Shown piece after piece: positions 1 to 56,541 of a DNA stretch of 56,541 nucleotides; positions within the stretch are counted from its first letter, which is position 1; the number at the start of each line of letters is the position of its first letter. Source of the stretch: Candidatus Nomurabacteria bacterium (GTDB lineage: Bacteria > Patescibacteriota > Minisyncoccia > Phycocordibacterales > UBA9973); NCBI GenBank assembly GCA_020845875.1, contig JADLEY010000011.1, positions 1-56,541 of the forward strand. The letters run 5' to 3'. The notes below the pieces were generated by a model that saw only the letters and a list, made by a program, of their open reading frames with translations, had not been told where the DNA came from and made no database searches. Made by a program: the position numbers and the translations under genes.

Positions 1-263
1 GAGCGAGAAGATGTTTTTGTATCTGTTGTATACGAATCTAAGTTTAAATCTTTGAGAGTTGAAACTTTATCAATAATTTTCTTATCAATATCCATTCCAA
101 CCAAGATTCTAATTTGTTTATCTTTTAGCTCATTATGTAAATCTCGAAAACCAGAGAAGTAAAAATATCCAACCAAAGCATCTACCTTATCACAATTAGG
201 CAAAATGCTCTTTAAGTTTGACGAAAGCGTATTATCACCGGTGTTTGTTATTGATGACGACAT
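1..263 (-). CDS. PLD-like (phospholipase D/nuclease superfamily) domain protein, N-terminal fragment; the gene runs off the window start
   Basis: Manual minus-strand translation from ATG at 263 is open to position 1: MSSSITNTGDNTLSSNLKSILPNCDKVDALVGYFYFSGFRDLHNELKDKQIRILVGMDIDKK... The vGYFYfSGf...irILvG pattern resembles N-terminal PLD-like modules of helicase/restriction-type proteins. The start lies 1 nt after the XRE stop. Confidence 0.45.
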   Translation of the reverse strand, partial: MSSSITNTGDNTLSSNLKSILPNCDKVDALVGYFYFSGFRDLHNELKDKQIRILVGMDIDKKIIDKVSTLKDLNLDSYTTDTKTSSR

Positions 264-264
264 A

Positions 265-471
265 TTATTTTAAAAGTTCGTTAGTTGAAACACCTAACGC
301 CTTGGCTAAGCTAGTAATGGTTGAAAGAGTTGGATTATTTTTTCCATTCTCGATATTGCTCACAAAAGATCGATCAACGCTCAACATACGAGCGAGTTCT
401 ATTTGGCTAATATCTTTTTTGATCCTAAGTTTTTTGAGATTTTCTCCCAACTTTTTGGCATCATCTTTCAT
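265..471 (-). CDS. XRE (Cro/C1-type) helix-turn-helix transcriptional regulator
   Basis: 68 aa. LKKLRIKKDISQIELARMLSVDRSFVSNIENGKNNPTLSTITSLAKALGV is a canonical HTH_3 pattern. Confidence 0.85.
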   Translation of the reverse strand: MKDDAKKLGENLKKLRIKKDISQIELARMLSVDRSFVSNIENGKNNPTLSTITSLAKALGVSTNELLK

Positions 472-510
472 ACAAAGATTATAGCATAATTTGTTGTAAT
501 ATAAAACAAC

Positions 511-542
511 AAAAACACCTCTCGAACTTGAGAGGTGTTTTT
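511..542. terminator. Bidirectional intrinsic terminator hairpin
   Basis: AAAAACACCTCTC-gaactt-GAGAGGTGTTTTT, a 13-bp stem flanked by A/T runs, located downstream of tRNA-Gln on the minus strand. Confidence 0.7.
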
Positions 543-577
543 GTTTGTAAACTAGCTATCTTTGAGCTAGCTCAAGT

Positions 578-651
578 TGGCTGTCGGACTAGGGCTCGAA
601 CCTAGATACTCAGGACCAAAACCTGATGTCCTACCATTAGACGATCCGACA
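578..651 (-). tRNA. tRNA-Gln(TTG), CCA encoded
   Basis: Hand-folded cloverleaf: acceptor TGTCGGA/TCCGACA with U1:A72, anticodon loop TT-TTG-GT, T-loop TTCGAGC, discriminator G followed by CCA. Confidence 0.9.
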
Positions 652-676
652 ATGATTGTTTTTATATCACACTTCT

Positions 677-1741
677 CTATGCTTTTGAAGTCCCCTCAAC
701 ACCTAGTATTTCGATAAATGCCAGCTCGAGTGGGAGCGTCGGGATCGCTGCGTAAGAGATGCGTTCCATGGCAGTGATGAGCGCCACGATACCTCTGGAG
801 GAAATGACATCAGCGCTCTCGACCGCACCCTGTTTGATGATCTCAAAATATTCTGCCGAATAATCTCTCTCTATTTGTTCGCGCAGGCGCGGCGCATAGC
901 GATACATGAGAGAGCGACGCACCGTCTCAAGCAGAAGCTCACAGAGAAGACGAATATCGGTATGGTGTGCCTCTGCTGCTGTCAGCGTTCCATACGCAGC
1001 GTCGATATCTTTGGCAAGCAGTGCTGCGTACAAATCGCGCAGCGTTGAGAGCGACGGTGCACCAGTCACCTTCTCGATGAGATCTCTGGTGATAATGCGG
1101 TCTGACGCTGCAGAAATAACCTTTTGCAAAATACCAAACGTATCGCGAAATGATCCATCCCCCAAAAAGGCAATGAGCGCCGCGCTCTCCGCATCGAGCG
1201 AAAGCTTTTCCTTTTTTGCAACATCCTGGACAAGCCCAGCGAGCGTCGCCTCGCTGGGCTTGCGGAAGGAAAAGACCTGACAGCGCGAGAGGATAGTCTC
1301 AGGCACCTTGTCTAGTTCGGTGGTGGCGAGAACAAAAAGCACGTGCGCTGGCGGCTCTTCGAGCGTCTTGAGAAGTGCATTGAACGCATGTGTCGAGAGC
1401 ATGTGCACTTCGTCGATGATATAGACCTTGAATCGAGACGAAAACGGCAACACGCGTACTCCGCTACGCAACGCATCGATATCCTCGACACTGCGATTGC
1501 TTGCCGCATCAATCTCGATGATATCTTCAGGGGCAGTGCCGAGCGAGCGTGCAAAGATACGCGCTACCGACGTCTTGCCCGTCCCTCTGCCGCCGGTGAA
1601 GAGATAGGCGTGCGAAAAGGTCTCTCCCCTGATTGATTGCGTCAGCACAGAGACTATTGGCTCCTGTCCTACCACTTCTTCCCATGTTTCAGGGCGGTAT
1701 TTACGATAGAGTACCTGCGAGGCTGTCATACTAACGATCAT
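677..1741 (-). CDS. dnaX: DNA polymerase III subunit gamma/tau (short form)
   Basis: YRPETWEEVVGQ, Walker A GGRGTGKTS, Walker B IIDEVHMLS and SRC motif. ATGA overlap with dus. Confidence 0.85.
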   Translation of the reverse strand: MIVSMTASQVLYRKYRPETWEEVVGQEPIVSVLTQSIRGETFSHAYLFTGGRGTGKTSVARIFARSLGTAPEDIIEIDAASNRSVEDIDALRSGVRVLPFSSRFKVYIIDEVHMLSTHAFNALLKTLEEPPAHVLFVLATTELDKVPETILSRCQVFSFRKPSEATLAGLVQDVAKKEKLSLDAESAALIAFLGDGSFRDTFGILQKVISAASDRIITRDLIEKVTGAPSLSTLRDLYAALLAKDIDAAYGTLTAAEAHHTDIRLLCELLLETVRRSLMYRYAPRLREQIERDYSAEYFEIIKQGAVESADVISSRGIVALITAMERISYAAIPTLPLELAFIEILGVEGTSKA

Positions 1742-2805
1742 TGTAGCAGAAAATCAGAAACAGCAGTCTTGACTTCTATCGCACTCGCCGTCTCCATGAG
1801 GCGTATCCGAAGTTCTTTTGCGCCAGTAAATCCTGTGCAATATGCTTTAAAATGCTTCTTCATAATAGCAAAGGATTTGATGTCACCGAGCAGCTCCTCA
1901 AAAAGTGCTGCATGCTCCACGAGTACTTCGAGGCGGTCGCGTACCATGATCGGACGTACCGCTGATTGCGGAGCAGTGCGACGTGTATCAAAAAAGCGCT
2001 TGAGAAACGGGAGCCGCAAAAACGCTCCGCGTTTTTGCGGCAGCGCTGCTACTACCTCCCGCGACGCATCAAAAAACCACGGATTACCAAAGAGTGCCCT
2101 CCCTACCATCACTCCATCGCAGCCGCTCATGGCAGCCTTTACCCTTCCGTCAGCAAGGCTCGTCACATCGCCGTTGCCGATGATGATCGTTTGAGGTGCC
2201 AGTCGGTCGCGGAGCTTCACTACCTCTTTCACGTAGTGCCACTGCGCAGGCACCGCTGAGAGTTCTTTGCGGGTACGCGCATGGAGAGTGAGCGCAGCAA
2301 TACCTTCGGTGAGTAATAGCGGGATCCATGTATCGATCTGTGACTGATGGTATCCGACGCGCGTCTTTACTGATACAGGAATAGTTTTACCTGCAGCAGC
2401 AATACCGCGCTTTGCTGCTTTGATAATCTCAATTGCGATCTCAGGAGTCTTGATCATCGCCGCTCCTGCTCCCTGCTTCTCAATACTCTTATCAGGACAG
2501 CCCATGTTGATATCGATACCGTCAAAGCCGAGCTCTGCACATAGCTTCGCCGCCGCTTCCATCTTTTGCGGATTACTCGAAAAGAGCTGCGCCACTATCG
2601 GACGCTCACTTTTGACAAAAGCCAAGTCGCGCATGAGTGCATCTCTGCCGCCGCTGATGAGCCCGTCAGCAGAGACAAATTCCGTCCACATGACATCCGG
2701 CTTGCCGTACTTCACAAGCATCCGACGAAACGCTGCGTCAGTCACATCTGCCATGGGTGCAGCGCAGAAAAAGGGAGTATTACGTTTTCGCAGTTCTGCC
2801 CACAT
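1738..2805 (-). CDS. dus: tRNA-dihydrouridine synthase
   Basis: APMADVTDAAFRRM, DINMGCP and TLHARTR motifs of the Dus family. Confidence 0.9.
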   Translation of the reverse strand: MWAELRKRNTPFFCAAPMADVTDAAFRRMLVKYGKPDVMWTEFVSADGLISGGRDALMRDLAFVKSERPIVAQLFSSNPQKMEAAAKLCAELGFDGIDINMGCPDKSIEKQGAGAAMIKTPEIAIEIIKAAKRGIAAAGKTIPVSVKTRVGYHQSQIDTWIPLLLTEGIAALTLHARTRKELSAVPAQWHYVKEVVKLRDRLAPQTIIIGNGDVTSLADGRVKAAMSGCDGVMVGRALFGNPWFFDASREVVAALPQKRGAFLRLPFLKRFFDTRRTAPQSAVRPIMVRDRLEVLVEHAALFEELLGDIKSFAIMKKHFKAYCTGFTGAKELRIRLMETASAIEVKTAVSDFLLQ

Positions 2806-2807
2806 AC

Positions 2808-3650
2808 CTATTTGAATTTATAAATAATCTTGTTCGGAAACCGGGCATCAAGATACTCAAGGAATTTGCTGTTCGTCTTCATATCAGACTGCAGCGGCTC
2901 AGCGTCAAGCGCTGAAGCTAACCCTCGCATCACCTGCTCAGGGTCGAGTGTCTGATCAACAATCAGTTGTGCAATGCTGCCGTGATGGAAAAAGGAGATA
3001 TCGACTCGATGATCAGAAACAAAATGATACTCTACAGGAACAATACCAAGTGGTGGCAACCCTGTACGAAATTTTTCAAAAAGTGTCAGTATTTCTGTTG
3101 GTACTGGAGAAAAAGGAAGCGTCCCCGCATCTTCTCCCCAAAAAATACGCTCATATGCATCCCCAGAGAAAAACGGTGCTCGCGCAAAAACAATTCCCTC
3201 TTTCGTCATAAAAAAGCAACTCTCGTCAGAAACACACCAAAGGTACGCTTCTGTTCGTTCCAAGAGGTGCACCGACAATCCATCGACCCCTTCGTGTGTC
3301 ACCTGTACATTTGCTGCACGAGGAAAAGCCACTGTAATGGCTCGCTCCAGTTTTCCCGTTGAGACAACAAAAATACTCGAACGCGGGAAAAAATGCAGGA
3401 AGGTTCCGTCGATACTCTCACGAACAAACGTCGCTATGTCCTCTTGATCGATTGTCTCGGTACCGATAACATCGATCGTCTTCACCTGCAACGCTGGGTG
3501 TCGCACTGCAATCACTGCCCCTGCGACCAATAGGGCAATGGCCGTCCCCCATAAAAATTTTTTGAGTGGAAATGGATGCTTTGGTACTTTTTCCTTCGGA
3601 AGCCCTTTTTGAGTGGAGAGTACCTTTGCTGCGTACTTTCGTTCGTACAT
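2808..3650 (-). CDS. ftsQ: FtsQ/DivIB-type cell division protein (single TM plus POTRA)
   Basis: N-terminal TM helix (WGTAIALLVAGAVIAV) followed by a POTRA-like VKTIDVIGTETIDQEDI segment. Confidence 0.55.
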   Translation of the reverse strand: MYERKYAAKVLSTQKGLPKEKVPKHPFPLKKFLWGTAIALLVAGAVIAVRHPALQVKTIDVIGTETIDQEDIATFVRESIDGTFLHFFPRSSIFVVSTGKLERAITVAFPRAANVQVTHEGVDGLSVHLLERTEAYLWCVSDESCFFMTKEGIVFARAPFFSGDAYERIFWGEDAGTLPFSPVPTEILTLFEKFRTGLPPLGIVPVEYHFVSDHRVDISFFHHGSIAQLIVDQTLDPEQVMRGLASALDAEPLQSDMKTNSKFLEYLDARFPNKIIYKFK

Positions 3651-3667
3651 ATATATTTATTGCCTCT

Positions 3668-4936
3668 TTATATTCTACGGATGGTATTCTTTCCTCCCAT
3701 ATACGGACGAAGCACCTCAGGAATTACGATCGACCCATCTGCCTGCTGAAAATTTTCTATGATCGCAGGGATGATACGGCTAGGAGTCGCGACTAAAGTG
3801 TTGTTGAGTGAATGTGTGTAATGCAATTTCCCTTCCTCGTCTTTGTAGCGGATGTTGAGCCGGCGCGATTGGAAATCATGGAAGTAGCTGGCAGAGTGCG
3901 TCTCACGAAACTTTTCCTGGCTCGGCATCCACACTTCGATGTCATACTTCTTTACCTGACCAAGCCCTAGATCGCCTCCGCAATTAACGACGACATGATA
4001 GTGAAGCCCAAGCCCCTGGAGGAGCTCTTCGACGTTTTTTGTAAGCTCTTCATGGAAGGCGACACTCATCTCATGACTTGCCTCGCACAAGACCACCTGC
4101 TCGAACTTAAAAAATTCATGCACGCGCACCAGTCCTTTGACATCCTTGCCATGGCTCCCTGCTTCACGGCGGAAACATGGTGAAAACGCGACAAACTTCT
4201 TGGGGAGATCTGCTTTTGCTAATACTTCATCGCTGTAATACGCCATGGTCCCCACTTCGCCAGTACCAGAGAGGTACATGTCATCCTGCGTCTTATAGAG
4301 ATCTTCTTCACCCTGTGGAAGATATCCTGTACCGTAGAGCGTCTGCTTGTTCACTAATGACGGCACGACGAGCGGCTGAAATCCTTTTGTCAGAAGTCCA
4401 TTCAAAAAGTATTGCCACAACGCAAACTGCAGCAGTACTGCATCTCCTTTGAGAAAGTACCCACGAAAACCAGCGACCTTGGTCCCCCGTTCAAAGTCGA
4501 CAAGATCGAGCGCCTCCATCAGTTCCACATGATCTTTCGCTGAGGCAATTACCGGCCGATCTCCCCAGACGCGTACTTCAACATTCTCGCTGTCATCTTT
4601 CCCTTCAGGTACCGTCATATCAGGAATATTGGGCACGGTAAGCATGAGTGCCTGCCACTCCTTGAGAAGCATCTTGTATGCCTCCTCAGCGGTGGCTACT
4701 TTTTCTTTGAGTGGTTTGAGATTTTCGATAAGTGCTGCACGCGCCTCAGGCGCCGCCTTGGGGATGTCGTCAGAGAGCTTATTTTGCTCAGCACGAAGCG
4801 CTTCAAATTCAGAAAGTGCTGCCTTGCGCTTTTCTTCGAGGGCGAGCAGTCCGTCAATATCTACATCAATATGCTTCTTGCGGGCGCCTTCTTTGACGAG
4901 CTCGGCATTCTCTTTGATGAATTTGATATCTAGCAT
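3668..4936 (-). CDS. serS: Serine--tRNA ligase
   Basis: 422 aa. N-terminal coiled-coil arm, class II motifs (FRREAGSHGKD, TLNNTLVATPSR). Confidence 0.95.
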   Translation of the reverse strand: MLDIKFIKENAELVKEGARKKHIDVDIDGLLALEEKRKAALSEFEALRAEQNKLSDDIPKAAPEARAALIENLKPLKEKVATAEEAYKMLLKEWQALMLTVPNIPDMTVPEGKDDSENVEVRVWGDRPVIASAKDHVELMEALDLVDFERGTKVAGFRGYFLKGDAVLLQFALWQYFLNGLLTKGFQPLVVPSLVNKQTLYGTGYLPQGEEDLYKTQDDMYLSGTGEVGTMAYYSDEVLAKADLPKKFVAFSPCFRREAGSHGKDVKGLVRVHEFFKFEQVVLCEASHEMSVAFHEELTKNVEELLQGLGLHYHVVVNCGGDLGLGQVKKYDIEVWMPSQEKFRETHSASYFHDFQSRRLNIRYKDEEGKLHYTHSLNNTLVATPSRIIPAIIENFQQADGSIVIPEVLRPYMGGKNTIRRI

Positions 4937-4945
4937 AGCTCTACC

Positions 4946-4968
4946 ACTATATCATGAGGTGATACACT
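4946..4968. promoter_or_regulatory. Back-to-back extended -10 boxes for divergent serS and dprA
   Basis: Minus strand TGATATAGT (4954->4946), 9 nt from the serS ATG. Plus strand TGATACACT (4960-4968), 6 nt from the dprA ATG. No SD on either side. Confidence 0.55.
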
Positions 4969-4974
4969 GTCGCT

Positions 4975-5844
4975 ATGGATGCCTTCCCTATCATCGAAGT
5001 CCCTCCCGACGCTCTTTTCCCTTCGCTAAAGGAAATCCCGCAAAACCCAAAAACACTTTTTGTCCGCGGCAATACCACTATACCTGAAGGTCAATCCCTT
5101 GTAGTGATCGTCGGTAGCCGTAATTGCACCAGCTATGGCAAGTCTGTCTGCCGTTCTCTGATTGCAGGATTGAAAGGGTACCCTATTGCGATAGTATCTG
5201 GACTCGCGCTCGGTATCGACTCTGTCGCACACGAGGCAGCACTTGATGCAGGGATACCTACTATCGCTTTTCCAGGGTCAGGACTTGGTACAAAAGCGCT
5301 CTACCCGGCACAGCACCGACAGCTCGCGCAGCGCATTCTTGAAAACGGAGGACTCCTCGTCTCAGAGTATCCGTCCGATACGCGTGCTGCGCAGTGGACA
5401 TTTCCACAGCGCAATCGCCTCATGGCAGGCGTCGGCACATTTGTACTCGTTGTCGAGGCAGAAATGAAATCTGGGACCCTCATCACTGCACGCCTGGGTA
5501 CCGAATACAATAAAATAGTGGGTGCTATTCCGGGACCCATTACTTCTCCCTCTTCCGAAGGAACTAACTGGCTACTGAAGCTCGGTGCAGTACCTGTCAC
5601 TGGCGTCGAAGATATCTTACGCGAACTTAATCTCCTCACAGAAGAAATTTCTTCAAAACACAACGAAACTATCGCCAGCACCGAAGAGCTTCACCTCCTC
5701 GCACTTCTCACTGAGCCACGCACGAGAGACCAGCTTATTGCCTTGCTGGATGCCGACCCTTCGGAAGTGACCATTCTTCTCTCAACACTTGAAATCAAAG
5801 GATTGATACGAGAAAGTTTCGGCACTATTGAACGGACGCATTAA
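4975..5844 (+). CDS. dprA: DNA-processing protein DprA (Smf)
   Basis: GSRNCTSYG and SGLALGIDSVAHEAAL Rossmann-like DprA core, plus a C-terminal winged-helix-like tail. Confidence 0.9.
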   Translation: MDAFPIIEVPPDALFPSLKEIPQNPKTLFVRGNTTIPEGQSLVVIVGSRNCTSYGKSVCRSLIAGLKGYPIAIVSGLALGIDSVAHEAALDAGIPTIAFPGSGLGTKALYPAQHRQLAQRILENGGLLVSEYPSDTRAAQWTFPQRNRLMAGVGTFVLVVEAEMKSGTLITARLGTEYNKIVGAIPGPITSPSSEGTNWLLKLGAVPVTGVEDILRELNLLTEEISSKHNETIASTEELHLLALLTEPRTRDQLIALLDADPSEVTILLSTLEIKGLIRESFGTIERTH

Positions 5845-5873
5845 GAGTGGTAGAATGGAGAAAACCTTGTAGT

Positions 5874-6314
5874 ATGACAATAAAAACCCATGACGAACGA
5901 ACCCGTGTCGTCAAAGAACTCACGTGGCCGTGCTCCATTCCTCTTTCTTTTTTTCATTTTCGTAAATCGCTGTTGAAAGAATTGTGCCGCAATAACCTCA
6001 ACACCGTCGAAGACCTGCTCTCACTCCCTTTTTCCCGAGTCAATTCCCTTACCGATGGATACTCGGGCAAAGACATTGTGTTGAGCTTCTATCGGCAGCT
6101 CAACAATCGCTTCGCCGAGCGTGACCACGCCAGCAAGCTCAAAGTATTACGCAATCGCAACTGCCGATACAACAAAGAAGAGAAAGCGGCATTTGTCATT
6201 TTTGAGATACTGCGCCCGTACCTCAAAAAGCATCGTGTACACGATGCACTTCAGTCCCTCCCCAAAACAATAGTGCAGAACGAATTAAAACTGCGAGTAT
6301 TGCTCGCAGCATAA
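5874..6314 (+). CDS. Hypothetical protein
   Basis: ORF in the track starts at GTG 5847. The first ATG is at 5874, preceded by TGGTAGAAT (5848-5856). No recognisable family. Confidence 0.4.
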   Translation: MTIKTHDERTRVVKELTWPCSIPLSFFHFRKSLLKELCRNNLNTVEDLLSLPFSRVNSLTDGYSGKDIVLSFYRQLNNRFAERDHASKLKVLRNRNCRYNKEEKAAFVIFEILRPYLKKHRVHDALQSLPKTIVQNELKLRVLLAA

Positions 6315-6395
6315 GAAAACCACTGTCGCCAAACACACCCTGTTTGGCGACATTTATTTGCCAAAAGAATACTCCCGTGGTACTACTGTCAAACA

Positions 6396-8597
6396 ATGAC
6401 CAAGTTGCTCATCGTCGAGTCGCCCTCAAAAGCGAAAACAATTGAAAAATATCTAGACGGCGCATACACCGTGCGTGCTTCTGTCGGCCATGTGCGCGAC
6501 CTTCCGAAATCAAACAAAAAAGCTATCGACATCGAGGGGGGTTTCATTCCGCATTACGAAATTTCAAAAGGAAAAGAAAAGGTTGTTTCTGAGCTCCGCT
6601 TCCTCGCCGAAAAGGCAAGCGAAATCGTTCTCGCGCCCGACCCTGACCGCGAAGGAGAAGCAATCGCATGGCATATTGAGACACTCCTCAAAGAAGACAA
6701 AAAAGTGAATGCCCCCATTACACGCGTCACCTTCCACGAAATCACCAAAGACGCAGTAACCGAAGCGCTCAAGGAGCCACGCGCGATCGATACCAACCTG
6801 CGCCGTGCACAAGAAGCACGCCGCGTGCTCGACCGTCTTGTCGGCTACGATCTCTCTGGCATCATCTGGAAAAAAGTACGTTACGGACTCTCCGCTGGTC
6901 GCGTACAATCTCCCGCACTTCGCATTCTCGTCGAACGTGAACGCGAGATTCGCGCGTTTATCCCCGAGACCTATTGGGCACTCAGTGCTGATTTCAAAAC
7001 CAAGGCTGGCGCATCCATCACCCTCTCGTGCGTTGAAGAACCGCGTGATAGAAAAGAAGTGGATCGCATTATCGCAACTGCCAATAAAGAAGACTGGTTC
7101 ATAAAAGACATCAAAGCATCCGAACAAAAGCGAAGTCCGCGCGCACCATTTACCACCTCTACATTACAACAAGCAGCGAGTTCTCGTCTTGGATTTTCTC
7201 CCTCCCGTACTATGATGGCAGCGCAAAAGCTCTATGAAGCAGGACACATCTCCTACATGCGTACCGACTCAACTACTCTATCGAAACAGGCAGTTGCAAG
7301 TATCGCCTCTGTCATCGAAAAGAAATACGGAAAAGACTACCTCGAAGTACGTCTCTACAAAACCAAATCCAAGAACGCACAAGAAGCACATGAAGCTATC
7401 CGTCCCACACATATCGAAAAAGTGAATGCTGGCACGACCGAGGAACAGAAACGACTGTATACACTCATTTGGGAACGCACCGTTTCCTCGCAAATGGCTG
7501 ACGCCAAACTTCTCAAGACGCGTGTAGTAGGAAATGTCAAAAGCGACTCTCTACCAGATTTCACAATGACCGGAAGTCAGGTACTTTTCCCCGGCTGGCT
7601 CGTCGCAGATCCGAGTGCGCGCAGTGAAGACGTCGAACTGCCATCCATTGCTGTCAACGAACCCCTTACTCTCCTGCAATTCACCGACCTCGAAAAACAG
7701 ACCGAGCCACCCAATCGCTATAGCGAAGCGGGACTTGTCAAAGAGCTCGAAGCGCGCGGCATCGGACGTCCGAGTACTTATGCATCCATCATGAAGACTA
7801 TTGAGGAACGCGGCTATGTAGAAAAAGTTGGTCGATCACTCAAGCCCACCGACACCGGCGAAGTGGTCTCAACCTTCCTTGAACAAAACTTCATGCAGTA
7901 CATTTCAGATACTTTTACTGCAGAAATGGAAAATGAGCTCGATGACATAGCCGCAGGCGACCGCGATTACGAAAAGACGCTTCGTGAATTTTATACGCCG
8001 TTTCAAAAAGAAGTAAAAGAAAAAGACAAGCTCGACAAGGCGACAACACTCGAAGCAGCTGATCCAAAATTCAAATGTCCCAAGTGCGGCAGTTCAATGG
8101 TAGTGAAGCTCGGTCGCGGCGGCAAATTCCTCTCCTGCTCTCGCTATCCCGACTGCGATGGAGCACTGATGATTGATGGCACCGAAATCAAAGCCGATGA
8201 GCCGATCGGTGTTGATCCCGAAACACAACTTCCTATTTATACAAAGGTCGGGCGATTTGGCCCCTACGTGCAGCTCGGCGAGATGCCGCCAAAAGTAAAA
8301 GGAAAGAAGCAGGAAAAACCAAAGATGGCATCTATCCCCAAGGAAATAGATCCTTCGACCGTCACTGTCGAGATGGCGCTCCACTACCTCGCACTCCCAC
8401 GTACACTAGGTGTTCACCCTGATGACAGCAAGGATGTCATCGCCACTATCGGACGCTTCGGTCCGTATGTCGGGCACGACGGCAACTTCCGTTCTATCAA
8501 AAAGCCGCTTGATCCCTACACTATCACGCTCGACCAGGCACTTGAACTCCTCGCACAACCAAAAAAAGCGCGCGGGTTCCAGCGAAAAAAGAAATAA
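6396..8597 (+). CDS. topA: DNA topoisomerase I
   Basis: TOPRIM N-terminus (LLIVESPSKAKTIEKYL), active-site region HISYMRTDS and C-terminal zinc ribbon CPKCGS...CSRYPDC. Confidence 0.95.
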   Translation: MTKLLIVESPSKAKTIEKYLDGAYTVRASVGHVRDLPKSNKKAIDIEGGFIPHYEISKGKEKVVSELRFLAEKASEIVLAPDPDREGEAIAWHIETLLKEDKKVNAPITRVTFHEITKDAVTEALKEPRAIDTNLRRAQEARRVLDRLVGYDLSGIIWKKVRYGLSAGRVQSPALRILVEREREIRAFIPETYWALSADFKTKAGASITLSCVEEPRDRKEVDRIIATANKEDWFIKDIKASEQKRSPRAPFTTSTLQQAASSRLGFSPSRTMMAAQKLYEAGHISYMRTDSTTLSKQAVASIASVIEKKYGKDYLEVRLYKTKSKNAQEAHEAIRPTHIEKVNAGTTEEQKRLYTLIWERTVSSQMADAKLLKTRVVGNVKSDSLPDFTMTGSQVLFPGWLVADPSARSEDVELPSIAVNEPLTLLQFTDLEKQTEPPNRYSEAGLVKELEARGIGRPSTYASIMKTIEERGYVEKVGRSLKPTDTGEVVSTFLEQNFMQYISDTFTAEMENELDDIAAGDRDYEKTLREFYTPFQKEVKEKDKLDKATTLEAADPKFKCPKCGSSMVVKLGRGGKFLSCSRYPDCDGALMIDGTEIKADEPIGVDPETQLPIYTKVGRFGPYVQLGEMPPKVKGKKQEKPKMASIPKEIDPSTVTVEMALHYLALPRTLGVHPDDSKDVIATIGRFGPYVGHDGNFRSIKKPLDPYTITLDQALELLAQPKKARGFQRKKK

Positions 8598-8601
8598 ACA
8601 A

Positions 8602-8623
8602 TGCCCCAGATTATTCTGGGGCA
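8602..8623. terminator. Hairpin between convergent topA and the 8641 gene
   Basis: TGCCCCAGA-ttat-TCTGGGGCA. A T-rich tract follows on the minus strand. Confidence 0.5.
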
Positions 8624-8640
8624 GTTGAGCCTGGAAAAAA

Positions 8641-8997
8641 TTAGTCGTATACGGGCACCATCGTTGACGTCTGCACCTGATATGCGTTGCCATAACAGTC
8701 ATACTGAGTAACAAAACCTGTCACCATTCGATACCGAAGCTGCGGCCGGTAACACACTACATTGTTGTTGTAGTAGTTGTTCCCTATTCCAGAAAGAGTA
8801 CCCACTACCACTCCCAACGCAAGTGCACCAACGCCTGATCTGCTGTTAATATATGACATGTTGTTAGTATACCTGTCACCATACGACCAGTAGTTATTTG
8901 AACGACACTGAGTTCGTCCAAAACGTCCGTAACGCTGTGCTTCGCCTATAGCATGTACCCCGAGAAGGAGTACAAGTACCAGAAAAAACTTTTTCAT
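8641..8997 (-). CDS. Small secreted Tyr/Asn/Gly-rich hypothetical protein
   Basis: Signal peptide MKKFFLVLVLLLGVHAIGEA, low-complexity Y/N/G-rich mature part. Confidence 0.5.
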   Translation of the reverse strand: MKKFFLVLVLLLGVHAIGEAQRYGRFGRTQCRSNNYWSYGDRYTNNMSYINSRSGVGALALGVVVGTLSGIGNNYYNNNVVCYRPQLRYRMVTGFVTQYDCYGNAYQVQTSTMVPVYD

Positions 8998-9061
8998 AAA
9001 AAAGTATTTTGGTGAAAAAATAAAAAACGTTTCTCTTTCTTTTTAGCAGTAACGTGATATT

Positions 9062-9090
9062 TTGTCAATACTCCTCAGAACCTGTATAGT
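9062..9090 (+). promoter_or_regulatory. Sigma70-type promoter of rel (leaderless configuration)
   Basis: -35 TTGTCA (9062-9067), 17-nt spacer, -10 TATAGT (9085-9090). ATG lies 8 nt downstream. Confidence 0.6.
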
Positions 9091-9098
9091 AGAAAGAC

Positions 9099-10556
9099 AT
9101 GGAAGACCTTCTGACACTGCTCCCTCCCTCGCTCCCTGTCCCCGAACGGCAGCGTGTAGAGCGTGCATATACGTTTGCACAGATGAAGCATCGCGGGCAG
9201 CTGCGCAATAGTGGGGAGCCCTACTTTTTACACGTCGTTGAAGTAGCAAAAAACTGCGCACGCCTTGATATGGATACCGACACCGTCGCCGCCGCACTCC
9301 TCCACGACACCCTCGAGGACACCGAAGCGACCGAGGAAGAACTGCTCGAACAATTTGGCGAGACAGTACTCTTTTTGGTCAAAGGCGTCACGAAACTCGG
9401 CAAGCTCAAGTATCAGGGACGCGAACGCCATGTCGAGAGTCTGCGCAAATTTTTCCTTGCAATGGCAGAAGACATCCGCGTACTCATCATCAAACTTGCC
9501 GACCGCTTGCACAATGTACAAACGCTCGAACACGTCCGTCCAGAAAAACAGCGCCGGATTGCACTCGAAACCATCGACGTCCACGCAGCACTCGCGGGGA
9601 GACTTGGTATGGAGAAGCTCAAGGGCGAGCTCGAAGACCAGGCATTTCCCTACGCCTACCCCGCAGAATACCAAAAGACAAAGGCAATCATGGACAGCAT
9701 CGTCCCTGAGGCAAAGCAGACAGTCCAGCACGCACACGCCGTCATTGAAAAGACTCTTGCTGACTTCTCTGTTCCCTATCGTTCAGTCCATTCACGCATC
9801 AAGTACACCTATAGCACCTATCGCAAGCTGGAAAAATATTTATGGAATGCCGAGCATGTGTACGATATCGTTGCGCTTCGCGTTATCGCTGAGACGGTTG
9901 CTGACTGCTACCAAATCCTCGGACTTATCCATATGCTTTGGAAGCCCATCCCCAAACGTATCAAGGACTACATCGCACTCCCGAAGCCAAACGGGTACCA
10001 ATCGCTCCACACCTCTGTTCTCACCGAGCACGGAGTCGTCGAGGTACAGATTCGTACCGAAGACATGCACCGCGAAGCAGAGATGGGTATCGCTTCTCAC
10101 TTTGTCTACAAAGAAGCCTCTCGCGACAACAGCTCCCAGCCGACCAGTAAAAAGTGGCGCTGGCTCGACGAACTCAAAGAGCTCCACGAAGTCGTCCGCG
10201 ACCCTAGTGCCTTTCTCCAGCAATTGCAGCTCGATTTTTTCAAAGACCGTATCTTCGTCTTCTCCCCCAAGGGCGATGTCATCGACCTCCCCGAAGGCGC
10301 CAGCCCTATCGACTTTGCCTACGCTATCCACTCTGACGTTGGACACTCCACCAGCGCCGCGCGTATCAACGGCAAGATGGGCTCACTCGGAGACACGCTT
10401 CACAATGGAGACATTATCGAGATTGTCACGAACAAAAACGCAAAGCCCTCAAACAAGTGGGTCGAGTATGCCAAGACCAACAGCGCGCGACGCAAAATCC
10501 GCGCCCACATTAGCGAACACGGCGGAATGTTCGACAAACTTTTTCTCAAAAAGTAA
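9099..10556 (+). CDS. rel: Bifunctional (p)ppGpp synthetase/hydrolase, RelA/SpoT family (no ACT domain)
   Basis: HD hydrolase motif HDTLEDT, synthetase core (HSRIKYTYSTYRKL, DIVALRVI) and TGS domain (IFVFSPKGDVIDLPEGASPIDFAY). Confidence 0.9.
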   Translation: MEDLLTLLPPSLPVPERQRVERAYTFAQMKHRGQLRNSGEPYFLHVVEVAKNCARLDMDTDTVAAALLHDTLEDTEATEEELLEQFGETVLFLVKGVTKLGKLKYQGRERHVESLRKFFLAMAEDIRVLIIKLADRLHNVQTLEHVRPEKQRRIALETIDVHAALAGRLGMEKLKGELEDQAFPYAYPAEYQKTKAIMDSIVPEAKQTVQHAHAVIEKTLADFSVPYRSVHSRIKYTYSTYRKLEKYLWNAEHVYDIVALRVIAETVADCYQILGLIHMLWKPIPKRIKDYIALPKPNGYQSLHTSVLTEHGVVEVQIRTEDMHREAEMGIASHFVYKEASRDNSSQPTSKKWRWLDELKELHEVVRDPSAFLQQLQLDFFKDRIFVFSPKGDVIDLPEGASPIDFAYAIHSDVGHSTSAARINGKMGSLGDTLHNGDIIEIVTNKNAKPSNKWVEYAKTNSARRKIRAHISEHGGMFDKLFLKK

Positions 10557-10564
10557 CGACTCGA

Positions 10565-11518
10565 TTAGAGAGAAAAATCCTTGAGATTGTAGAGGTCTTC
10601 TTCGCTTTCTTGTTGTGCAGCAGCTTGCTCCTGTGGACTGCGGTCATCAAGTGCTTCAACTGGTTCGGTCCCTTCTATCGGCACCGGAGCGCTCTCTCGT
10701 TTGGCAACCAGAGCCAAGATAACCTCAAGCTCGTCGGGAGAAAAATAGTCGATAGTGATTTTGCCTCCCTGCTCGCGCGGTTGTATGTGCACGCGCGTCC
10801 CGAGCGCCTCTTGGAGCGTCTGCTCTGCCTTCATCAGAGTTTCGTCAGGCATAGTGGAGTGATTACGTACCTTTTCGACGGCGATGCGCCTCGCGATGCG
10901 CTCTGCTTCGCGGACAGTAATTTTGCGGACGGTTATTTCTTTGAACAGCGTCTGCTGTTCTTCGGGACGAGACGAGAGCATGAGGAGCGGACGCGTGTGC
11001 CCTTCGTTGATTTTACCTTCGGAGAGGGCATCAAGCATTTCTTGTGGAAGCGTCAGCAGGCGCACGGTGTTGGAAACATACTCGCGGCTCTTACCGAGCT
11101 TCTGCCCGATCTGTGTGTGGGTAAACTTAAACTCTTCGACGAGCCGTGCAAAGGCGCGAGCACGCTCTACCGCATTGAGATCTTCGCGCTGGAGGTTTTC
11201 GATGATGGCAAGTTCGAGCTTTGCCATGTTGTCATCTCCGACGCGGATGATGACGGGCACTTGCGAGAGCCCTGCAAGCTTAGAGGCGCGCAGTCGGCGT
11301 TCTCCGGCAATGAGCTCATATTCGGTCACGAGCCCTCCATCAGCTGTCTCTTTTTCTACTCGAGAGACGGTAAGCGGCTGGAGGATGCCGTACTGGCGAA
11401 TGCTTTCAGCGAGGTCCTTGAGTGGTCCTTCCTCAAATTCGCGGCGCGGCTGGAAAGGATTGGGCAGGATTTTGTCGACATCTATGAAGAAAATGGAGTT
11501 GCTATAGAGATTGGACAT
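10565..11518 (-). CDS. parB: Chromosome partitioning protein ParB/Spo0J
   Basis: IDVDKILPNPFQPRREF, LIAGERRLRA and the HTH region. Confidence 0.9.
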   Translation of the reverse strand: MSNLYSNSIFFIDVDKILPNPFQPRREFEEGPLKDLAESIRQYGILQPLTVSRVEKETADGGLVTEYELIAGERRLRASKLAGLSQVPVIIRVGDDNMAKLELAIIENLQREDLNAVERARAFARLVEEFKFTHTQIGQKLGKSREYVSNTVRLLTLPQEMLDALSEGKINEGHTRPLLMLSSRPEEQQTLFKEITVRKITVREAERIARRIAVEKVRNHSTMPDETLMKAEQTLQEALGTRVHIQPREQGGKITIDYFSPDELEVILALVAKRESAPVPIEGTEPVEALDDRSPQEQAAAQQESEEDLYNLKDFSL

Positions 11519-11525
11519 AGCACAG

Positions 11526-11534
11526 AGTGTACCA
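11526..11534 (-). promoter_or_regulatory. Extended -10 box of parB
   Basis: Minus strand TGGTACACT, 7 nt upstream of ATG 11518. Confidence 0.5.
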
Positions 11535-11695
11535 CACTAAAGAATGACATATAAAAAGGGGCGCCTTGGACAAGGCCCCCTTAAAAATCCCAAACAAGAA
11601 AAACTGAAAAATCGCCACTTATTGTACCACAACAAATTGTTCTGGACAACTCTCTCCTTGTAAAAAAAGTAGAAAAATGCAAAGATACCGAAGTT

Positions 11696-11778
11696 GCCGG
11701 TGTGGCGGAATGGTAGACGCGATCGACTCAAAATCGATTACTCGCAAGGGTGTGGAGGTTCGAGTCCTCTCTCCGGCA
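11696..11778 (+). tRNA. tRNA-Leu(CAA)
   Basis: GTGGCGGAATGGTAGACGC D-arm, anticodon loop CT-CAA-AA, long variable arm, T-loop TTCGAGT. One U:U mismatch in the acceptor stem. No encoded CCA. Confidence 0.85.
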
Positions 11779-11782
11779 CATT

Positions 11783-11864
11783 GCCCGAATGGTGGAATTG
11801 GTAGACACGTACGCTTCAGGTGCGTATATCGCAAGATGTGGGAGTTCAAGTCTCCCTTCGGGCA
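11783..11864 (+). tRNA. tRNA-Leu(CAG)
   Basis: Perfect acceptor GCCCGAA/TTCGGGC, anticodon loop TT-CAG-GT, long variable arm, T-loop TTCAAGT. Confidence 0.9.
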
Positions 11865-11919
11865 CATTTGACAAAAATAAATTTTCGATGTAGGGTGTAA
11901 AAAACAAAAACTTTGCACA

Positions 11920-12594
11920 ATGAAAAAAATAATTATCGCGATTATCGGGTTACTTGGAACTACGACAACATTCCCTCAACAGCAAAACAATTGTTCAATT
12001 GAGGAGTTGATTCTACTCAGTGAGCGGCCAAAAATTCTGAAGGAACGTGATGCATATAACCTTATTAAAGGAGACAAGAAAGAAATATCTGTGAACTGTG
12101 GCTTTGCAGGGTATACTCACCCAGAAGCCTTCAAAGTGTTCTCCTGTAATAAAGAGGTTACAGTTTCTTTAACTGCTGTCCCAGGAGAACAAGCGCCGGT
12201 TTGGAAAGAAAAAACACGATACATCAAAACTGGAACAGTTTCGATGACTCAATTTTGGGTTTTCCTTGCTTTTGGTATATCTATAGGGTTCTTTTTCATC
12301 TTAGTAGGAATAAACCTTGTGTTTGACTTCCATTGGAAAAATCGTGGCCAGAAGTCTATTACCATCAATAGATTGATGGTCATTGGATTGGGACTTGTGG
12401 TTTCATATCTTTTGGGCGCAGTGACCTATGCAACGAGTATGCCATCGGAGCTATTTGGTAAGATTCCTCTCTATGTAGTAGAACATCTTGTTATGACAGC
12501 TGGATTTTTTTTTGGCTTCCTTTTATATATAGGGTGGCTAGAATTCCCAAAAAGGAGTCATGACAAGAAAATTAATACAGTATCAATCGCATAA
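11920..12594 (+). CDS. Hypothetical membrane protein
   Basis: Signal-like N-terminus plus about 4 predicted TM helices in the C-terminal half. Lower GC than its flanks. Confidence 0.5.
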   Translation: MKKIIIAIIGLLGTTTTFPQQQNNCSIEELILLSERPKILKERDAYNLIKGDKKEISVNCGFAGYTHPEAFKVFSCNKEVTVSLTAVPGEQAPVWKEKTRYIKTGTVSMTQFWVFLAFGISIGFFFILVGINLVFDFHWKNRGQKSITINRLMVIGLGLVVSYLLGAVTYATSMPSELFGKIPLYVVEHLVMTAGFFFGFLLYIGWLEFPKRSHDKKINTVSIA

Positions 12595-12604
12595 ACTTTT
12601 TTAA

Positions 12605-12632
12605 ATTCCTGCATATCATGCAGGAATTTTTC
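12605..12632 (+). terminator. Intrinsic terminator
   Basis: ATTCCTGCAT-atc-ATGCAGGAAT followed by TTTT. Confidence 0.75.
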
Positions 12633-12633
12633 G

Positions 12634-12642
12634 TGCTACAAT
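12634..12642 (+). promoter_or_regulatory. Extended -10 box of miaA
   Basis: TGCTACAAT, 6 nt upstream of ATG 12649. Confidence 0.55.
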
Positions 12643-12648
12643 CGCGCC

Positions 12649-13470
12649 ATGCAAAAAATTATTGTCGTTTGCGGACCGACTGCAACGGGCAAGTCAGATT
12701 TTGCCATAGCGCTTGCAAAAAAGATTGGCGGGGAAATTATTTCTGCAGATTCTCGGCAGGTGTACAGAGGGCTTGATATCGGGAGCGGCAAGATTACTAA
12801 GCGCGAAATGAAAAGCGTGCCACATCATCTCCTCGACGTCGCAAGTCCCACACGCGTCTTTTCTGTTGCGCAGTACAAAAAGCTCGCAGACAAAGCAATC
12901 AAGGATATTTTGAAGCGCGGCAAAGTGCCGATCATCTGCGGCGGGACAGGGCTCTATATAGACGCAGTTGTCTACGATACTGATTTCCCCGCAGTGCCGC
13001 CAAACAAACCTCTTCGCATCCAGCTTGAGAAGATCCCTACCGAAGCACTCGTGCAAAAGCTCGAAGCGCTCGACCTCGAACGTTTTGCGGCAATTGACAC
13101 TAACAATCGCGTCCGTCTCATTCGTGCGATAGAGATAGCGCGAGCGCTTGGCAAGGTACCGAAAGTTTCTCGACAAAAAAGATATGATGTTGAGTGGCAC
13201 TATCTCGACTTCCCTGACGATATACTCAAGACGCGCATTCACAATCGCCTCTACAAACGCATGAAATCAGGAATGGTTACAGAAGTGAGGCGATTGCACA
13301 GCGAAGGCGTCTCATGGAAACGCCTCGAAGCCCTTGGGCTTGAGTACCGATACCTAGCGCAATTTTTGCAGGGCAAAATAACCAAGTCTGAGATGCTGGT
13401 TCAGCTCGAAACTGCCATCTGGCACTACGCCAAGCGCCAACGCACATGGTTTAAAAAGTATGCCTTTTGA
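12649..13470 (+). CDS. miaA: tRNA dimethylallyltransferase
   Basis: P-loop GPTATGKS and ISADSRQVYRGLDIGSGK. Confidence 0.9.
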   Translation: MQKIIVVCGPTATGKSDFAIALAKKIGGEIISADSRQVYRGLDIGSGKITKREMKSVPHHLLDVASPTRVFSVAQYKKLADKAIKDILKRGKVPIICGGTGLYIDAVVYDTDFPAVPPNKPLRIQLEKIPTEALVQKLEALDLERFAAIDTNNRVRLIRAIEIARALGKVPKVSRQKRYDVEWHYLDFPDDILKTRIHNRLYKRMKSGMVTEVRRLHSEGVSWKRLEALGLEYRYLAQFLQGKITKSEMLVQLETAIWHYAKRQRTWFKKYAF

Positions 13471-13485
13471 GAAAGGTAAGAGACC

Positions 13486-14967
13486 TTACTCCACATGCAC
13501 TTTTATGTCGGTGCGTTCTTTGACCTTAAGCCACAGCACTGCAAAGGCGCCGACGATGATGACGATGCTTGCGATGACAAAGACGTAGCTATACGCATTG
13601 ACCTGCGCCTTGAGAATGACGAGCGAAATATATTGCTGCACAACAGACGGATCGGTACTGTGGAGCGTACTCATACTATTGACCTGCAGGACATTGCGCT
13701 CAATGCGGCTGTTGAGAATCGTCCCGAAGAGCGCGATGCCAAATGCACCCGCGACGTTGCGCACGAGTGCAAGCACCGAAGAAGCGATACCGATCTCATG
13801 CGGATCCACAACAGAAGCAATGATATTAGTACGCTGCGCCATGCCAAAGCCGAGTCCAAATGCCATCACGCACAACGGAATAATGATTGCGAGGGCACCA
13901 CTCTTGGGATCAAGAAATGAAAAGAAGAATATGCCGATACCCGCCACGAGTGTGCTGGTAAATATCACATACCGTGCAGGAGCTTTGCCGGTGAGTCGCC
14001 CGCCGACCGCTGCCGAGAGCATCATCGCTGCTGCCATCGGCATAAAGAGGTATCCCGTCTGCGTCGCATCATACCCAAGGAATGTCTGCGCAAACACGGG
14101 GATAAGGAAGATGCCTCCCATCATACCCATGAATACGATGAAGTTGTTGCCGAGCGTATTGACGAATGCCGGTATCTTGAAAAAGCGCAGATCGACAATC
14201 GGCTCTTTTGCTCGGTGCTCGATACGCACGAACCATGCAAAGAAAACGATCGTGACAAGATACGCGAGCACACTATGAAGCGACAGCCATCCCCACTCCG
14301 AGCCCTTATCAAGCACAAGAACAAGGGAGGAGAGCATGACGCCGAGCGTCGTCGCGCCCCACCAGTCAAAGTGCTGCGGCTTGGATTCGGAGCGGGATTC
14401 GTTGATGAAGCGCATCGCCATCAAGATACCGATGATACCGATGGGCAGATTTACCAGAAAGACCGAGCGCCAGCCGAAGCCATCAATCAGCGGACCTCCC
14501 AAGAGAGGTCCAAAAACTGACGCCGCTGCAAACGACGCCGACCAGAGGCCGAGCGCCTGTGCACGCTCCTTCCCTTCTTTAAATGTCACTGCGAGAATTG
14601 CCATCGCAGTCGGATAGTCTGCTGAGCCGGCAATCGCCTGAATGATACGGAAGACGATCATGCTTGGCAGATTCCATGCAAAGCCAGCGAGCACTGATCC
14701 GAGAATGAAAATAGCAAAGCCGATGATGTACACCTTCTTGCGCCCTATGGTGTCTCCGAGCTTGCCCCAGATGGGCACAAATATCGCATTGGCGAGGATG
14801 TACGCGGTAGCAATCCACCCAGCGGAGGTGACCGTAATACCAAAATCACTGATGATATCAGGCAGGGCGAGATTGACAATGGTTTGATCGAGTCGTCCGA
14901 GAAACGTGCCGACAATAACGGTGATCAGTATCCACCAGTGCAGGTTGCTTTGCTTCTTTTCTTCCAT
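13486..14967 (-). CDS. MFS transporter, DHA2 (EmrB/QacA-like, 14-TMS) drug efflux family
   Basis: 493 aa. LGDTIGRKKV motif A, about 14 hydrophobic segments. Confidence 0.85.
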   Translation of the reverse strand: MEEKKQSNLHWWILITVIVGTFLGRLDQTIVNLALPDIISDFGITVTSAGWIATAYILANAIFVPIWGKLGDTIGRKKVYIIGFAIFILGSVLAGFAWNLPSMIVFRIIQAIAGSADYPTAMAILAVTFKEGKERAQALGLWSASFAAASVFGPLLGGPLIDGFGWRSVFLVNLPIGIIGILMAMRFINESRSESKPQHFDWWGATTLGVMLSSLVLVLDKGSEWGWLSLHSVLAYLVTIVFFAWFVRIEHRAKEPIVDLRFFKIPAFVNTLGNNFIVFMGMMGGIFLIPVFAQTFLGYDATQTGYLFMPMAAAMMLSAAVGGRLTGKAPARYVIFTSTLVAGIGIFFFSFLDPKSGALAIIIPLCVMAFGLGFGMAQRTNIIASVVDPHEIGIASSVLALVRNVAGAFGIALFGTILNSRIERNVLQVNSMSTLHSTDPSVVQQYISLVILKAQVNAYSYVFVIASIVIIVGAFAVLWLKVKERTDIKVHVE

Positions 14968-14979
14968 ACAAAAGGAGTG

Positions 14980-15615
14980 TTACTTGATGTAGACGTTCAT
15001 CTTGGCAGACATGCCGTTTTTGAATTCGGGATGCGCGGCAGTATCATATCGCACTGTCACTTCAAATTCTTTTACTTCACGCTTGTCAGAGATGCTAAAT
15101 ACAACACCAGTATCCTGCGAGGTAGGACTAATGCGCTCGACGACGCCGACAAACGACTCTCCTTCAAAGGTATCCACGGTAAATCGCACTGGATTACCTG
15201 CAGCAAGCGAAGAGAGTCCTTCGTTTTCTTTGATGACACCGACGACGCGCAGTTCGGTAGGTTCAATCATTTTCACTACGACTTGAGACGGAGCGAAGAC
15301 TTGGCCTGGAGTATTGCTTGCCTCAAGTACAATGCCAGCAACCTTTGCAGAGAGCACTTCTGAGCCGACACGGGCGAGATTTTGTCCGACAGAGACAGTG
15401 TCTCCTGGATGGACATAAACCTCTTCGAGCACACCAGAAGTTTCTGGACCGATAGCAATAACAGGTGCCTCAATACGAGCACGATCAATACTGATGCGCG
15501 CGTTGAACGACTTATAGAGGAGTGCTCCAGCTAGCAGAAGCACCGCGACAGCAATACCTGTCACACTCTGGACAATCGGACGAGAAAAAGAACGAATGAG
15601 CGGAGAATTTTTCAT
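14980..15615 (-). CDS. HlyD/EmrA-type membrane fusion protein
   Basis: Start moved to ATG 15615 (MKNSPLI...). The longer ORF would overlap the upstream gene. TM anchor plus barrel-sandwich segments (VHPGDTVSVGQNLARV). Confidence 0.7.
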   Translation of the reverse strand: MKNSPLIRSFSRPIVQSVTGIAVAVLLLAGALLYKSFNARISIDRARIEAPVIAIGPETSGVLEEVYVHPGDTVSVGQNLARVGSEVLSAKVAGIVLEASNTPGQVFAPSQVVVKMIEPTELRVVGVIKENEGLSSLAAGNPVRFTVDTFEGESFVGVVERISPTSQDTGVVFSISDKREVKEFEVTVRYDTAAHPEFKNGMSAKMNVYIK

Positions 15616-15619
15616 ATAA

Positions 15620-16579
15620 TTAGTTTGCGACAATAGTAATAAGCGTCTTGTTTGCCACAACCGCCTGTCCGACCTTGAGATCCTCGTCGACAAATGAGAC
15701 GACGCCGTCTGCTGGAGCGGTGATGACATTGTTTTGGTACGCACCGACTGCTGCAGCGTACGCGCCTTCGGCAGCACTCACCTGCGCTTTGGCGACACTC
15801 GACTCATTGCTCTCACCAATTGTTGTAGCAAGATCAGTAAGCATTTTTTCTCTAGTACTGACTGCGGCATCATAGGCATTTTTGTTGGCAATGTAGCTGG
15901 TACTGTGCGTATTGGGGATTGAGATAGTCCACGTCACGCTCGTGTTGATGCGAGAGCCAGGAGTAAACTTCACCTGCAAGCCACAAGAGCCCAACGACAC
16001 TGGATTGTCATATTTCACTCCAATAACCCCTTGTTCCAATCCCGAATACTGGATCGAATAGCCAGAATCATTGTCGCTTGATGCATATGGCTTGAGCGTA
16101 TAGTTTCCTTCTTTGCCACACGCATAGCTTCCAGAAATGATCGGCACGGTAGCGTCCTGCTTGTCGGGTACCCCTTCGAGACCTGATGAGAGCAGTGTGC
16201 GATACGCATTGTCGACCAGCAAATCTTGCTGCTTCTTGGTGGTGCTGTACTGAGAGCTAAGCGAAGCATATTGCGCGCGAGCAAGATCGAGTGCGCCTTT
16301 GGCCTGCGTGATAGCACCCTGTGCCTGCGGATCAGCGAGACGTGCGAGCACCTGACCTTTGCGCACTGACTTGCCTACAGAGACGAGCATCTCCTCTACG
16401 CGTCCCATTTTAGGAAACGATAAACGCACCTCAGAGCCAGAGGCAATCTGCTGAAGAGAAGTATCAGGAAGCGTCACTGTCGGCGCCATGCCAACTTTTC
16501 CATAGAGCAGCACCCCTGCGACCAGCGCAATAAGTACAGCAATAGGAATAATGATTTTTGGTTTGTGAAATACAGTCAT
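15620..16579 (-). CDS. Efflux periplasmic adaptor (membrane fusion) protein, second copy
   Basis: TM anchor, VSVGKSVRKGQVLARL lipoyl-like motif, ITAPADGVV motif. Confidence 0.7.
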   Translation of the reverse strand: MTVFHKPKIIIPIAVLIALVAGVLLYGKVGMAPTVTLPDTSLQQIASGSEVRLSFPKMGRVEEMLVSVGKSVRKGQVLARLADPQAQGAITQAKGALDLARAQYASLSSQYSTTKKQQDLLVDNAYRTLLSSGLEGVPDKQDATVPIISGSYACGKEGNYTLKPYASSDNDSGYSIQYSGLEQGVIGVKYDNPVSLGSCGLQVKFTPGSRINTSVTWTISIPNTHSTSYIANKNAYDAAVSTREKMLTDLATTIGESNESSVAKAQVSAAEGAYAAAVGAYQNNVITAPADGVVSFVDEDLKVGQAVVANKTLITIVAN

Positions 16580-16585
16580 GGATAA

Positions 16586-17002
16586 TTAGGAAATACTTTT
16601 CATAAGGATACGGACGAGATCGTTTTTGTCTTTGGGAGTGAGTTTGGCAAGCATCGCACCAAAGACTGATCGCTTGCGTGCATGCATATCGGCAAGCAAG
16701 CGCTCGGCGGTAGGAGTGAGCTCGATGCGAATACTGCGGCGATCTCCTTCCAGCTGAGTGCGCTTGAGCAATCGCTTGCGCGCCATGCCATCTATGAGAC
16801 TGCTTGCGGACGGTGACGTAATACCCAGATAGAGGGCAATGTCCTTGAGTGATACTGTCCGCTGTTCAGCGATATAGTGCAGTACCTCAATGTACGATAT
16901 GCTGCAGCCGATATCCTTTGCCTTGGCGCGCATCGCGCTTTTCATTGCGTGGCCAAACGCCCGAAACGTCTGCTCCAATTTCTCTTGTGATTCGTGAGCC
17001 AT
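16586..17002 (-). CDS. MarR family transcriptional regulator
   Basis: 138 aa. Winged-HTH pattern (LKDIALYLGITSPSASSLIDGMARKRLLKR...GDRRSIRIELT). Confidence 0.9.
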   Translation of the reverse strand: MAHESQEKLEQTFRAFGHAMKSAMRAKAKDIGCSISYIEVLHYIAEQRTVSLKDIALYLGITSPSASSLIDGMARKRLLKRTQLEGDRRSIRIELTPTAERLLADMHARKRSVFGAMLAKLTPKDKNDLVRILMKSIS

Positions 17003-17037
17003 ACGAGAAATAGCGAATTAAGTATAAAGTCTAATAA

Positions 17038-17061
17038 TTAGATTATCTAACTATATTAGCA
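17038..17061 (-). promoter_or_regulatory. marR operon promoter with overlapping palindromic operator
   Basis: Minus strand TGCTAATAT (17061->17053) is followed directly by the 6-1-6 palindrome TTAGATaATCTAA (17050->17038). Confidence 0.5.
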
Positions 17062-17090
17062 TGCAGTAAAAAACGTGCAAGGTATGGTTG

Positions 17091-17161
17091 CGGGCGATGA
17101 GGGAATCGGACCCCCACCAAAGGTTTTGGAGACCTTCGTTCTACCACTAAACTAATCGCCC
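17091..17161 (-). tRNA. tRNA-Trp(CCA)
   Basis: Acceptor GGGCGAT/ATCGCCC, anticodon loop CT-CCA-AA. The T-loop reads TCCGATT, with C where U55 is expected. No encoded CCA. Confidence 0.8.
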
Positions 17162-17214
17162 AGAGAACATCCGAAACTATAACAAAAAAGCAGTCTTCCG
17201 ACCACTCTTTTTGC

Positions 17215-17373
17215 TTATTTCTTTGACTCTTTGAAAGAGACAACCTTGCGGAGCTTCTTGCTGTATTTCTTGAGCTCGAGCTTCACATCCGCCAATTTCT
17301 TGCGGTTTTTGGAAGACCAGTAGATTTCCTTTGTCTCCTTGTTGACGAGCTTTACGAGATTATCCTGTGACAT
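17215..17373 (-). CDS. rpmG: 50S ribosomal protein L33
   Basis: 52-aa ORF below the track cutoff: MSQDNLVKLVNKETKEIYWSSKNRKKLADVKLELKKYSKKLRKVVSFKESKK, which fits the L33 pattern. Confidence 0.8.
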   Translation of the reverse strand: MSQDNLVKLVNKETKEIYWSSKNRKKLADVKLELKKYSKKLRKVVSFKESKK

Positions 17374-17382
17374 AGCGAAGAG

Positions 17383-17391
17383 ACTATACCA
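17383..17391 (-). promoter_or_regulatory. Extended -10 box of rpmG
   Basis: Minus strand TGGTATAGT, 9 nt upstream of ATG 17373. Confidence 0.5.
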
Positions 17392-17477
17392 TCTTCCACA
17401 TTTTTAGGCAACTGGGTTCCTTTGCCTTATCCTCAGACTTTGCATTTCTATCCATTGTTGCATACACTGCAGACACT

Positions 17478-17891
17478 ATGGCAGCGCAAAAGAAAAAGAA
17501 GCAGAAAAAACAGCACCGCGCCGTGCAAAGCGTCGAGCGCGGCGCTGACCGTGCCACGCAGTGGATCGGCTCGACCCACTCACTCATTGTCCACACAATG
17601 GTATTCATCGCAGCCTTCCTTTTGCCGCTGTTTGGAGCAACCTTTGACCGCGTACTCCTTGTACTCACCACCTTTCTCTCACTCGAGGCCATCTACCTTG
17701 CTATCTTCATCCAGATGACCGTCAACAAAAACACCGCCGACATTGAAGAGATTCAGGAAGACGTCGAAGACATCGCCGAAGATGTAGAGGAGATCCAAAA
17801 AGATGTCGATGAGATTCAGGAAGACGTGGACGAAATCCAAGAAGACATCGAAGAAATCCAAGAAGACGTGGACGAACAGACTGGAAAATAA
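17478..17891 (+). CDS. DUF1003-like two-TM membrane protein with acidic heptad-repeat tail
   Basis: Lys-rich N-terminus, two TM helices (LSLEAIYLAIFIQM) and a C-terminal (E/D)EIQEDV x6 tail. Confidence 0.55.
   Translation: MAAQKKKKQKKQHRAVQSVERGADRATQWIGSTHSLIVHTMVFIAAFLLPLFGATFDRVLLVLTTFLSLEAIYLAIFIQMTVNKNTADIEEIQEDVEDIAEDVEEIQKDVDEIQEDVDEIQEDIEEIQEDVDEQTGK
17745..17870 (+). repeat. Six tandem 21-bp repeats encoding the heptad EEIQEDV
   Basis: gaagagattcaggaagacgtc and five degenerate copies in phase. Confidence 0.85.
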
Positions 17892-17894
17892 AAG

Positions 17895-17916
17895 AACCCT
17901 CGCTAAAGCGAGGGTT
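17895..17916. terminator. Bidirectional terminator hairpin
   Basis: AACCCTCGC-taaa-GCGAGGGTT between convergent genes. Confidence 0.65.
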
Positions 17917-17941
17917 GTGACTTCAATAAAGAGCGAAAGTT

Positions 17942-18199
17942 TTATTGCTGTGATCCTCCGGTCATAGTGATGAGCCAGAGCAAATACAGCACAAAGAGAA
18001 CTAATCGAAAGGTCGAGAGCCGGTCTGTTGCAGTGCCTGCTATCACGCAAACAACAGAAGAAGCCAGCCAGCATCCCCCCTTCAAGAGAGTGTTTTGCGG
18101 GTTTACTGAAGTAATCAGTGGCAAAAGGAACAGAGCAAATCCGATAATCATTGCATAATCAAACAATTTCATCATGCCTTTTGATGAGATATTATCCAT
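17942..18199 (-). CDS. Small hypothetical membrane protein (about 3 TM)
   Basis: 85 aa, strongly hydrophobic. Confidence 0.4.
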   Translation of the reverse strand: MDNISSKGMMKLFDYAMIIGFALFLLPLITSVNPQNTLLKGGCWLASSVVCVIAGTATDRLSTFRLVLFVLYLLWLITMTGGSQQ

Positions 18200-18274
18200 G
18201 GTATTTGATTTTTGGTTTATGCTATTATAGCACCTATTGTATAAAAAGTCAATCTCTTCTCATTGAGAAATCCT

Positions 18275-18994
18275 CTATTTTTTATCAAAATAGCACACAA
18301 CGCTGCGGCGTTTTGCGGGCTTGCCTTTGAGATGGTGCTTGCCAGAGAGTTCTTTTTTCATAAGGACAAAATCTTTGTCAAAATACTTGGTGAGGGCATC
18401 GTCCGTCCAGACATATTCGTACACCTTGAGTCGCGGATGAATATAAGCATTTTCTTCGTCGGCAGCGTGCTTCTCCAGCAGCTCCTTGGTATGACTATCG
18501 CGCTCAGCATAAAAGCTCTTGAAAAAGAGTGTTCCTTGAGGCTTCAGCACGCGCGCCACTTCTGTAACAAATTTCTCTCGCTCTTCATTTTTCAAAAAGT
18601 GCGAACTCATCATATCGAGTACCACATCCACGCTCTCGTCAGGAAGCGGGAGTATCTCATCGAGCGAACGCACCACAAAGGAGAGTTTGTTGCCCCACTG
18701 CTGCTTTTGCGCAGCAGCCTTTGCCTGCGCGATGCCCTCATCAGAAATATCAAAACCGTACCCGCCGACACGATACTCGCGATTGAGCCACAAGAGATTG
18801 CGACCGTTGCCGGTACCAGCATCGAGTACGACGACTTCTGGGCGCAGCGCGTCTTTGCCGTACTCCTTCTGCATCCAACGCGTAAACTTCACCAAGTCTG
18901 CACTCACTTCCTCAGAAAGCGAAAAGAGTGCTGGATCCTTGTACTCCTTATTCCAAAATTCTTTGAGACGTCCTTTTTGCATGGTAGTTGACAT
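18275..18994 (-). CDS. Class I SAM-dependent methyltransferase
   Basis: Motif I VLDAGTGNGRN. Start placed at ATG 18994; the track ORF begins at an upstream TTG. Confidence 0.75.
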   Translation of the reverse strand: MSTTMQKGRLKEFWNKEYKDPALFSLSEEVSADLVKFTRWMQKEYGKDALRPEVVVLDAGTGNGRNLLWLNREYRVGGYGFDISDEGIAQAKAAAQKQQWGNKLSFVVRSLDEILPLPDESVDVVLDMMSSHFLKNEEREKFVTEVARVLKPQGTLFFKSFYAERDSHTKELLEKHAADEENAYIHPRLKVYEYVWTDDALTKYFDKDFVLMKKELSGKHHLKGKPAKRRSVVCYFDKK

Positions 18995-19008
18995 CTTACA
19001 CTGGAAAT

Positions 19009-19033
19009 TGTAATGTTGCAAAAAATGTTATTT
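19009..19033 (+). promoter_or_regulatory. Conserved leader motif, copy a (-10-like TGTAAT plus GTTGCAAAAA)
   Basis: tgtaatGTTGCAAAAAatgttattt then ATG 19034. See the finding on three cassettes. Confidence 0.4.
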
Positions 19034-19294
19034 ATGAAAGATATACAAAAAATCTTCTTTATTGAAGACAAGAAGAGGCGATACGACAAACTTGTTAACT
19101 GGATTTTCTCTAAAATTTTTAAAAACAAAGGGGCTATTCTTGAGTGGCGCGAATTCTCTGAACAAAGAACCGTATGCAAAAATGGAAAGAAGCTTCTTGC
19201 GCATGTTATTTTTTCAAAAGACCCAGAATCTTCTGCATGGATAGGACCAGCGATCGCATTCAAAATATTTGAATGCGAAAGCAGTAAAGTGTAG
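19034..19294 (+). CDS. Hypothetical protein; the frame stays open after an in-frame TAG up to 19426
   Basis: MKDIQKIFFIEDKKRRYDKL... ends at TAG 19292-19294. The same frame then reads RIDIQSKKPISGLKVEISVYKDIDFEEFINPARAQSMREFLQN to TAG 19424-19426, next to the terminator. Confidence 0.35.
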   Translation: MKDIQKIFFIEDKKRRYDKLVNWIFSKIFKNKGAILEWREFSEQRTVCKNGKKLLAHVIFSKDPESSAWIGPAIAFKIFECESSKV

Positions 19295-19426
19295 CGCATT
19301 GATATCCAGAGCAAGAAACCGATAAGTGGGCTGAAGGTGGAAATTAGTGTTTATAAAGACATTGATTTTGAAGAGTTTATAAACCCCGCACGAGCACAAA
19401 GCATGAGAGAGTTTCTTCAAAATTAG

Positions 19427-19450
19427 AAATACCCGCACTGGCGGGTATTT
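19427..19450. terminator. Bidirectional terminator hairpin
   Basis: AAATACCCGC-actg-GCGGGTATTT followed by ATTTT. Confidence 0.7.
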
Positions 19451-19460
19451 ATTTTGCGCG

Positions 19461-19898
19461 TCATATCATTTTATCCATCAGCAAAAATGTCTGTCCGCCT
19501 ATATGGTTTGGAAGTTCGGCGCGAACAACATATCCGTGTTTGAGATAAAAGTCCTTTGCCTTCCAATCAGCCCCCGTCTCAAGCCAGACTTTGTGTACAC
19601 TCGTTTCTTTTGCCCTTGCTTCTGCTTCTGAGAGGAGCGCGCTTCCGATACCCTTCCCTTTGCACTCCCTCAATACAATCAATGGCTCAATTTGAGCAAC
19701 GCCGGTATCTATTTTCATCGCACCATATCCCACAATCATTTCTCCCTCGAACGCAACCAACACCACTTCTTTTTTATAAAAATCTGGCTCGACATCTCTA
19801 TAGTGCTCTTCGTCTGCCGATGTCCACGCAAGCTCATTAAAGATATCGAGTTTTTCTTTGTCAGCTGTAGTGTATTCTCTTATTTCCATGTTTGACAT
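19461..19898 (-). CDS. GNAT family N-acetyltransferase
   Basis: Acetyl-CoA motif RECKGKGIGSALLSEAE. Start moved to ATG 19898 (MSNMEIREY...). Confidence 0.8.
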   Translation of the reverse strand: MSNMEIREYTTADKEKLDIFNELAWTSADEEHYRDVEPDFYKKEVVLVAFEGEMIVGYGAMKIDTGVAQIEPLIVLRECKGKGIGSALLSEAEARAKETSVHKVWLETGADWKAKDFYLKHGYVVRAELPNHIGGQTFLLMDKMI

Positions 19899-19912
19899 AC
19901 TACCTGAAAAGG

Positions 19913-19937
19913 TATACTGTTGCAAAAATTTGTTTTT
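19913..19937 (+). promoter_or_regulatory. Conserved leader motif, copy b (TATACT plus GTTGCAAAAA)
   Basis: tatactGTTGCAAAAAtttgttttt then ATG 19938. Confidence 0.4.
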
Positions 19938-20084
19938 ATGCAAAAGAGATTGAGACTTATTCACTACTATACAGAGATATGGTATGAATGCTGGAATTGC
20001 AATCACCTTCAGAAGAGTAACACATCGTGTGAAAAATGCGGATACGATTTACTCACGAATTGTGAAGATGGTGGACACGAATAA
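19938..20084 (+). CDS. Small zinc-ribbon-like protein (CxxC...CxxC)
   Basis: 48-aa ORF found by hand: MQKRLRLIHYYTEIWYECWNCNHLQKSNTSCEKCGYDLLTNCEDGGHE. It is followed by a terminator. Confidence 0.4.
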   Translation: MQKRLRLIHYYTEIWYECWNCNHLQKSNTSCEKCGYDLLTNCEDGGHE

Positions 20085-20087
20085 CCG

Positions 20088-20120
20088 AAAATCCCCCGTC
20101 GTATCGAGGGATTTTTCTTT
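20088..20120 (+). terminator. Intrinsic terminator
   Basis: AAAATCCC...GGGATTTT stem running into TTTTTCTTT. Confidence 0.7.
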
Positions 20121-20144
20121 GATTTGACAAATTTAGAGATGAAC

Positions 20145-20168
20145 TATATCGTTGCAAAAACGTTGCTT
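20145..20168 (+). promoter_or_regulatory. Conserved leader motif, copy c (TTGACA at 20124-20129; TATATC plus GTTGCAAAAA)
   Basis: tatatcGTTGCAAAAAcgttgctt then ATG 20169. Confidence 0.4.
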
Positions 20169-20294
20169 ATGTTCGAAGAAATGACACACTTCTTTTTCTC
20201 AGAGGAATATCCTTTCCGATGTATTATTATTGTTCTTTTGTTATTGCAAATCATTATCGGCATTGTGCTGTGGAAAATAGCACGCCAAAAATAA
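20169..20294 (+). CDS. Small single-TM hypothetical peptide
   Basis: 41 aa: MFEEMTHFFFSEEYPFRCIIIVLLLLQIIIGIVLWKIARQK. The terminator abuts its stop codon. Confidence 0.35.
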   Translation: MFEEMTHFFFSEEYPFRCIIIVLLLLQIIIGIVLWKIARQK

Positions 20295-20311
20295 GAGCCC
20301 TTCCGGGCTCT
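20294..20311. terminator. Bidirectional terminator hairpin
   Basis: AGAGCCC-ttcc-GGGCTCT, T-rich on both sides, between the small ORF and typA. Confidence 0.65.
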
Positions 20312-20321
20312 TATTTACTTC

Positions 20322-22121
20322 TTATTTTCGGCGAGCACGAGATCGATCGGTCTCGGTGAGATACTGCTTGCGCAGGCGTACGCTCTGCGGAGTGACCTCG
20401 AGAAATTCGTCGTCCTGCATAACTTCAAGTCCGCGTTCAATCGAGAGCTCCCACGGAGGTACGAGTGTGATGGCCTCATCAGAACCGCTGGCGCGCACGT
20501 TGGTGAGCTGTTTGTTCTTGGTCGGATTCACATTCATCTCCTCACCCTTGCTGGTGTTGCCGATGACCATACCTTCGTACACCTCAGTCGCAGGAGTGAT
20601 ATAGAGTGTGCCGCGATCCTGCAAGCCCCAGAGCGAATAGCCGAGCGCCTTGCCTGTCTCCATCGAGACCATGCTACCCACTTGTCTGCGAGTGATTTCT
20701 CCTGCATAGGGACGGAACTCAAGCACGCGAGACGCCATGATGCCCTCGCCCTTGGTATCCACAAGGAACTGTCCGCGATAACCAAAGAGTCCGCGTGTCG
20801 GACCTTCGAATATCATGCGCGCGCTTGCACCATGCAGTGCCATATCCTTCATCACAAAGCCTCTCTGTCCAAGCTTTTCGATGACTGCGCCCTGAAACTC
20901 TGCGGGGATGTCGATAGTGACTTCTTCAAACGGTTCGCTCTTCACACCGTCTATTTCCTTGATGATGACTTGTGGCTGCGAGACCTGCATTTCATATCCC
21001 TCACGACGCATTGTCTCGAGGAGTACTGCAATGTGCATCTCTCCACGGCCAAAGACCTTGAATCCTTCGGCGATGCGTGCTGGATCAGGCGTGAAATCTA
21101 CTTTGAGTCCCACGTTTATTTCGAGTTCCTTTTCGAGACGCTCGCGAATCTGGCGGCTTGTGACAAATTTCCCTTCTTTGCCGGCAAACGGTGAGTTGTT
21201 GACGAGAAAGTCGAGCACAATGGTCGGCTCGTCGATCTTGATTGCAGGCAACAGTGCCGCCTCCTTGTCGGTCGAGATGGTCTCTCCAATGAAGATATCT
21301 GAGATACCCGCAAGCATCACGATATCTCCTGCTTGTGCCTCCTGTACCTCTTCGCGAGTGAAGCCGTGGAATGAAAAGAGTTTTACAATTTTTGCTTGGC
21401 GAGTCTCCTTGCCATCAGTCTTCACATAGACTGTATCTCCCATTTTTGCTACACCCTCATACACACGCCCCACCGCGAGACGTCCGAGGAAGTTGTCGTA
21501 CGCGAGATTGAATGCCTGCATACGAAATGGCTTACTCGTATCGTTGGCAGCAACCGGCACCTTTTCGAGAATGATAGAAAAGAGTGGCTCAAGGTCTTTG
21601 CGTTCATCCTTTTCCTCTCTCATTGCAACGCCATCTCGGCCGATAGCATAGACGGTGGTAAAGTCGAGCTGTTCGTCGGTAGCACCGAGCTCCATGAAGA
21701 GCTCAAATACAGCATCGTGCGCCTTTGCGCAGTCTGCCCCAGGCTTGTCTATTTTGTTGAGTACGACGATTGGCTTTAGTCCTAGTTCCAAGGATTTCTT
21801 AAGAACGAAGCGCGTCTGTGGCATCGGACCTTCTTGTGCATCGACAATGAGAAGCACTGAGTCAATCGAGCGGAGTACGCGCTCTACCTCTGACCCGAAG
21901 TCCGCGTGTCCGGGAGTATCTACGATGTTGATTTTCGTCCCTTTATAAAACACTGCAGTGTTTTTGGCATAAATAGTGATACCGCGCTCGCGTTCGAGCT
22001 GGTTGGAGTCCATCGAAGCACCCTCGGCGAGCGTCTCTCCTGCAAAAGCAAGCATTTTGTCGGTAAGGGTGGTTTTGCCGTGGTCAACGTGAGCAATGAT
22101 GGCGATGTTGCGAATTTCCAT
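20322..22121 (-). CDS. typA: Translational GTPase TypA/BipA
   Basis: [17 protein letters not shown] and NKID G-motifs, 599 aa with EF-G-like domains. Confidence 0.95.
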
Positions 22122-22153
22122 AAATATAAAATCGAATAGATAAATGAAGAGCC

Positions 22154-22177
22154 ATTATGACATAAAAGTGCTATAAT
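22154..22177. promoter_or_regulatory. Divergent extended -10 boxes (typA and dedA-like)
   Basis: Minus strand TGTCATAAT (22162->22154). Plus strand TGCTATAAT (22169-22177), 9 nt from ATG 22187. Confidence 0.55.
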
Positions 22178-22186
22178 GCAAAGGTT

Positions 22187-22825
22187 ATGCACACTTCTAT
22201 TCAAAGCTTCATCGAAGAGCTCGGCGGATTGTCGTACCTCGGCATTTTTGGGATTTCGCTTATCGCCAACATTCTCTTTATCGTCCCCGAAGAAATCGTG
22301 CTGTTGGGCATGGGCTACGTCGCTCGGGCAGGAAATATTGATATCTTCATTGTCATCCCGCTTGTCATCCTCGGACTCCTCATTAGTGATCTCATTCTCT
22401 ACTCACTCTCACGCGGCAACAATCGCCTCGTTCATTTTCTTTACGATCGCATCTTCTCAAAGCGCATCGCTTTCTTTTCCAAAACACTGTCCGGAGATGA
22501 AGCCTGGATGGAGAAAAATGTACACAAAGTCGTCTTTTATGTACGCTTCCTGATGCAACTGCGTTTCCTCGGACCATATATGGCAGGCAGACATCACCTC
22601 CCGCGCAAGACATTTCTCACCTACGAACTCGCTGCACTCATCGTCTATGTCCCACTTCTCCTGTGGATCGGCTGGTACTTCCGCAGCCGCTTCGAAACGA
22701 TTATCAGTCGTATTGATATGGCACACAATATTGTCCTTGCTCTTGTACTACTGCTCCTCTTCCTCCCTTTTCTTCAGAGAATATTCCGTAGCGCCATCAG
22801 TACACTCTTTCGTTCAGAACAATAA
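22187..22825 (+). CDS. DedA/VTT-domain membrane protein
   Basis: LGIFGISLIANILFIVPEEIVLLGMGY and a multi-TM profile. Confidence 0.6.
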   Translation: MHTSIQSFIEELGGLSYLGIFGISLIANILFIVPEEIVLLGMGYVARAGNIDIFIVIPLVILGLLISDLILYSLSRGNNRLVHFLYDRIFSKRIAFFSKTLSGDEAWMEKNVHKVVFYVRFLMQLRFLGPYMAGRHHLPRKTFLTYELAALIVYVPLLLWIGWYFRSRFETIISRIDMAHNIVLALVLLLLFLPFLQRIFRSAISTLFRSEQ

Positions 22826-22837
22826 CTATTTCCGCTT

Positions 22838-23542
22838 ATGAAAAAAATCCATCGCTTCCTCGTTGACTCCATTCCTGATGCCGCCCTCTTTACTCTCGAC
22901 GAACCACGACTGATCCATCAGGTACATACAGTACTTGCACTCCGCGCAGGTGAAGACATCACCCTTTTTACGGACGGCGGTCCTGATGAGCGAGTGACGA
23001 TAGAAAAGAGCGATCGGGACAAACTCTCTGTACGCCGCAAAGAAACAATCGACACTACTCGTACCCGGCCGCCTCTATTACTCACAGTCGGTATTTCTAT
23101 TCCAAAAGGCACAACAATGGAACTCATCGTTCAGAAACTTACTGAGCTCGGCGTATACGAGATCGTCCCCATTATCTCTGGACGCACGGTGAAGGCAGGT
23201 GTCCGTATGGAACGGCTGCGTAGTATCAGCGACGAAGCGCTCGAGCAGTGCGGTGGCAGTAATCGCGTACGGTTGCAAAACCCTCTCCTACTCAGTGATG
23301 CACTCGCGAAGTATTCCCTGCCGTCACTTGTCTGCGAATACGGCGGTACCTATCTTACTGATGCTCTCCAAGACAATACAGAGCAACTCATGCTCTACAT
23401 CGGGCCAGAAGGTGGGTGGAGCGAAGACGACTTGCGCCTCTTTGATGAAGCAGGAATACAGCGAATAAATCTTGGGGGGCGTATCCTCCGCACAGACACT
23501 GCTGCTATCGCTGCTGCCCATGCACTCTTGTGGGGAAAATAA
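22838..23542 (+). CDS. rsmE: 16S rRNA (uracil1498-N3)-methyltransferase
   Basis: HRF N-terminus and the IGPEGGWSEDDL SPOUT motif. Confidence 0.85.
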   Translation: MKKIHRFLVDSIPDAALFTLDEPRLIHQVHTVLALRAGEDITLFTDGGPDERVTIEKSDRDKLSVRRKETIDTTRTRPPLLLTVGISIPKGTTMELIVQKLTELGVYEIVPIISGRTVKAGVRMERLRSISDEALEQCGGSNRVRLQNPLLLSDALAKYSLPSLVCEYGGTYLTDALQDNTEQLMLYIGPEGGWSEDDLRLFDEAGIQRINLGGRILRTDTAAIAAAHALLWGK

Positions 23543-23543
23543 A

Positions 23544-23569
23544 AAACCTCTCATATAAATGAGAGGTTT
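23544..23569. terminator. Bidirectional terminator hairpin
   Basis: AAACCTCTCAT-ataa-ATGAGAGGTTT followed by a T-rich run. Confidence 0.75.
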
Positions 23570-23592
23570 GTTGTTTCTATGATACCTCCCAA

Positions 23593-24081
23593 TCAAAATT
23601 GGTAAGGTTTCGTTTCTTTTTTTGGCGCTGTACCTTGCTGCCATTGATCGGTGATAAGCTGATTGGTGATAAGTCCCCAGTTAAAGAGACTCGCTACCTT
23701 AAACTCATTCAGATTGATACCGATTTTTCTACTTTCGGTGGCCAGTTGGTTTTTATCAAAGAAAGTCAACGGGTTTATGGTCGGCCCTTCCAGTGTTATT
23801 TCCCGGCCTGGTATCACCTGTTCGGGTAAAAACGTTGCAAACTTCTGATACAACGTATCGTTATCCGAAACAAATAGTGTCCTATTTTGGAAATCATAAA
23901 AAAGGTAGTATTTTTTACTATCTTTTCCATCTATCACTCTTTTATCAGGGTGATAGATTAATTTCCCTCGTACCCCGTATACATCTTTCTTTGACGGAAA
24001 TTGAGTCTCCCTTGTGCTAGCACAGGAAGTGAGCACTATTACTCCAACTACAAAGAGAAACACAGCTAATAATTTTTTCAT
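23593..24081 (-). CDS. Hypothetical lipoprotein
   Basis: MKKLLAVFLFVVGVIVLTSC lipobox-type signal. Low GC. Confidence 0.5.
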   Translation of the reverse strand: MKKLLAVFLFVVGVIVLTSCASTRETQFPSKKDVYGVRGKLIYHPDKRVIDGKDSKKYYLFYDFQNRTLFVSDNDTLYQKFATFLPEQVIPGREITLEGPTINPLTFFDKNQLATESRKIGINLNEFKVASLFNWGLITNQLITDQWQQGTAPKKETKPYQF

Positions 24082-24143
24082 CCTTATTTTGTTTTTAATT
24101 GTTTACAAATTTGTTATCTGGTATCATTATAGCATATAAATAG

Positions 24144-24758
24144 TCATTTTGTCAAGTATCTTTTGAGAAAGCTTTTGCGATGCAGAAGGCTTAGTCCATG
24201 CCGCTCCAGTGCCTTATAGTGTGCTGCGGTGCCATACCCCTTATTTTCTCCCCAACGATAGTACGGGTAGAGTTTTGCAAAGCGCGTCATCAGTGCGTCT
24301 CGCCGCACCTTTGCAATCACCGATGCCATCGAAATGATTTGTTCTTTGCTGTCGCCTTTGATGATAGTTTGTTGCCTCGTATATTCCTTGGGGGCAAAGA
24401 GACTGCCGTCGAGACGTACTTCGCACTGCTGAGGTGTGAGTCCGAGCTGTCGGAGCACCGAGACAACACATTCGTGAATACACGGCACGATACCCTTTCT
24501 ATCTATCACTGCGGCACTGCGCGAAGCAACAGCAATGCGGATCTGCCCCTGTTTTTTCATCTGTCGAGTCCTCTTTTCCCACCGCTCTCGTGCGCTCGCC
24601 GTCATCTGCTTAGAGTCGGTAAGAAGCGCGCCGCCTTCCCGCCACTTCGCGGCTCGGTAGGCGGCGCGCGGCATCGCCACCGCACAGACATATACCGGCC
24701 CCGCTATCGGCCCCCTGCCTACTTCGTCTATGCCGATAATCCATTTTACCGATTTCAT
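24144..24758 (-). CDS. rnhB: Ribonuclease HII
   Basis: GIDEVGRGPIAGPV, DSKQ and GYGT motifs. Confidence 0.9.
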   Translation of the reverse strand: MKSVKWIIGIDEVGRGPIAGPVYVCAVAMPRAAYRAAKWREGGALLTDSKQMTASARERWEKRTRQMKKQGQIRIAVASRSAAVIDRKGIVPCIHECVVSVLRQLGLTPQQCEVRLDGSLFAPKEYTRQQTIIKGDSKEQIISMASVIAKVRRDALMTRFAKLYPYYRWGENKGYGTAAHYKALERHGLSLLHRKSFLKRYLTK

Positions 24759-24766
24759 ATATCCGT

Positions 24767-24775
24767 ACTATACCA
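24767..24775 (-). promoter_or_regulatory. Extended -10 box of rnhB overlapping the RT stop codon
   Basis: Minus strand TGGTATAGT, 8 nt upstream of ATG 24758. The RT stop TAG is at 24770->24768. Confidence 0.45.
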
Positions 24776-25778
24776 AATCACTTTGCTGTGAGCGCTCCAG
24801 TATATGTTTGGTCAAATTCCACCCATTTCCGTGCGATAGCAGACCCTTGTACGAATTCACCACGGCCTCGTCAGCAGCGTAAATGCCCGGATTGGCAAAC
24901 ATTCGCCGTTTCGTGGCAGTACGCAACACCCGATGGTGCGGGAAATGCACCCAACCAAGGAAATCAACGCCCGAGGCAAGAGTTTCTATTGAGATTTTAT
25001 TCGGGTGCATGGTAAGCCTCAGCCGATCCCACAGGAATTCCTGCATCAATGGCAATATCCGTTCAAGATAGGCACGGTCCCTAGACAGGACGGCGAAATC
25101 GTCAGCATAGCGAATATAGTGAACCGCTTTCATTTTATGCTTCATGAACTGGTCAAACTCGTTCATATAAATATTCACCAACAACTGCGAGGTGAAGTTG
25201 CCGAGCGGCAAACCAACACCAGGTGCCGATGAATGGAAACTCCCGACAATGATCGAAATCAACCAGACGATATCCCTATCCGGTATGTACCCTGCCAAGA
25301 TTTCAAGGAGTATGGTTTGATCGATATTCGCAAAGAACTTTTTGATGTCGCACTTCAGAACCCAGACGGTCTTCGTGTCATTCATTGAAACACTATTAGT
25401 GAAATGTTTAAAGCGTTGCAATGCGCGATGCGTCCCTTTTCCTTTCTGACATGATGTTGAATCAGAAATAAAAGTCCTCTCAAAAAACGGCATCAAGTTC
25501 CGATGAATTGCATGGTGCAGTAATCGATCCCGCACGCTCGCTTTATGAATGTCGCGCGGTTTCGGATCGGAAATCTTGAATGCCTGATATGCGGAATGTC
25601 GGTATGTCTTTGCAACAAGATCGCGATGCAAGGAAATAATATTTGTCATGAGGTCCCGCTCAAATTCTTGCACATCCTTGCGTGATTTTTTGCCACGCGA
25701 AAATTCCTTCCAAGCATCGAGAATATTTTCGAGTGAAATGATAGTATGGTAGGTATGTTGAAATCTAATTTTGGACAT
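24768..25778 (-). CDS. DGR-type reverse transcriptase
   Basis: GLPLGNFTSQLLVNIYMNEFD is the [I/L]GxxxSQ motif typical of DGR RTs. YIRYADDFAV is the YxDD box. About 336 aa with no maturase or endonuclease extension. Start placed at ATG 25778 (MSKIRFQHTYHTIISLENILDAW); the track ORF extends to a TTG at 25868. Confidence 0.85.
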   Translation of the reverse strand: MSKIRFQHTYHTIISLENILDAWKEFSRGKKSRKDVQEFERDLMTNIISLHRDLVAKTYRHSAYQAFKISDPKPRDIHKASVRDRLLHHAIHRNLMPFFERTFISDSTSCQKGKGTHRALQRFKHFTNSVSMNDTKTVWVLKCDIKKFFANIDQTILLEILAGYIPDRDIVWLISIIVGSFHSSAPGVGLPLGNFTSQLLVNIYMNEFDQFMKHKMKAVHYIRYADDFAVLSRDRAYLERILPLMQEFLWDRLRLTMHPNKISIETLASGVDFLGWVHFPHHRVLRTATKRRMFANPGIYAADEAVVNSYKGLLSHGNGWNLTKHILERSQQSDLV

Positions 25779-25787
25779 AGTGAGGGT

Positions 25788-25813
25788 CAGCCAGCCAGCC
25801 AGCCAGCCAGCCA
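25788..25813. repeat. Tetranucleotide microsatellite (CAGC)6CA between RT and avd
   Basis: cagccagccagccagccagccagcca read directly. It lies 10 nt upstream of the RT ATG 25778, or inside the RT ORF if the upstream TTG is used. Confidence 0.95.
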
Positions 25814-25857
25814 CAAGGACTTTACCCGTTCTAGCTAAGGTCAAGGAGGGGTATCTT

Positions 25858-26172
25858 TTGTGGTACAAGTTCTACCAAGATTTGCCAAAGTCACACAGGC
25901 ATTCACTCGGTCAACGCATCGACACGTTGTTTGTTGAAATAATAGAAGCGATATCCGCCGCAAGTTTTCTTTCCCGCGAGGAAAAGCATCCATATGTGCG
26001 CCTTGCGATCAGGAAAGCTGATACGCTGCGCTTGCTTCTATTGGTCTTATGGGAAACAAAATCCCTCGATGACAAGAAGTACCTGGCGCTTTCAGTGAAA
26101 CTGGACGAAGCCGGCAAGATGCTCGGCGGTTGGAGCGGACAGCTTACAAAACAAAACTCTCCCAAGAAATAA
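25858..26172 (+). CDS. avd: Avd-like four-helix-bundle protein (DGR accessory variability determinant family)
   Basis: Resembles the four-helix-bundle / 23S rRNA IVS-protein family (LGQRIDTLFVEIIEAI..., LDDKKYLALSVKLDEAGKMLGGW). Start proposed at TTG 25858, 8 nt after AAGGAGG (25843-25849). The track ORF begins at 25771. Confidence 0.7.
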   Translation: MWYKFYQDLPKSHRHSLGQRIDTLFVEIIEAISAASFLSREEKHPYVRLAIRKADTLRLLLLVLWETKSLDDKKYLALSVKLDEAGKMLGGWSGQLTKQNSPKK

Positions 26173-26184
26173 TTATTGGGAGAG
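26157..26184 (-). terminator. Minus-strand intrinsic terminator 13 nt downstream of TR, inside the avd 3' end
   Basis: On the minus strand: CTCTCCCAA-taattatttc-TTGGGAGAG followed by TTTTGTTTTG. There is no U-tract on the plus strand. Confidence 0.6.
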
Positions 26185-26197
26185 AAAATGAAGAGAG

Positions 26198-26323
26198 TTG
26201 CGAAACGGCAAACGCGAACCCGTTCCCACGATTCCACCTGTTGTCAGGCTTGTCATAGTACGTGTTGAGCCAACGTCCATCGTCATCACGGTTCGCGTTG
26301 AGCAAGTTCGGATCACCATCGGA
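26198..26323 (-). repeat. DGR template repeat (TR), sense on minus strand
   Basis: 126 nt, 108/126 identical to 26688-26813. Holds 30 sense-strand adenines, 6 AAC and 1 AAT codon in the VR frame. Confidence 0.9.
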
Positions 26324-26600
26324 CTGCGCGAGAGATCATCCGTGTCACCACCCTTTGAATGCTCTCAGGGCTGTATTGTATTCGGCATCTCATTCAGCAG
26401 AATGACCTACTGGGGTAATGCCCTAATATCTCGCGCCAAGTATCTTCTTTTTTGAGAAATACATGCACCACCCTACCCGAAGCCATGACCGCGGATACAC
26501 TCGATGCAAGGATACTGGTTTCGGTAGCGGAAAGCCTTGACCGTCCGCATATGCACCTACTGCCGAGGACCATTATACATTTTTTATTATGAGAAAAAAT

Positions 26601-26634
26601 TAGCCCTTGTTCCAAAATTTCGGAACAAGGGCTA
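26601..26634 (-). terminator. Intrinsic terminator / hairpin downstream of the DGR target gene
   Basis: TAGCCCTTGTTCC-8 nt-GGAACAAGGGCTA (13 bp), followed on the minus strand by ATTTTTTCTC. Confidence 0.75.
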
Positions 26635-26669
26635 AGGACTAAATTCAAAGAGCTGAAGTAATCAGCGTC

Positions 26670-27302
26670 TTAGTTTTGAGAACTAACTTGCGAAACGGCA
26701 AACGCGAACCCGAGCCCACGACCCCACCCGTCGCCAGGCTTGCCATAGCACGCGCTGAGCCAACGCCCATCGCCACCACGGTCCGCGCTGAGCAAGCTCG
26801 GACCACCATCGGAATCCTTAATTGGTTCGTGCATTGTGACGATCCAGATAAGGCCCATCGCTTTGAGACACTCGTCCGTGAATTTCTCACGAATAAGGCA
26901 AGCTATCTCAGCATTCGGTGTTTCGAAGTTTCGGTCTTCTGCGTTTTTGCGGATGTTTTTGGTGATCCGCTGGTTGTCTTCGAACAGCATGCCCTTCAGA
27001 ACGGCTACCTCGGTTGTTACGCCGGTTGTAGGTTTGAAGTCTTTTGAAAGAAGCACCTGTTTGGCATGACTGCCAACGCGGAAATCTTTCTTTTCAAGGC
27101 GGACTATCCATTCGGCACCAGTGGCACCATCGGATGTTACGGTGAAGTAAATTACTCCGTCATGTTCACGCCAGCTTTTTTCCAGTTCGGAAACCGAAGT
27201 TTCGCCGCGTAAGAATTTAAGAGCTCCGTCTTTGCCACCGAGTTTCTTCACGATGGCGTTCAGTTGGCCGGCAGTTAAGTCGGCAGATGCGAATTTTTCC
27301 AT
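26670..27302 (-). CDS. DGR target (variable) protein with C-terminal VR
   Basis: 210 aa from ATG 27302; the track ORF starts at TTG 27347. VR codes SDGGPSLLSADRGGDGRWLSACYGKPGDGWGRGLGFAFAVSQ, ending 5 codons before the stop. No signal peptide or TM helix is visible. Confidence 0.8.
   Translation of the reverse strand: MEKFASADLTAGQLNAIVKKLGGKDGALKFLRGETSVSELEKSWREHDGVIYFTVTSDGATGAEWIVRLEKKDFRVGSHAKQVLLSKDFKPTTGVTTEVAVLKGMLFEDNQRITKNIRKNAEDRNFETPNAEIACLIREKFTDECLKAMGLIWIVTMHEPIKDSDGGPSLLSADRGGDGRWLSACYGKPGDGWGRGLGFAFAVSQVSSQN
26688..26813 (-). repeat. DGR variable repeat (VR)
   Basis: Differs from TR at 18 positions, all corresponding to TR adenines. The invariant 25-nt 3' block is 26688-26712. 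Confidence 0.9.
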
Positions 27303-27449
27303 GTTGTTATGGTTTTTATTTTTCCTTACTCCAGGATCGAACTGCAACCACTGTGGTCACAGCCATGAAATTCCGACCAGATATTCAATCGTCAGGACCT
27401 CGTGGCTATGACCACTCGCAAGTTAGATTACAATGAACATATTAGTGAC

Positions 27450-27458
27450 ATTGTAGCA
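27450..27458 (-). promoter_or_regulatory. Extended -10 box driving the DGR target gene (long leader)
   Basis: Minus strand TGCTACAAT (27458->27450), about 147 nt upstream of ATG 27302. Confidence 0.45.
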
Positions 27459-27502
27459 CTATTAAACTTAAAAGTCAATAGGCAGAAAAAGCTTGTGGAT
27501 AT

Positions 27503-27511
27503 TGCTATACT
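27503..27511 (+). promoter_or_regulatory. Extended -10 box of dnaE
   Basis: TGCTATACT, 8 nt upstream of ATG 27520. Confidence 0.5.
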
Positions 27512-27519
27512 TCCCCCAC

Positions 27520-30500
27520 ATGAGCTTCGTCCACCTCCACACGCACAGCCACTATTCCCTCCTCGACGGGCTCTCCAAAATCCCCGACCTCGTCGCCCGT
27601 GCCAAGGAGTTTGGCATGCCCGCACTCGCCCTTACCGATCACGGCGCGATGTACGGTGCGATTGAGTTTTATAAAGAATGCAAGGCGGCCGGTATCAAGC
27701 CTATTATCGGCGTCGAGGCCTACATGGCCGAGCGTACCCGTTTTGACAAAGAGCCTGGACTCGACTCTAAGCGCTACCATCTCACCCTCCTTGCCAAAAA
27801 CAACACCGGCTACAAAAACCTCATGAAAATGGTTTCTAAAGCGCATCTCGAAGGTTACTACTACAAGCCGCGCATGGATTACGACCTCTTGCGTGAGTAC
27901 GCCGAAGGCATCATCTGTCTTTCAGGCTGCCCGGGAAGCCGCTTCATCACTCACCTCAAAGCGGGAAATATCGAAGAGGCGAAAAAACTACTGAATTTTT
28001 ATATCGAACTATTCGGCAAAGACAATGTGTATGTCGAAGTGATTAACCACAAAGAAATCGACTGGTACTTGCCGCTTATTCCGACCATCGTGCAGCTAGC
28101 ACAAGAGATGGATTTGCCCATCGTCGGTACGTGGGATAGCCACTATCTCAACAAGGGGGATGCCGAGGCGCAAGACACGCTGGTGGCCATCAACATGGGC
28201 AGCATCGTCGGCGAAAACAAGATGTCGATGAAGGAGGGCGACTACTCTTTTATCAGCTCCGAGGAAGCGAAAGAGATTTTTAAAGATATTCAGGGCGCCG
28301 TCGAAAATACGCTGAAGCTCGCTGAGACAGTGGACATCGAGATCGAGTTCTCGCCGTGGCGCTTCCCTGCTTATCCGATTCCCGAGGGGTCAACGTATGA
28401 CGATGAGCTGAAGAAGGCGACGTACGAAGGTATGAAGGACATAGGCTACCCCGATACCGAAGAGACGCGGGGACGCGTTGAGTTTGAGCTTGATATTATC
28501 AAAAACAAGGGATTCTCTTCGTACTTCCTCGTAGAGGCAGACCTCGTGCAGGCAGCGCGTCGCATGGGCATTTACACCAACACCAGGGGAAGCGCCGCGG
28601 GCTCTCTCATCTCGTACCTCATGGGCATCACCACTGTAGACCCTATCAAATACAAGCTGCCGTTTGAACGCTTCCTCAACCCGCTTCGCCCGGGCATCCC
28701 CGATATCGACCTCGATATCGCCGACGACCGCAGAGACGACCTCATCATGTATGTGCGCGAGAAATACGGCATGGGCGCGGTCGCACAGATCTGTACCTTC
28801 GGTACCATGGCAGCGCGCGGTAGTGTGCGCGATGTGGCGCGCGCACTCGGCTACCCCTACACGACGGGAGACAAAATTTCTAAGATGATACCGCTGGGAA
28901 GCCAAGGCTTCCCGATGACCATCGACCACGCTCTTGAGCTCGTGCCCGAGCTCAAGGAACAGTACGACAGCGATCGTCCGACGAGAGAGATTATCGACAT
29001 GGCAAAAAAAATTGAAGGAAATGCCCGCCATATATCTATCCATGCGGCGGGGGTCGTCATCGCTCCCATCGCTGATATTACAGAGTTCACCCCCATCCAG
29101 TACGACCCGAAGGGCGAGAACAAAATCATCACCCAGTACGATATGTTCTCAGGAGGACGCGACGGTGTGGTCAACATGCCGAAGTTTGACATGCTCGGCA
29201 TCCGCAACCTGCAGTTTATCACGGGCGCTATCGAACGGATCAAAAAGATTCGCGATATCGACGTCGATATCGATGCTATTCCGCTTGATGACATCAAGGT
29301 GTTTGAGATGCTCGCGCGAGGCGAGACGGTCGGCGTCTTTCAGATGGCAGGAGGCGGCATGACGGCGTATGTGAAGGATTTGAAACCGACTACCGTGGAC
29401 GACCTCATGGCGATGGTCGCACTCTACCGCCCAGGCCCGATGGAGGTAATCCCTGAGTACATCAGACGCAAGCAGCACCCCGAGCTCATCACCTATCCTG
29501 ATCCGCGGCTCAAAGACGACCTCACGGCGTCCTACGGGCTCCTGGTGTATCAAGACGACGTGCTCATCACCGCTATCCGTCTCGCCGGCTACAGCTGGCT
29601 CGATGCCGACAAGTTCCGCAAGGCCATGGGGAAAAAGATTCCCGCAGAAATGGCAGAGCAGAAGGATAAGTTTTATAAGGGCTGCAAAGAGCACGGTGGG
29701 CTCGAGAAGAAAAAAATCGACGAGCTATGGAAGCTCATCGAGCCGTTTGCGGCGTACGGATTCAACAAGGCGCACGCGGCAAGCTACGGCATGGTGGCAT
29801 ACAAGACCGCCTACCTCAAGGCAAATTACCCGGCAGAGTATCTCACCACGTGTATGACCGCAGAAGCCGGCGATATCGAAGTCTGCAGCGAATATATAGG
29901 TGAGGCACGCCGTATGGGCTTCACCATCCTCCCGCCTGACATCAACGAGTCGTTTTCGGACTTCACTGTGGTCGTCGACGATAGCGGCCAGCCGACGAAA
30001 AACATCCGCTTTGGCCTTAACAATGTCAAAAATTTCGGCGAAGAAATCGGGAAAGCAATCATTGCCGAACGAAAAGCGCGCGGCCCATATGTATCCATCG
30101 AGGACTTTCTTGAGCGCGTCCAGCACAGAAATCTCACCAAAAAGTCTCTTGAAGCGCTCATCATGTGTGGGGCGATGGATGGGCTCGGTGAGCGAGGTCT
30201 CTTCCTCTCCAACATCGAGCGCCTGCTCGAATTTCATAAACATATCGAAAAATTTATCGGCGCCGGCGCATCGCTTTTTGACGGACTAGACTCTGCTCCC
30301 AAGAGTACACTTACTCTCGCTCCTACGGAGCCGATGCCGGCAACCCAGCGCTTTGCTCACGAAAAGGAACTCCTTGGTCTCTACCTCTCCGGCCACCCGC
30401 TGGATAGCTTCGGCGAGCAGATTGCAAAAACAAAGCAGACAATTGTCGGGCTCCTCGAAAAGAAGAATGTCCGCGGGGCGCTCCTTGTCGCTCATATCGA

Positions 30501-30717
30501 CTTCGTCAAACCGCTCATTACCAAATCAAACGCGCGCATGGCATTTGTCGGGCTGCATGACAAGACCGGCGCTATGGAAGGCGTTGTCTTCCCCGAAGTA
30601 TTCAAACAAGTCGGTGCTCTCCTCGAAGAGGGCAAAGTAACAGTACTGCAGGGAGATGTGCTCGACCGCAATGAAAAAATCGCCTTCTCCATAAAAAACC
30701 TCAAAGTGCTCTCGTAG
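27520..30717 (+). CDS. dnaE: DNA polymerase III alpha subunit
   Basis: PHP N-terminus MSFVHLHTHSHYSLLDG, polymerase core, OB fold. Start moved to ATG 27520. Confidence 0.95.
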   Translation: MSFVHLHTHSHYSLLDGLSKIPDLVARAKEFGMPALALTDHGAMYGAIEFYKECKAAGIKPIIGVEAYMAERTRFDKEPGLDSKRYHLTLLAKNNTGYKNLMKMVSKAHLEGYYYKPRMDYDLLREYAEGIICLSGCPGSRFITHLKAGNIEEAKKLLNFYIELFGKDNVYVEVINHKEIDWYLPLIPTIVQLAQEMDLPIVGTWDSHYLNKGDAEAQDTLVAINMGSIVGENKMSMKEGDYSFISSEEAKEIFKDIQGAVENTLKLAETVDIEIEFSPWRFPAYPIPEGSTYDDELKKATYEGMKDIGYPDTEETRGRVEFELDIIKNKGFSSYFLVEADLVQAARRMGIYTNTRGSAAGSLISYLMGITTVDPIKYKLPFERFLNPLRPGIPDIDLDIADDRRDDLIMYVREKYGMGAVAQICTFGTMAARGSVRDVARALGYPYTTGDKISKMIPLGSQGFPMTIDHALELVPELKEQYDSDRPTREIIDMAKKIEGNARHISIHAAGVVIAPIADITEFTPIQYDPKGENKIITQYDMFSGGRDGVVNMPKFDMLGIRNLQFITGAIERIKKIRDIDVDIDAIPLDDIKVFEMLARGETVGVFQMAGGGMTAYVKDLKPTTVDDLMAMVALYRPGPMEVIPEYIRRKQHPELITYPDPRLKDDLTASYGLLVYQDDVLITAIRLAGYSWLDADKFRKAMGKKIPAEMAEQKDKFYKGCKEHGGLEKKKIDELWKLIEPFAAYGFNKAHAASYGMVAYKTAYLKANYPAEYLTTCMTAEAGDIEVCSEYIGEARRMGFTILPPDINESFSDFTVVVDDSGQPTKNIRFGLNNVKNFGEEIGKAIIAERKARGPYVSIEDFLERVQHRNLTKKSLEALIMCGAMDGLGERGLFLSNIERLLEFHKHIEKFIGAGASLFDGLDSAPKSTLTLAPTEPMPATQRFAHEKELLGLYLSGHPLDSFGEQIAKTKQTIVGLLEKKNVRGALLVAHIDFVKPLITKSNARMAFVGLHDKTGAMEGVVFPEVFKQVGALLEEGKVTVLQGDVLDRNEKIAFSIKNLKVLS

Positions 30718-30768
30718 ATTGACGGCTACCATTTGCGTGGTACAATCTTACAAACAAAACAGCGTTCT

Positions 30769-31209
30769 ATGGAAATACAAACACACGCCACTGGTCCTTG
30801 GTATGTCGACGGTCTCACACTGCCAAAAGCAATCGGGTCCATCCTCAGGGGGAGCAAAAAGCCTGCTCGTTTTGAAAGCAGAGCGCATGCACGGCACTGG
30901 TTTCTGGTAGACAGTATTCGTACGCTGGTTAAAAAAGTCCACGAGCATAACGCAAAAGGATTTTCTCAGCCGCGAGCACTTTCTCGCAGGGACTACCCGG
31001 TACTGTACAGACAAGAAGCGCCATCGCACCTCTTTGAACAGGTGTACCATTCTCTGTGCGCCACTATCGGCGTCTCTCTTCCCAAAGCAGAGTGTATCGA
31101 ACACTTACGGAAGAGCGTCACCCGCATCATTCTCGCTTCGCACCGACCGGACAAAAAGCAGGTGGGTAGAAAGAAGGCGTTACCGGCACAGCTGGCACTC
31201 TTCCACTAA
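30769..31209 (+). CDS. Hypothetical protein
   Basis: ORF with first ATG at 30769. No recognisable motif. Confidence 0.4.
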   Translation: MEIQTHATGPWYVDGLTLPKAIGSILRGSKKPARFESRAHARHWFLVDSIRTLVKKVHEHNAKGFSQPRALSRRDYPVLYRQEAPSHLFEQVYHSLCATIGVSLPKAECIEHLRKSVTRIILASHRPDKKQVGRKKALPAQLALFH

Positions 31210-31237
31210 TGTACACAGACCAAAGACCTTATCAACG

Positions 31238-31266
31238 CAAAAGACGGCTCTCGCCGTCTTTTTTTT
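31238..31266. terminator. Bidirectional intrinsic terminator
   Basis: AAAAGACGGC-tctc-GCCGTCTTTT followed by TTTT. Confidence 0.8.
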
Positions 31267-31275
31267 GTGCGTTCG

Positions 31276-31839
31276 TTAGACTGTGGTCGCGTCAATCTTT
31301 TTCATGATTCCCATCACTTCGCTCGAGTACGTTGCCACGACTGAAGGAGGGTTATAGGTATCAAGGATGGCCTTGGTAGACTTTCCTTTGTAATACCGAG
31401 CGGTCTTTTCATTGTGCCCGCCAAGGTTCATGGCGACCACGTCGATCGCGTGTTCGAAACTTTCGAACTTGATCTTACAGCTTCCCCAGCCAAACGGGTT
31501 GTTTCCGCAAGCAAACTTCCCGCCGGTAGACTCGCGCATGGCGATACCCGCGATGAGGTAGGGGTCGATCCCGTACTTCTCTCCGGCGAGCACCATTGTC
31601 ATACCGTCGCCGGCAAGTGGAAGGTTATATTTCCCGTAGTACGTGTCGATCTTGGCAGCCTTCTCCTCTCTTTCCAAGGTGAGCGCTTGCTCCTCTTCCG
31701 ACAGTACAATGGGGGTGGAAGCGTGGTCACGCAACGCCTCTGCAACCGATGAGGTTAACGTGTTCATCGAGATGCTCGAAGCGAGCATTGGCACAATAAT
31801 GAATGATCGAAGAATCGATCCTTTTTGTTTTGTATGCAT
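31276..31839 (-). CDS. Putative peptidoglycan hydrolase (glucosaminidase/lysozyme-like)
   Basis: IAMRESTGGKFACGNNPFGWG...FESFEHAIDVVAMNL resembles the glucosaminidase (LytD/FlgJ) domain. Signal-like N-terminus from ATG 31839. Confidence 0.5.
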   Translation of the reverse strand: MHTKQKGSILRSFIIVPMLASSISMNTLTSSVAEALRDHASTPIVLSEEEQALTLEREEKAAKIDTYYGKYNLPLAGDGMTMVLAGEKYGIDPYLIAGIAMRESTGGKFACGNNPFGWGSCKIKFESFEHAIDVVAMNLGGHNEKTARYYKGKSTKAILDTYNPPSVVATYSSEVMGIMKKIDATTV

Positions 31840-31911
31840 AGACTCCGGTTGAGCTCCGGAAACTCCGTAACAGTGGAACGCTTTGAGGGAAATTGCCCTA
31901 AAAAGCAAAAA

Positions 31912-31938
31912 TTCGAGTACCGTAGAAGGCTACTCGAA
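31912..31938 (-). terminator. Minus-strand intrinsic terminator in the secA-hydrolase spacer
   Basis: TTCGAGTA-11 nt-TACTCGAA followed by TTTTTGCTTTTT on the minus strand. Confidence 0.55.
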
Positions 31939-31947
31939 CCTGTCAAT

Positions 31948-31976
31948 ATGATAGCATAAGTGATAGAAAATGTCAA
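31948..31976 (-). promoter_or_regulatory. Consensus-like promoter directly upstream of the 31912-31938 terminator
   Basis: Minus strand TTGACA (31976->31971), 17 nt, TGC-TATCAT (31956->31948). Confidence 0.45.
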
Positions 31977-32087
31977 TGGTTACACCATGAGAAAAAGATA
32001 TGTCAAACGAAAAATACTCTTATTTTATAAGGGTATTTTTATGCCCGATGTTTGACAAAATGTAACCAATATTGTCCAAAAATGCAC

Positions 32088-34388
32088 CTATTGCTTGGCT
32101 TTTGAGATACTGGAGACGCTCTGAATCACCTGCTCGGCAAGGCGGCTCTCCATTTCCTTAAACAGGCGGGTCGCCTCCTTCTTATACTCCACTAGCGGCT
32201 CCCTTTGTCCGTAGGCGCGTAGCCCTACCGACTGACGCATGTGCTCCATGGTGTCGATATGCTCTACCCAGAGTGTGTCGGTAACAGACAAAATGACCCG
32301 TCGCACTGTCTCCCAAAAGGGCACCTCTCCTACCAACTCGATTTTCTCTTTTACTATCGGTTCGAGTGCCCCATCGGCCCCCAGACCATAAAAAGTGCTG
32401 ATGATATGCCCGCGGTCGCCCTCCAGCATCGCGCGACGGCGGCCATAGACAATGTCTCTCTGGTACGAGAGCACGGTGTCATATTCGAGGGTATGCTTGC
32501 GGGCGTCGAAGTGGAAGCCTTCGATTTTCTTCTGGGCAGACTCGAGCGAACGAGTGACCATGCCACTTTGAATCGGCTGGTCTTCGGGAAGACCGAGCTT
32601 TGCCATCATGCCCTTGATGCGGTCAGAACCGAAGATACGCATCAGGTCATCTTCGAGCGAGACATAAAACTGCGTCTCTCCCGGGTCGCCCTGACGGCCG
32701 GAGCGGCCGCGGAGCTGATTGTCGATACGGCGCGCTTCGTGGCGCTCGGTACCGATAACGTAGAGCCCGCCAAGCGCACGGACTTCTTCCTGCTCTTCTG
32801 GAGTCGAAGGATTGCCTCCTAGAATGATGTCCACACCGCGCCCTGCCATGTTGGTCGCGATGACAACACTTCCCTTTTTCCCCGATTGCGCAATGATTTC
32901 TCCCTCACGTTCATGGTTTTTTGCATTAAGCACCTGATGAGGTACCCCTTCACGCTTGAGATATGCAGAAAAGAGCTCGTTTTTCTCGATAGAGACGGTA
33001 CCGATGAGTACTGGCTGCCCTTTGGCATGCAATTCTTTTACCTTGCGGGCAATAGCCTCAAACTTCCCCTGCTCGGTGAGAAAAATAAGATCAGTACGAT
33101 CAATACGTTGCGTGTCGCGGTGCGTTGGGATAGTAACCACTGGCAAGCGATACACTTTGAGAAATTCTTCTTCTGAAGTCTTGGCAGTCCCTGTCATCCC
33201 AGAGAGTTTCCTATAAAATTTGAAATAGTTTTGGTAGGTAATCGACGCTACCGAACGAGTCTCTTGCTCGATCTTCACCCCTTCTTTTGCTTCGATCGCT
33301 TGATGCAATCCTTCGCTCCAACGGCGCCCTGGCTGCATACGTCCAGTAAATGGATCAACAATGATGACTTCTCCATCTTTCACAACATAGTCCTTGTCTT
33401 TATGAAAAAGAGCGTGAGCACGTACTGCTGTTTCAAGATAGTGAACATATCGCACACTTTCAATCGTATACATATCTTTGATGCCAAGAAGCTTCTCAGC
33501 GCGAGTAATCCCTTCGTCGGTGAGCTGAATAGCTTTGCGTTTTTCGTCGAGAGTATAATGCGTCTGCACTTCAAGTGAAGCTGCCACCTTTGAGATACTC
33601 TTGTAGAGCGCCTCTGATTCGGCGACTGCCGAAGAGATAATGAGCGGTGTGCGGCTTTCGTCGATAAGGATAGAGTCCACTTCGTCAACCACAGCAAAAG
33701 AGTGCGGGCGTTGGACGACATCTTCTTTGCGCTGAGCAAGATTGTCGCGCAGATAATCAAAGCCGTACTGACTATTCGTACCGTAGGTGATGTCTGCTTC
33801 GTAAGCTTCTTTGCGAGTCACCGGACGGAGAAATTGCGTCACTACCTTAAACGAACCTTTTTCATCGCGTTCTTCATCTGCTTCTTGATGGGTAGGATCA
33901 TAAATAAATGACTGATTTTGATCATTGATCACGCCGACAGAGAGTCCGAGGAAACTGTAGATTTCTCCCATCCAAGTCGCATCTCGACGAGCAAGATAGT
34001 CGTTGACGGTTACCACATGTACCCCCTCTCCAGAGAGTGCGTTGAGATATACCGGCAGTGTTGCCACGAGCGTCTTCCCTTCTCCAGTGCGCATTTCAGC
34101 AATCTTTCCATCATGGAGCACCTGTCCGCCAATAAGCTGCACATCGTAGTGACGTTTCCCAGTAGTACGGTATGACGCTTCCCGCACGAGTGCAAATGCC
34201 TCTGGCAAGAGAGTATCGAGCGATTCTCCTTGCTGGAAACGCACCTTAAGATCAGTGGTGTACGCTGGAAACTGCTCATCGGTAAGTGTTTGCATTTTTG
34301 GTTCCAGCGCATTTATCTCACCAACCCGTGCTCGATAGTGGCGGATCTGGCCCTTATCAAAAAGGCCTTGAATAAAAGGGATTTCCAT
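32088..34388 (-). CDS. secA: Preprotein translocase ATPase SecA
   Basis: MRTGEGKT Walker A, DEVDSILIDE, TNMAGRGVDI. 766 aa. Confidence 0.95.
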   Translation of the reverse strand: MEIPFIQGLFDKGQIRHYRARVGEINALEPKMQTLTDEQFPAYTTDLKVRFQQGESLDTLLPEAFALVREASYRTTGKRHYDVQLIGGQVLHDGKIAEMRTGEGKTLVATLPVYLNALSGEGVHVVTVNDYLARRDATWMGEIYSFLGLSVGVINDQNQSFIYDPTHQEADEERDEKGSFKVVTQFLRPVTRKEAYEADITYGTNSQYGFDYLRDNLAQRKEDVVQRPHSFAVVDEVDSILIDESRTPLIISSAVAESEALYKSISKVAASLEVQTHYTLDEKRKAIQLTDEGITRAEKLLGIKDMYTIESVRYVHYLETAVRAHALFHKDKDYVVKDGEVIIVDPFTGRMQPGRRWSEGLHQAIEAKEGVKIEQETRSVASITYQNYFKFYRKLSGMTGTAKTSEEEFLKVYRLPVVTIPTHRDTQRIDRTDLIFLTEQGKFEAIARKVKELHAKGQPVLIGTVSIEKNELFSAYLKREGVPHQVLNAKNHEREGEIIAQSGKKGSVVIATNMAGRGVDIILGGNPSTPEEQEEVRALGGLYVIGTERHEARRIDNQLRGRSGRQGDPGETQFYVSLEDDLMRIFGSDRIKGMMAKLGLPEDQPIQSGMVTRSLESAQKKIEGFHFDARKHTLEYDTVLSYQRDIVYGRRRAMLEGDRGHIISTFYGLGADGALEPIVKEKIELVGEVPFWETVRRVILSVTDTLWVEHIDTMEHMRQSVGLRAYGQREPLVEYKKEATRLFKEMESRLAEQVIQSVSSISKAKQ

Positions 34389-34398
34389 AGTGGGAGTT

Positions 34399-34407
34399 AT
34401 TTTACCA
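34399..34407 (-). promoter_or_regulatory. Extended -10 box of secA
   Basis: Minus strand TGGTAAAAT, 10 nt upstream of ATG 34388. Confidence 0.5.
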
Positions 34408-34507
34408 CAAAAGGGATTTCCGATCCAGAACGGATCCAGCCGTAGATCCTAACGAATCTACGGCTGGAAGTGGAAAGAGAGTGAGTTCCGCAACATGCGG
34501 AAGAAGA

Positions 34508-34606
34508 CTATTTCTTCTTCTTTTTTGCTGCCTTCTTCTTTGAAGCCTTCTTTGCTGACTTCTTCTTTGCAACCTTCTTCTTAGCTGCCTTTTTCTTTGC
34601 TGCCAT
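34508..34606 (-). CDS. Lys/Ala-rich histone-H1-like micro-protein (32 aa)
   Basis: Hand translation: MAAKKKAAKKKVAKKKSAKKASKKKAAKKKKK. The overlapping Arg-rich track ORF is a different frame of the same low-complexity DNA. Confidence 0.35.
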   Translation of the reverse strand: MAAKKKAAKKKVAKKKSAKKASKKKAAKKKKK

Positions 34607-34800
34607 ACAATTGTATTCAACTATCTTTTAATCTTCTGTGATGATCGACCACTAAATTGTGATTGAACGCGTTATCACCACATGTATTACAATTATCGCG
34701 CGCAATAGCATCACATGCAATATTTTTTTTCAAAAACTGTGGATAACTTTTTATTATTTCAATAAAATAAAAAAACTTTTGCGAATGCAAAAGTTTTTGT

Positions 34801-35253
34801 TTACTCAATGTCGGCGGTATTTTTCTTGAATGATGCTTTCATAATTAATTGCATCGCTTTTTCAAGTGTCGCAGCACACACAGTGGCATGATATGCATCA
34901 GGTATCTGGACAATCGACGGCGCAGTCAGTTGTAAACAACTCAAACGCACGCCTTCTTCCGATGCAGAAATAGTTATCAATCGATGACAAACAAAATGAT
35001 CGACATCATTACGAAATACTCCGAGCGAGTGAGGATACCGCTGTTGCGCTTCCTCGAGAAGGTGCTTTCTGCAGGATTCTTCTATCTGGAGAGAAGCCTC
35101 AAGAAGAAGAAAAAGGTGTGGTATTCCCTTATCCGAAAATACCTGCAGTGGCAAACACTTCCTGTCATAAGGCAAAAATACTGCTGAAAGACAGCAGCCG
35201 CTGTATCCAATCCGGATCATACCGTCGCCCAAGAAAGATTCGAGCTTTTTCAT
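34801..35253 (-). CDS. Hypothetical protein
   Basis: 150-aa ORF with no recognisable motif. Confidence 0.4.
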   Translation of the reverse strand: MKKLESFLGDGMIRIGYSGCCLSAVFLPYDRKCLPLQVFSDKGIPHLFLLLEASLQIEESCRKHLLEEAQQRYPHSLGVFRNDVDHFVCHRLITISASEEGVRLSCLQLTAPSIVQIPDAYHATVCAATLEKAMQLIMKASFKKNTADIE

Positions 35254-35586
35254 AAAAAACAGTTTCTTCCATCCTATGCATTACAGAGAAAAAAGCAATA
35301 GAAAAGGGCGCCCGTAGCACGCCCTTACTTACTCTTATCGCTGTTCCTGTAGGTCAATGTTATTTGCCTCCGATTTGAGTATTATAATACTCTGAAATAC
35401 ATATTCGAGGAAAAACCATATCATCCAGAAAAAAGAGGCAACACCTTTTAATATTTTTTTCATATTCTCTTTTTCTTATCTATATCAGAAAAGAGGTCAT
35501 CTACGCAATAGATCAAAAAAATAAAAAACCCTAAAGCTCACGCTTGGGGTCTTGAGGGTGGGATAAAGGCGCCTTTTGACGCCTAA

Positions 35587-36120
35587 TCAGAACATAAAAC
35601 CTTCTTTCTCATACAATTCGTAATCAACGATACTTGAAAAATCTTTAGTGCGACGCATCCATCCTTCTAACTTTTTGCCATTAAGAATCTGATACATAAA
35701 CATTTCATCTCCTTGCACCAACTGTTTCTCTGGAAGAGAATTGATCGCAAACAATTGATGTTTTGTCATTTCTACGGTATCAATTGCTTTCCCTGCATAC
35801 TGAAAACAAAGAAAGAAGTACACTCGCATTGAAGGACTGCCGAACGGTACTTCTTCCTCAGTTCCGTTATAGAAATCAATCTGCGCAACAGGTTCCAAAA
35901 GCTCGGGACGAGTAAATATGCCGCCGATCTCATCTTTCCTTATACGAAGTTTGGAAACACCACCCGTTTCTTCCCAGATTTCTTGTACTGCATTACCACG
36001 AATTGATTGCCCTTCTTCTATCATACCCCCGTACCCTTTGAAGCCGATGATTTTCTTCTGCTGATATGCCATTTGGACATATTGGCCATCTATGAGATAA
36101 GTACATGTTGCTTTTTTCAT
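35587..36120 (-). CDS. NUDIX hydrolase family protein
   Basis: Nudix box GGMIEEGQSIRGNAVQEIWEETGG, partly degenerate. Confidence 0.7.
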   Translation of the reverse strand: MKKATCTYLIDGQYVQMAYQQKKIIGFKGYGGMIEEGQSIRGNAVQEIWEETGGVSKLRIRKDEIGGIFTRPELLEPVAQIDFYNGTEEEVPFGSPSMRVYFFLCFQYAGKAIDTVEMTKHQLFAINSLPEKQLVQGDEMFMYQILNGKKLEGWMRRTKDFSSIVDYELYEKEGFMF

Positions 36121-36170
36121 AAAATGAGTTTTCAGTATTATACTGATTTATGGAACAAATGGCAACCCAT

Positions 36171-36598
36171 CTAAACAACAACTCGCTTCCCATCTACTAG
36201 TGCGAAGCGTTTGCGATTTTTTGGGAGAAGGTATTTGTAGTAGGCAAACCATGGACGCATCGCAAGGTACTGGAGATTGGTGTCGTTTTGGTGCGCCTCC
36301 TGTTCGTGGCTCATATAATAGTAGGCTTCTATCCTGGACTTGCGCAGTACGAGGAGCGCATAGATATACTGAAAGAGTGCGATAAACAAAAGTCCGACAA
36401 TGCCGTCTCGATGTACTGCCGAATGTGGATGCTCTCGTGATTGATATACTCCCGCGTTTGCAGTATCGCCTCATCACGCACCACCACAAACGGAAACAGC
36501 GCAAACGCCCCTGCAGAAAATCTAAACAATTTGCCGACCACTCGAACAAGAGTGTGAGAAATTAGTGTTGGGATATGGCGTTGTATAACAAGTCTCAT
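36171..36598 (-). pseudogene. HExxH-motif membrane protein interrupted by a frameshift
   Basis: Frame A (from ATG 36598) reads ...FALFPFVVVRDEAILQTREYINHESIHIRQYIET. Frame B continues plausibly as GIVGLLFIALFQYIYALLVLRKSRIEAYYYMSHEQEAHQNDTNLQYLAMRPWFAYYKYL. The switch is near 36390-36400. Confidence 0.5.
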
Positions 36599-36605
36599 AG
36601 AAAAT

Positions 36606-37250
36606 CTACTTTTCATATAGTGGTCCGTAAAAGCACCTCTCTTTCTCATTATATGCAGCCCACATGCGATCACCATACGAATAGTGCCACCATTCAAGCG
36701 GATAGTTCGCAAAACCTACGTTGGTCATCAGCTCAAAGAGCATGGCTCTATTTTTCTTTTGTTCATCAGAAATGAGTGTTGAATGAGTATGAACCTTTTC
36801 TCCAAAATCATTAAATGATGTTCCCATATCCAACCTTTTATTTTCTATATCCAAAATAGTTACATCCACTGCCGCTCCGCATTGGTGTGAAGAGCCGCCA
36901 GGCGGAGCAGTATATTGCCTCACCATCCTTTTCCATTTCCAATGTAAAAAAATCATTTGAAACGGGTATGCTTTTGCCATTTGCCACAGTCTATTTCTGT
37001 ATAATTCTTGCTGCATAGTGATAGGACGATATGCTGTAACAACAAGTAATTTGTATCCTTCAGGTAAACTATTTGCTCCCTGCACAAGCCGGTCGCGCAC
37101 AGATGTTCGAAGTAACGGTGAGAGATATTTGTGTTCGTGAAGCAATACCAACTTTTTGCTTTCTGGGATAGTCACTAGTGGCTCTCCGTTTTCGTATATT
37201 TTTATTTCCCCTATTTTCTCTCGCGGAAGAGGAGTAGTTATTGTTTGCAT
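36606..37250 (-). CDS. ddpX: D-alanyl-D-alanine dipeptidase (VanX/DdpX, peptidase M15D)
   Basis: TAYRPITMQ, SSHQCGAAVDV and EWWHY motifs. Confidence 0.8.
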   Translation of the reverse strand: MQTITTPLPREKIGEIKIYENGEPLVTIPESKKLVLLHEHKYLSPLLRTSVRDRLVQGANSLPEGYKLLVVTAYRPITMQQELYRNRLWQMAKAYPFQMIFLHWKWKRMVRQYTAPPGGSSHQCGAAVDVTILDIENKRLDMGTSFNDFGEKVHTHSTLISDEQKKNRAMLFELMTNVGFANYPLEWWHYSYGDRMWAAYNEKERCFYGPLYEK

Positions 37251-37253
37251 AAC

Positions 37254-39515
37254 CTATTTTGCCACTTTTACTGCCTCATCAAATTTGATAGAGAGTAGCT
37301 TAGACGAACCGTCGGATCCGAGGGTGACACCGTAGAGGACGGAAGCACGAGACATCGTCTCACGGTTATGGGTGACGACTATGAGTTGTGAATACGCACT
37401 GAGGCGTTCTATCATGTCGCCGTAGCGACGAGAATTTGCTTCGTCAAGCGCCGCATCTGTCTCATCAAGGACGAGGAATGGCGGCGGATTTACTTGTGAG
37501 ATAGCAAAGAGGAGTGCGATAGATACCAGTGAGCGTTCGCCGCCGGAGAGCATCTGGAGGTCTTTCACCTTCTTTTCGGGCAAACTCACATGCACTTCAA
37601 TGCCACGCTCAAACGCCTCACTTTCTCCTTCTACTTCCTCATCAAGGATATCATTTTCATCAGCACTAACACGCGCTTTACGGCGCTTTTCCATCGTAAT
37701 AGAGAGGAAGGCATTGCCGCCGCCAAACATCGTCTTGAAAAATTCTCCAAAGCGGTCGTTGACCACCTTCACTCCTTCGGTAAATTTCTCGTCGAGCACT
37801 TTTTTGAGATCGACGATGAGGGAAGTAAGATTTGCGATGCTTGTCTCGATATCCGCCACTTCGCGGGAGAGAAATTCATCGCGCTCCTTTGTCGATTCGT
37901 ATTCACTGATGACTTCGGTGCCAATACCGGAGTGTTCCTCGTAACGAATCTTGAGTCGGTCAATTGTGCGACGCACGTCGTGAAGGTCGAGCTCCGGATA
38001 CGCAGGCCCCTGCCGCAGCTGCGAGAGAAATGATGGCCCAAACAGGAAGCCTGCCTCACGCAGCTCACTATCAAATTGCTCCTTGCGCTCGCGCACCCTT
38101 TGTACGGTGACGGCAAGAATCTGGAGTTCTGCATCGCAATCCTTGATTGCGCCGAGCACTTCGTAGCGCTCGTGAGTCGCGCGGGTGCTCTCCTGCAGGC
38201 GCATGTCACTCTCTCTTTCTCGTGCAGTGAGCTCTGCAGCAGCCGACTCTTCGCGAGCAAGTACTCCAGCAAGCTCTCGTTCGAGTGCTTCCAGTTCATG
38301 CGCGGCATCGGAGAGGTCACGGGAAGATGCTGATACAGATGTACGAGAGGTTCCTGCCGACTGCTGGCGCGAACGAAGTGTCTCAATCAGCCGCCCGAGT
38401 GACTGTGTTGCACGACGCACCTCCTCGATAGAAGAAGCTGCTTGTATCTCAGCAATAAAATGCTCTATATCAGCAAGAAGCTGCTGGTACTCCCGTGGTG
38501 AAAATGACACTGCGGATTCATCAGTTTGCACACTGCTCTGTTGTGCAGCAAATGCGCGATGTGCCTCGATGATACCTTGCATGCGTCCCATTTTTTGTTC
38601 GATGCTGCGTCGCTGTTCCTGGAACTCCTTTGCGCTGGCACGCAAGCGCGCAATCTCTGCTGCGCTGCCCCTTTCGACACTCGCCGCTTGGGGAAAGGCG
38701 GGAAGGCGCGCTTCGAGTTCTTTTTTCTTTTGCGTGATGATCGCTGTCGCATCAGAGAGATGCTGATCTTCGGCACGCAGCTGCTCCCGCTCGGTCGCCA
38801 TAAAGCGAAGGAGCGTGTCTTCGAGTTCGCTTCTGATTGCTTTCCCCTTCTCTACCTTTTCTACCTGCTTCTGCAAAAACTTCAGGTGCGGCGCAAGTTC
38901 GCGGCGCAGCGACTGCACATCCTTGAGGGTATCCATCGTTTTTGCCAGTTTGCTCTCGCTCTCTTTGATGCGGTAATGATAGATTTTGAGTCCGAGCGCG
39001 TCTTCGAGCATTTCGCGACGGTCACGCGCGTTGGCACGCAAAATGCTGTCTGCCTCGCCCTGCGAGATGATGTGATGGCTGGATGTACCGATATTGACCG
39101 AAGCGAGCAGTTCTACCATCTGCTTGAGACGGATTTCGGTATCGTTCATGAGGTATCTGCTAGTACCGTCGGCAAATATCTCACGTGTAAACGTAATCGT
39201 TTCAAAAAGGAGCGGCGACTTCCCTCTCTCTGTCTGGAAACCAAATACCTTGTCAGTATTATCAAAAGAGATAGACACCGCCGCGCGTGCGAGCTTGGTG
39301 GCACCAGCAGAGCCGCGGAAAATCAGGTCTGCACCTGATTTTCCGCGCATACTCTTCATACTCTGTTCACCAAGTACAAAGCGAAAGGCCTCTACGACAT
39401 TACTCTTCCCAGAGCCATTAGGTCCGACGACTGCAGTAACTGGAGCAGCAAACGACAGCTCCGCCTTTTTGGCGAAACTTTTGAAGCCTGTCAGCGTTAT
39501 CTCCTTGAGACGCAT
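37254..39515 (-). CDS. smc: SMC-family chromosome segregation ATPase (short, 753 aa)
   Basis: GPNGSGKSN Walker A, long coiled coil, LSGGERSL signature, FLVLDETDAALD Walker B. Start set at ATG 39515 (MRLKEITLTGFKSF), which is supported by TGCTATACT 6 nt upstream. Confidence 0.85.
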   Translation of the reverse strand: MRLKEITLTGFKSFAKKAELSFAAPVTAVVGPNGSGKSNVVEAFRFVLGEQSMKSMRGKSGADLIFRGSAGATKLARAAVSISFDNTDKVFGFQTERGKSPLLFETITFTREIFADGTSRYLMNDTEIRLKQMVELLASVNIGTSSHHIISQGEADSILRANARDRREMLEDALGLKIYHYRIKESESKLAKTMDTLKDVQSLRRELAPHLKFLQKQVEKVEKGKAIRSELEDTLLRFMATEREQLRAEDQHLSDATAIITQKKKELEARLPAFPQAASVERGSAAEIARLRASAKEFQEQRRSIEQKMGRMQGIIEAHRAFAAQQSSVQTDESAVSFSPREYQQLLADIEHFIAEIQAASSIEEVRRATQSLGRLIETLRSRQQSAGTSRTSVSASSRDLSDAAHELEALERELAGVLAREESAAAELTARERESDMRLQESTRATHERYEVLGAIKDCDAELQILAVTVQRVRERKEQFDSELREAGFLFGPSFLSQLRQGPAYPELDLHDVRRTIDRLKIRYEEHSGIGTEVISEYESTKERDEFLSREVADIETSIANLTSLIVDLKKVLDEKFTEGVKVVNDRFGEFFKTMFGGGNAFLSITMEKRRKARVSADENDILDEEVEGESEAFERGIEVHVSLPEKKVKDLQMLSGGERSLVSIALLFAISQVNPPPFLVLDETDAALDEANSRRYGDMIERLSAYSQLIVVTHNRETMSRASVLYGVTLGSDGSSKLLSIKFDEAVKVAK

Positions 39516-39521
39516 GCCTTC

Positions 39522-39530
39522 AGTATAGCA
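39522..39530 (-). promoter_or_regulatory. Extended -10 box of smc
   Basis: Minus strand TGCTATACT, 6 nt upstream of ATG 39515. Confidence 0.55.
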
Positions 39531-39576
39531 GAACGCGCCCGTTCTGGACGCGTCTGAGAAATCTCTAACAAGGGAT

Positions 39577-39969
39577 TTAGTTTCCTGAGGGCAGGTCTTC
39601 GCAGGCCTCTCCGTCATTGTCACCGTCGAGGCTGTTGGTATCTCCCCTCGTTCCTCCTGCATTTTCGAAGAAACGCTCTGCTTCTGGCTTGGTAGCAAAG
39701 TCAGCACAGTTGTATTCGTCGGTCGCTTTGCCAAACGCAGGATCGGTTACTACATTACCGTCCTTGTCTCGCAACACCTTTGCCTCCTGGAGCGAATCTC
39801 CCTTCAAGAGCTTACCGAGATCAAAGTCGTTGTTGGTCGCCTCAAGTCCGAGCGCACCGAGCAGTACCATAATCACTGCGGCAAGAATAGTTTTCTTTCC
39901 CTTTTTCTTTCCTGAAAAATCGGTGAGATTTTCTTTCGACAGTTTTTCTTTTACATTCTGTATATCCAT
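39577..39969 (-). CDS. Membrane-anchored Excalibur (extracellular Ca2+-binding) domain protein
   Basis: TM helix, then C-terminal YNCADFATKPEAERFF...DGDNDGEACE, which is the DxDxDGxxCE motif. Confidence 0.75.
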   Translation of the reverse strand: MDIQNVKEKLSKENLTDFSGKKKGKKTILAAVIMVLLGALGLEATNNDFDLGKLLKGDSLQEAKVLRDKDGNVVTDPAFGKATDEYNCADFATKPEAERFFENAGGTRGDTNSLDGDNDGEACEDLPSGN

Positions 39970-39979
39970 ATCAATACAA

Positions 39980-40060
39980 CTACGCTGTTACAAAAAGGTA
40001 CACCGCGATGAGCAGAAGCACCACAATAATAATCATTCGGGTACGCTTATTTTTTATCAT
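39980..40060 (-). CDS. Possible 26-aa single-TM leaderless peptide
   Basis: MIKNKRTRMIIIVVLLLIAVYLFVTA. TGGTATACT (40077->40069) lies 8 nt upstream of ATG 40060. Confidence 0.25.
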   Translation of the reverse strand: MIKNKRTRMIIIVVLLLIAVYLFVTA

Positions 40061-40080
40061 ACCCATGCAGTATACCATGC

Positions 40081-40770
40081 TTACCAGCCCTTGAAATCCA
40101 GTGCTGCCTTTGCTGCGAGCTGCTGCCCCTCTTGTTTACTTCGCCCCTTCCCTTCGGCAATTTTGTCTTCTCCAAAAAAGATACCGATAGTAAACCATTT
40201 GTCGTGGTCAGGACCGACCTCAGCAAGCACCTTGTATGACGGCGTCACTCCGAGGCGTTCTTGCGCTTCTTCTTGCACCAGACTCTTGGCATCCTTCCAT
40301 GCTTTCTTGGCGATAATCTCTTCCAATCGTGGAAGAAGCGTCCGATAGATAAATTCCTTACATGGCTCATACCCTTGATCGAGGTAGAGCGCACCAACAA
40401 ACGACTCATAGGTATTGGCGAGAATAGTAGAGCGCGCACGTCCAGTATCTTTTGCTTCTCCCTTGGAAAGAAGAAGGTAGTCATTCATACCAAGTACTTG
40501 CGCTACCTCGGCAATAATCACTGCATTGACGATGGCACTGCGATAGGCGGTAAGTTCTCCTTCCGGAGATGTCGGATAGGTACCAAAAAGGTAATCGGTA
40601 ACAACCAACTCGAGAACCGCATCGCCGAGAAACTCGAGGCGTTCGTTGTGTTCGAGTCCACTTTTAGGATTTTCATTGATGTACGAACGATGGATAAAAG
40701 CGTGCTCGAGCAGCTTCTTGTTTTGAAACGTAATACCGAGCACTTGTTCAAATGGGGTAAAATCTTTCAT
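40081..40770 (-). CDS. rnc: Ribonuclease III
   Basis: NERLEFLGDAVLE signature and a C-terminal dsRBD. Start set at ATG 40770. Confidence 0.9.
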   Translation of the reverse strand: MKDFTPFEQVLGITFQNKKLLEHAFIHRSYINENPKSGLEHNERLEFLGDAVLELVVTDYLFGTYPTSPEGELTAYRSAIVNAVIIAEVAQVLGMNDYLLLSKGEAKDTGRARSTILANTYESFVGALYLDQGYEPCKEFIYRTLLPRLEEIIAKKAWKDAKSLVQEEAQERLGVTPSYKVLAEVGPDHDKWFTIGIFFGEDKIAEGKGRSKQEGQQLAAKAALDFKGW

Positions 40771-40834
40771 AAGGAATGAATGTGGGTGCTCATCTCTCGA
40801 TGCGAGGCAGCGCCTCCAATCGACAAACCAACAT

Positions 40835-41749
40835 CTACTGAGTAGTACTAATCTTTTCGACTGCCTTAGCAATCAGCGGCAATATATCATCGTAGACGGT
40901 AAGGTCAAGCACCTCGTGCAGCTGAAACCAGCCAAGCTTATCAAGTCCGCCGCTCGTCTTGAGTACCATCTCCTGATACGGCGCATGTGCAAGGAAGTAG
41001 GTGACTACCTTGCGAATCTTCCCTTTTTCGGGATGCGACGCGACATAGTCGATACCGCCAAGCTCACCCTCGAGCGAAACATCGAGTCCACTCTTCTCTT
41101 TGATCTGGCGGATTGCCGCCGCTTCCTGTGTCTCCCCTTCTTCAACGCTTCCTTTTAAGATAGTCCAGTAGCCAAAGACATCGTGCGCAAGTCCCATATA
41201 CGCAACACCTTCATGTATTGCATAAATAATACCCCCTGCCTTGCCTTCTACTGGCAGTGTCGCAGGATCTACAGGCGCTTCGGGTTCACGCACCTTCTTC
41301 ATCTTGGGCTTACTCGTTTGATCCTTTCCAGGTTCGCCGATTTCTTTGTAGACGGCACCGAGTACACCATTGACGAATTTGCCGCTGTTTTCTCCGCCAA
41401 AAGTTTTGGCAAGCTCGATCGCCTCATTAATTGCTACCTTGGGCGGCACCTGTTCTCTGTCTCCAAAGAGAAGTTCTGCAAGTCCCATACGCAGTACCGC
41501 ACGATCGACATTGCCAATCTTTTCTAGTGGCCACTCTGGTGCTGCTTTGGTAATAATCTCATCGAGTACTACCTGCTTGCGTTGTACTGTTTCGGCAAGT
41601 TCGTAGATAAATGCATTATCACCATGTCCAGGAGCAAACTCAGCGATGGTACGATCTACAATTGACTTAAGCTCCTCTGGTTTACCAACAAAGTCCCACT
41701 CAAAGAGTGATTGTAGAACGATAGAGCGTGAGAGATGTCGATTTGCCAT
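40835..41749 (-). CDS. nusB: NusB antitermination domain fused to a C-terminal NUDIX-fold domain
   Basis: Residues 1-140 are NusB (AINEAIELAKTFGGENSGKFVNGVLG). Residues from about 170 to 304 have a Nudix-like box, GSVEEGETQEAAAIRQIKEKSGL. Confidence 0.75.
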   Translation of the reverse strand: MANRHLSRSIVLQSLFEWDFVGKPEELKSIVDRTIAEFAPGHGDNAFIYELAETVQRKQVVLDEIITKAAPEWPLEKIGNVDRAVLRMGLAELLFGDREQVPPKVAINEAIELAKTFGGENSGKFVNGVLGAVYKEIGEPGKDQTSKPKMKKVREPEAPVDPATLPVEGKAGGIIYAIHEGVAYMGLAHDVFGYWTILKGSVEEGETQEAAAIRQIKEKSGLDVSLEGELGGIDYVASHPEKGKIRKVVTYFLAHAPYQEMVLKTSGGLDKLGWFQLHEVLDLTVYDDILPLIAKAVEKISTTQ

Positions 41750-41776
41750 AAAGAACAGGGAGTGATGAAGAAATAA

Positions 41777-41992
41777 TTATGACTTCTTTGCCGAAGCGCG
41801 CTTCTGGCGGCGGATGGTCTTTTTGACCTGATCTTTGCCGACCGAACGACCCTTGTACATGCCGTCCTTGGTCGCGCGATGACGAAGGTGCAGAGTTCCA
41901 CTCTTATCAGAAGAAAGCGCAGGACTTTTGAGTGCATGATGACTGCGGCGATTTGCCGAGTGTGCACGGGTATGTCTCATTCGTACTACCAT
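41777..41992 (-). CDS. rpmF: 50S ribosomal protein L32 (Cys-less form)
   Basis: RHTRAHSANRRSHHALKSPALS matches the L32 N-terminus. No CxxC pairs. Confidence 0.8.
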   Translation of the reverse strand: MVVRMRHTRAHSANRRSHHALKSPALSSDKSGTLHLRHRATKDGMYKGRSVGKDQVKKTIRRQKRASAKKS

Positions 41993-42000
41993 ATACAGTC

Positions 42001-42009
42001 ACTATACCA
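42001..42009 (-). promoter_or_regulatory. Extended -10 box of rpmF
   Basis: Minus strand TGGTATAGT, 8 nt upstream of ATG 41992. Confidence 0.5.
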
Positions 42010-42133
42010 GCAACAGAAGAAAAAAACAACATGTTGCGGATAATTCGTTCACAAGTAGATTGACTTATAACTAAAGATATGCTATAATGCTATCAAATAC
42101 GATTTTGTATTTCGACAAAAAAAAAATATGTAA

Positions 42134-42694
42134 ATGTACAAACAACCAACACGCTCAGTGCTCTATCAGATATTGTCAGAACAAGAAGCGCTCTGCTTAG
42201 AACTTTCAAGCAAGGTATCTATCTCTGTCATTCTCATCATCCCGCAACTACCAAAAAAAGGAGGTCCTGAAGTAATCATCATTGATGAATACAAAAGATT
42301 CGACCAAACGAGGAAGAAAAAATTTCCTGGAGGAAAAATGGAAGAAATAGATTCCACCGTACTTGATGCAGCAAAGCGTGAGATGTTGGAAGAGACAGGG
42401 TTTATCCTAGAGGATGCATCTGTATGCTTTGCAGGAGAATTTTCCAGTACTATTCCAGGGGAACGCCATTACAAAGTGTACTTTCTTGTAAAGAAGTACA
42501 GAAGTAGCGGAGAACCTTACAAAAAAGATTCCGGTATTCTATCATGGGAACCTATCGAAGGTATCGAAAAGGTGGTAATTAAAAATCACCAATATTGTCT
42601 CTATAATTGTATCGAATCATTAAAGACCTGGAATCGTGAGTACGCCTTTGCACTCATGAATCTAAACACGAAACGATTTTACGAAGGTGAGTAG
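42134..42694 (+). CDS. NUDIX hydrolase
   Basis: Canonical Nudix box GGKMEEIDSTVLDAAKREMLEETGF. Confidence 0.8.
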   Translation: MYKQPTRSVLYQILSEQEALCLELSSKVSISVILIIPQLPKKGGPEVIIIDEYKRFDQTRKKKFPGGKMEEIDSTVLDAAKREMLEETGFILEDASVCFAGEFSSTIPGERHYKVYFLVKKYRSSGEPYKKDSGILSWEPIEGIEKVVIKNHQYCLYNCIESLKTWNREYAFALMNLNTKRFYEGE

Positions 42695-42744
42695 ATTTAT
42701 TCCAATACCAAGCGACGGACGTCGTTTGGTATTTTTGTTATTGG

Positions 42745-42753
42745 TGATATAGT
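42745..42753 (+). promoter_or_regulatory. Extended -10 box of thrS
   Basis: TGATATAGT, 6 nt upstream of ATG 42760. Confidence 0.55.
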
Positions 42754-42759
42754 TTGTCT

Positions 42760-43998
42760 ATGACTGAACCGGTAGAACACAGCCGAGATCATAAGCGTCT
42801 CGGTCGAGAGCTTGAGCTCTTCACCTTTTCCGATACTGTCGGCAAAGGACTCCCCCTCTGGCTCCCAAAGGGCGCTACTGTTCGCCGCGAGCTTGAACGA
42901 TTTATTGTAGACGAGGAAATTCGCCGTGGATACCTTCATGTGCGCACTCCTGATATCGCCAAGCTCGATCTCTACAAAAAATCCGGCCACTATCCGCACT
43001 ACAAAGATTCCATGTATGCACCAATTGTCATTGACGACGAAGAGTTTATGCTCCGTCCTATGACCTGTCCGCACCATTTTGAACTCTACCTCTCCAAACC
43101 GCACAGCTACCGCGAACTGCCGATGCGTATTGCCGAGCTCGCCCAGCTCTACCGCTACGAACAGTCGGGTGAACTGATGGGGCTCCAGCGCGTACGCACT
43201 TTTTGTCTCGCTGATGCGCACATTATCTGCGCCAGCGAAGAACAGGCAGTAGAAGAGATCGGCAAAGCACTCGACCTCATTGAATACGTCACCAGTATCT
43301 TCGGACTCGTTCTCGACAAAGACTACCGCTACCGTCTCTCTCTCGGCGACCGTGCCAACACTGAGAAATACTACAACGACAATGCTGCGTGGGAAAAAGG
43401 CGAAGGACTCTTGCGCGACCTAATGATCTCTCGCGGTTCGAAATTTGAAGAAGCAAAAGACGAAGCAGCATTTTATGGTCCTAAAATCGATATCCAGATG
43501 AAAAACGTCAACGGCAAAGAAGACACTGCCTTTACTGTGCAGTACGACTTCTGTATGCCGAGCCGCTTCAATCTTGTCTATACTGGCGAAGACGGCGCCG
43601 AGCATCAGGCATTCGTTGTGCATCGTTCTTCTATCGGCGCAATCGAACGCATCATGGCATTTCTTATCGAGAAGTACGAGGGAGCCTTCCCTCTCTGGCT
43701 CGCTCCGGTACAGCTCCAGATACTTCCCGTCTCCGAAAAGCACATCGGTTATGCGACCGAACTTTTTGATACTCTCAAAACAGCAGGTATCCGCGTCGAA
43801 ATCGACAGCTCCAACGAAACGCTCGGCAAGAAAGTGCGCAATGCAAAACAGGAAAAGGTTCCCTACCTTCTCGTCATTGGAGACAAAGAAGTAGATAGTA
43901 CCGCTCTCACACTGGAAGGTCGCGGCGAAGAAAAAGTTCCTCTCACAACAGAGACACTTCTCCCCTTCCTTAAAGAAAAAATCACGACACGAACATAG
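42760..43998 (+). CDS. thrS: Threonine--tRNA ligase, catalytic plus anticodon-binding domains only
   Basis: Begins at the RDHKRLGRELELF motif that opens the class II core. Contains MTCPHHF and FVVHRSSIGAIER. The upstream gene ends at 42694, leaving no room for TGS/editing domains. Confidence 0.85.
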   Translation: MTEPVEHSRDHKRLGRELELFTFSDTVGKGLPLWLPKGATVRRELERFIVDEEIRRGYLHVRTPDIAKLDLYKKSGHYPHYKDSMYAPIVIDDEEFMLRPMTCPHHFELYLSKPHSYRELPMRIAELAQLYRYEQSGELMGLQRVRTFCLADAHIICASEEQAVEEIGKALDLIEYVTSIFGLVLDKDYRYRLSLGDRANTEKYYNDNAAWEKGEGLLRDLMISRGSKFEEAKDEAAFYGPKIDIQMKNVNGKEDTAFTVQYDFCMPSRFNLVYTGEDGAEHQAFVVHRSSIGAIERIMAFLIEKYEGAFPLWLAPVQLQILPVSEKHIGYATELFDTLKTAGIRVEIDSSNETLGKKVRNAKQEKVPYLLVIGDKEVDSTALTLEGRGEEKVPLTTETLLPFLKEKITTRT

Positions 43999-44037
43999 AG
44001 AAACAAAAAAGAAGCGGACCGTCCCGCTTCTTTCTTT

Positions 44038-44388
44038 TTAAGATAAATGATGTTGTTTTCGATATTTCTTGTAGTCAAAGTCCTGTAAACGAGAAACATA
44101 GATAACAAGGTCGCTTCGCCGATCGATAGTTGCCCCGATACAGACAATCGGTGCTTCGCTTGCAAATGCGTCCGCAATACGATCTCCGTGATTACTCACA
44201 CTTGGCGAGCAAATGACGACATCTGCTCGTTTTTTAAAAGTAACCTCCTCATGAATCGCAAGGTAGTGCACCGGTTTGATATACACCTCTTTCTTATCAA
44301 ACCATCCGCTGATTACCTCTCTGAGAGCATCATTTACCCCTTCTCCATGGTGGAATACAACCACCTTCTTGTTAACAGTGATACTCAT
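44038..44388 (-). CDS. Hypothetical protein (about 116 aa, alpha/beta pattern)
   Basis: Start ATG 44388 is supported by the promoter at 44406-44433. Confidence 0.45.
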   Translation of the reverse strand: MSITVNKKVVVFHHGEGVNDALREVISGWFDKKEVYIKPVHYLAIHEEVTFKKRADVVICSPSVSNHGDRIADAFASEAPIVCIGATIDRRSDLVIYVSRLQDFDYKKYRKQHHLS

Positions 44389-44405
44389 GGTGCTGTGTTT
44401 TCTTG

Positions 44406-44433
44406 ACTGTAGCAAGTAGGCAGCCCGTGTCAA
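44406..44433 (-). promoter_or_regulatory. Near-consensus sigma70 promoter
   Basis: Minus strand TTGACA (44433->44428), 16 nt, TGC-TACAGT (-10 at 44411->44406), 17 nt before the ATG. Confidence 0.6.
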
Positions 44434-44530
44434 CCGGGTGTATAATGGAGAAATTCCATGTCAAAACATTTTCAAAGTCGAAAGGATCAGGGTAGTAGAC
44501 TTTGCCGTTCGCATCACTGATGAAATAAAA

Positions 44531-44552
44531 AGCGTAGCATTGCTGCTACGCT
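44531..44552 (-). terminator. Intrinsic terminator of the 44561 gene
   Basis: AGCGTAGCA-ttgc-TGCTACGCT. TTTTATTT follows on the minus strand. Confidence 0.65.
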
Positions 44553-44560
44553 GTAGTGAA

Positions 44561-44917
44561 TCACGGTGCTGTTAAGAATTTTGCGACGTCTTCCAGACTT
44601 TTGAACTGGGCATCAATCAAACTTTTTCTTCTCGATCGTTTCAAATTTTTATCTGAAAGCGAAAAAATAACTGGCTGTTTTTGATGAGGTAACGCACGTA
44701 TCACTCGTTTTAAGACAGAAATTATTTTTTTATTTACAATCTCTTTACTTAAAATAAGAACATCGATCGGTTTTGTTGACCTGAAGAATTGCTTGCGGAA
44801 CACAACTTCGGCAATATGAACCGTTGCGTCAGGAATCGTCCCTAAAATGTCTCTGACATCATCATCCTCAACAGATATATCTTTCCGAGAAAAATACAAA
44901 AACGTTATATTTCTCAT
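44561..44917 (-). CDS. Hypothetical protein (118 aa, alpha/beta pattern)
   Basis: ORF in a low-GC island. Similar size and beta-alpha periodicity to the 44038 gene. Confidence 0.45.
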   Translation of the reverse strand: MRNITFLYFSRKDISVEDDDVRDILGTIPDATVHIAEVVFRKQFFRSTKPIDVLILSKEIVNKKIISVLKRVIRALPHQKQPVIFSLSDKNLKRSRRKSLIDAQFKSLEDVAKFLTAP

Positions 44918-44981
44918 AGATGTGCTATTTCTTTGTATACTATGAAAATTGCTGAAACTGTCAATATGTTACACTTCCCTT

Positions 44982-45173
44982 ATGGAAAACAATAATATTC
45001 ACAATTTGACCACACAGTTTGTACAAGAATCCAAGAGTCTCTGGCGCATCAAGAAGCTCTATATCAAAGACGCAAAATCCAAAGAAGTCAAAGCGTTTTG
45101 GACCAAGCTCGCCAAGGAAAAAGAATCACACCTCAAAGACCTCAAGAAGTTTCTAAAAACCGAATTGAAATAA
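44982..45173 (+). CDS. Small Lys-rich helical hypothetical protein
   Basis: First ATG at 44982 (MENNNIHNLTTQF...). The terminator overlaps its stop codon. Confidence 0.4.
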   Translation: MENNNIHNLTTQFVQESKSLWRIKKLYIKDAKSKEVKAFWTKLAKEKESHLKDLKKFLKTELK

Positions 45174-45206
45174 CAACATCCCCCGCGTATTGCGGGGGAT
45201 GTTGTT
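45172..45206. terminator. Bidirectional terminator, 15-bp perfect stem
   Basis: AACAACATCCCCCGC-gtatt-GCGGGGGATGTTGTT, overlapping both convergent stop codons. Confidence 0.85.
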
Positions 45207-47262
45207 AGATATCCAGATTCGCCATCTTGGCGTTGGACTGAATGAAACTTTTACGTGGACCGACTTCGGTACCCATGAGGATATCAAATGTCTCGTTTGC
45301 CTCCTCAGCATCTTCGATAGTCACCTGTTTGATGACACGGTGTGCCGGGTCCATCGTCGTCTCCCAAAGCTCCTCGGCATTCATCTCTCCCAGACCCTTG
45401 TAGCGCTGGACTGATACCTTTGCAGTGCGCTTCTTCTTTTCGTCTTCTCCTTCTTCCTCCGCAGCTTCTTCTGTTTCTTCCGTCGCCTCTATCTCTTCTC
45501 CTGCGCCCGCACCCATGCTCTTGAGAACACTATTTTTCTCATCGTCACTGTAAGCATAGGCGATTTCCTTCCCTTTCTTGATTTTGTATAGCGGTGGTTG
45601 TGCGATATAGATGTAGCCAGCGTCAATCACCTCGCGGAAATAGCGATAAAAGAGCGTGAGGATGAGGGTACGGATATGCGCTCCGTCTACGTCGGCATCA
45701 GTCGCAATAAGAATTTTGTGGTAGCGCATCTTTGAAAGATCGAAGGTGTCACAAATAGAGGTACCCATCGCGATGACAAGATTTTTGATTTCCTGACTCG
45801 CGAGCATGCGGTCGAGACGCGCGCGCTCCACATTGAGAATCTTTCCGCGCAGCGGCAAGATCGCCTGCGTACGGCGGTCGCGACCCATCTTTGCGGTACC
45901 TCCTGCAGAGTCTCCTTCCACAATGAAGAGCTCTGATTCTTCGGCATCACGGCTTTGACAGTCGGCGAGCTTCCCCGGAAGCGTCATGCCTTCGAGTGCG
46001 CCTTTGCGCAGGATAGATTCCTTTGCTGCCTTTGCTGCCTTGCGCGCGCGAAGCGCGAGGAGCACCTTGTTCACAATCGCCTTGCCTTCGTCGGGATGCT
46101 CTTCGAGGAAGGTACCAAACGCATCACCGAAGACGCTCGCCACTGCACCCTGTGCTTCCATGCTGCCGAGTTTCGCCTTGGTCTGTCCTTCAAACTGGAT
46201 TTCGGGGAGCTTCACGGAGACTACCACAGTGAGTCCTTCAAGGACATCGTCGCCAGAAAACGCACCGTCTGCCTCTTTTACCAGATTATTTTTCTTGGCG
46301 TAATTGTTGATGAGGCGAGTGAGCGCCATCTTAAATCCGGTGATATGTGTGCCGCCCTCGCTGTTGTAGATATTATTTGCAAACGGCACGATACGGGCGG
46401 AGATATCATCGACATACTGAAGGCCGACCTCGACAGTGACGTTATCAATTTCTTTTTCGCAATAAAACACCGTGTCATGAATCGGTTTTTGAAACTTGTT
46501 GTAGTGGCGCACGAGTGACTGGAGTCCTCCTTCGAAATAGAACGTGAGCGACGGTGCTTCGAGCCCGAGGTCTTTGAACCACACTGTATCGGTAGCATCA
46601 AACTTTCCTGTCACCTCGCGGGCATCAATGATAGTGACGCGCAGGCTCTTCACCAAATACGCCTGCTGACGGAGTCGATCAACGACTGTCTTCCAGTCGA
46701 AATGTGTACCCTCCTTAAAAATCGTCGGGTCGGGCTGGAAGGTGATGATGGTGCCGTTGTGGTCGGTCTTCCCTGTCTTTTTTACTGCAGCCTTTTTGTT
46801 GCCCTTTGAGTATTCCTGCACCCAGATAGCGCCGTCTTTGTGCACCTCTGCGCGCGTGTAGTCAGAGAGTGCGTTTACCACCGATGCCCCCACGCCGTGA
46901 AGACCTCCTGAGACTTTGTAGCCGCTGCCGTCGCCGCCAAACTTTCCTCCTGCGTGGAGCGTCGTCATCACGGTTTCAAGCGCAGACACTTTCGTCTTCG
47001 GGTGAATATCTACAGGGATGCCGCGGCCGTTGTCCACGACGCGTGCCATATCACCAGGCAGGAGTGTCACCTCGATGCGGTCGGCATAACCCCCCATCGC
47101 CTCGTCGCGCGAGTTGTCAAAAATCTCCCAAATGAGGTGATGCAGGCCATCAGGGCCGGTAGATCCGATGTACATACCAGGACGCTTGCGTACCGGCTCC
47201 AATCCCTCAAGGACCGAGATTTGCTCTGCACCATATGCGCCTTTTGTGGTAGCCTTTGCCAT
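45205..47262 (-). CDS. gyrB: DNA gyrase subunit B
   Basis: GHKL ATPase (LHHLIWEIFDNSRDE), TOPRIM (ELFIVEGDSAGG), PLRGKILNVE. There is an acidic insertion near the C-terminus. Confidence 0.95.
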   Translation of the reverse strand: MAKATTKGAYGAEQISVLEGLEPVRKRPGMYIGSTGPDGLHHLIWEIFDNSRDEAMGGYADRIEVTLLPGDMARVVDNGRGIPVDIHPKTKVSALETVMTTLHAGGKFGGDGSGYKVSGGLHGVGASVVNALSDYTRAEVHKDGAIWVQEYSKGNKKAAVKKTGKTDHNGTIITFQPDPTIFKEGTHFDWKTVVDRLRQQAYLVKSLRVTIIDAREVTGKFDATDTVWFKDLGLEAPSLTFYFEGGLQSLVRHYNKFQKPIHDTVFYCEKEIDNVTVEVGLQYVDDISARIVPFANNIYNSEGGTHITGFKMALTRLINNYAKKNNLVKEADGAFSGDDVLEGLTVVVSVKLPEIQFEGQTKAKLGSMEAQGAVASVFGDAFGTFLEEHPDEGKAIVNKVLLALRARKAAKAAKESILRKGALEGMTLPGKLADCQSRDAEESELFIVEGDSAGGTAKMGRDRRTQAILPLRGKILNVERARLDRMLASQEIKNLVIAMGTSICDTFDLSKMRYHKILIATDADVDGAHIRTLILTLFYRYFREVIDAGYIYIAQPPLYKIKKGKEIAYAYSDDEKNSVLKSMGAGAGEEIEATEETEEAAEEEGEDEKKKRTAKVSVQRYKGLGEMNAEELWETTMDPAHRVIKQVTIEDAEEANETFDILMGTEVGPRKSFIQSNAKMANLDI

Positions 47263-47275
47263 AAAACGTTTGTAA

Positions 47276-47284
47276 ATTATAGCA
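47276..47284 (-). promoter_or_regulatory. Extended -10 box of gyrB
   Basis: Minus strand TGCTATAAT, 13 nt upstream of ATG 47262. Confidence 0.55.
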
Positions 47285-47379
47285 AAAATACCTCTTCTCT
47301 CCTATTTGACATTTTCATTAAAAATGATATGATATATTCGAAGTACTTATTTTTGTTTCATTCAAAAACCCATCTACGC

Positions 47380-47766
47380 ATGCTTGAAAGAATCGTTAGT
47401 GAGACACATTTCTCACTAATCCCCTGCAAGGAGAACCACCTTTCTGGTACCGCACTGGTACCTGGCGCTATCGGCCAAAAATCAATCTTTGGAGACGATT
47501 TTTACAGAGGGCTTCAATCTCAAAGAGAAATTGCCTTTGTTGAAGAATCATTTGTTGACAGACTGCTTTCTCAACAGCAACACCTTCCGCCTACCTGGAA
47601 AGAAAAAGAGTTTATTGGATTTTTTACCCAGGAAACACTTGGCACAAACAAAGTAACCACTCTCCGGTATGATAAATCCTCTGGAAAATTTAAAAAGGAT
47701 TATCACTTTTTTACCGGCGGTTGTTTTGGCACTGAACGTCCTGTACTGGTGAGACTTCTTGCATAG
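47380..47766 (+). CDS. Hypothetical protein
   Basis: Only the part of track ORF 46954..47766 that lies outside gyrB is kept. First ATG after gyrB is at 47380. Confidence 0.35.
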   Translation: MLERIVSETHFSLIPCKENHLSGTALVPGAIGQKSIFGDDFYRGLQSQREIAFVEESFVDRLLSQQQHLPPTWKEKEFIGFFTQETLGTNKVTTLRYDKSSGKFKKDYHFFTGGCFGTERPVLVRLLA

Positions 47767-47783
47767 TAGAATTGCAGACGTTT

Positions 47784-47811
47784 ATTCCCCGCTTATACCA
47801 TAGCGGGGAAT
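47784..47811. terminator. Bidirectional terminator hairpin
   Basis: ATTCCCCGC-10 nt-GCGGGGAAT followed by TTCTTATTT. Confidence 0.7.
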
Positions 47812-47813
47812 TC

Positions 47814-48851
47814 TTATTTCACGAAAGTGCGGAGCCTGCAATATTCACAATTTTTATCATCACAGATTTTGTCCCAAAACGATAAGTTGCGGATTTCGTC
47901 GGCAACGCGCTGAATGGTATCAGTGAGTTCGGACATTTCCTCATTCGTTATCTCAAATGTTTCCTTTTTATACTTCCCCGTATCGCTTGGCTCCACGAAG
48001 TCAATCGTGCCGGACTGCATCGAGAGAGCACCGTCTTTGAAATGCGAGAGCAGCAGTTTGTAAAAAACGAGCTGGCGGAAGTAGTTGCCATCGCTTTCCT
48101 TTGTCTTGCCCATCAGCTCATTGCGACTTTTTGGCTTCGCGGTTTTGTAGTCCACGACTTCTACAATGTTGTCATCAACATATTCCACTTTATCCAAAAC
48201 GCCCGTAATCTTTACTCCCTCCACCAGCTCAACGCCGTTGATGCGCACCTCTGTCGCAGTGCGCAGGTTCCACGAGCCCAAATACTCCTTGTGCCAGCCG
48301 GTGAGCGCCTCCGTCCCACGCTTCAGCAATTCTTCCACATCCCGTGCGCCAAGCGGCTGGCGATGCAAGTGGCCTCTGAAGCTCTCTACGAGATACTCTG
48401 TTCCAACCTCTTCTTTTTTGAGCATATCGAAAAAATCCTTGAGCGCAGCATGCACGGCGATGCCGTAAAACTGATGTACGGTCTGTGCAGCCGGAATGCG
48501 AATGAGATTCACATAAAAATACTTCCACGGACATTCCAGATAATTATTGAGCGCCGTCGGCGAGAGCCCCTGTTTTTCAAACAGCTCGTTCACGAATGCT
48601 TTACTATCAGCAACCCCCGAAAAATCTTCCTCAGAAGATTTTTCGGGGGCAAACTGAAACTCTCTATCATTTCTTGCGCGTTCGTCCCATGCTGCTCCAT
48701 CTATCCGCTCCACAAGCTCCGACTTTATTTCACCCACAAATGTGCTCGGCAGCGTCTCCTTGTGCTCCTCATTTTCTCGCGCATAGGTTATCGTCACGCG
48801 CTCCTTGGCACGCGTCAGCGCTACATAAAACAACCGTCGTTCGTCGTCCAT
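47814..48851 (-). CDS. C-terminal half of a split UvrD/PcrA-type helicase: motif VI plus PD-(D/E)XK (Cas4/AddB-like) nuclease
   Basis: Starts MDDERRLFYVALTRAKE, which is helicase motif VI. Nuclease motifs GVLDKVEY...VEVVDYKTAKP and YFRQLVFYKLL. Cys set C(PWKY)...CDDKNCEYC. Confidence 0.8.
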   Translation of the reverse strand: MDDERRLFYVALTRAKERVTITYARENEEHKETLPSTFVGEIKSELVERIDGAAWDERARNDREFQFAPEKSSEEDFSGVADSKAFVNELFEKQGLSPTALNNYLECPWKYFYVNLIRIPAAQTVHQFYGIAVHAALKDFFDMLKKEEVGTEYLVESFRGHLHRQPLGARDVEELLKRGTEALTGWHKEYLGSWNLRTATEVRINGVELVEGVKITGVLDKVEYVDDNIVEVVDYKTAKPKSRNELMGKTKESDGNYFRQLVFYKLLLSHFKDGALSMQSGTIDFVEPSDTGKYKKETFEITNEEMSELTDTIQRVADEIRNLSFWDKICDDKNCEYCRLRTFVK

Positions 48852-48857
48852 AGAGGG

Positions 48858-48866
48858 ATTGTAGCA
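48858..48866 (-). promoter_or_regulatory. Extended -10 box of the helicase C-terminal half
   Basis: Minus strand TGCTACAAT, 6 nt upstream of ATG 48851. Confidence 0.55.
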
Positions 48867-48923
48867 TTTTTTGGTGTTATTGACATATCTTTTTATATAT
48901 GTAAAGTAAAGAAAACTTAAGGA

Positions 48924-49445
48924 ATGAAAAAATACATTGTCGTTCTTTGTCTACTCATTTTCATGCAGTGCAACACTCCTCCTTCTGATAAGGAAGAGAT
49001 TACATATGAGTATTCATCAGCAAACTTCACCGACGCTCACTTGAGCGCCAATACTTTTGAAGCAACGGTTGCACAAACGCTCAAAGAGCGATACGCGGCA
49101 TCGTATCCACGAAAGGTATCTGATGTGTCAGTCAGTATGGCTATCTATGACGGACGCTTGCATCTTATCTGGACTGCATATCTTGTTAGATGCCAAAAAG
49201 CTGATGCTGATACGGTCTTTAGCCGCAGAGGGAAATTACTCCCCGGTGCATCCGCATTTGATGTACAGCATCATGTAGAAAAAGTACTGGAAGAAGAGAA
49301 TGAAATCCAGCCGTGGATACAGGCATTTCGTCAGAGATACATGCATCGCTCAGGCAATCCGTGCAGATTCGATCGCACTTCTACTGGCATGCAAAACGAC
49401 AGTACATACTGGTGCATCAGAGAGTTCTTCTGTGTCGGTCCGTGA
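48924..49445 (+). CDS. Hypothetical lipoprotein-like protein (inside the helicase split)
   Basis: MKKYIVVLCLLIFMQC signal. Upstream TTGACA (48880-48885) and TAAAGT (48902-48907). Confidence 0.5.
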   Translation: MKKYIVVLCLLIFMQCNTPPSDKEEITYEYSSANFTDAHLSANTFEATVAQTLKERYAASYPRKVSDVSVSMAIYDGRLHLIWTAYLVRCQKADADTVFSRRGKLLPGASAFDVQHHVEKVLEEENEIQPWIQAFRQRYMHRSGNPCRFDRTSTGMQNDSTYWCIREFFCVGP

Positions 49446-49460
49446 AAGGAAAATTAGTTG

Positions 49461-49493
49461 AATGCGTTAGGCAAGACCTAGCGCATTTTTTAT
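49461..49493. terminator. Bidirectional intrinsic terminator
   Basis: AATGCGTTAGG-caaga-CCTAGCGCATT followed by TTTTTATTT. Confidence 0.7.
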
Positions 49494-49498
49494 TTCCC

Positions 49499-49996
49499 CT
49501 ACTCACACTTCTCAAGCACTTCGTTATAGACCGCAGTGCTTGCGTCTTTGTATACAAGGTGCCCGTCGTACTTCGGATCGGTGAGCTCGCCGTGTTTGAT
49601 GAGGAGCTTGCCGTATTCTATTTTCATTATTTTCTCCTCCGTTTGGTGCGACCCTTCTATCATGTAGTCATAGAGAAGTTGGATCTCCCCATTTGGCAGG
49701 AGCGTACCGGCAAGCGTGCCGCGTGCATTGTCTTTTTCCCACGGAATCCAATTCATTGTTCCCGTTACCGTATCGCCTGCAATCGTCAGCGTCACATCAG
49801 TGACATCCTTATTGAGATTTTTTGAGAAGCAGTAGGTGCCGTCTGTTGCATCGGTTCCTGACACCGCAGGAGCACTGGTATCAGACACACTCACCTCAGG
49901 AACTGACCCATCATTCACTCCTATCATGCCTCGCACTACCCACACCACACCTACCAGCACCGCCAGAGCGCAAATAATTTTTAGAAGTGTTTTCAT
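49499..49996 (-). CDS. Hypothetical secreted/anchored protein (inside the helicase split)
   Basis: Start ATG 49996 (MKTLLKIICALAVLVGVVW...). TGGTATAAT (50011->50003) lies 6 nt upstream. Confidence 0.5.
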   Translation of the reverse strand: MKTLLKIICALAVLVGVVWVVRGMIGVNDGSVPEVSVSDTSAPAVSGTDATDGTYCFSKNLNKDVTDVTLTIAGDTVTGTMNWIPWEKDNARGTLAGTLLPNGEIQLLYDYMIEGSHQTEEKIMKIEYGKLLIKHGELTDPKYDGHLVYKDASTAVYNEVLEKCE

Positions 49997-50002
49997 ACGA
50001 GA

Positions 50003-50011
50003 ATTATACCA
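50003..50011 (-). promoter_or_regulatory. Extended -10 box of the 49996 gene, containing the stop codon of the helicase N-terminal half
   Basis: Minus strand TGGTATAAT. The TAA at 50006->50004 is part of the hexamer. Confidence 0.5.
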
Positions 50012-51896
50012 TTTTGTACACGCTCTCAATGAGCGGTAATCTATCGCGATCTATTTTGCCGCCGAAGGTGCCCTCAGTGGCGCCGATGAGGTAGACATGA
50101 CCGAACTCAAGGCCTTTGGATTTGTGCACCGTCATAAGACGTACCTTCCCTTCCGTGGAGGTCGCAGTTTGGCGTTTGATAAAGAGCTTATGTTTTTGCA
50201 CCGTCGCAAGGTATGCGAAGAAGTCCGCAAGCGTGGCATCGCTCTTGCGTGCAACAAGCTGCCGAACTTGGTCAAAGAGTGCATTGATTGCATCGAATCT
50301 TTCAGGCGCATCTGGTTTACCAAGCATATCCTCCAACATCCCCGCATCGCGCATGATGTGCTCAAAGAATGCGAGCAAATCCTTTTTCTTACTCTCCCGA
50401 ACCCATGCTTTCATTTTTTCACCAAGTGCTTTTATTTCTGCGACTTCGGAGTGCGTGAGTAAATCGTAAAGTATTTTTTCTTTCGCATCAGCGCCTTTGC
50501 GAAGGAGTTTGTATGCGTCCAGCGGGTCAATGCCGAAGAGGGGTACATGAAGAAACTCAGCGACATACATGTCGTCTCCGTAGTACGCAACAGCGCGCAT
50601 GATGATAAGGAGCCGCGCAACATCTGATTGCGTAAATAAATCTTGATCACTCTCTATCTGGTACGGGATGCCGAGCCGTGCGAGGTCGCCGGCCACAAGA
50701 AATGCATGCGCGTTGTTGCGGTACAAAATAGAGATTTCGTTTGGCACGACACCGCTTTTTATCTTTTCTTTGATATCGTGAGCCACAAAGTACCGCTCGC
50801 TCGCAGGGTTTTCAAACTCTCCGATTTGTATCGGCACTTCTGCGTGGGGTGCGTTCTTTTTTAGTCCCGATGACAGGAGCGAGTCCGCCGCATCTAACAC
50901 CGCCTGCGTGGAGCGGTAGTTGTGGGTGAGTGCAATGAGCCGCACGTCTTTGTATTTGTTTTTGAAATACTGGAAGTTCTCGATGCTCGCGCCCTGGAAG
51001 CGAAATATTGCCTGCTTCTCATCTCCCACCACAAAGAGATTGGGGCGATCACCGTGATAACTCATCAGGAGCTCGATGATGCGGTTTTGCGCGTTGTTGG
51101 TATCTTGATGTTCGTCTACCAGCACATACTGGTGTTCTTCTTGAAGGAGCTGGAGCAGTGTCGGATTGGTCTCCAGCGCAGTGAGTACTTCTAAAATCAT
51201 ATCCGAGAAATCATACGCCTTGCGCTCGGCGAGCTTGTCCTGATACTTGGCATATACTTGCGCGAGTTCTTCATTTTTCAGAAGTTTGCGCTCCAGCTTG
51301 ATATATTCGCCCTTCATCTTGCCTTTGTATGCACCCTTTTCGTGATAGAGATCTTCAATATGCGCAAATGTGTCTTTCTCTTTTGCAACGAGCGCTGCAA
51401 ATCTCTCTGGTGTGACACCTTCGCGTTTGAGCTCACTCATAGTAGATACAATATCTCGTACATAGAGCAAACGGTCGCCGAACGGTTTGAGAAGGACGAA
51501 TGAGCCATTTTCGATAATCTCCTCTACAACTGCCGCCTGCTCGACATCGGTGATGGCACTACTCCCTATCACGCGCGGGAAGTCTTCAGGAAACCGTCGG
51601 ATCACCTCATTGCAAAATCCGTGAAAAGTACTAATAACGACGCGGTACGCTGGATTACCGATGAGCTCGGCGAGGCGACGGCGCATGTTATGTGCAGCAG
51701 CTTCGGTAAAGGTGAGTGCCAAGATCTGTTCCGGTTCAGTATCGGTCTTCGCAAGGATATTGGCGATGCGCAGTGTGAGTATCTGCGTCTTTCCTGTCCC
51801 CGGTCCAGCAACTACCATGATCGGCCCATCTATTGTCTCGACTGCCCGCTTTTGCTCCGGATTGAGTGCTTTATATGCTTCATCAAATGCGCTCAT
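50004..51896 (-). CDS. N-terminal half of split UvrD/PcrA-type helicase (motifs I-V)
   Basis: AGPGTGKTQ (I), VLVDEHQDTN (II), VGDEKQAIFRFQGA (III), HNYRS (IV), TVHKSKGLEF (V). Ends 19 aa after EGTF. Confidence 0.85.
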   Translation of the reverse strand: MSAFDEAYKALNPEQKRAVETIDGPIMVVAGPGTGKTQILTLRIANILAKTDTEPEQILALTFTEAAAHNMRRRLAELIGNPAYRVVISTFHGFCNEVIRRFPEDFPRVIGSSAITDVEQAAVVEEIIENGSFVLLKPFGDRLLYVRDIVSTMSELKREGVTPERFAALVAKEKDTFAHIEDLYHEKGAYKGKMKGEYIKLERKLLKNEELAQVYAKYQDKLAERKAYDFSDMILEVLTALETNPTLLQLLQEEHQYVLVDEHQDTNNAQNRIIELLMSYHGDRPNLFVVGDEKQAIFRFQGASIENFQYFKNKYKDVRLIALTHNYRSTQAVLDAADSLLSSGLKKNAPHAEVPIQIGEFENPASERYFVAHDIKEKIKSGVVPNEISILYRNNAHAFLVAGDLARLGIPYQIESDQDLFTQSDVARLLIIMRAVAYYGDDMYVAEFLHVPLFGIDPLDAYKLLRKGADAKEKILYDLLTHSEVAEIKALGEKMKAWVRESKKKDLLAFFEHIMRDAGMLEDMLGKPDAPERFDAINALFDQVRQLVARKSDATLADFFAYLATVQKHKLFIKRQTATSTEGKVRLMTVHKSKGLEFGHVYLIGATEGTFGGKIDRDRLPLIESVYKMV

Positions 51897-51902
51897 ACCG
51901 GG

Positions 51903-51911
51903 ATTGTAGCA
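51903..51911 (-). promoter_or_regulatory. Extended -10 box of the helicase N-terminal half
   Basis: Minus strand TGCTACAAT, 6 nt upstream of ATG 51896. Confidence 0.55.
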
Positions 51912-52706
51912 TGTCTTACACTCGTCCGGTGTCTCGCATCCTTTTTGGTATCCTCACTTCTGGTGCCATCATTAGTATCTCCTATCTGACCGATCGCGCC
52001 TATGGTACCGCACTGCGCTTCAATGGTTTGCAAACAAAAATTGATTTCCTTATCTTACTCCTCATCCCCTTTCTCTTTGCAGGGAGTATCCTCACACCCG
52101 CTCTACGCAGTCGTACATATCATTGCAGGCGCTGTACTCTATATCTTCATAAGTGCACTCGTCTTCACACTTCTTTTGGGTGTTGCTGCACTTTTACACT
52201 TCACGCTCCCGGTGTAGGTCGCAAGGGCAACACTCTCTCTTGCAGGCATCCTCATTGTCACCGGTCTCGCCCAGAGCAGAATGCTCGTTGTGCTAGAGTA
52301 TACCGTTACACTCTCGCAGGCGCCTGTATCATGAGATGACAGGACTGCAGTGCTCGTCTCAGATACACATTTCAGATTAGTAAACTACACGCGTTTTTCA
52401 GAAAAAGTAGTAAATAGAATCATCACATAAGAATATTTTAATTAACCATCCCCTTCATCTTCGCCGACATCACTCGCATCTACAGCACGCGCCGACGTCG
52501 ACCTGCAAGTTTCCGAGCACATGCACAACGGGCAATTTTGGACGATGAATTATCTTATCAAAGGCATCTATGGCCGCTTCTCTCACGGTATGCAAAAGTA
52601 TGAGAATATGACCGTCATCACCTCCAGTGGCATCGGCACCTTTGGCCCTCCTTATCGCCTATTCAATACACCAGAGCTCATACTGATCACCTTTCGTACA
52701 CAATAA
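51911..52706 (+). pseudogene. Decayed metallophosphoesterase (YkuE-like) gene
   Basis: Pieces lie in three frames: the TM N-terminus (MSYTRPVSRILFGILTSG...), AVLVSDTHF (motif I) downstream of an in-frame TGA, EHMHNGQ in place of GHTHGGQ, and the C-terminus GIGTFGPPYRLFNTPELILITF. The middle motifs are missing. Confidence 0.6.
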
Positions 52707-52737
52707 AAATCTCCCGTATTTCTACGGGAGACATTTG

Positions 52738-53673
52738 TCAGAATTGATAGCGGTTGTCTTGTACCACTACACGTGGACTTCTCTTTGTTGTATTCTTTTT
52801 GTGACAACGAAAGAGCGAAGGCATTTTTCCTTTCTTCTTTTGTACTAAAGGTACGTTGGTTTTTTGAATACGAGGTGGAACGAAATGCTCCGTACTCTCC
52901 TGCGGCGGTCCCATAATAACTGTCCGAGGAAGTTGGAAGAGTGAATCTCCTCGTCGCCGTTCGGCAAGCAGTGCACGTTGCAGGCTATCCTGCACAACAA
53001 GAAGCTGGAGGCGATTGTCATCACTTTGCGGAGCAGCAAGCTTCCCTTCATACCATGCCCGTTCGGTAGCATCCATGCGGACGACACCAAACGAAAAGAG
53101 GAGAAGCACCAGCCCCGCAAAGAGCGTCCAGTAACTCCGCTGCCTCCACCGGAGCGTCGGCTCTCCTGTCCATTTCCAGTACACAAGGCGAATGCCGAGC
53201 GAAAGGAAAAGAAGGAGTGCGGCAACGGCAACAAACGGATTGTCTGCAACAAATGTCCACAGCACTCGCAGAAACGGCGGCATGTTCCAATTGAGCGACG
53301 GAGCCTTCAATCGAACTGAAGAAAGTCCCCGCAACAGCGGCCACACCACCCTTACAGCAACCCACACCAAGAGCGAGACTGCAAGCAGGCCTCCTGCCCA
53401 CTTCCCTCCCTTCCGCCAATTGATAGATGGTAGCGTGGGCAACTTCGGAAAGGTGAGCTTTCGAGATGTTACCGCTTCTGACACCTTCTCCGTTTTCGGC
53501 ACTTTTGGAATTTTTGGTGCTTTCATTTTTGGCCATGTGATATCTTTCAGACGCTGAGAAAACTTCTCCCAAAAGGAAGCGAGTTTTTCTTTATTCACCA
53601 TCTTTGGTAAAAAAATGATGAGAAGAGCGAGCGCAACAATACCTACTACCTGCAAGAGAATGATTGTATCCAT
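52738..53673 (-). CDS. Hypothetical multi-TM basic membrane protein
   Basis: 311 aa with several hydrophobic helices. Promoter at 53692-53720. Confidence 0.5.
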   Translation of the reverse strand: MDTIILLQVVGIVALALLIIFLPKMVNKEKLASFWEKFSQRLKDITWPKMKAPKIPKVPKTEKVSEAVTSRKLTFPKLPTLPSINWRKGGKWAGGLLAVSLLVWVAVRVVWPLLRGLSSVRLKAPSLNWNMPPFLRVLWTFVADNPFVAVAALLLFLSLGIRLVYWKWTGEPTLRWRQRSYWTLFAGLVLLLFSFGVVRMDATERAWYEGKLAAPQSDDNRLQLLVVQDSLQRALLAERRRGDSLFQLPRTVIMGPPQESTEHFVPPRIQKTNVPLVQKKKGKMPSLFRCHKKNTTKRSPRVVVQDNRYQF

Positions 53674-53691
53674 GTTGTAAAAGTTTTACTC

Positions 53692-53749
53692 ACTATATCA
53701 TGATGGGTATAGTATGTCAAATTGACAAATATACATAAATATGTACTAT
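53692..53749. promoter_or_regulatory. Divergent consensus promoters sharing palindromic -35 boxes
   Basis: TGTCAA-a-TTGACA (53715-53727). Minus strand: TTGACA, 17 nt (counted to the hexamer, including the TGA), TGA-TATAGT (53700->53692). Plus strand: TTGACA, 16 nt, TACTAT (53744-53749). Confidence 0.65.
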
Positions 53750-53766
53750 ATAGAAAAAACTTGCAC

Positions 53767-54246
53767 ATGAATACAATCATCCCGCCGCAACGAGACCTTC
53801 TCTCCGCGGCAAAAATCGTCTTCCCCGTCCTGTTCGCTGGCGCAAATGGTGAAGTAAACAAATACATCAACTTCTTCTCCAACGAGAGAAACGGTGAAAA
53901 CAAAGAGGCGAGTTTTGCCCTTCTGCTTGCGCTTATCGGGAGCGGAAAAGCGACCGTGATAGATGCCACCTCCACCATGAGAAAGTACGGCAAGCAGGAT
54001 GCGCTACGCCTCGGGGAGGCGTTTGCCGAAAGCGTTACAGAAGACAAAGACGCACTCGCCTTTATGGAAGCGGTCAAAACCGACTACCCTGCGCTCCTTG
54101 GCACCGTCATCAAAACGCGGAAATGGGACGCGGGGACTATTCGCAAGCACCTCGAACCTTTTGTGTATACAAAAGAGTTGTGGTTTGCGCTGGCGGACAT
54201 GGTTACAGCAAACGAGCTCCCGCTAGGAACTCCGGGAAAACAGTAG
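53767..54246 (+). CDS. Hypothetical protein
   Basis: First ATG at 53767 downstream of the promoter. No recognisable motif. Confidence 0.45.
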   Translation: MNTIIPPQRDLLSAAKIVFPVLFAGANGEVNKYINFFSNERNGENKEASFALLLALIGSGKATVIDATSTMRKYGKQDALRLGEAFAESVTEDKDALAFMEAVKTDYPALLGTVIKTRKWDAGTIRKHLEPFVYTKELWFALADMVTANELPLGTPGKQ

Positions 54247-54299
54247 TGGCTTACAGGACACAAAAAAGCTGTCGCAGTATCTGCGGCGGCTTTTCTTTT

Positions 54300-55235
54300 T
54301 TAGGTGGCGGCAAAAAATTCCACCACCACAAAGGCGAGCCAGAAGAAAAAGAGGAGCCACGCTTCGCGCCGAGAGAGCGTGCGTCCCGAGCGCATAAAGC
54401 GAAAGAGGATAAACGATGCGAGTACCATAAAGGCGCCGGTGACATAAATGATACGCTGCGGAAAAGAAAACGGGCTCACCAGCGCCAAGAGTCCCACCAC
54501 TATCGTCGCATCCGCAAGGACGGTGCCGAGGAGGTCGCCGATAGCAAGCGAGTCATCGTGCTTTTTGAGCGACTGGAGCGAGAAGAAAAGCTCTGGCATG
54601 GTTGTCCCGAGCCCCACCACCAGCATCCCGATGAGGATGGGATTTACTCCGAGCCCCTCCGCAATCGCGCTCGCCGAGGTGACCGTGAAGTGCGCACCGA
54701 TAAGGAGAATCGCCATGCTGATGAGGAGCTGCCCGAGCGCCTTTGAACGAGTACGCGCACTGCCAGCGTGGGCATGCGCCTCTTCCCCTCCCTTTTTTTG
54801 AAAAGCAAAATAATAAAATGCCCCCCCAGCGAGAATCAGGGCGAGCCCTTCCATCCGAGAGAGGTGTCCGTTGAAGCCAAGGATAAGCGGTAGGAGAAGG
54901 AGAAACGGGTAGATGGCGTGATTTTTCAAAATCTTGCTCTCCACTTTTATGCTCCTGCCCGCATACCACACACAGATCGCGACAATGAGCGAAAGGTCGG
55001 CGATATTGGAACCGAAGAGCATACCGAGCCCAAACGCAGGAATGCCACTGAGCGCAGCGTTGAGCGAGATAAACGTCTCAGGGAGAATAGAAATAATAGC
55101 GATGACGATAAATCCGACTGTGTACGTCGGCAGCCGCAGGCCCCGAGCGAGCCGGCTCGCGTAGATCGTCGCAGCGGTGGAGCCACGAATCACCATAAAG
55201 AGCGCACCGACAAAAATGAAAAGGTGGTTAAGCAT
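54300..55235 (-). CDS. Ca2+/Na+ antiporter (CaCA family, YrbG-like)
   Basis: Two alpha-repeats (GSNIADLSLIV and GDLLGTVLADATIV), about 10 TM helices. Confidence 0.8.
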   Translation of the reverse strand: MLNHLFIFVGALFMVIRGSTAATIYASRLARGLRLPTYTVGFIVIAIISILPETFISLNAALSGIPAFGLGMLFGSNIADLSLIVAICVWYAGRSIKVESKILKNHAIYPFLLLLPLILGFNGHLSRMEGLALILAGGAFYYFAFQKKGGEEAHAHAGSARTRSKALGQLLISMAILLIGAHFTVTSASAIAEGLGVNPILIGMLVVGLGTTMPELFFSLQSLKKHDDSLAIGDLLGTVLADATIVVGLLALVSPFSFPQRIIYVTGAFMVLASFILFRFMRSGRTLSRREAWLLFFFWLAFVVVEFFAAT

Positions 55236-56541
55236 AAGACTTTTCAGTATACCGCTTCATTTTAAATAATCGCTTCGCACCCTCGATGAGAGCGATGTTG
55301 AACACCCCAATCAGAAGCACTCCCCCTACCCATGGAAGCGGGAGCGCAACGGTACCGAGGAGGACCTGCAGCGCAGGCAAGTAAATCGCCGCCACCATCA
55401 ACATCACACCAAGGAGCGTGCCGCCGGTGAGGTAGCGATTGGAGAAGAGTGAAAATGAGAAAATGCTGCGCTCGAGACTTCGCACCGAAAAGGCAACAAA
55501 GAGCGTGTAGGTGCCAAACGCGGCAAACATAAACGTGCGCACCAATTGCGCATCATGTCCGCGCGAAGTAAGAAACAGGTAGAGCGCAAAGAGAAAGACG
55601 CTGGTCGAAAATCCGATCACCACAATCAAAAATCGCATCGGCCGATCAAAGAGCGAGGTGCGATGCGGGCGGTGCATCAGCGCATTCGGCTCCTTCTCAA
55701 AAGCAAACGCAATTGCCGGGAAGCTGTCGGCAAAGAAATTTACCCATAGTATCTGGAGTGCGGAGAGCGGCAGCGGCACTCCCACAATGAGCGCTCCGCC
55801 GATAAGGATGAGCTCGTCCGTAATGCTTGAGAGCAGGTATACTAACACCCTCCTGATATTCCCCACTATTTGCCTTCCCTCTTCGACGGCGGCAACGATT
55901 GTCTCAAAATTGTCATCGAGAAGCACCAGGTCCGCCACGCTCTGCGCCACCTCAGTACCCGAGCCCATCGCAATACCGACATCCGCCTGCTTAATCGACG
56001 GAGCGTCGTTCACCCCGTCTCCTGTCATCGCCACCACTTCGCCCATCTTTTGGTACAGCGTGGCAATACGCAGCTTATCAAACGGCGTCACTCGGGCAAT
56101 CACGGAGAGACGCGGGAGCCGCTCCATAAGCTGCCGATCAGAGAGCCCTTCGAGCTCTGAGGCATCGAGCACCGAGCGGTCGTCGACTGCCATGCCAATT
56201 TCCCTCGCTACCGCCACCGCGGTGCCGCGATGGTCGCCAGTCAGTATGACCGTCTTGATACCGGCGTCATGCACCCGCTTCATCACGGAGGCGATGCTCG
56301 GGCGCACGGGGTCGCGAAAAGTAATCAGCCCATCAAAGGATAAGCTCCCCGTCGGCACATCTTTCGAAAGAGAAAAATCTTCTCCCCCACTGACTGCCTT
56401 GCTCGCTACCCCAAGCACTCGCTCCCCGGAAGAGGCAAACTCCTCTATCTGCCGGAGGATTGTCTTTTGTGCCACCCCATCAAGCGCCGAGCGGGCAAGT
56501 AAAATATCCGGCGCGCCAAAAAATACCACTTCATGAATATC
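55228..56541 (-). CDS. P-type cation-transporting ATPase (P2/Ca2+-type), C-terminal part; the gene continues past the window end
   Basis: MTGDGVNDAPSIKQADVGIAMG hinge motif and C-terminal TM bundle. The frame is open to the window edge. 8-nt overlap with the antiporter gene. Confidence 0.85.
   Translation of the reverse strand, partial: DIHEVVFFGAPDILLARSALDGVAQKTILRQIEEFASSGERVLGVASKAVSGGEDFSLSKDVPTGSLSFDGLITFRDPVRPSIASVMKRVHDAGIKTVILTGDHRGTAVAVAREIGMAVDDRSVLDASELEGLSDRQLMERLPRLSVIARVTPFDKLRIATLYQKMGEVVAMTGDGVNDAPSIKQADVGIAMGSGTEVAQSVADLVLLDDNFETIVAAVEEGRQIVGNIRRVLVYLLSSITDELILIGGALIVGVPLPLSALQILWVNFFADSFPAIAFAFEKEPNALMHRPHRTSLFDRPMRFLIVVIGFSTSVFLFALYLFLTSRGHDAQLVRTFMFAAFGTYTLFVAFSVRSLERSIFSFSLFSNRYLTGGTLLGVMLMVAAIYLPALQVLLGTVALPLPWVGGVLLIGVFNIALIEGAKRLFKMKRYTEKSYA

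Follow-up and report, generated by a model that had tools for sequence, protein, structure and literature searches.

The locus described here raises the question of whether two closely similar repeats and the genes beside them constitute a complete diversity-generating retroelement (DGR), whether such an element has recently been active, and through which RNA and control elements it might operate. The window, that is, the whole stretch of DNA that was analysed, comprises 56,541 nt from Candidatus Nomurabacteria bacterium (assembly GCA_020845875.1, contig JADLEY010000011.1, positions 1–56,541). A scan of positions 24000–28500 identified a sole long direct repeat, the two 126-nt copies of which, the template repeat (TR) and the variable repeat (VR), are 86% identical (Table 1). 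On the minus (sense) strand, the 18 mismatches comprise 16 A>G, one A>C and one A>T, and all of them fall at adenines of the TR, which amounts to 18 of the 30 TR adenines and none of the 96 other TR bases (P = 3.1e-14 for 18/18, hypergeometric). The VR is in frame with the target open reading frame (27302 to 26670, 210 codons), and all six AAC codons and the single AAT codon of the TR are recoded in it. The final 25 nt of the two copies are identical and adenine-poor, the homology stops sharply on both sides, and the flanks differ directly past this common block (GTTAG versus CTCTC), which may correspond to the IMH and IMH* boundary elements at the 3′ ends of the VR and TR of DGRs. The coordinates of the repeats, their adenine-only mismatches, the location of the VR near the C-terminus of the target (codons 164–205), the recoding and the sharp edges had all been given in a preliminary description of this DNA, and each was recovered here. 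An additional VR-like copy was not found anywhere in the 56.5-kb window by a search that ignored adenine positions. In 38 related loci, TR adenines account for 582 of the 608 TR/VR mismatches (96%), and 51% of the adenines have been substituted, close to the share of about 50% in the Bordetella DGR (PMC6182149).

The reverse transcriptase (RT) encoded downstream on the same strand matches the Bordetella phage DGR RT (PDB 8ub7) with E = 5.8e-39, versus approximately 1e-17 for the RTs of group II introns and retrons, and in the alignment with this enzyme (bRT) LGNFTSQ falls on IGSLTSQ and YADD on YMDD. The top NCBIfam match is a group II intron model, far under its cut-off, and NCBIfam apparently contains no DGR RT model. 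Judged by its sequence, the RT is of the DGR type, as had been proposed. The product of the avd accessory gene matches the Pfam family bAvd above the cut-off (43.9 bits, cut-off 40) and the NCBIfam family DivGenRetAVD with E = 1.3e-15, but below the cut-off of 80 of the latter. The preliminary description was thus correct as to the identity of this gene and its place between the TR and the RT, and its strand can now be specified as plus, opposite to that of the target, the TR and the RT. The same reversed avd position, gene order and fixed spacing occur in about 40 related Patescibacteria loci. Both neighbours named earlier are also present, rnhB by a family match and a DnaE-type polymerase gene by the Pfam families of a near-identical flanking gene in two strain contigs; the position between them has no special meaning, because related loci do not share this neighbourhood. 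If the repeats were a gene fragment that had been duplicated and had then diverged through a bias toward purine transitions or through base editing, independently of the neighbouring RT, the excess of A>G would be accounted for; A>G makes up 66% of TR-to-VR changes family-wide and most of those in the window. The changes are strand- and adenine-specific, however, with T>C and G>A absent and A>C and A>T present, the non-coding TR stays invariant as the VR turns over, and a DGR RT and Avd are co-located at fixed spacing in about 40 loci, so that such an origin has a negligible probability. The stretch 24768–27478 is very probably a complete, recently active DGR with the layout of the Patescibacteria type, target/VR – TR – (avd, reversed) – RT; the adenine-only differences, the DGR-type RT, the Avd and the position of the VR within the target support the earlier reading of the cassette as complete.

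Table 1. Features of the retroelement cassette and its predicted RNA and control elements (positions in the window).
Feature	Position	Strand	Basis or remark
DGR reverse transcriptase, 336 aa	24768–25778	-	RVT_1 E = 2.6e-23; LGNFTSQ and YADD motifs; best PDB match bRT 8ub7_A
Perfect tetranucleotide repeat; minus-strand reading (GGCT)6.5	25788–25813		TRF; avd–RT divergent region
avd accessory gene, 104 aa	25858–26172	+	TTG start preceded by AAGGAGG; Pfam bAvd, NCBIfam DivGenRetAVD
TR 3′ flank, 9-bp hairpin and TTTTGTTTTG tract	26147–26197	-	Compensatory changes in 6/7 pairs
TR (template repeat), non-coding copy	26198–26323	-	TR/VR alignment; identical in strain contigs L082, L083 and L086
Structured leader RNA directly upstream of the TR, ~240 nt	26324–26562	-	RNAalifold and pair counts, 37 loci
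Leader segment GAAGATACTTG, directly 5′ of P3	26437–26447	-	Proposed partner CAACTCTCTTC
Extended -10 box TGTATAAT of the TR-RNA transcription unit	26572–26579	-	Read from sequence; predicted
Intrinsic terminator of the target gene	26600–26635	-	16-bp hairpin, then T run
Target gene, 210-aa variable protein	26670–27302	-	ORF and translation; without Pfam or NCBIfam family
VR (variable repeat)	26688–26813	-	Target codons 164–205; 18/18 differences from TR at TR adenines
Long conserved hairpin, target mRNA 5′ UTR	27354–27414	-	RNAalifold, 36 loci
5′ UTR segment CTAACTTGCGAG	27415–27426	-	Inverted repeat, complementary to VR 3′ end and VR-specific flank
Promoter-like site of the target gene	27450–27478	-	TTGACT, 17 nt, TACAAT and upstream TG; consensus scan 10/12

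The population check proposed in the preliminary description was run on assemblies instead of reads, and used the consensus of four contigs, each assembled independently, from the same strain or a close one (L001, L082, L083 and L085). Their VRs differ from that of the window at TR-adenine positions in 14 of 14, 15 of 16, 19 of 19 and 15 of 15 cases, respectively, or 63 of 64 differences in total, and A>C and A>T dominate some of these sets. The TR is unchanged in the three contigs listed in Table 1, of which L082 and L083 differ in the VR and L086 stops short of it, and two same-strain contigs that span the TR, the leader upstream of it and the RT are identical to the window in all three. Contig L083 shows no change across TR, leader, avd and RT (approximately 1.8 kb), 19 changes in the VR and a single change in the remainder of the target gene (489 nt); the VR therefore turns over far faster than the background diverges. 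Since the VRs differ between strains in which TR, leader and RT are identical, the DGR has been active recently, as judged from assembled consensus contigs. Alternatively, the cassette might be a fossil, in which VR diversification took place in the past and has ceased, and the TR/VR and strain differences are old events in diverged lineages. The use of consensus assemblies, not reads, leaves room for this reading, and decay is common in the family, since many related loci have lost the RT, avd or the TR; the RT is missing or truncated in six (L002, L013, L018, L030, L042 and L065), and within 6 kb of about half of the target homologs there is no DGR cassette. Against a fossil stand the intactness of all cassette parts in the window and the confinement of the L083 changes to the VR, and this reading is accordingly highly improbable.

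The target protein yielded no known-domain match in Pfam or NCBIfam and no sequence match in the PDB, and neither a signal peptide nor a transmembrane stretch was seen on inspection by eye. It belongs to a large, widely conserved family that is restricted to Patescibacteria (1,159 homologs in 90% clusters; 2,299 clusters at 50% identity), the alignment of which contains hypervariable columns only where the VR lies. In the AF2 model (pLDDT 89.6, confident), the VR-bearing domain is a compact alpha/beta unit of about 165 aa with three extra helices, in which the VR occupies strands and loops and scaffold residues (W, G, R and a GFAF motif) remain invariant between the variable positions. A C-type lectin fold had been expected from the preliminary description. 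A Foldseek search against PDB and BFVD returned no match with E ≤ 0.001; the top matches are almost all C-type lectin-like, with E of 0.045–0.1 and TM of 0.14–0.28, and the top 50 include no known DGR variable protein. The lectin fold is therefore unproven, since the model, although confident, matched no fold significantly. The protein resembles the C-type-lectin DGR proteins (Mtd, TvpA and archaeal AvpA) in its C-terminal VR on strands and loops, in the invariant scaffold residues between variable positions and in the nature of its non-significant top fold matches, and differs from them in the extra helices and in the lack of a significant sequence or structure match (E ≥ 0.045, TM ≤ 0.28).

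TTGACA/TATAAT-like boxes occur in related loci at the place equivalent to the promoter-like site of the target gene, and a hairpin is likewise kept at the place of its terminator, with sequence change. The 5′ UTR, which spans about 27303–27445, contains a hairpin of 21 pairs, 16 of which show compensatory changes across the aligned loci; it occurs in DGR-linked and unlinked copies of the target gene alike, and the region 27303–27450 gave no Rfam match at E ≤ 5. Directly 5′ of this hairpin, CTAACTTGCGAG complements TTCGCAAGTTAG (26683–26694), which consists of the VR 3′ end and its VR-specific flank. Complementarity of this kind, in runs of 9–16 nt, is found at the equivalent UTR position in many loci, with 60% of cells paired in the correct register versus 30–49% in shifted registers and one clearly covarying pair (A-T 24, G-C 20); strains L001 and L083 have a weakened form of the helix.

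The region directly upstream of the TR is conserved to the same degree as coding sequence. A TATAAT-like box is conserved at the TGTATAAT column in 37 loci, and the leader that follows is predicted to fold into helices P1 (26557–26523) and P2 (26510–26462) and a P3 domain (26436–26326). In the 37-locus alignment 93% of cells are paired, versus 38–52% in slid controls, and 50 of 72 pairs show compensatory changes, a number reached by none of 500 shuffles; the covariance model of the leader (R1) scores 213 bits in the window. The single-sequence fold of the whole TR RNA is unremarkable (z = -1.27), and the leader/TR region 26140–26590 has no Rfam match at E ≤ 5. The closing helix of P3 (26436–26425 with 26337–26326) is formed wholly inside the leader, stops 2 nt short of the TR and covaries in 9 of its 12 pairs. 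The segment immediately 5′ of P3, GAAGATACTTG, contains an ACTTGG that is invariant across loci, and is proposed to pair with CAACTCTCTTC (26190–26200), which comprises the last 3 nt of the TR and the TR 3′ flank. This helix is 79% paired versus 35–53% in slid registers and shows 8 compensatory cells versus 2.0 expected (0/1000 shuffles), with G-C to A-U and A-U to C-G replacements in three loci each; two of its positions are always mismatched and its covarying sites are few. Beyond the TR, a conserved hairpin (26184–26176 with 26165–26157) lies in an element that overlaps the avd stop codon; together with the TTTTGTTTTG tract, it is likely, from its sequence, to terminate the TR RNA, and the hairpin is possibly also a stem-loop bound by Avd.

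These features could also belong to an ordinary structured 5′ region that stabilizes the TR transcript or aids its processing, with the priming and stop elements located downstream of the TR, antisense to avd. A survey of DGR RNAs describes stem-loops just downstream of the TR, and duplexes between upstream and downstream regions, in many DGRs including those of CPR bacteria, and the 9-bp hairpin after the TR and the limited covariation of the helix between the leader and the TR 3′ flank would fit this arrangement. On the other hand, the TR transcript probably ends at that hairpin, because a conserved U tract comes after it; P3 abuts the TR and covaries within the leader, the strand 5′ of P3 complements the 3′ boundary of the TR with compensatory changes, and the leader combines coding-like conservation with absence from Rfam. 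An ordinary leader is thus considered unlikely, and a leader that brackets the TR is preferred.

According to this preferred model, the priming site, RNA ends and permuted spacer of which are deduced from covariation and by analogy, a separate transcript would begin at the TGTATAAT box (about 26565), run through the leader and the TR, and end at the hairpin and U tract (about 26147). The leader strand 26447–26425 would pair through its 5′ half just after the TR and through its 3′ half, as helix P3, just before it, so that the TR would become a closed loop. RT-Avd would prime cDNA synthesis in cis, close to the invariant ACUUGG, copy the TR with misincorporation opposite adenines and halt at P3, and the resulting cDNA would replace the VR, with the boundary of replacement set by the common 25-nt block and the immediately diverging flanks. 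In Bordetella, one strand of the spacer contributes to both the TR:primer duplex and, next to it, the cPRT Stop duplex (bioRxiv 10.1101/2023.10.23.563531). The present cassette resembles the prototype DGR of Bordetella phage BPP-1 (mtd-avd-TR-brt) in the adenine-specific transfer of TR sequence to the 3′-terminal part of a target ORF, in the fraction of adenines substituted, in its homologous RT with the [I/L]GxxxSQ motif, in the presence of Avd and, as far as covariation indicates, in RNA helices that bracket both ends of the TR. It differs in that avd is inverted and located after the TR, the bridging strand is part of the leader, upstream of the TR, and not of a spacer downstream of it, the TR RNA apparently has a transcription unit to itself, the target, instead of being a phage tail fibre, is a small protein of the cell that appears to be cytoplasmic, and, in place of an evident GC-rich hairpin after the VR, a 5′ UTR segment complements the VR boundary.

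A further element lies in the divergent region between avd and the RT gene, where the (GGCT)6.5 tract stops 10 nt ahead of the RT start codon. Of 28 related loci, 25 have a poly-G or tetranucleotide array at the equivalent position, and the type of repeat changes among poly-G, GGTT, GATT and GGCT. The tract has 3, 6 or 9 copies in strains of the source organism, and its length differs between near-identical loci (G8/G9, G10/G11 and G7/G9). Of 45 such repeats in 774 kb, 25 sit in the 2.3 kb of avd–RT intergenic DNA, which from these counts corresponds to an enrichment of about 400-fold over the remaining locus DNA. Simple-sequence-repeat contingency loci underlie phase variation in Neisseria, Haemophilus, Campylobacter and Bordetella, and the tract resembles them in being a homopolymer or tetranucleotide array in a control region, of which the position is kept, the sequence is not and the length varies between close strains; unlike theirs, the candidate tract here would control a mutagenic retroelement instead of a surface structure. 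The repeat is probably a hypermutable switch for expression of the DGR machinery, as far as can be read from the sequences. A simple frameshift switch is not supported, because there is no conserved start codon upstream of the tract, and the frame through the tract is often closed. The same observation favours a spacer prone to slippage, an element with a ribosome-binding or structural role (e.g., G-rich) or a neutral by-product, as does the fact that most tracts are G-rich and located where a ribosome-binding site is expected. The retention of position while the repeat type varies, the enrichment and the length polymorphism speak for a switch instead, and (GATT)7 cannot serve as a G-rich element; a role other than switching is judged the less probable reading, although it retains appreciable weight.

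DGRs have already been surveyed in thousands, and the present element is a further member of this known class, to which the leader RNA and the repeat before the RT are added observations. The architecture B3, "TR-(avd)-RT", is typical of CPR bacteria (Wu et al., 2018, PMC5758913), DGR clade 2 is restricted to Patescibacteria (Roux et al., 2021, PMC8144416), and the targets of these CPR DGRs lack recognizable transmembrane or other conserved domains (PMC5758913, PMC8144416). The cassette agrees with the B3 DGRs in host group, gene order with reversed avd, domainless target and a VR that cannot be classified by sequence, comparable to the "unknown VR" classes of the surveys, and is likened to clade 2 by host range and the lack of recognizable target domains; at the level that these surveys describe, there is no difference. 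A description of the leader RNA or of the repeat was not found in the literature searched, nor was one of the target 5′ UTR structure in the accessible literature on CPR/Patescibacteria DGRs.

Taken together, and with slightly less than even confidence, DGRs of the Patescibacteria B3 type may combine a rearranged RNA, a stochastic repeat switch and a target mRNA leader that pairs with the VR boundary. The equivalent of the Bordetella spacer, with its primer strand and stop duplex, would have been relocated to the leader upstream of the TR, which would represent a new, uncatalogued RNA family; the avd–RT repeat would toggle the mutagenic machinery stochastically, such that the cell bet-hedges on whether to hypermutate at all; and the target mRNA would carry its own conserved leader, the 5′ end of which pairs with the VR boundary. 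The locus provides a clean worked example, in which the comparison of several near-identical strain contigs reveals a VR that turns over at adenine sites in an otherwise frozen cassette. If the leader RNA holds, it offers a testable model of cDNA priming and stopping in DGRs with an inverted avd, and if the repeat holds, it suggests that targeted hypermutation is itself phase-variable, which bears on how DGR activity is regulated. The target family, very large, highly conserved and of unknown function, must matter to Patescibacteria episymbionts.

The region contains a single long direct repeat of 126 nt, the two copies of which (86% identity) represent a template repeat (TR) and a variable repeat (VR) of a diversity-generating retroelement (DGR). 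When read on the minus strand, the repeats differ at 18 positions, every one of which is an adenine in the TR (16 A>G, 1 A>C, and 1 A>T); thus, 18 of the 30 TR adenines have changed, as against 0 of the 96 other bases, and the probability that all 18 mismatches fall on adenines is 3e-14. The VR is in frame with the target gene, in which it forms codons 164–205 of a 210-codon ORF, and all AAC (6/6) and AAT (1/1) codons of the TR are recoded in it. The final 25 nt of the TR and VR are identical, and the homology breaks off abruptly at either side. The preliminary description of the repeats, comprising their coordinates, adenine-only mismatches, frame, recoded codons, and boundaries, was right in every detail. 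A search with the adenine positions masked revealed no further VR-like copy in the 56.5-kb window.

Positions of the features discussed, in the coordinates of the window
Feature	Position	Strand	Remark
Target promoter-like site	27478-27450	minus	upstream of target gene
Divergent patch	27421-27469		49 nt
Target 5′ UTR	27303-27450	minus	~145 nt
UTR start, CTAACTTGCGAG	27426-27415	minus	
UTR hairpin	27414-27354	minus	21 bp
Target gene	27302->26670	minus	
VR	26688-26813	minus	
VR 3′ end and VR-specific flank	26694-26683	minus	complementary to CTAACTTGCGAG
Target terminator hairpin	26635-26600	minus	
TATAAT-like box, TGTATAAT	26579-26572	minus	downstream of target terminator hairpin
Leader helix P1	26557-26523	minus	
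Leader helix P2	26510-26462	minus	
Leader segment, GAAGAUACUUG	26447-26437	minus	11 nt directly 5′ of P3
P3 domain closing helix	26436-26425 with 26337-26326	minus	12 bp, ends 2 nt short of TR
Insertion in P3a loop, CCCAGTAGGTCATTCTGCTGAATGAG	26389-26414	minus	~25 nt
TR	26198-26323	minus	
Final 3 nt of TR and flank, CAACUCUCUUC	26200-26190	minus	complementary to GAAGAUACUUG
Hairpin after TR	26184-26157, then TTTTGTTTTG	minus	U tract follows
avd	25858-26172	plus	104 aa
(GGCT)6.5 array	25788-25813		ends 10 nt before RT ATG
RT	25778->24768	minus	336 aa
RT stop and rnhB start	24758-24770	minus	10 nt apart
Tandem array	17745-17876		21-nt period, ~6 copies

The reverse transcriptase (RT) matches RVT_1 and, among solved structures, is closest to the DGR enzyme of the Bordetella phage (8ub7, E=5.8e-39), compared with ~1e-17 for the RTs of group II introns and retrons, which agrees with its earlier assignment to the DGR type; the motifs LGNFTSQ and YADD are aligned to IGSLTSQ and YMDD of the Bordetella enzyme (bRT). 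The top NCBIfam match is a group II model, far under its cut-off, and NCBIfam appears to have no DGR RT model. The accessory gene avd, which has a TTG start preceded by AAGGAGG, encodes a product that matches Pfam bAvd over the cut-off and, below the threshold of that model, NCBIfam DivGenRetAVD (E=1.3e-15), bearing out the Avd-like gene proposed between the TR and the RT. The cassette therefore has the order target/VR, TR, reversed avd, and RT, and resembles Patescibacteria DGRs of architecture B3, in which the TR is likewise followed by reversed avd and RT (PMC5758913). One DGR clade is confined to Patescibacteria, and in its targets, as a rule, neither a transmembrane domain nor any other conserved domain can be recognised (Roux et al., PMC8144416). 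The RT and the adjoining rnhB, which encodes RNase HII, lie on the same strand and are likely co-transcribed in this organism. RNase HII was ruled out as a DGR accessory because this adjacency is not kept in related loci, in which the rnhB/dnaE neighbourhood of the cassette is also not conserved.

Recent activity was assessed by comparing the window with contigs from other samples whose encoded proteins are identical or almost identical to its own. In strain contig L083, all 19 VR differences are at TR-adenine sites, while the TR, leader, avd, and RT show 0 changes and the remaining 489 nt of the target gene show 1 change. The VR of L082 differs at 16 sites, 15 of which correspond to TR adenines, and its TR, leader, and RT are unaltered; that of L001, a contig that stops within the leader and does not cover the TR, differs at 14 sites, all at TR adenines. 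In a more distant strain, L085, all 15 VR differences are at TR-adenine sites and the TR carries 3 changes. The variation at TR adenines anticipated for the population was thus observed in assemblies rather than reads, with 14–19 VR differences per contig, nearly all at such sites. Judging from these contig sequences, VR turnover far outpaces the divergence of the background and is restricted to adenines of the template. The DGR is genuine, complete, and recently active, and it adds to a well-surveyed group, the Patescibacteria DGRs of architecture B3.

A set of 80 related loci was collected from Patescibacteria genomes, and ~38 of these have a clear TR 465–490 nt downstream of the VR start together with reversed avd and RT, at nearly fixed spacing. 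Across 38 loci, 582 of 608 TR/VR mismatches (96%) are at TR adenines, 51% of which are changed; the substitutions at adenines are divided into A>G (66%), A>T (23%), and A>C (11%), and the 16/18 A>G of the window represents the upper end of this family-wide bias. The bias may be a product of the RT misincorporation spectrum or of selection. About half of the target homologs (e.g., L003, L005, L012, L014, and ~30 more) have no TR, avd, or RT inside 6 kb, and R1, a covariance model of the leader RNA located directly upstream of the TR, detects TR-leader remnants at some of them. In one genome that contains loci L031 and L067, the VR of the unlinked copy differs from the TR of the linked cassette at 22 positions; because most of these (17/22) are at adenines, unlinked target copies may be, or may formerly have been, remote targets. 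Decayed or rearranged cassettes (L002, L013, L018, L026, L030, L042, L046, L055, L065, and L073) include those with a missing or truncated RT and retained TR and avd, those with the TR alone, and those that have lost avd or the TR. L073 has avd and RT immediately after the target, and no TR was found there; L028 harbors two leader copies without avd or RT.

The 210-aa target protein has no sequence match in Pfam, NCBIfam, or PDB; Pfam scans extended to every family member and profile-based searches of PDB sequences were likewise negative. On visual inspection, neither a signal peptide nor a membrane segment is seen in the protein. Its homologs, of which there are 1,159 among the clusters at 90% identity and which form 2,299 clusters at 50% identity, are all ~200–260 aa in length, and those with named sources are from Patescibacteria. 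The family is 60–90% identical outside the VR, and hypervariability is limited to the VR columns that match template adenines. An initial model, which drew on 25 close homologs, was of poor quality (pLDDT 62), and searching for related folds with it gave no useful information. A second model, for which 136 more diverse sequences were used, was predicted with confidence (pLDDT 89.6) and places the VR in three C-terminal strands and loops within an alpha/beta domain of ~165 aa. The C-type lectin fold expected in the preliminary description did not gain a significant match when this model was searched with Foldseek against PDB and BFVD (best E=0.045, TM<=0.28); nearly all of the top matches, none of them significant, are C-type lectin-like domains, so a lectin fold of the target is at most suggested.

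The 364-nt interval between the VR and the TR is more than a passive spacer. Following the conserved TGTATAAT box, a sequence of ~240 nt is as conserved as coding DNA, and RNAalifold and pair counts over 37 loci support helices P1, P2, and P3 in this leader by covariation. Taking these helices together, pairing is seen in 93% of cells, and 50 of 72 pairs carry compensatory changes; 0 of 500 shuffles reached the observed value, and slid registers were 38–52% paired. The hairpin and U tract TTTTGTTTTG after the TR, which probably end the TR transcript, are also conserved and covarying. The segment GAAGAUACUUG, in which ACUUGG is invariant, is complementary to CAACUCUCUUC; this helix is 79% paired, versus 35–53% in slid registers, and contains 8 compensatory cells, versus 2.0 expected (0/1000 shuffles). 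From P3 and the GAAGAUACUUG/CAACUCUCUUC helix, therefore, a single leader strand is predicted to pair with both TR ends, closing the TR into a loop. The Bordetella element uses a single spacer strand for the TR:primer duplex and, with sequence upstream of the TR, for the adjacent cPRT Stop duplex (10.1101/2023.10.23.563531; PMC6182149). The helices predicted here would bracket both TR ends in the same way, by means of a strand that lies upstream of the TR. By covariation and this analogy, cDNA would be primed near ACUUGG of the leader and its synthesis would stop at P3. R1 finds the leader at every TR-bearing locus; neither the leader nor the TR flank nor the target 5′ UTR matches any Rfam family, and no description of the leader was found in the DGR literature searched, which covered part of that on DGRs of the candidate phyla radiation. 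Single-sequence folding of the TR RNA was uninformative (z=-1.27). The insertion CCCAGTAGGTCATTCTGCTGAATGAG is common to the window and the distant locus L015 and is absent in the close strain L085 and all other loci.

A (GGCT)6.5 array, the sole perfect tetranucleotide array of the window, lies in the 79 nt that separate the divergent avd and RT genes. At the same position, 25 of 28 related loci (within L004–L080) have poly-G (G7–G13), (GGTT)n, (GATT)n, or (GGCT)n, 9–17 nt upstream of the RT start codon. The loci, 774 kb in all, contain 45 such repeats; 25 of them are inside the 2.3 kb of avd-RT intergenic DNA, and five more occupy the same spot in decayed loci. Tract length varies among near-identical loci (G8/G9, G10/G11, and G7/G9), and strains of the window organism have 3, 6, or 9 repeat units. 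With its conserved position, variable sequence, and polymorphic length, the repeat has the hallmarks of a contingency locus, and it may control the DGR machinery by rendering expression of RT and/or avd switchable. A translational frameshift switch was also considered and is not supported: a simple switch of this kind is unlikely because the sequence upstream of the tract has no conserved start codon and, in 7 of 27 loci, contains a stop. The literature search yielded no paper tying DGRs to such repeats. Elsewhere in the window, an imperfect tandem array (consensus GAAGAAATCCAAGAAGACGTC; periods of 42 and 63 nt also scored) probably encodes a repetitive, acidic stretch of protein.

The target 5′ UTR is also structured. 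Its 21-bp hairpin, in which 16 pairs show compensatory changes, is followed by smaller hairpins, and the structure is found in DGR-linked and unlinked copies alike; two features present at other loci, the last hairpin and the AAGGAG ribosome-binding site, are missing from the window and from L002. The complementarity between CTAACTTGCGAG and the VR end comprises 12 nt, including one G-U pair, ~720 nt apart, and similar complementarity recurs at this place in the UTR of many loci, with one clearly covarying pair. The 49-nt divergent patch, with ~14 substitutions and 2 indels relative to the otherwise identical strains L001 and L083, covers the spacer of the target promoter and the beginning of the UTR and looks like a small recombination patch; the sequence in those two strains weakens the pairing with the VR end. 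Homology of the UTR to the TR leader was rejected, with R1 scoring just 1.3 bits on the UTR of the window. The R1 matches upstream of the target at L015 (1062-1260, 47 bits) and L005 (5699-5854, 38 bits) are mainly P1, lie upstream of the target promoter, and represent partial extra leader copies, not the UTR.

The leader RNA, the pre-RT repeat, and the target 5′ UTR are lineage features that were not found described in the literature searched, and the functions proposed for them are inferred; together, they lift this DGR above a routine DGR call.

Follow-up and report, generated by a model that had tools for sequence, protein, structure and literature searches.

The window examined here, that is the whole stretch of 56,541 nucleotides of DNA that was analysed, carries a DGR in which avd is inverted, and the locus is best explained as a chromosomal DGR that is active and belongs to the CPR-specific Architecture B3. 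We hold with moderate confidence the fuller reading in which such an active B3 element would produce a discrete TR RNA of approximately 418 nt that constitutes a circularly permuted version of the BPP-1 RNA. CPR/Patescibacteria are among the largest DGR reservoirs, and to our knowledge no DGR of this group has been reconstituted. Should priming and stop elements indeed be located 5' of the TR, reconstitution or engineering would minimally require the 418-nt unit, as opposed to the TR plus downstream sequence as in BPP-1, and earlier predictions of CPR stop duplexes would have to be revised. A topology that is conserved while its connectivity is permuted would, if true, also provide strong independent support for a universal cis-priming architecture, as seen by cryo-EM for one phage.

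Gene content and order of the locus

The genes and repeats of the locus are as follows.

24768..25778, minus strand: DGR reverse transcriptase (RT) gene, 336 aa; RVT_1 at 2.6e-23
25788..25811, no strand assigned: (CAGC)6 simple-sequence repeat in the divergent avd/RT region; candidate phase-variation switch
25858..26172, plus strand: avd (Avd accessory protein); Pfam bAvd PF22296, 43.9 bits against a cutoff of 40
26198..26323, minus strand: TR, 126 nt with 30 adenines
26594..26635, minus strand: intrinsic terminator of the target gene, a 16-bp stem (26635 to 26600) followed by T6
26670..27302, minus strand: DGR target gene, an ORF of 210 aa with the VR at its 3' end
26688..26813, minus strand: VR, a 126-nt direct repeat of the TR with 86% identity, inside the target ORF

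Every feature listed in the initial annotation was found in the sequence at the coordinates assigned to it, and the ORFs and repeats place TR, target gene and RT on the minus strand and avd on the plus strand, as it had described. The RT translation carries LGNFTSQ and YADD, the combination of an [I/L]GxxxSQ motif and a YADD catalytic site being what we take to be the mark of a DGR-type RT; its ATG was corrected to 25778..25776 (instead of 25781), and the exact RT protein is present in three other assemblies. The target gene, which matched no Pfam family at E<=0.01, is called at the identical length of 210 aa in the related loci L084 and L085. The plus-strand ORF, previously described as Avd-like, is related to Avd by virtue of its match to the bAvd family.

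When read on the minus strand, all 18 mismatches between TR and VR fall at TR adenines. The TR of the window recurs with 100% identity in L084 and L085, and the TR unit is 100% identical across three assemblies, while the VRs of three assemblies with an identical RT vary at 26 columns, 25 of which are TR adenines. The VR diversifies at TR adenines in nature, and since this variation is seen between assemblies encoding an identical RT, the element is considered to be active. The locus displays a DGR-type RT, an adenine-confined TR/VR pair in the 3' end of a target gene, Avd and ongoing mutagenic homing.

Architecture B3 denotes the order TR-(avd)-RT in which avd is encoded in reverse, and comprises 90% of CPR DGRs according to Wu et al. 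(2018, NAR, PMC5758913); this core order and the reversal of avd are both evident from the window coordinates. Gene order and orientation are identical to those of the B3 DGRs (Wu et al. 2018; DGR clade 2 of Roux et al. 2021), namely a target gene with its VR upstream, followed by TR, inverted avd and RT, and the host group is also shared; in gene architecture the window does not differ from these DGRs and is a plain member. Among the related loci the TR abuts the avd stop codon, with the VR located approximately 450-500 nt upstream, and the best 80 of 561 RT relatives were, with the exception of two, from Patescibacteria-type or unclassified bacterial MAGs. The initial annotation correctly placed avd as divergent from RT and convergent with TR, and regarded this wiring as atypical; that assessment is justified relative to BPP-1 but not for CPR, where B3 is the norm, and a synteny comparison with related DGRs found avd on the opposite strand in 75 of the 75 loci that hold upstream sequence, so the layout is not unusual. 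Gene orientation alone is already known and is unimportant by itself. The accessible part of Wu et al. (2018, PMC5758913) holds no description of the leader, promoter, terminator and repeat that are reported below.

The predicted TR transcription unit

Based on sequence comparison, the TR is predicted to form a transcription unit of its own, giving rise to a discrete RNA of approximately 418 nt that would extend from ~26564 to ~26147. Its elements are listed in the order in which they would be transcribed.

26572..26579, minus strand: predicted TR-RNA promoter, extended -10 box TGTATAAT, with a putative start at ~26565-26564
26324..26564, minus strand: structured leader, 241 nt, 5' of the TR
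26548-26527, minus strand: leader hairpin 1
26507-26465, minus strand: leader hairpin 2
26453-26440, minus strand: X strand AAAAAAGAAGAUAC, single-stranded and A-rich, complementary to the linker 3' of the TR
26436-26425, minus strand: 5' strand of a 12-bp helix, pairing with 26337-26326
26421-26385, minus strand: leader hairpin following the 5' strand of the 12-bp helix
26383-26372, minus strand: conserved single strand GAAUACAAUACA of the leader
26371-26350, minus strand: leader hairpin with a GAGAG loop
26337-26326, minus strand: 3' strand of the 12-bp helix, stopping 2 nt short of the TR; candidate counterpart of the stop duplex of BPP-1
26185..26197, minus strand: linker CUCUCUUCAUUUU between TR and hairpin, 13 nt, of which UCUUCAUUU pairs with the leader X strand
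26184 to 26157, minus strand: terminal hairpin CTCTCCCAATAATTATTTCTTGGGAGAG, 9-bp outer stem with five G-C pairs, -13.2 kcal/mol
26156 to 26147, minus strand: U tract TTTTGTTTTG, directly after the terminal hairpin

The extended -10 box is situated directly past the terminator of the target gene, at a conserved position. The presence of such a terminator upstream of the TR had been noted initially and is borne out by the stem and T6 run listed above, a strict hairpin with a T run occurring at the equivalent position in 25 of the 35 relatives with a recognisable leader start. That conserved start reads GGYAGUAGGUG and is preceded in 34 of 35 loci, at a distance of 4-9 nt (mostly 6-7), by TANNNT, with the TGn extension in 20 of those 34 loci.

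In an alignment of 58 loci the leader is represented by 46 pairs that are 94.7% paired, compared to 41-48% with partners slid; compensatory changes occur in 42 pairs, and covariation amounts to 0.756 as against ~0.15 when slid, with none of 500 shuffles as high. The 12-bp helix (helix 4) is 97.3% paired, with compensatory changes at 10 of its 12 pairs. No consistent ORF was found in the leader, and a protein-coding gene in the VR-TR gap was rejected as a candidate, the ORFs in this gap being inconsistent in strand and frame; matches to the gap were obtained on both strands, indicative of conservation at the nucleotide level. Rfam RT motifs (Weinberg et al. 2017) are structured RNAs beside RT genes, among which RT-10 corresponds to the BPP-1 spacer and is part of a DGR. 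The leader matched no Rfam family at gathering score, nor did any of the Rfam RT motifs reach that score in the related loci; with RT-7 (RF03028) 20 bits were obtained against a gathering score of 116.8, which does not confer membership, as only the first hairpin of RT-7 aligns, namely with leader hairpin 2 (GGUCAUGGC apex).

At the 3' end, the 9-bp hairpin and tract (26184 to 26147) reported initially were recovered in full. The hairpin begins 13 nt past the TR end and spans positions +14 to +41, its loop contains the avd stop codon TAA (26170-26172), and together with the U tract it is antisense to the last 26 nt of avd; the suggestion that the 3' end of the TR RNA is antisense to avd therefore agrees with a predicted overlap of at least 26 nt with the avd 3' end. 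A covariance model of hairpin and tract matched the 56.5-kb window only once, at 26143-26195 on the minus strand (E 1.7e-5), and each related locus once, always at the avd stop codon. Hairpin and U tract occur in almost every one of the 72 loci examined, 59 of which satisfy a strict rule (a perfect 6-bp stem followed immediately by at least six T in nine). In the alignment fitted to the model the hairpin is 98.2% paired, with compensatory changes in 6 of 7 pairs, and the UUUUGUUU tract is conserved along with it. A G+C-containing stem-loop followed by UUUUGUUUU has the form of an intrinsic terminator, and the element is predicted to act as that of the TR RNA. A simple terminator scan did not report this hairpin, probably due to its mismatch and loop length, and the folding of TR and hairpin taken together does not surpass that of shuffled sequence (z -0.37).

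The same hairpin also has the form of an Avd-binding stem-loop, being a stem of approximately 9 bp just downstream of the TR. Stem-loops of this type, as defined by Handa et al., engage the Avd pentamer by way of flipped-out bases. Table S3 of Handa et al. (bioRxiv 10.1101/2023.10.23.563531) lists a CPR stem-loop, CUCUCCC...GGGAGAG, located 13-34 nt after the TR, as putatively Avd-binding; the Azambacteria entry, CUCUCCCUAUCUUACGGGAGAG at 13-34 nt, and the window hairpin, CUCUCCCAAUAAUUAUUUCUUGGGAGAG at 14-41 nt, are the same element, while the consulted main-text passages and parts 1-2 of Table S3 of that work make no mention of a conserved U tract or of a terminator role. The terminal hairpin is probably both a terminator and a putative Avd-binding stem-loop. 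The initial annotation held that a terminator hairpin occupies the position of the BPP-1 spacer: a hairpin is certainly located there, but the notion that it is merely a terminator does not stand, since it has already been catalogued as a putative Avd-binding stem-loop.

The earlier proposal of a short, discrete TR RNA gains comparative support from the conserved promoter and the hairpin with its U tract, although the size envisaged, approximately 0.2-0.4 kb, requires adjustment to a predicted ~418 nt because the conserved 241-nt structured leader precedes the TR. The accompanying suggestion that TR is not co-transcribed with RT is likewise favoured by the lack of RNA-level constraint in antisense avd and by a separate RT -10 box in many relatives.

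Pairing around the TR and comparison with the BPP-1 RNA

The BPP-1 RNA, as presented in the consulted text of Handa et al. (bioRxiv 10.1101/2023.10.23.563531), consists of a primer strand, two nucleotides and a stop strand, between which the TR forms a loop; these are followed by a stem-loop, adenosines, a single-stranded ring and a further stem-loop. The two systems have in common adenine-specific TR-to-VR mutagenesis, RT and Avd, and a stem-loop directly after the TR; in both, one strand pairs beside the TR 3' end and, 2-3 nt further on, with sequence just 5' of the TR, and this strand is followed by a stem-loop, an A-rich single strand and another stem-loop. In BPP-1, however, avd, TR and brt all have the same orientation, with the primer/stop strand residing in the 140-nt spacer 3' of the TR, whereas in the window avd is inverted, the equivalent strand lies approximately 115 nt 5' of the TR in the 241-nt leader, and the predicted end of the RNA is approximately 50 nt after the TR. 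The window and BPP-1 RNAs share no sequence similarity, and no BPP-1 counterpart was found for hairpins 1 and 2 at the 5' end of the leader. A conserved structured RNA of ~140 nt with primer, stop strand and RT-binding stem-loop, as would characterise a BPP-1-type RNA, was not found 3' of the TR.

The X strand is 82.5% paired with the linker, compared to 47-59% when slid, and the mean leader-linker duplex energy is -5.29 kcal/mol within a locus versus -3.38 kcal/mol when permuted, with none of 5000 permutations as good. This helix, which joins 26453-26445 and 26194-26186 in the window, is A/U-rich, with clear covariation at its last two pairs only; pairs changed on both sides show no excess over shuffles (269/500), and the helix of the window has one A.A mismatch. 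Segment 26147-26197, which the initial annotation had singled out as possibly needed for priming, is conserved in that hairpin and U tract are kept across relatives and the linker co-evolves with the leader. The X strand is separated from the stop-like helix strand by a 3-nt gap, U-A-C, the A of which (26441; A21 in alignment A4) is invariant in 38 loci; purely by analogy, A26441 is a candidate priming adenosine.

These elements may be combined into the following model. The TR RNA would start at its own extended -10 promoter, just past the target-gene terminator, and would end at the hairpin and U tract, this terminator keeping transcription out of antisense avd while the same hairpin would act as the Avd-binding stem-loop. 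The 5' leader, which appears to supply the missing spacer functions, would thus take on the role of the BPP-1 3' spacer: one leader strand and the linker just 3' of the TR would form a template:primer-like duplex, and past U-A-C the same strand would form a stop-like duplex with the sequence just 5' of the TR. As this strand pairs on both TR flanks, the TR would loop out between adjacent helices, as it does in the BPP-1 ribonucleoprotein. The leader would then continue with a hairpin, a conserved single strand rich in A and another hairpin, matching the BPP-1 elements in their order, and it is this order together with the pairing topology that suggests a circular permutation of the BPP-1 RNA. 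The cDNA may be cis-primed near A26441, starting at the TR 3' boundary, while RT and avd would be expressed separately from the short divergent region that holds the hypervariable repeat.

It could be argued that the arrangement is BPP-1-like after all, the hairpin serving only to bind Avd, the RNA running through antisense avd and perhaps into RT, and the leader being accessory or regulatory. TR and RT do share a strand, the subgroup to which the window belongs is without an obvious RT -10 box after the repeat, and in the consulted parts of Handa et al. CPR Avd-binding stem-loops and stop duplexes are predicted from the 40 nt that precede and the 100 nt that follow the TR, with the stop duplexes drawing on downstream sequence in antisense avd. 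We nevertheless consider such read-through unlikely. Synonymous-site diversity in the avd body is 0.9-1.0 of expectation and collapses only at the hairpin and tract; antisense avd past these elements thus shows no constraint at synonymous sites, a result that speaks against a BPP-1-like spacer 3' of the TR, although the test senses sequence constraint rather than structure and a weakly constrained downstream element would escape it. The U tract, moreover, is kept whichever of the three avd frames it falls in, and strands resembling primer and stop are located upstream, with covariation. The upstream stop strand given for Azambacteria in the consulted parts of Handa et al., AAUGGGCAGU, matches the consensus sequence of leader helix 6 in its 3' arm; those authors pair sequence upstream of the TR with antisense avd, whereas here it is paired with the leader, and across 58 loci this arm covaries with a partner of its own further upstream.

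The leader might instead be an independent ncRNA or a cis-regulatory element (a target 3' UTR or a regulator of TR transcription) and not part of the template RNA, as its first two hairpins are without a BPP-1 counterpart and hairpin 2 weakly resembles the RT-7 motif locally. This is rendered quite improbable by the terminator and -10 box between leader and target gene, by the 12-bp helix ending 2-6 nt before the TR across loci, by a leader-to-TR distance that is steady at ~213-219 nt in most loci, and by the co-evolution of one leader strand with the linker beyond the TR. We attach hardly any credence to the proposition that hairpin and T tract are a by-product of selective pressure on the C-terminal tail of Avd (KQNSP...GEK) or act mainly as the avd terminator. 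The 3' arm and tract are antisense to conserved KQNSP codons, but a single nucleotide motif encodes KQNSP, NKTP, KENP or other peptides depending on the locus, all three frames being represented (the U tract falling in the respective avd frames in 39, 14 and 6 loci), the Q and N codons are almost devoid of synonymous variation (0.13 and 0.04 of expectation), and the stem exhibits compensatory changes. The 5' arm is kept whether coding or noncoding and is conserved outside the ORF, as in the window, while the avd-strand sequence after the hairpin is A-rich, not T-rich, in most loci.

Other pairings were considered and rejected. A primer duplex of the hairpin 3' arm GGGAGAGUU with the TR end AACUCUCU fits the window and was dropped because it is lost in diverged loci such as L028 and L058; the GAGAG loop of leader helix 6 was likewise considered as a partner of the CUCUC linker, but variants showed no convincing covariation. 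A cross-locus test of hairpin-arm complementarity was non-discriminating, as all arms are purine-rich.

The simple repeat between avd and RT

The (CAGC)6 tract is the only repeat of its kind in the window, and a repeat is found at the avd/RT position in 72 of 76 related loci, 65 of these being poly-G (7-14 bases) and the remainder di- or tetranucleotide. This repeat varies in copy number: six copies are present in the window, L085 and L086, nine in L084 and eight in L001, the adjoining sequence being identical in the window, L084, L085 and L086 and different in L001; among the poly-G loci, L024 carries G8 and both L081 and L082 carry G9. A repeat in a promoter or ORF 5' end with copy-number polymorphism among close relatives has the form of a contingency locus.

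Phase-variable repeats are known from the divergent promoter of Haemophilus hifA/hifB and from the poly-G/C tracts of Neisseria porA/opc. The present locus resembles these in that its short divergent control region contains a homopolymer or short tandem repeat, that the repeat type varies among orthologous loci and that the copy number varies among near-identical genomes, the likeness here being one of sequence. Any effect of the repeat might be on RT promoter spacing, on avd translation or on both. A phase-variable switch on RT or avd would, if true, allow cells to toggle targeted hypermutation stochastically. The joint reading, whereby the Patescibacteria DGR RNA is permuted (with a 5' leader of ~240 nt, its own promoter and a dual hairpin) and the machine is also gated by the avd/RT repeat, is put forward tentatively; such gating would place the hypermutation system itself under phase variation. 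The literature search, for which coverage since 2021 is incomplete, found no relevant paper linking DGRs with phase variation or homopolymeric tracts. A first metagenome pattern scan returned zero matches.

With regard to the genes flanking the repeat, TANNNT directly follows it in 24 of 65 loci, and in 16 of those its distance to the RT start codon is exactly 7 nt; no clear RT -10 box of this kind was found in the window's own subgroup. On the other side, the avd start codon TTG at 25858 is preceded by a Shine-Dalgarno sequence, AAGGAGG, at 25843-25849, whereas gene callers begin avd at GTG 25780, in which case the (CAGC)6 repeat falls inside the ORF. The avd products as called are 130 aa in L085 and 134 aa in L084, and with the longer avd ORF the alignment to the 23S_rRNA_IVP profile reaches profile position 4.

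Layout and genomic setting of the DGR

The window holds a complete diversity-generating retroelement (DGR), in which 18 of 18 differences between the template repeat (TR) and the variable repeat (VR) fall at TR adenines. Its features are as follows.

24768-25778, minus: reverse transcriptase (RT), with an RVT_1 match and the motifs LGNFTSQ and YADD
25788-25811: (CAGC)6 repeat between avd and RT, the sole such repeat in 56.5 kb
25858-26172, plus: accessory gene avd, its product matching Pfam bAvd above cutoff
26184-26157, minus: hairpin (-13.2 kcal/mol), 13 nt past the TR, followed by TTTTGTTTTG
26198-26323, minus: TR
26579-26572, minus: predicted -10 box, TGTATAAT
26635-26600, minus: strong terminator of the target gene
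26670-27302, minus: target ORF, bearing the VR
26688-26813, minus: VR, inside the target ORF

The sequence features listed in the initial annotation were all correct, the sole correction being the RT start codon at 25778. The element is chromosomal, lying between RNase HII (24144-24758), which is co-oriented with RT and starts 9 nt past its stop codon, and dnaE (27493-30717), a plus-strand gene located upstream of the target ORF.

For comparison, 80 loci encoding RT relatives (the best 80 of 561; RT identity 57-94%) were assembled, all but two of which derive from Patescibacteria-type or unclassified bacterial MAGs. Of these, 75 include upstream sequence, and in every one avd runs divergently from RT on the other strand; their TR adjoins the stop codon of avd, and their VR is found on the strand of RT, approximately 450-500 nt upstream. 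Wu et al. 2018 (PMC5758913) named the layout TR-(avd)-RT Architecture B3, assigned 90% of their CPR set to it and stated that B3 DGRs require more than one transcription unit. The wiring, which had been regarded as atypical on account of the inverted avd, is thus typical of the lineage, and the earlier reading is a correct description of a known architecture.

The RT is identical in three other assemblies, and the 497-nt TR unit is identical to that of the window in both assemblies covering the region (L084 and L085), which also have the dnaE and RNase HII neighbours in common with it. The VRs of the window, L084 (1454-1579) and L085 (1466-1591) differ at 26 columns, 25 of which correspond to TR adenines, and these differences are direct evidence of DGR activity in natural populations.

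Degenerate 7-8 nt tandem repeats with CTT(N)G/A occupy the interval from the VR/target stop to the target terminator (26636-26687, minus). Across 58 loci, the first ~90 nt after the VR contain 3.8 such motifs per 90 nt versus 0.96 in shuffles, with spacing peaking at 7-8 nt; they could constitute a recipient-site mark replacing the GC-rich cruciform of BPP-1. Group I intron matches scoring above the Rfam gathering threshold were found in the flanks of two related loci, L030 (945-1154) and L031 (5360-5612), and bear no relation to the DGR.

Conserved RNA structure on both sides of the TR

In the BPP-1 DGR, the ~140 nt past the TR hold the Avd-binding stem-loop, primer strand, stop strand and RT-binding stem-loop (Handa et al., bioRxiv 10.1101/2023.10.23.563531), whereas in the window this position is occupied by antisense avd. 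A set of 62 non-redundant avd homologs shows 0.9-1.0 of the expected synonymous-site diversity over the entire avd body, with a fall at the hairpin and U tract only; therefore no spacer-like constraint at the nucleotide level was found in antisense avd past these two elements.

The hairpin and U tract themselves are present in nearly all of 72 loci examined, 59 of which satisfy a strict criterion (a perfect 6-bp stem with at least six T among the nine bases directly after it). With a covariance model each locus yields a single copy, always at the avd stop, and the fitted alignment, which leans toward structure, shows pairing in 98.2% of cells and compensatory changes in six of seven pairs. The avd stop codon, located inside the loop in the window, shifts among loci and can instead precede the hairpin on its 5' side or fall within the 5' arm. 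The tract GAGUUUUGUUU occurs in all three avd frames (39, 14 and 6 loci), being translated as KQNSP, NKTP, KENP and others, and synonymous diversity is 0.13 of expectation at the avd Q codon and 0.04 at the N codon. On this comparative evidence the hairpin and tract are evidently selected as nucleic acid, and since the sequence past the hairpin on the avd strand is A-rich, the terminator signature is that of the TR strand. The hairpin is already known from Table S3 of Handa et al., in which many CPR DGRs are given a CUCUCCC...GGGAGAG stem-loop 13-34 nt past the TR; it is labelled there as putatively Avd-binding, and its overlap with avd is flagged.

On the other side of the TR, the VR-TR gap is of near-constant length (~260-440 nt) and conserved at the nucleotide level, and no consistent ORF was found in it across the related loci. 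A -10 box is conserved in position 3' of the target terminator (TANNNT in 34 of 35 loci, 20 of these with a TGn extension), mostly 6-7 nt ahead of a conserved GGYAGUAGGUG. From this motif to the TR, an alignment of 58 loci supports a leader of six helices and 46 pairs, with 94.7% of cells paired (41-48% with slid partners), compensatory changes in 42 of the 46 pairs and a covariation score of 0.756 versus ~0.15, reached by none of 500 shuffles.

The 3' strand of a 12-bp leader helix stops 2-6 nt ahead of the TR, and immediately 5' of its 5' strand is a conserved single strand, AAAAAUGAAGAUAC, complementary to the linker UCUUCAUUU between TR and hairpin. Variants of the two covary (AAAUAAAGU / ACUUUAUUU, AAAUAAACA / UGUUUAUUU, AAAAUAACA / UGUUAUUUU); 82.5% of cells are paired versus 47-59% when slid, and own-locus duplexes average -5.29 versus -3.38 kcal/mol for permuted ones, better than 5000 of 5000 permutations. 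The helix is A/U-rich and one covariation measure is no higher than in shuffles, so that support for this putative pairing is moderate.

The two 5' leader hairpins (26527-26548 and 26465-26507, minus) share a conserved apical motif, GGUYAMGGYUU. An Rfam search of the leader and related loci returned no matching family; hairpin 2 shows a local alignment to the first RT-7 hairpin only (20 bits, E ~0.01, far under gathering), and RT-7 might represent the leader in a related clade of DGRs. Weinberg et al. had earlier speculated that RT motifs are parts of DGRs. In the leader, the helix 5 loop (26389-26417, minus) carries an extra segment of ~27 nt, CCCCAGUAGGUCAUUCUGCUGAAUGA, a variable leader expansion with counterparts only in L030 and L068 among the 58 loci.

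A proposed circularly permuted DGR RNA

We propose that one leader strand would pair directly 3' of the TR and then, past a U-A-C whose A is invariant (window position 26441), directly 5' of it, so that the TR would form a large bulge between two adjacent helices. The BPP-1 particle, as described by Handa et al., has the same arrangement of primer strand, two nucleotides and stop strand with the TR looped out, followed by a first stem-loop, adenosines, a ring of single-stranded RNA and a second stem-loop; unlike in BPP-1, the corresponding strand in the window is 5' of the TR. If the BPP-1 RNA were closed into a circle and reopened between the Avd stem-loop and the primer strand, the order found in the window would result, and a circularly permuted DGR RNA is therefore proposed. 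This RNA would be ~418 nt long (~26564 to ~26147), with its own promoter, and its terminal hairpin would serve as both Avd-binding stem-loop and terminator. Promoter, terminator function and priming site are here what we infer from sequence; the earlier suggestion that the TR is its own transcription unit gains comparative backing from the conserved -10 box, leader, and hairpin with U tract. The locus appears to have a variant DGR RNA, which may be new.

The repeat between avd and RT

The avd-RT region measures ~60-90 nt. Of 76 loci, 72 have a simple-sequence repeat in it, at the equivalent position across L001-L080 and L084-L086 (L084 and L085 encoding the identical RT): 65 carry a poly-G run (7-14 bases) and the others tetra- or dinucleotides, among them (TTGG)10, (TTCG)9, (CTGG)10, (GT)8 and (CT)11. 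The (CAGC)n repeat has six copies in the window, L085 and L086, nine in L084 and eight in L001, the adjoining sequence being identical in the first four and carrying a few substitutions in L001; one poly-G example likewise shows a one-base length difference between otherwise identical sequences. This hypervariable repeat resembles a contingency switch acting on the DGR; it is a candidate for phase-variable control of RT, avd or both.

In 16 loci TANNNT follows the repeat, with the RT start codon exactly 7 nt further on, an arrangement that would suit a location of the repeat in the promoter spacer and a leaderless mRNA for RT; the repeat is an independent hint of a separate promoter for RT.

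The start codon of avd is ambiguous (25771-25860). TTG 25858 has a strong Shine-Dalgarno sequence, and only the closest relatives share it as a start codon, while GTG 25780, 1 nt from the opposite-strand RT ATG, is favoured by profile alignment and gene callers and would have the repeat read inside avd as (SQPA)n. This longer avd ORF, with the repeat inside it, is the one that gene callers report in the window's subgroup, six and nine units being in frame and eight out of frame.
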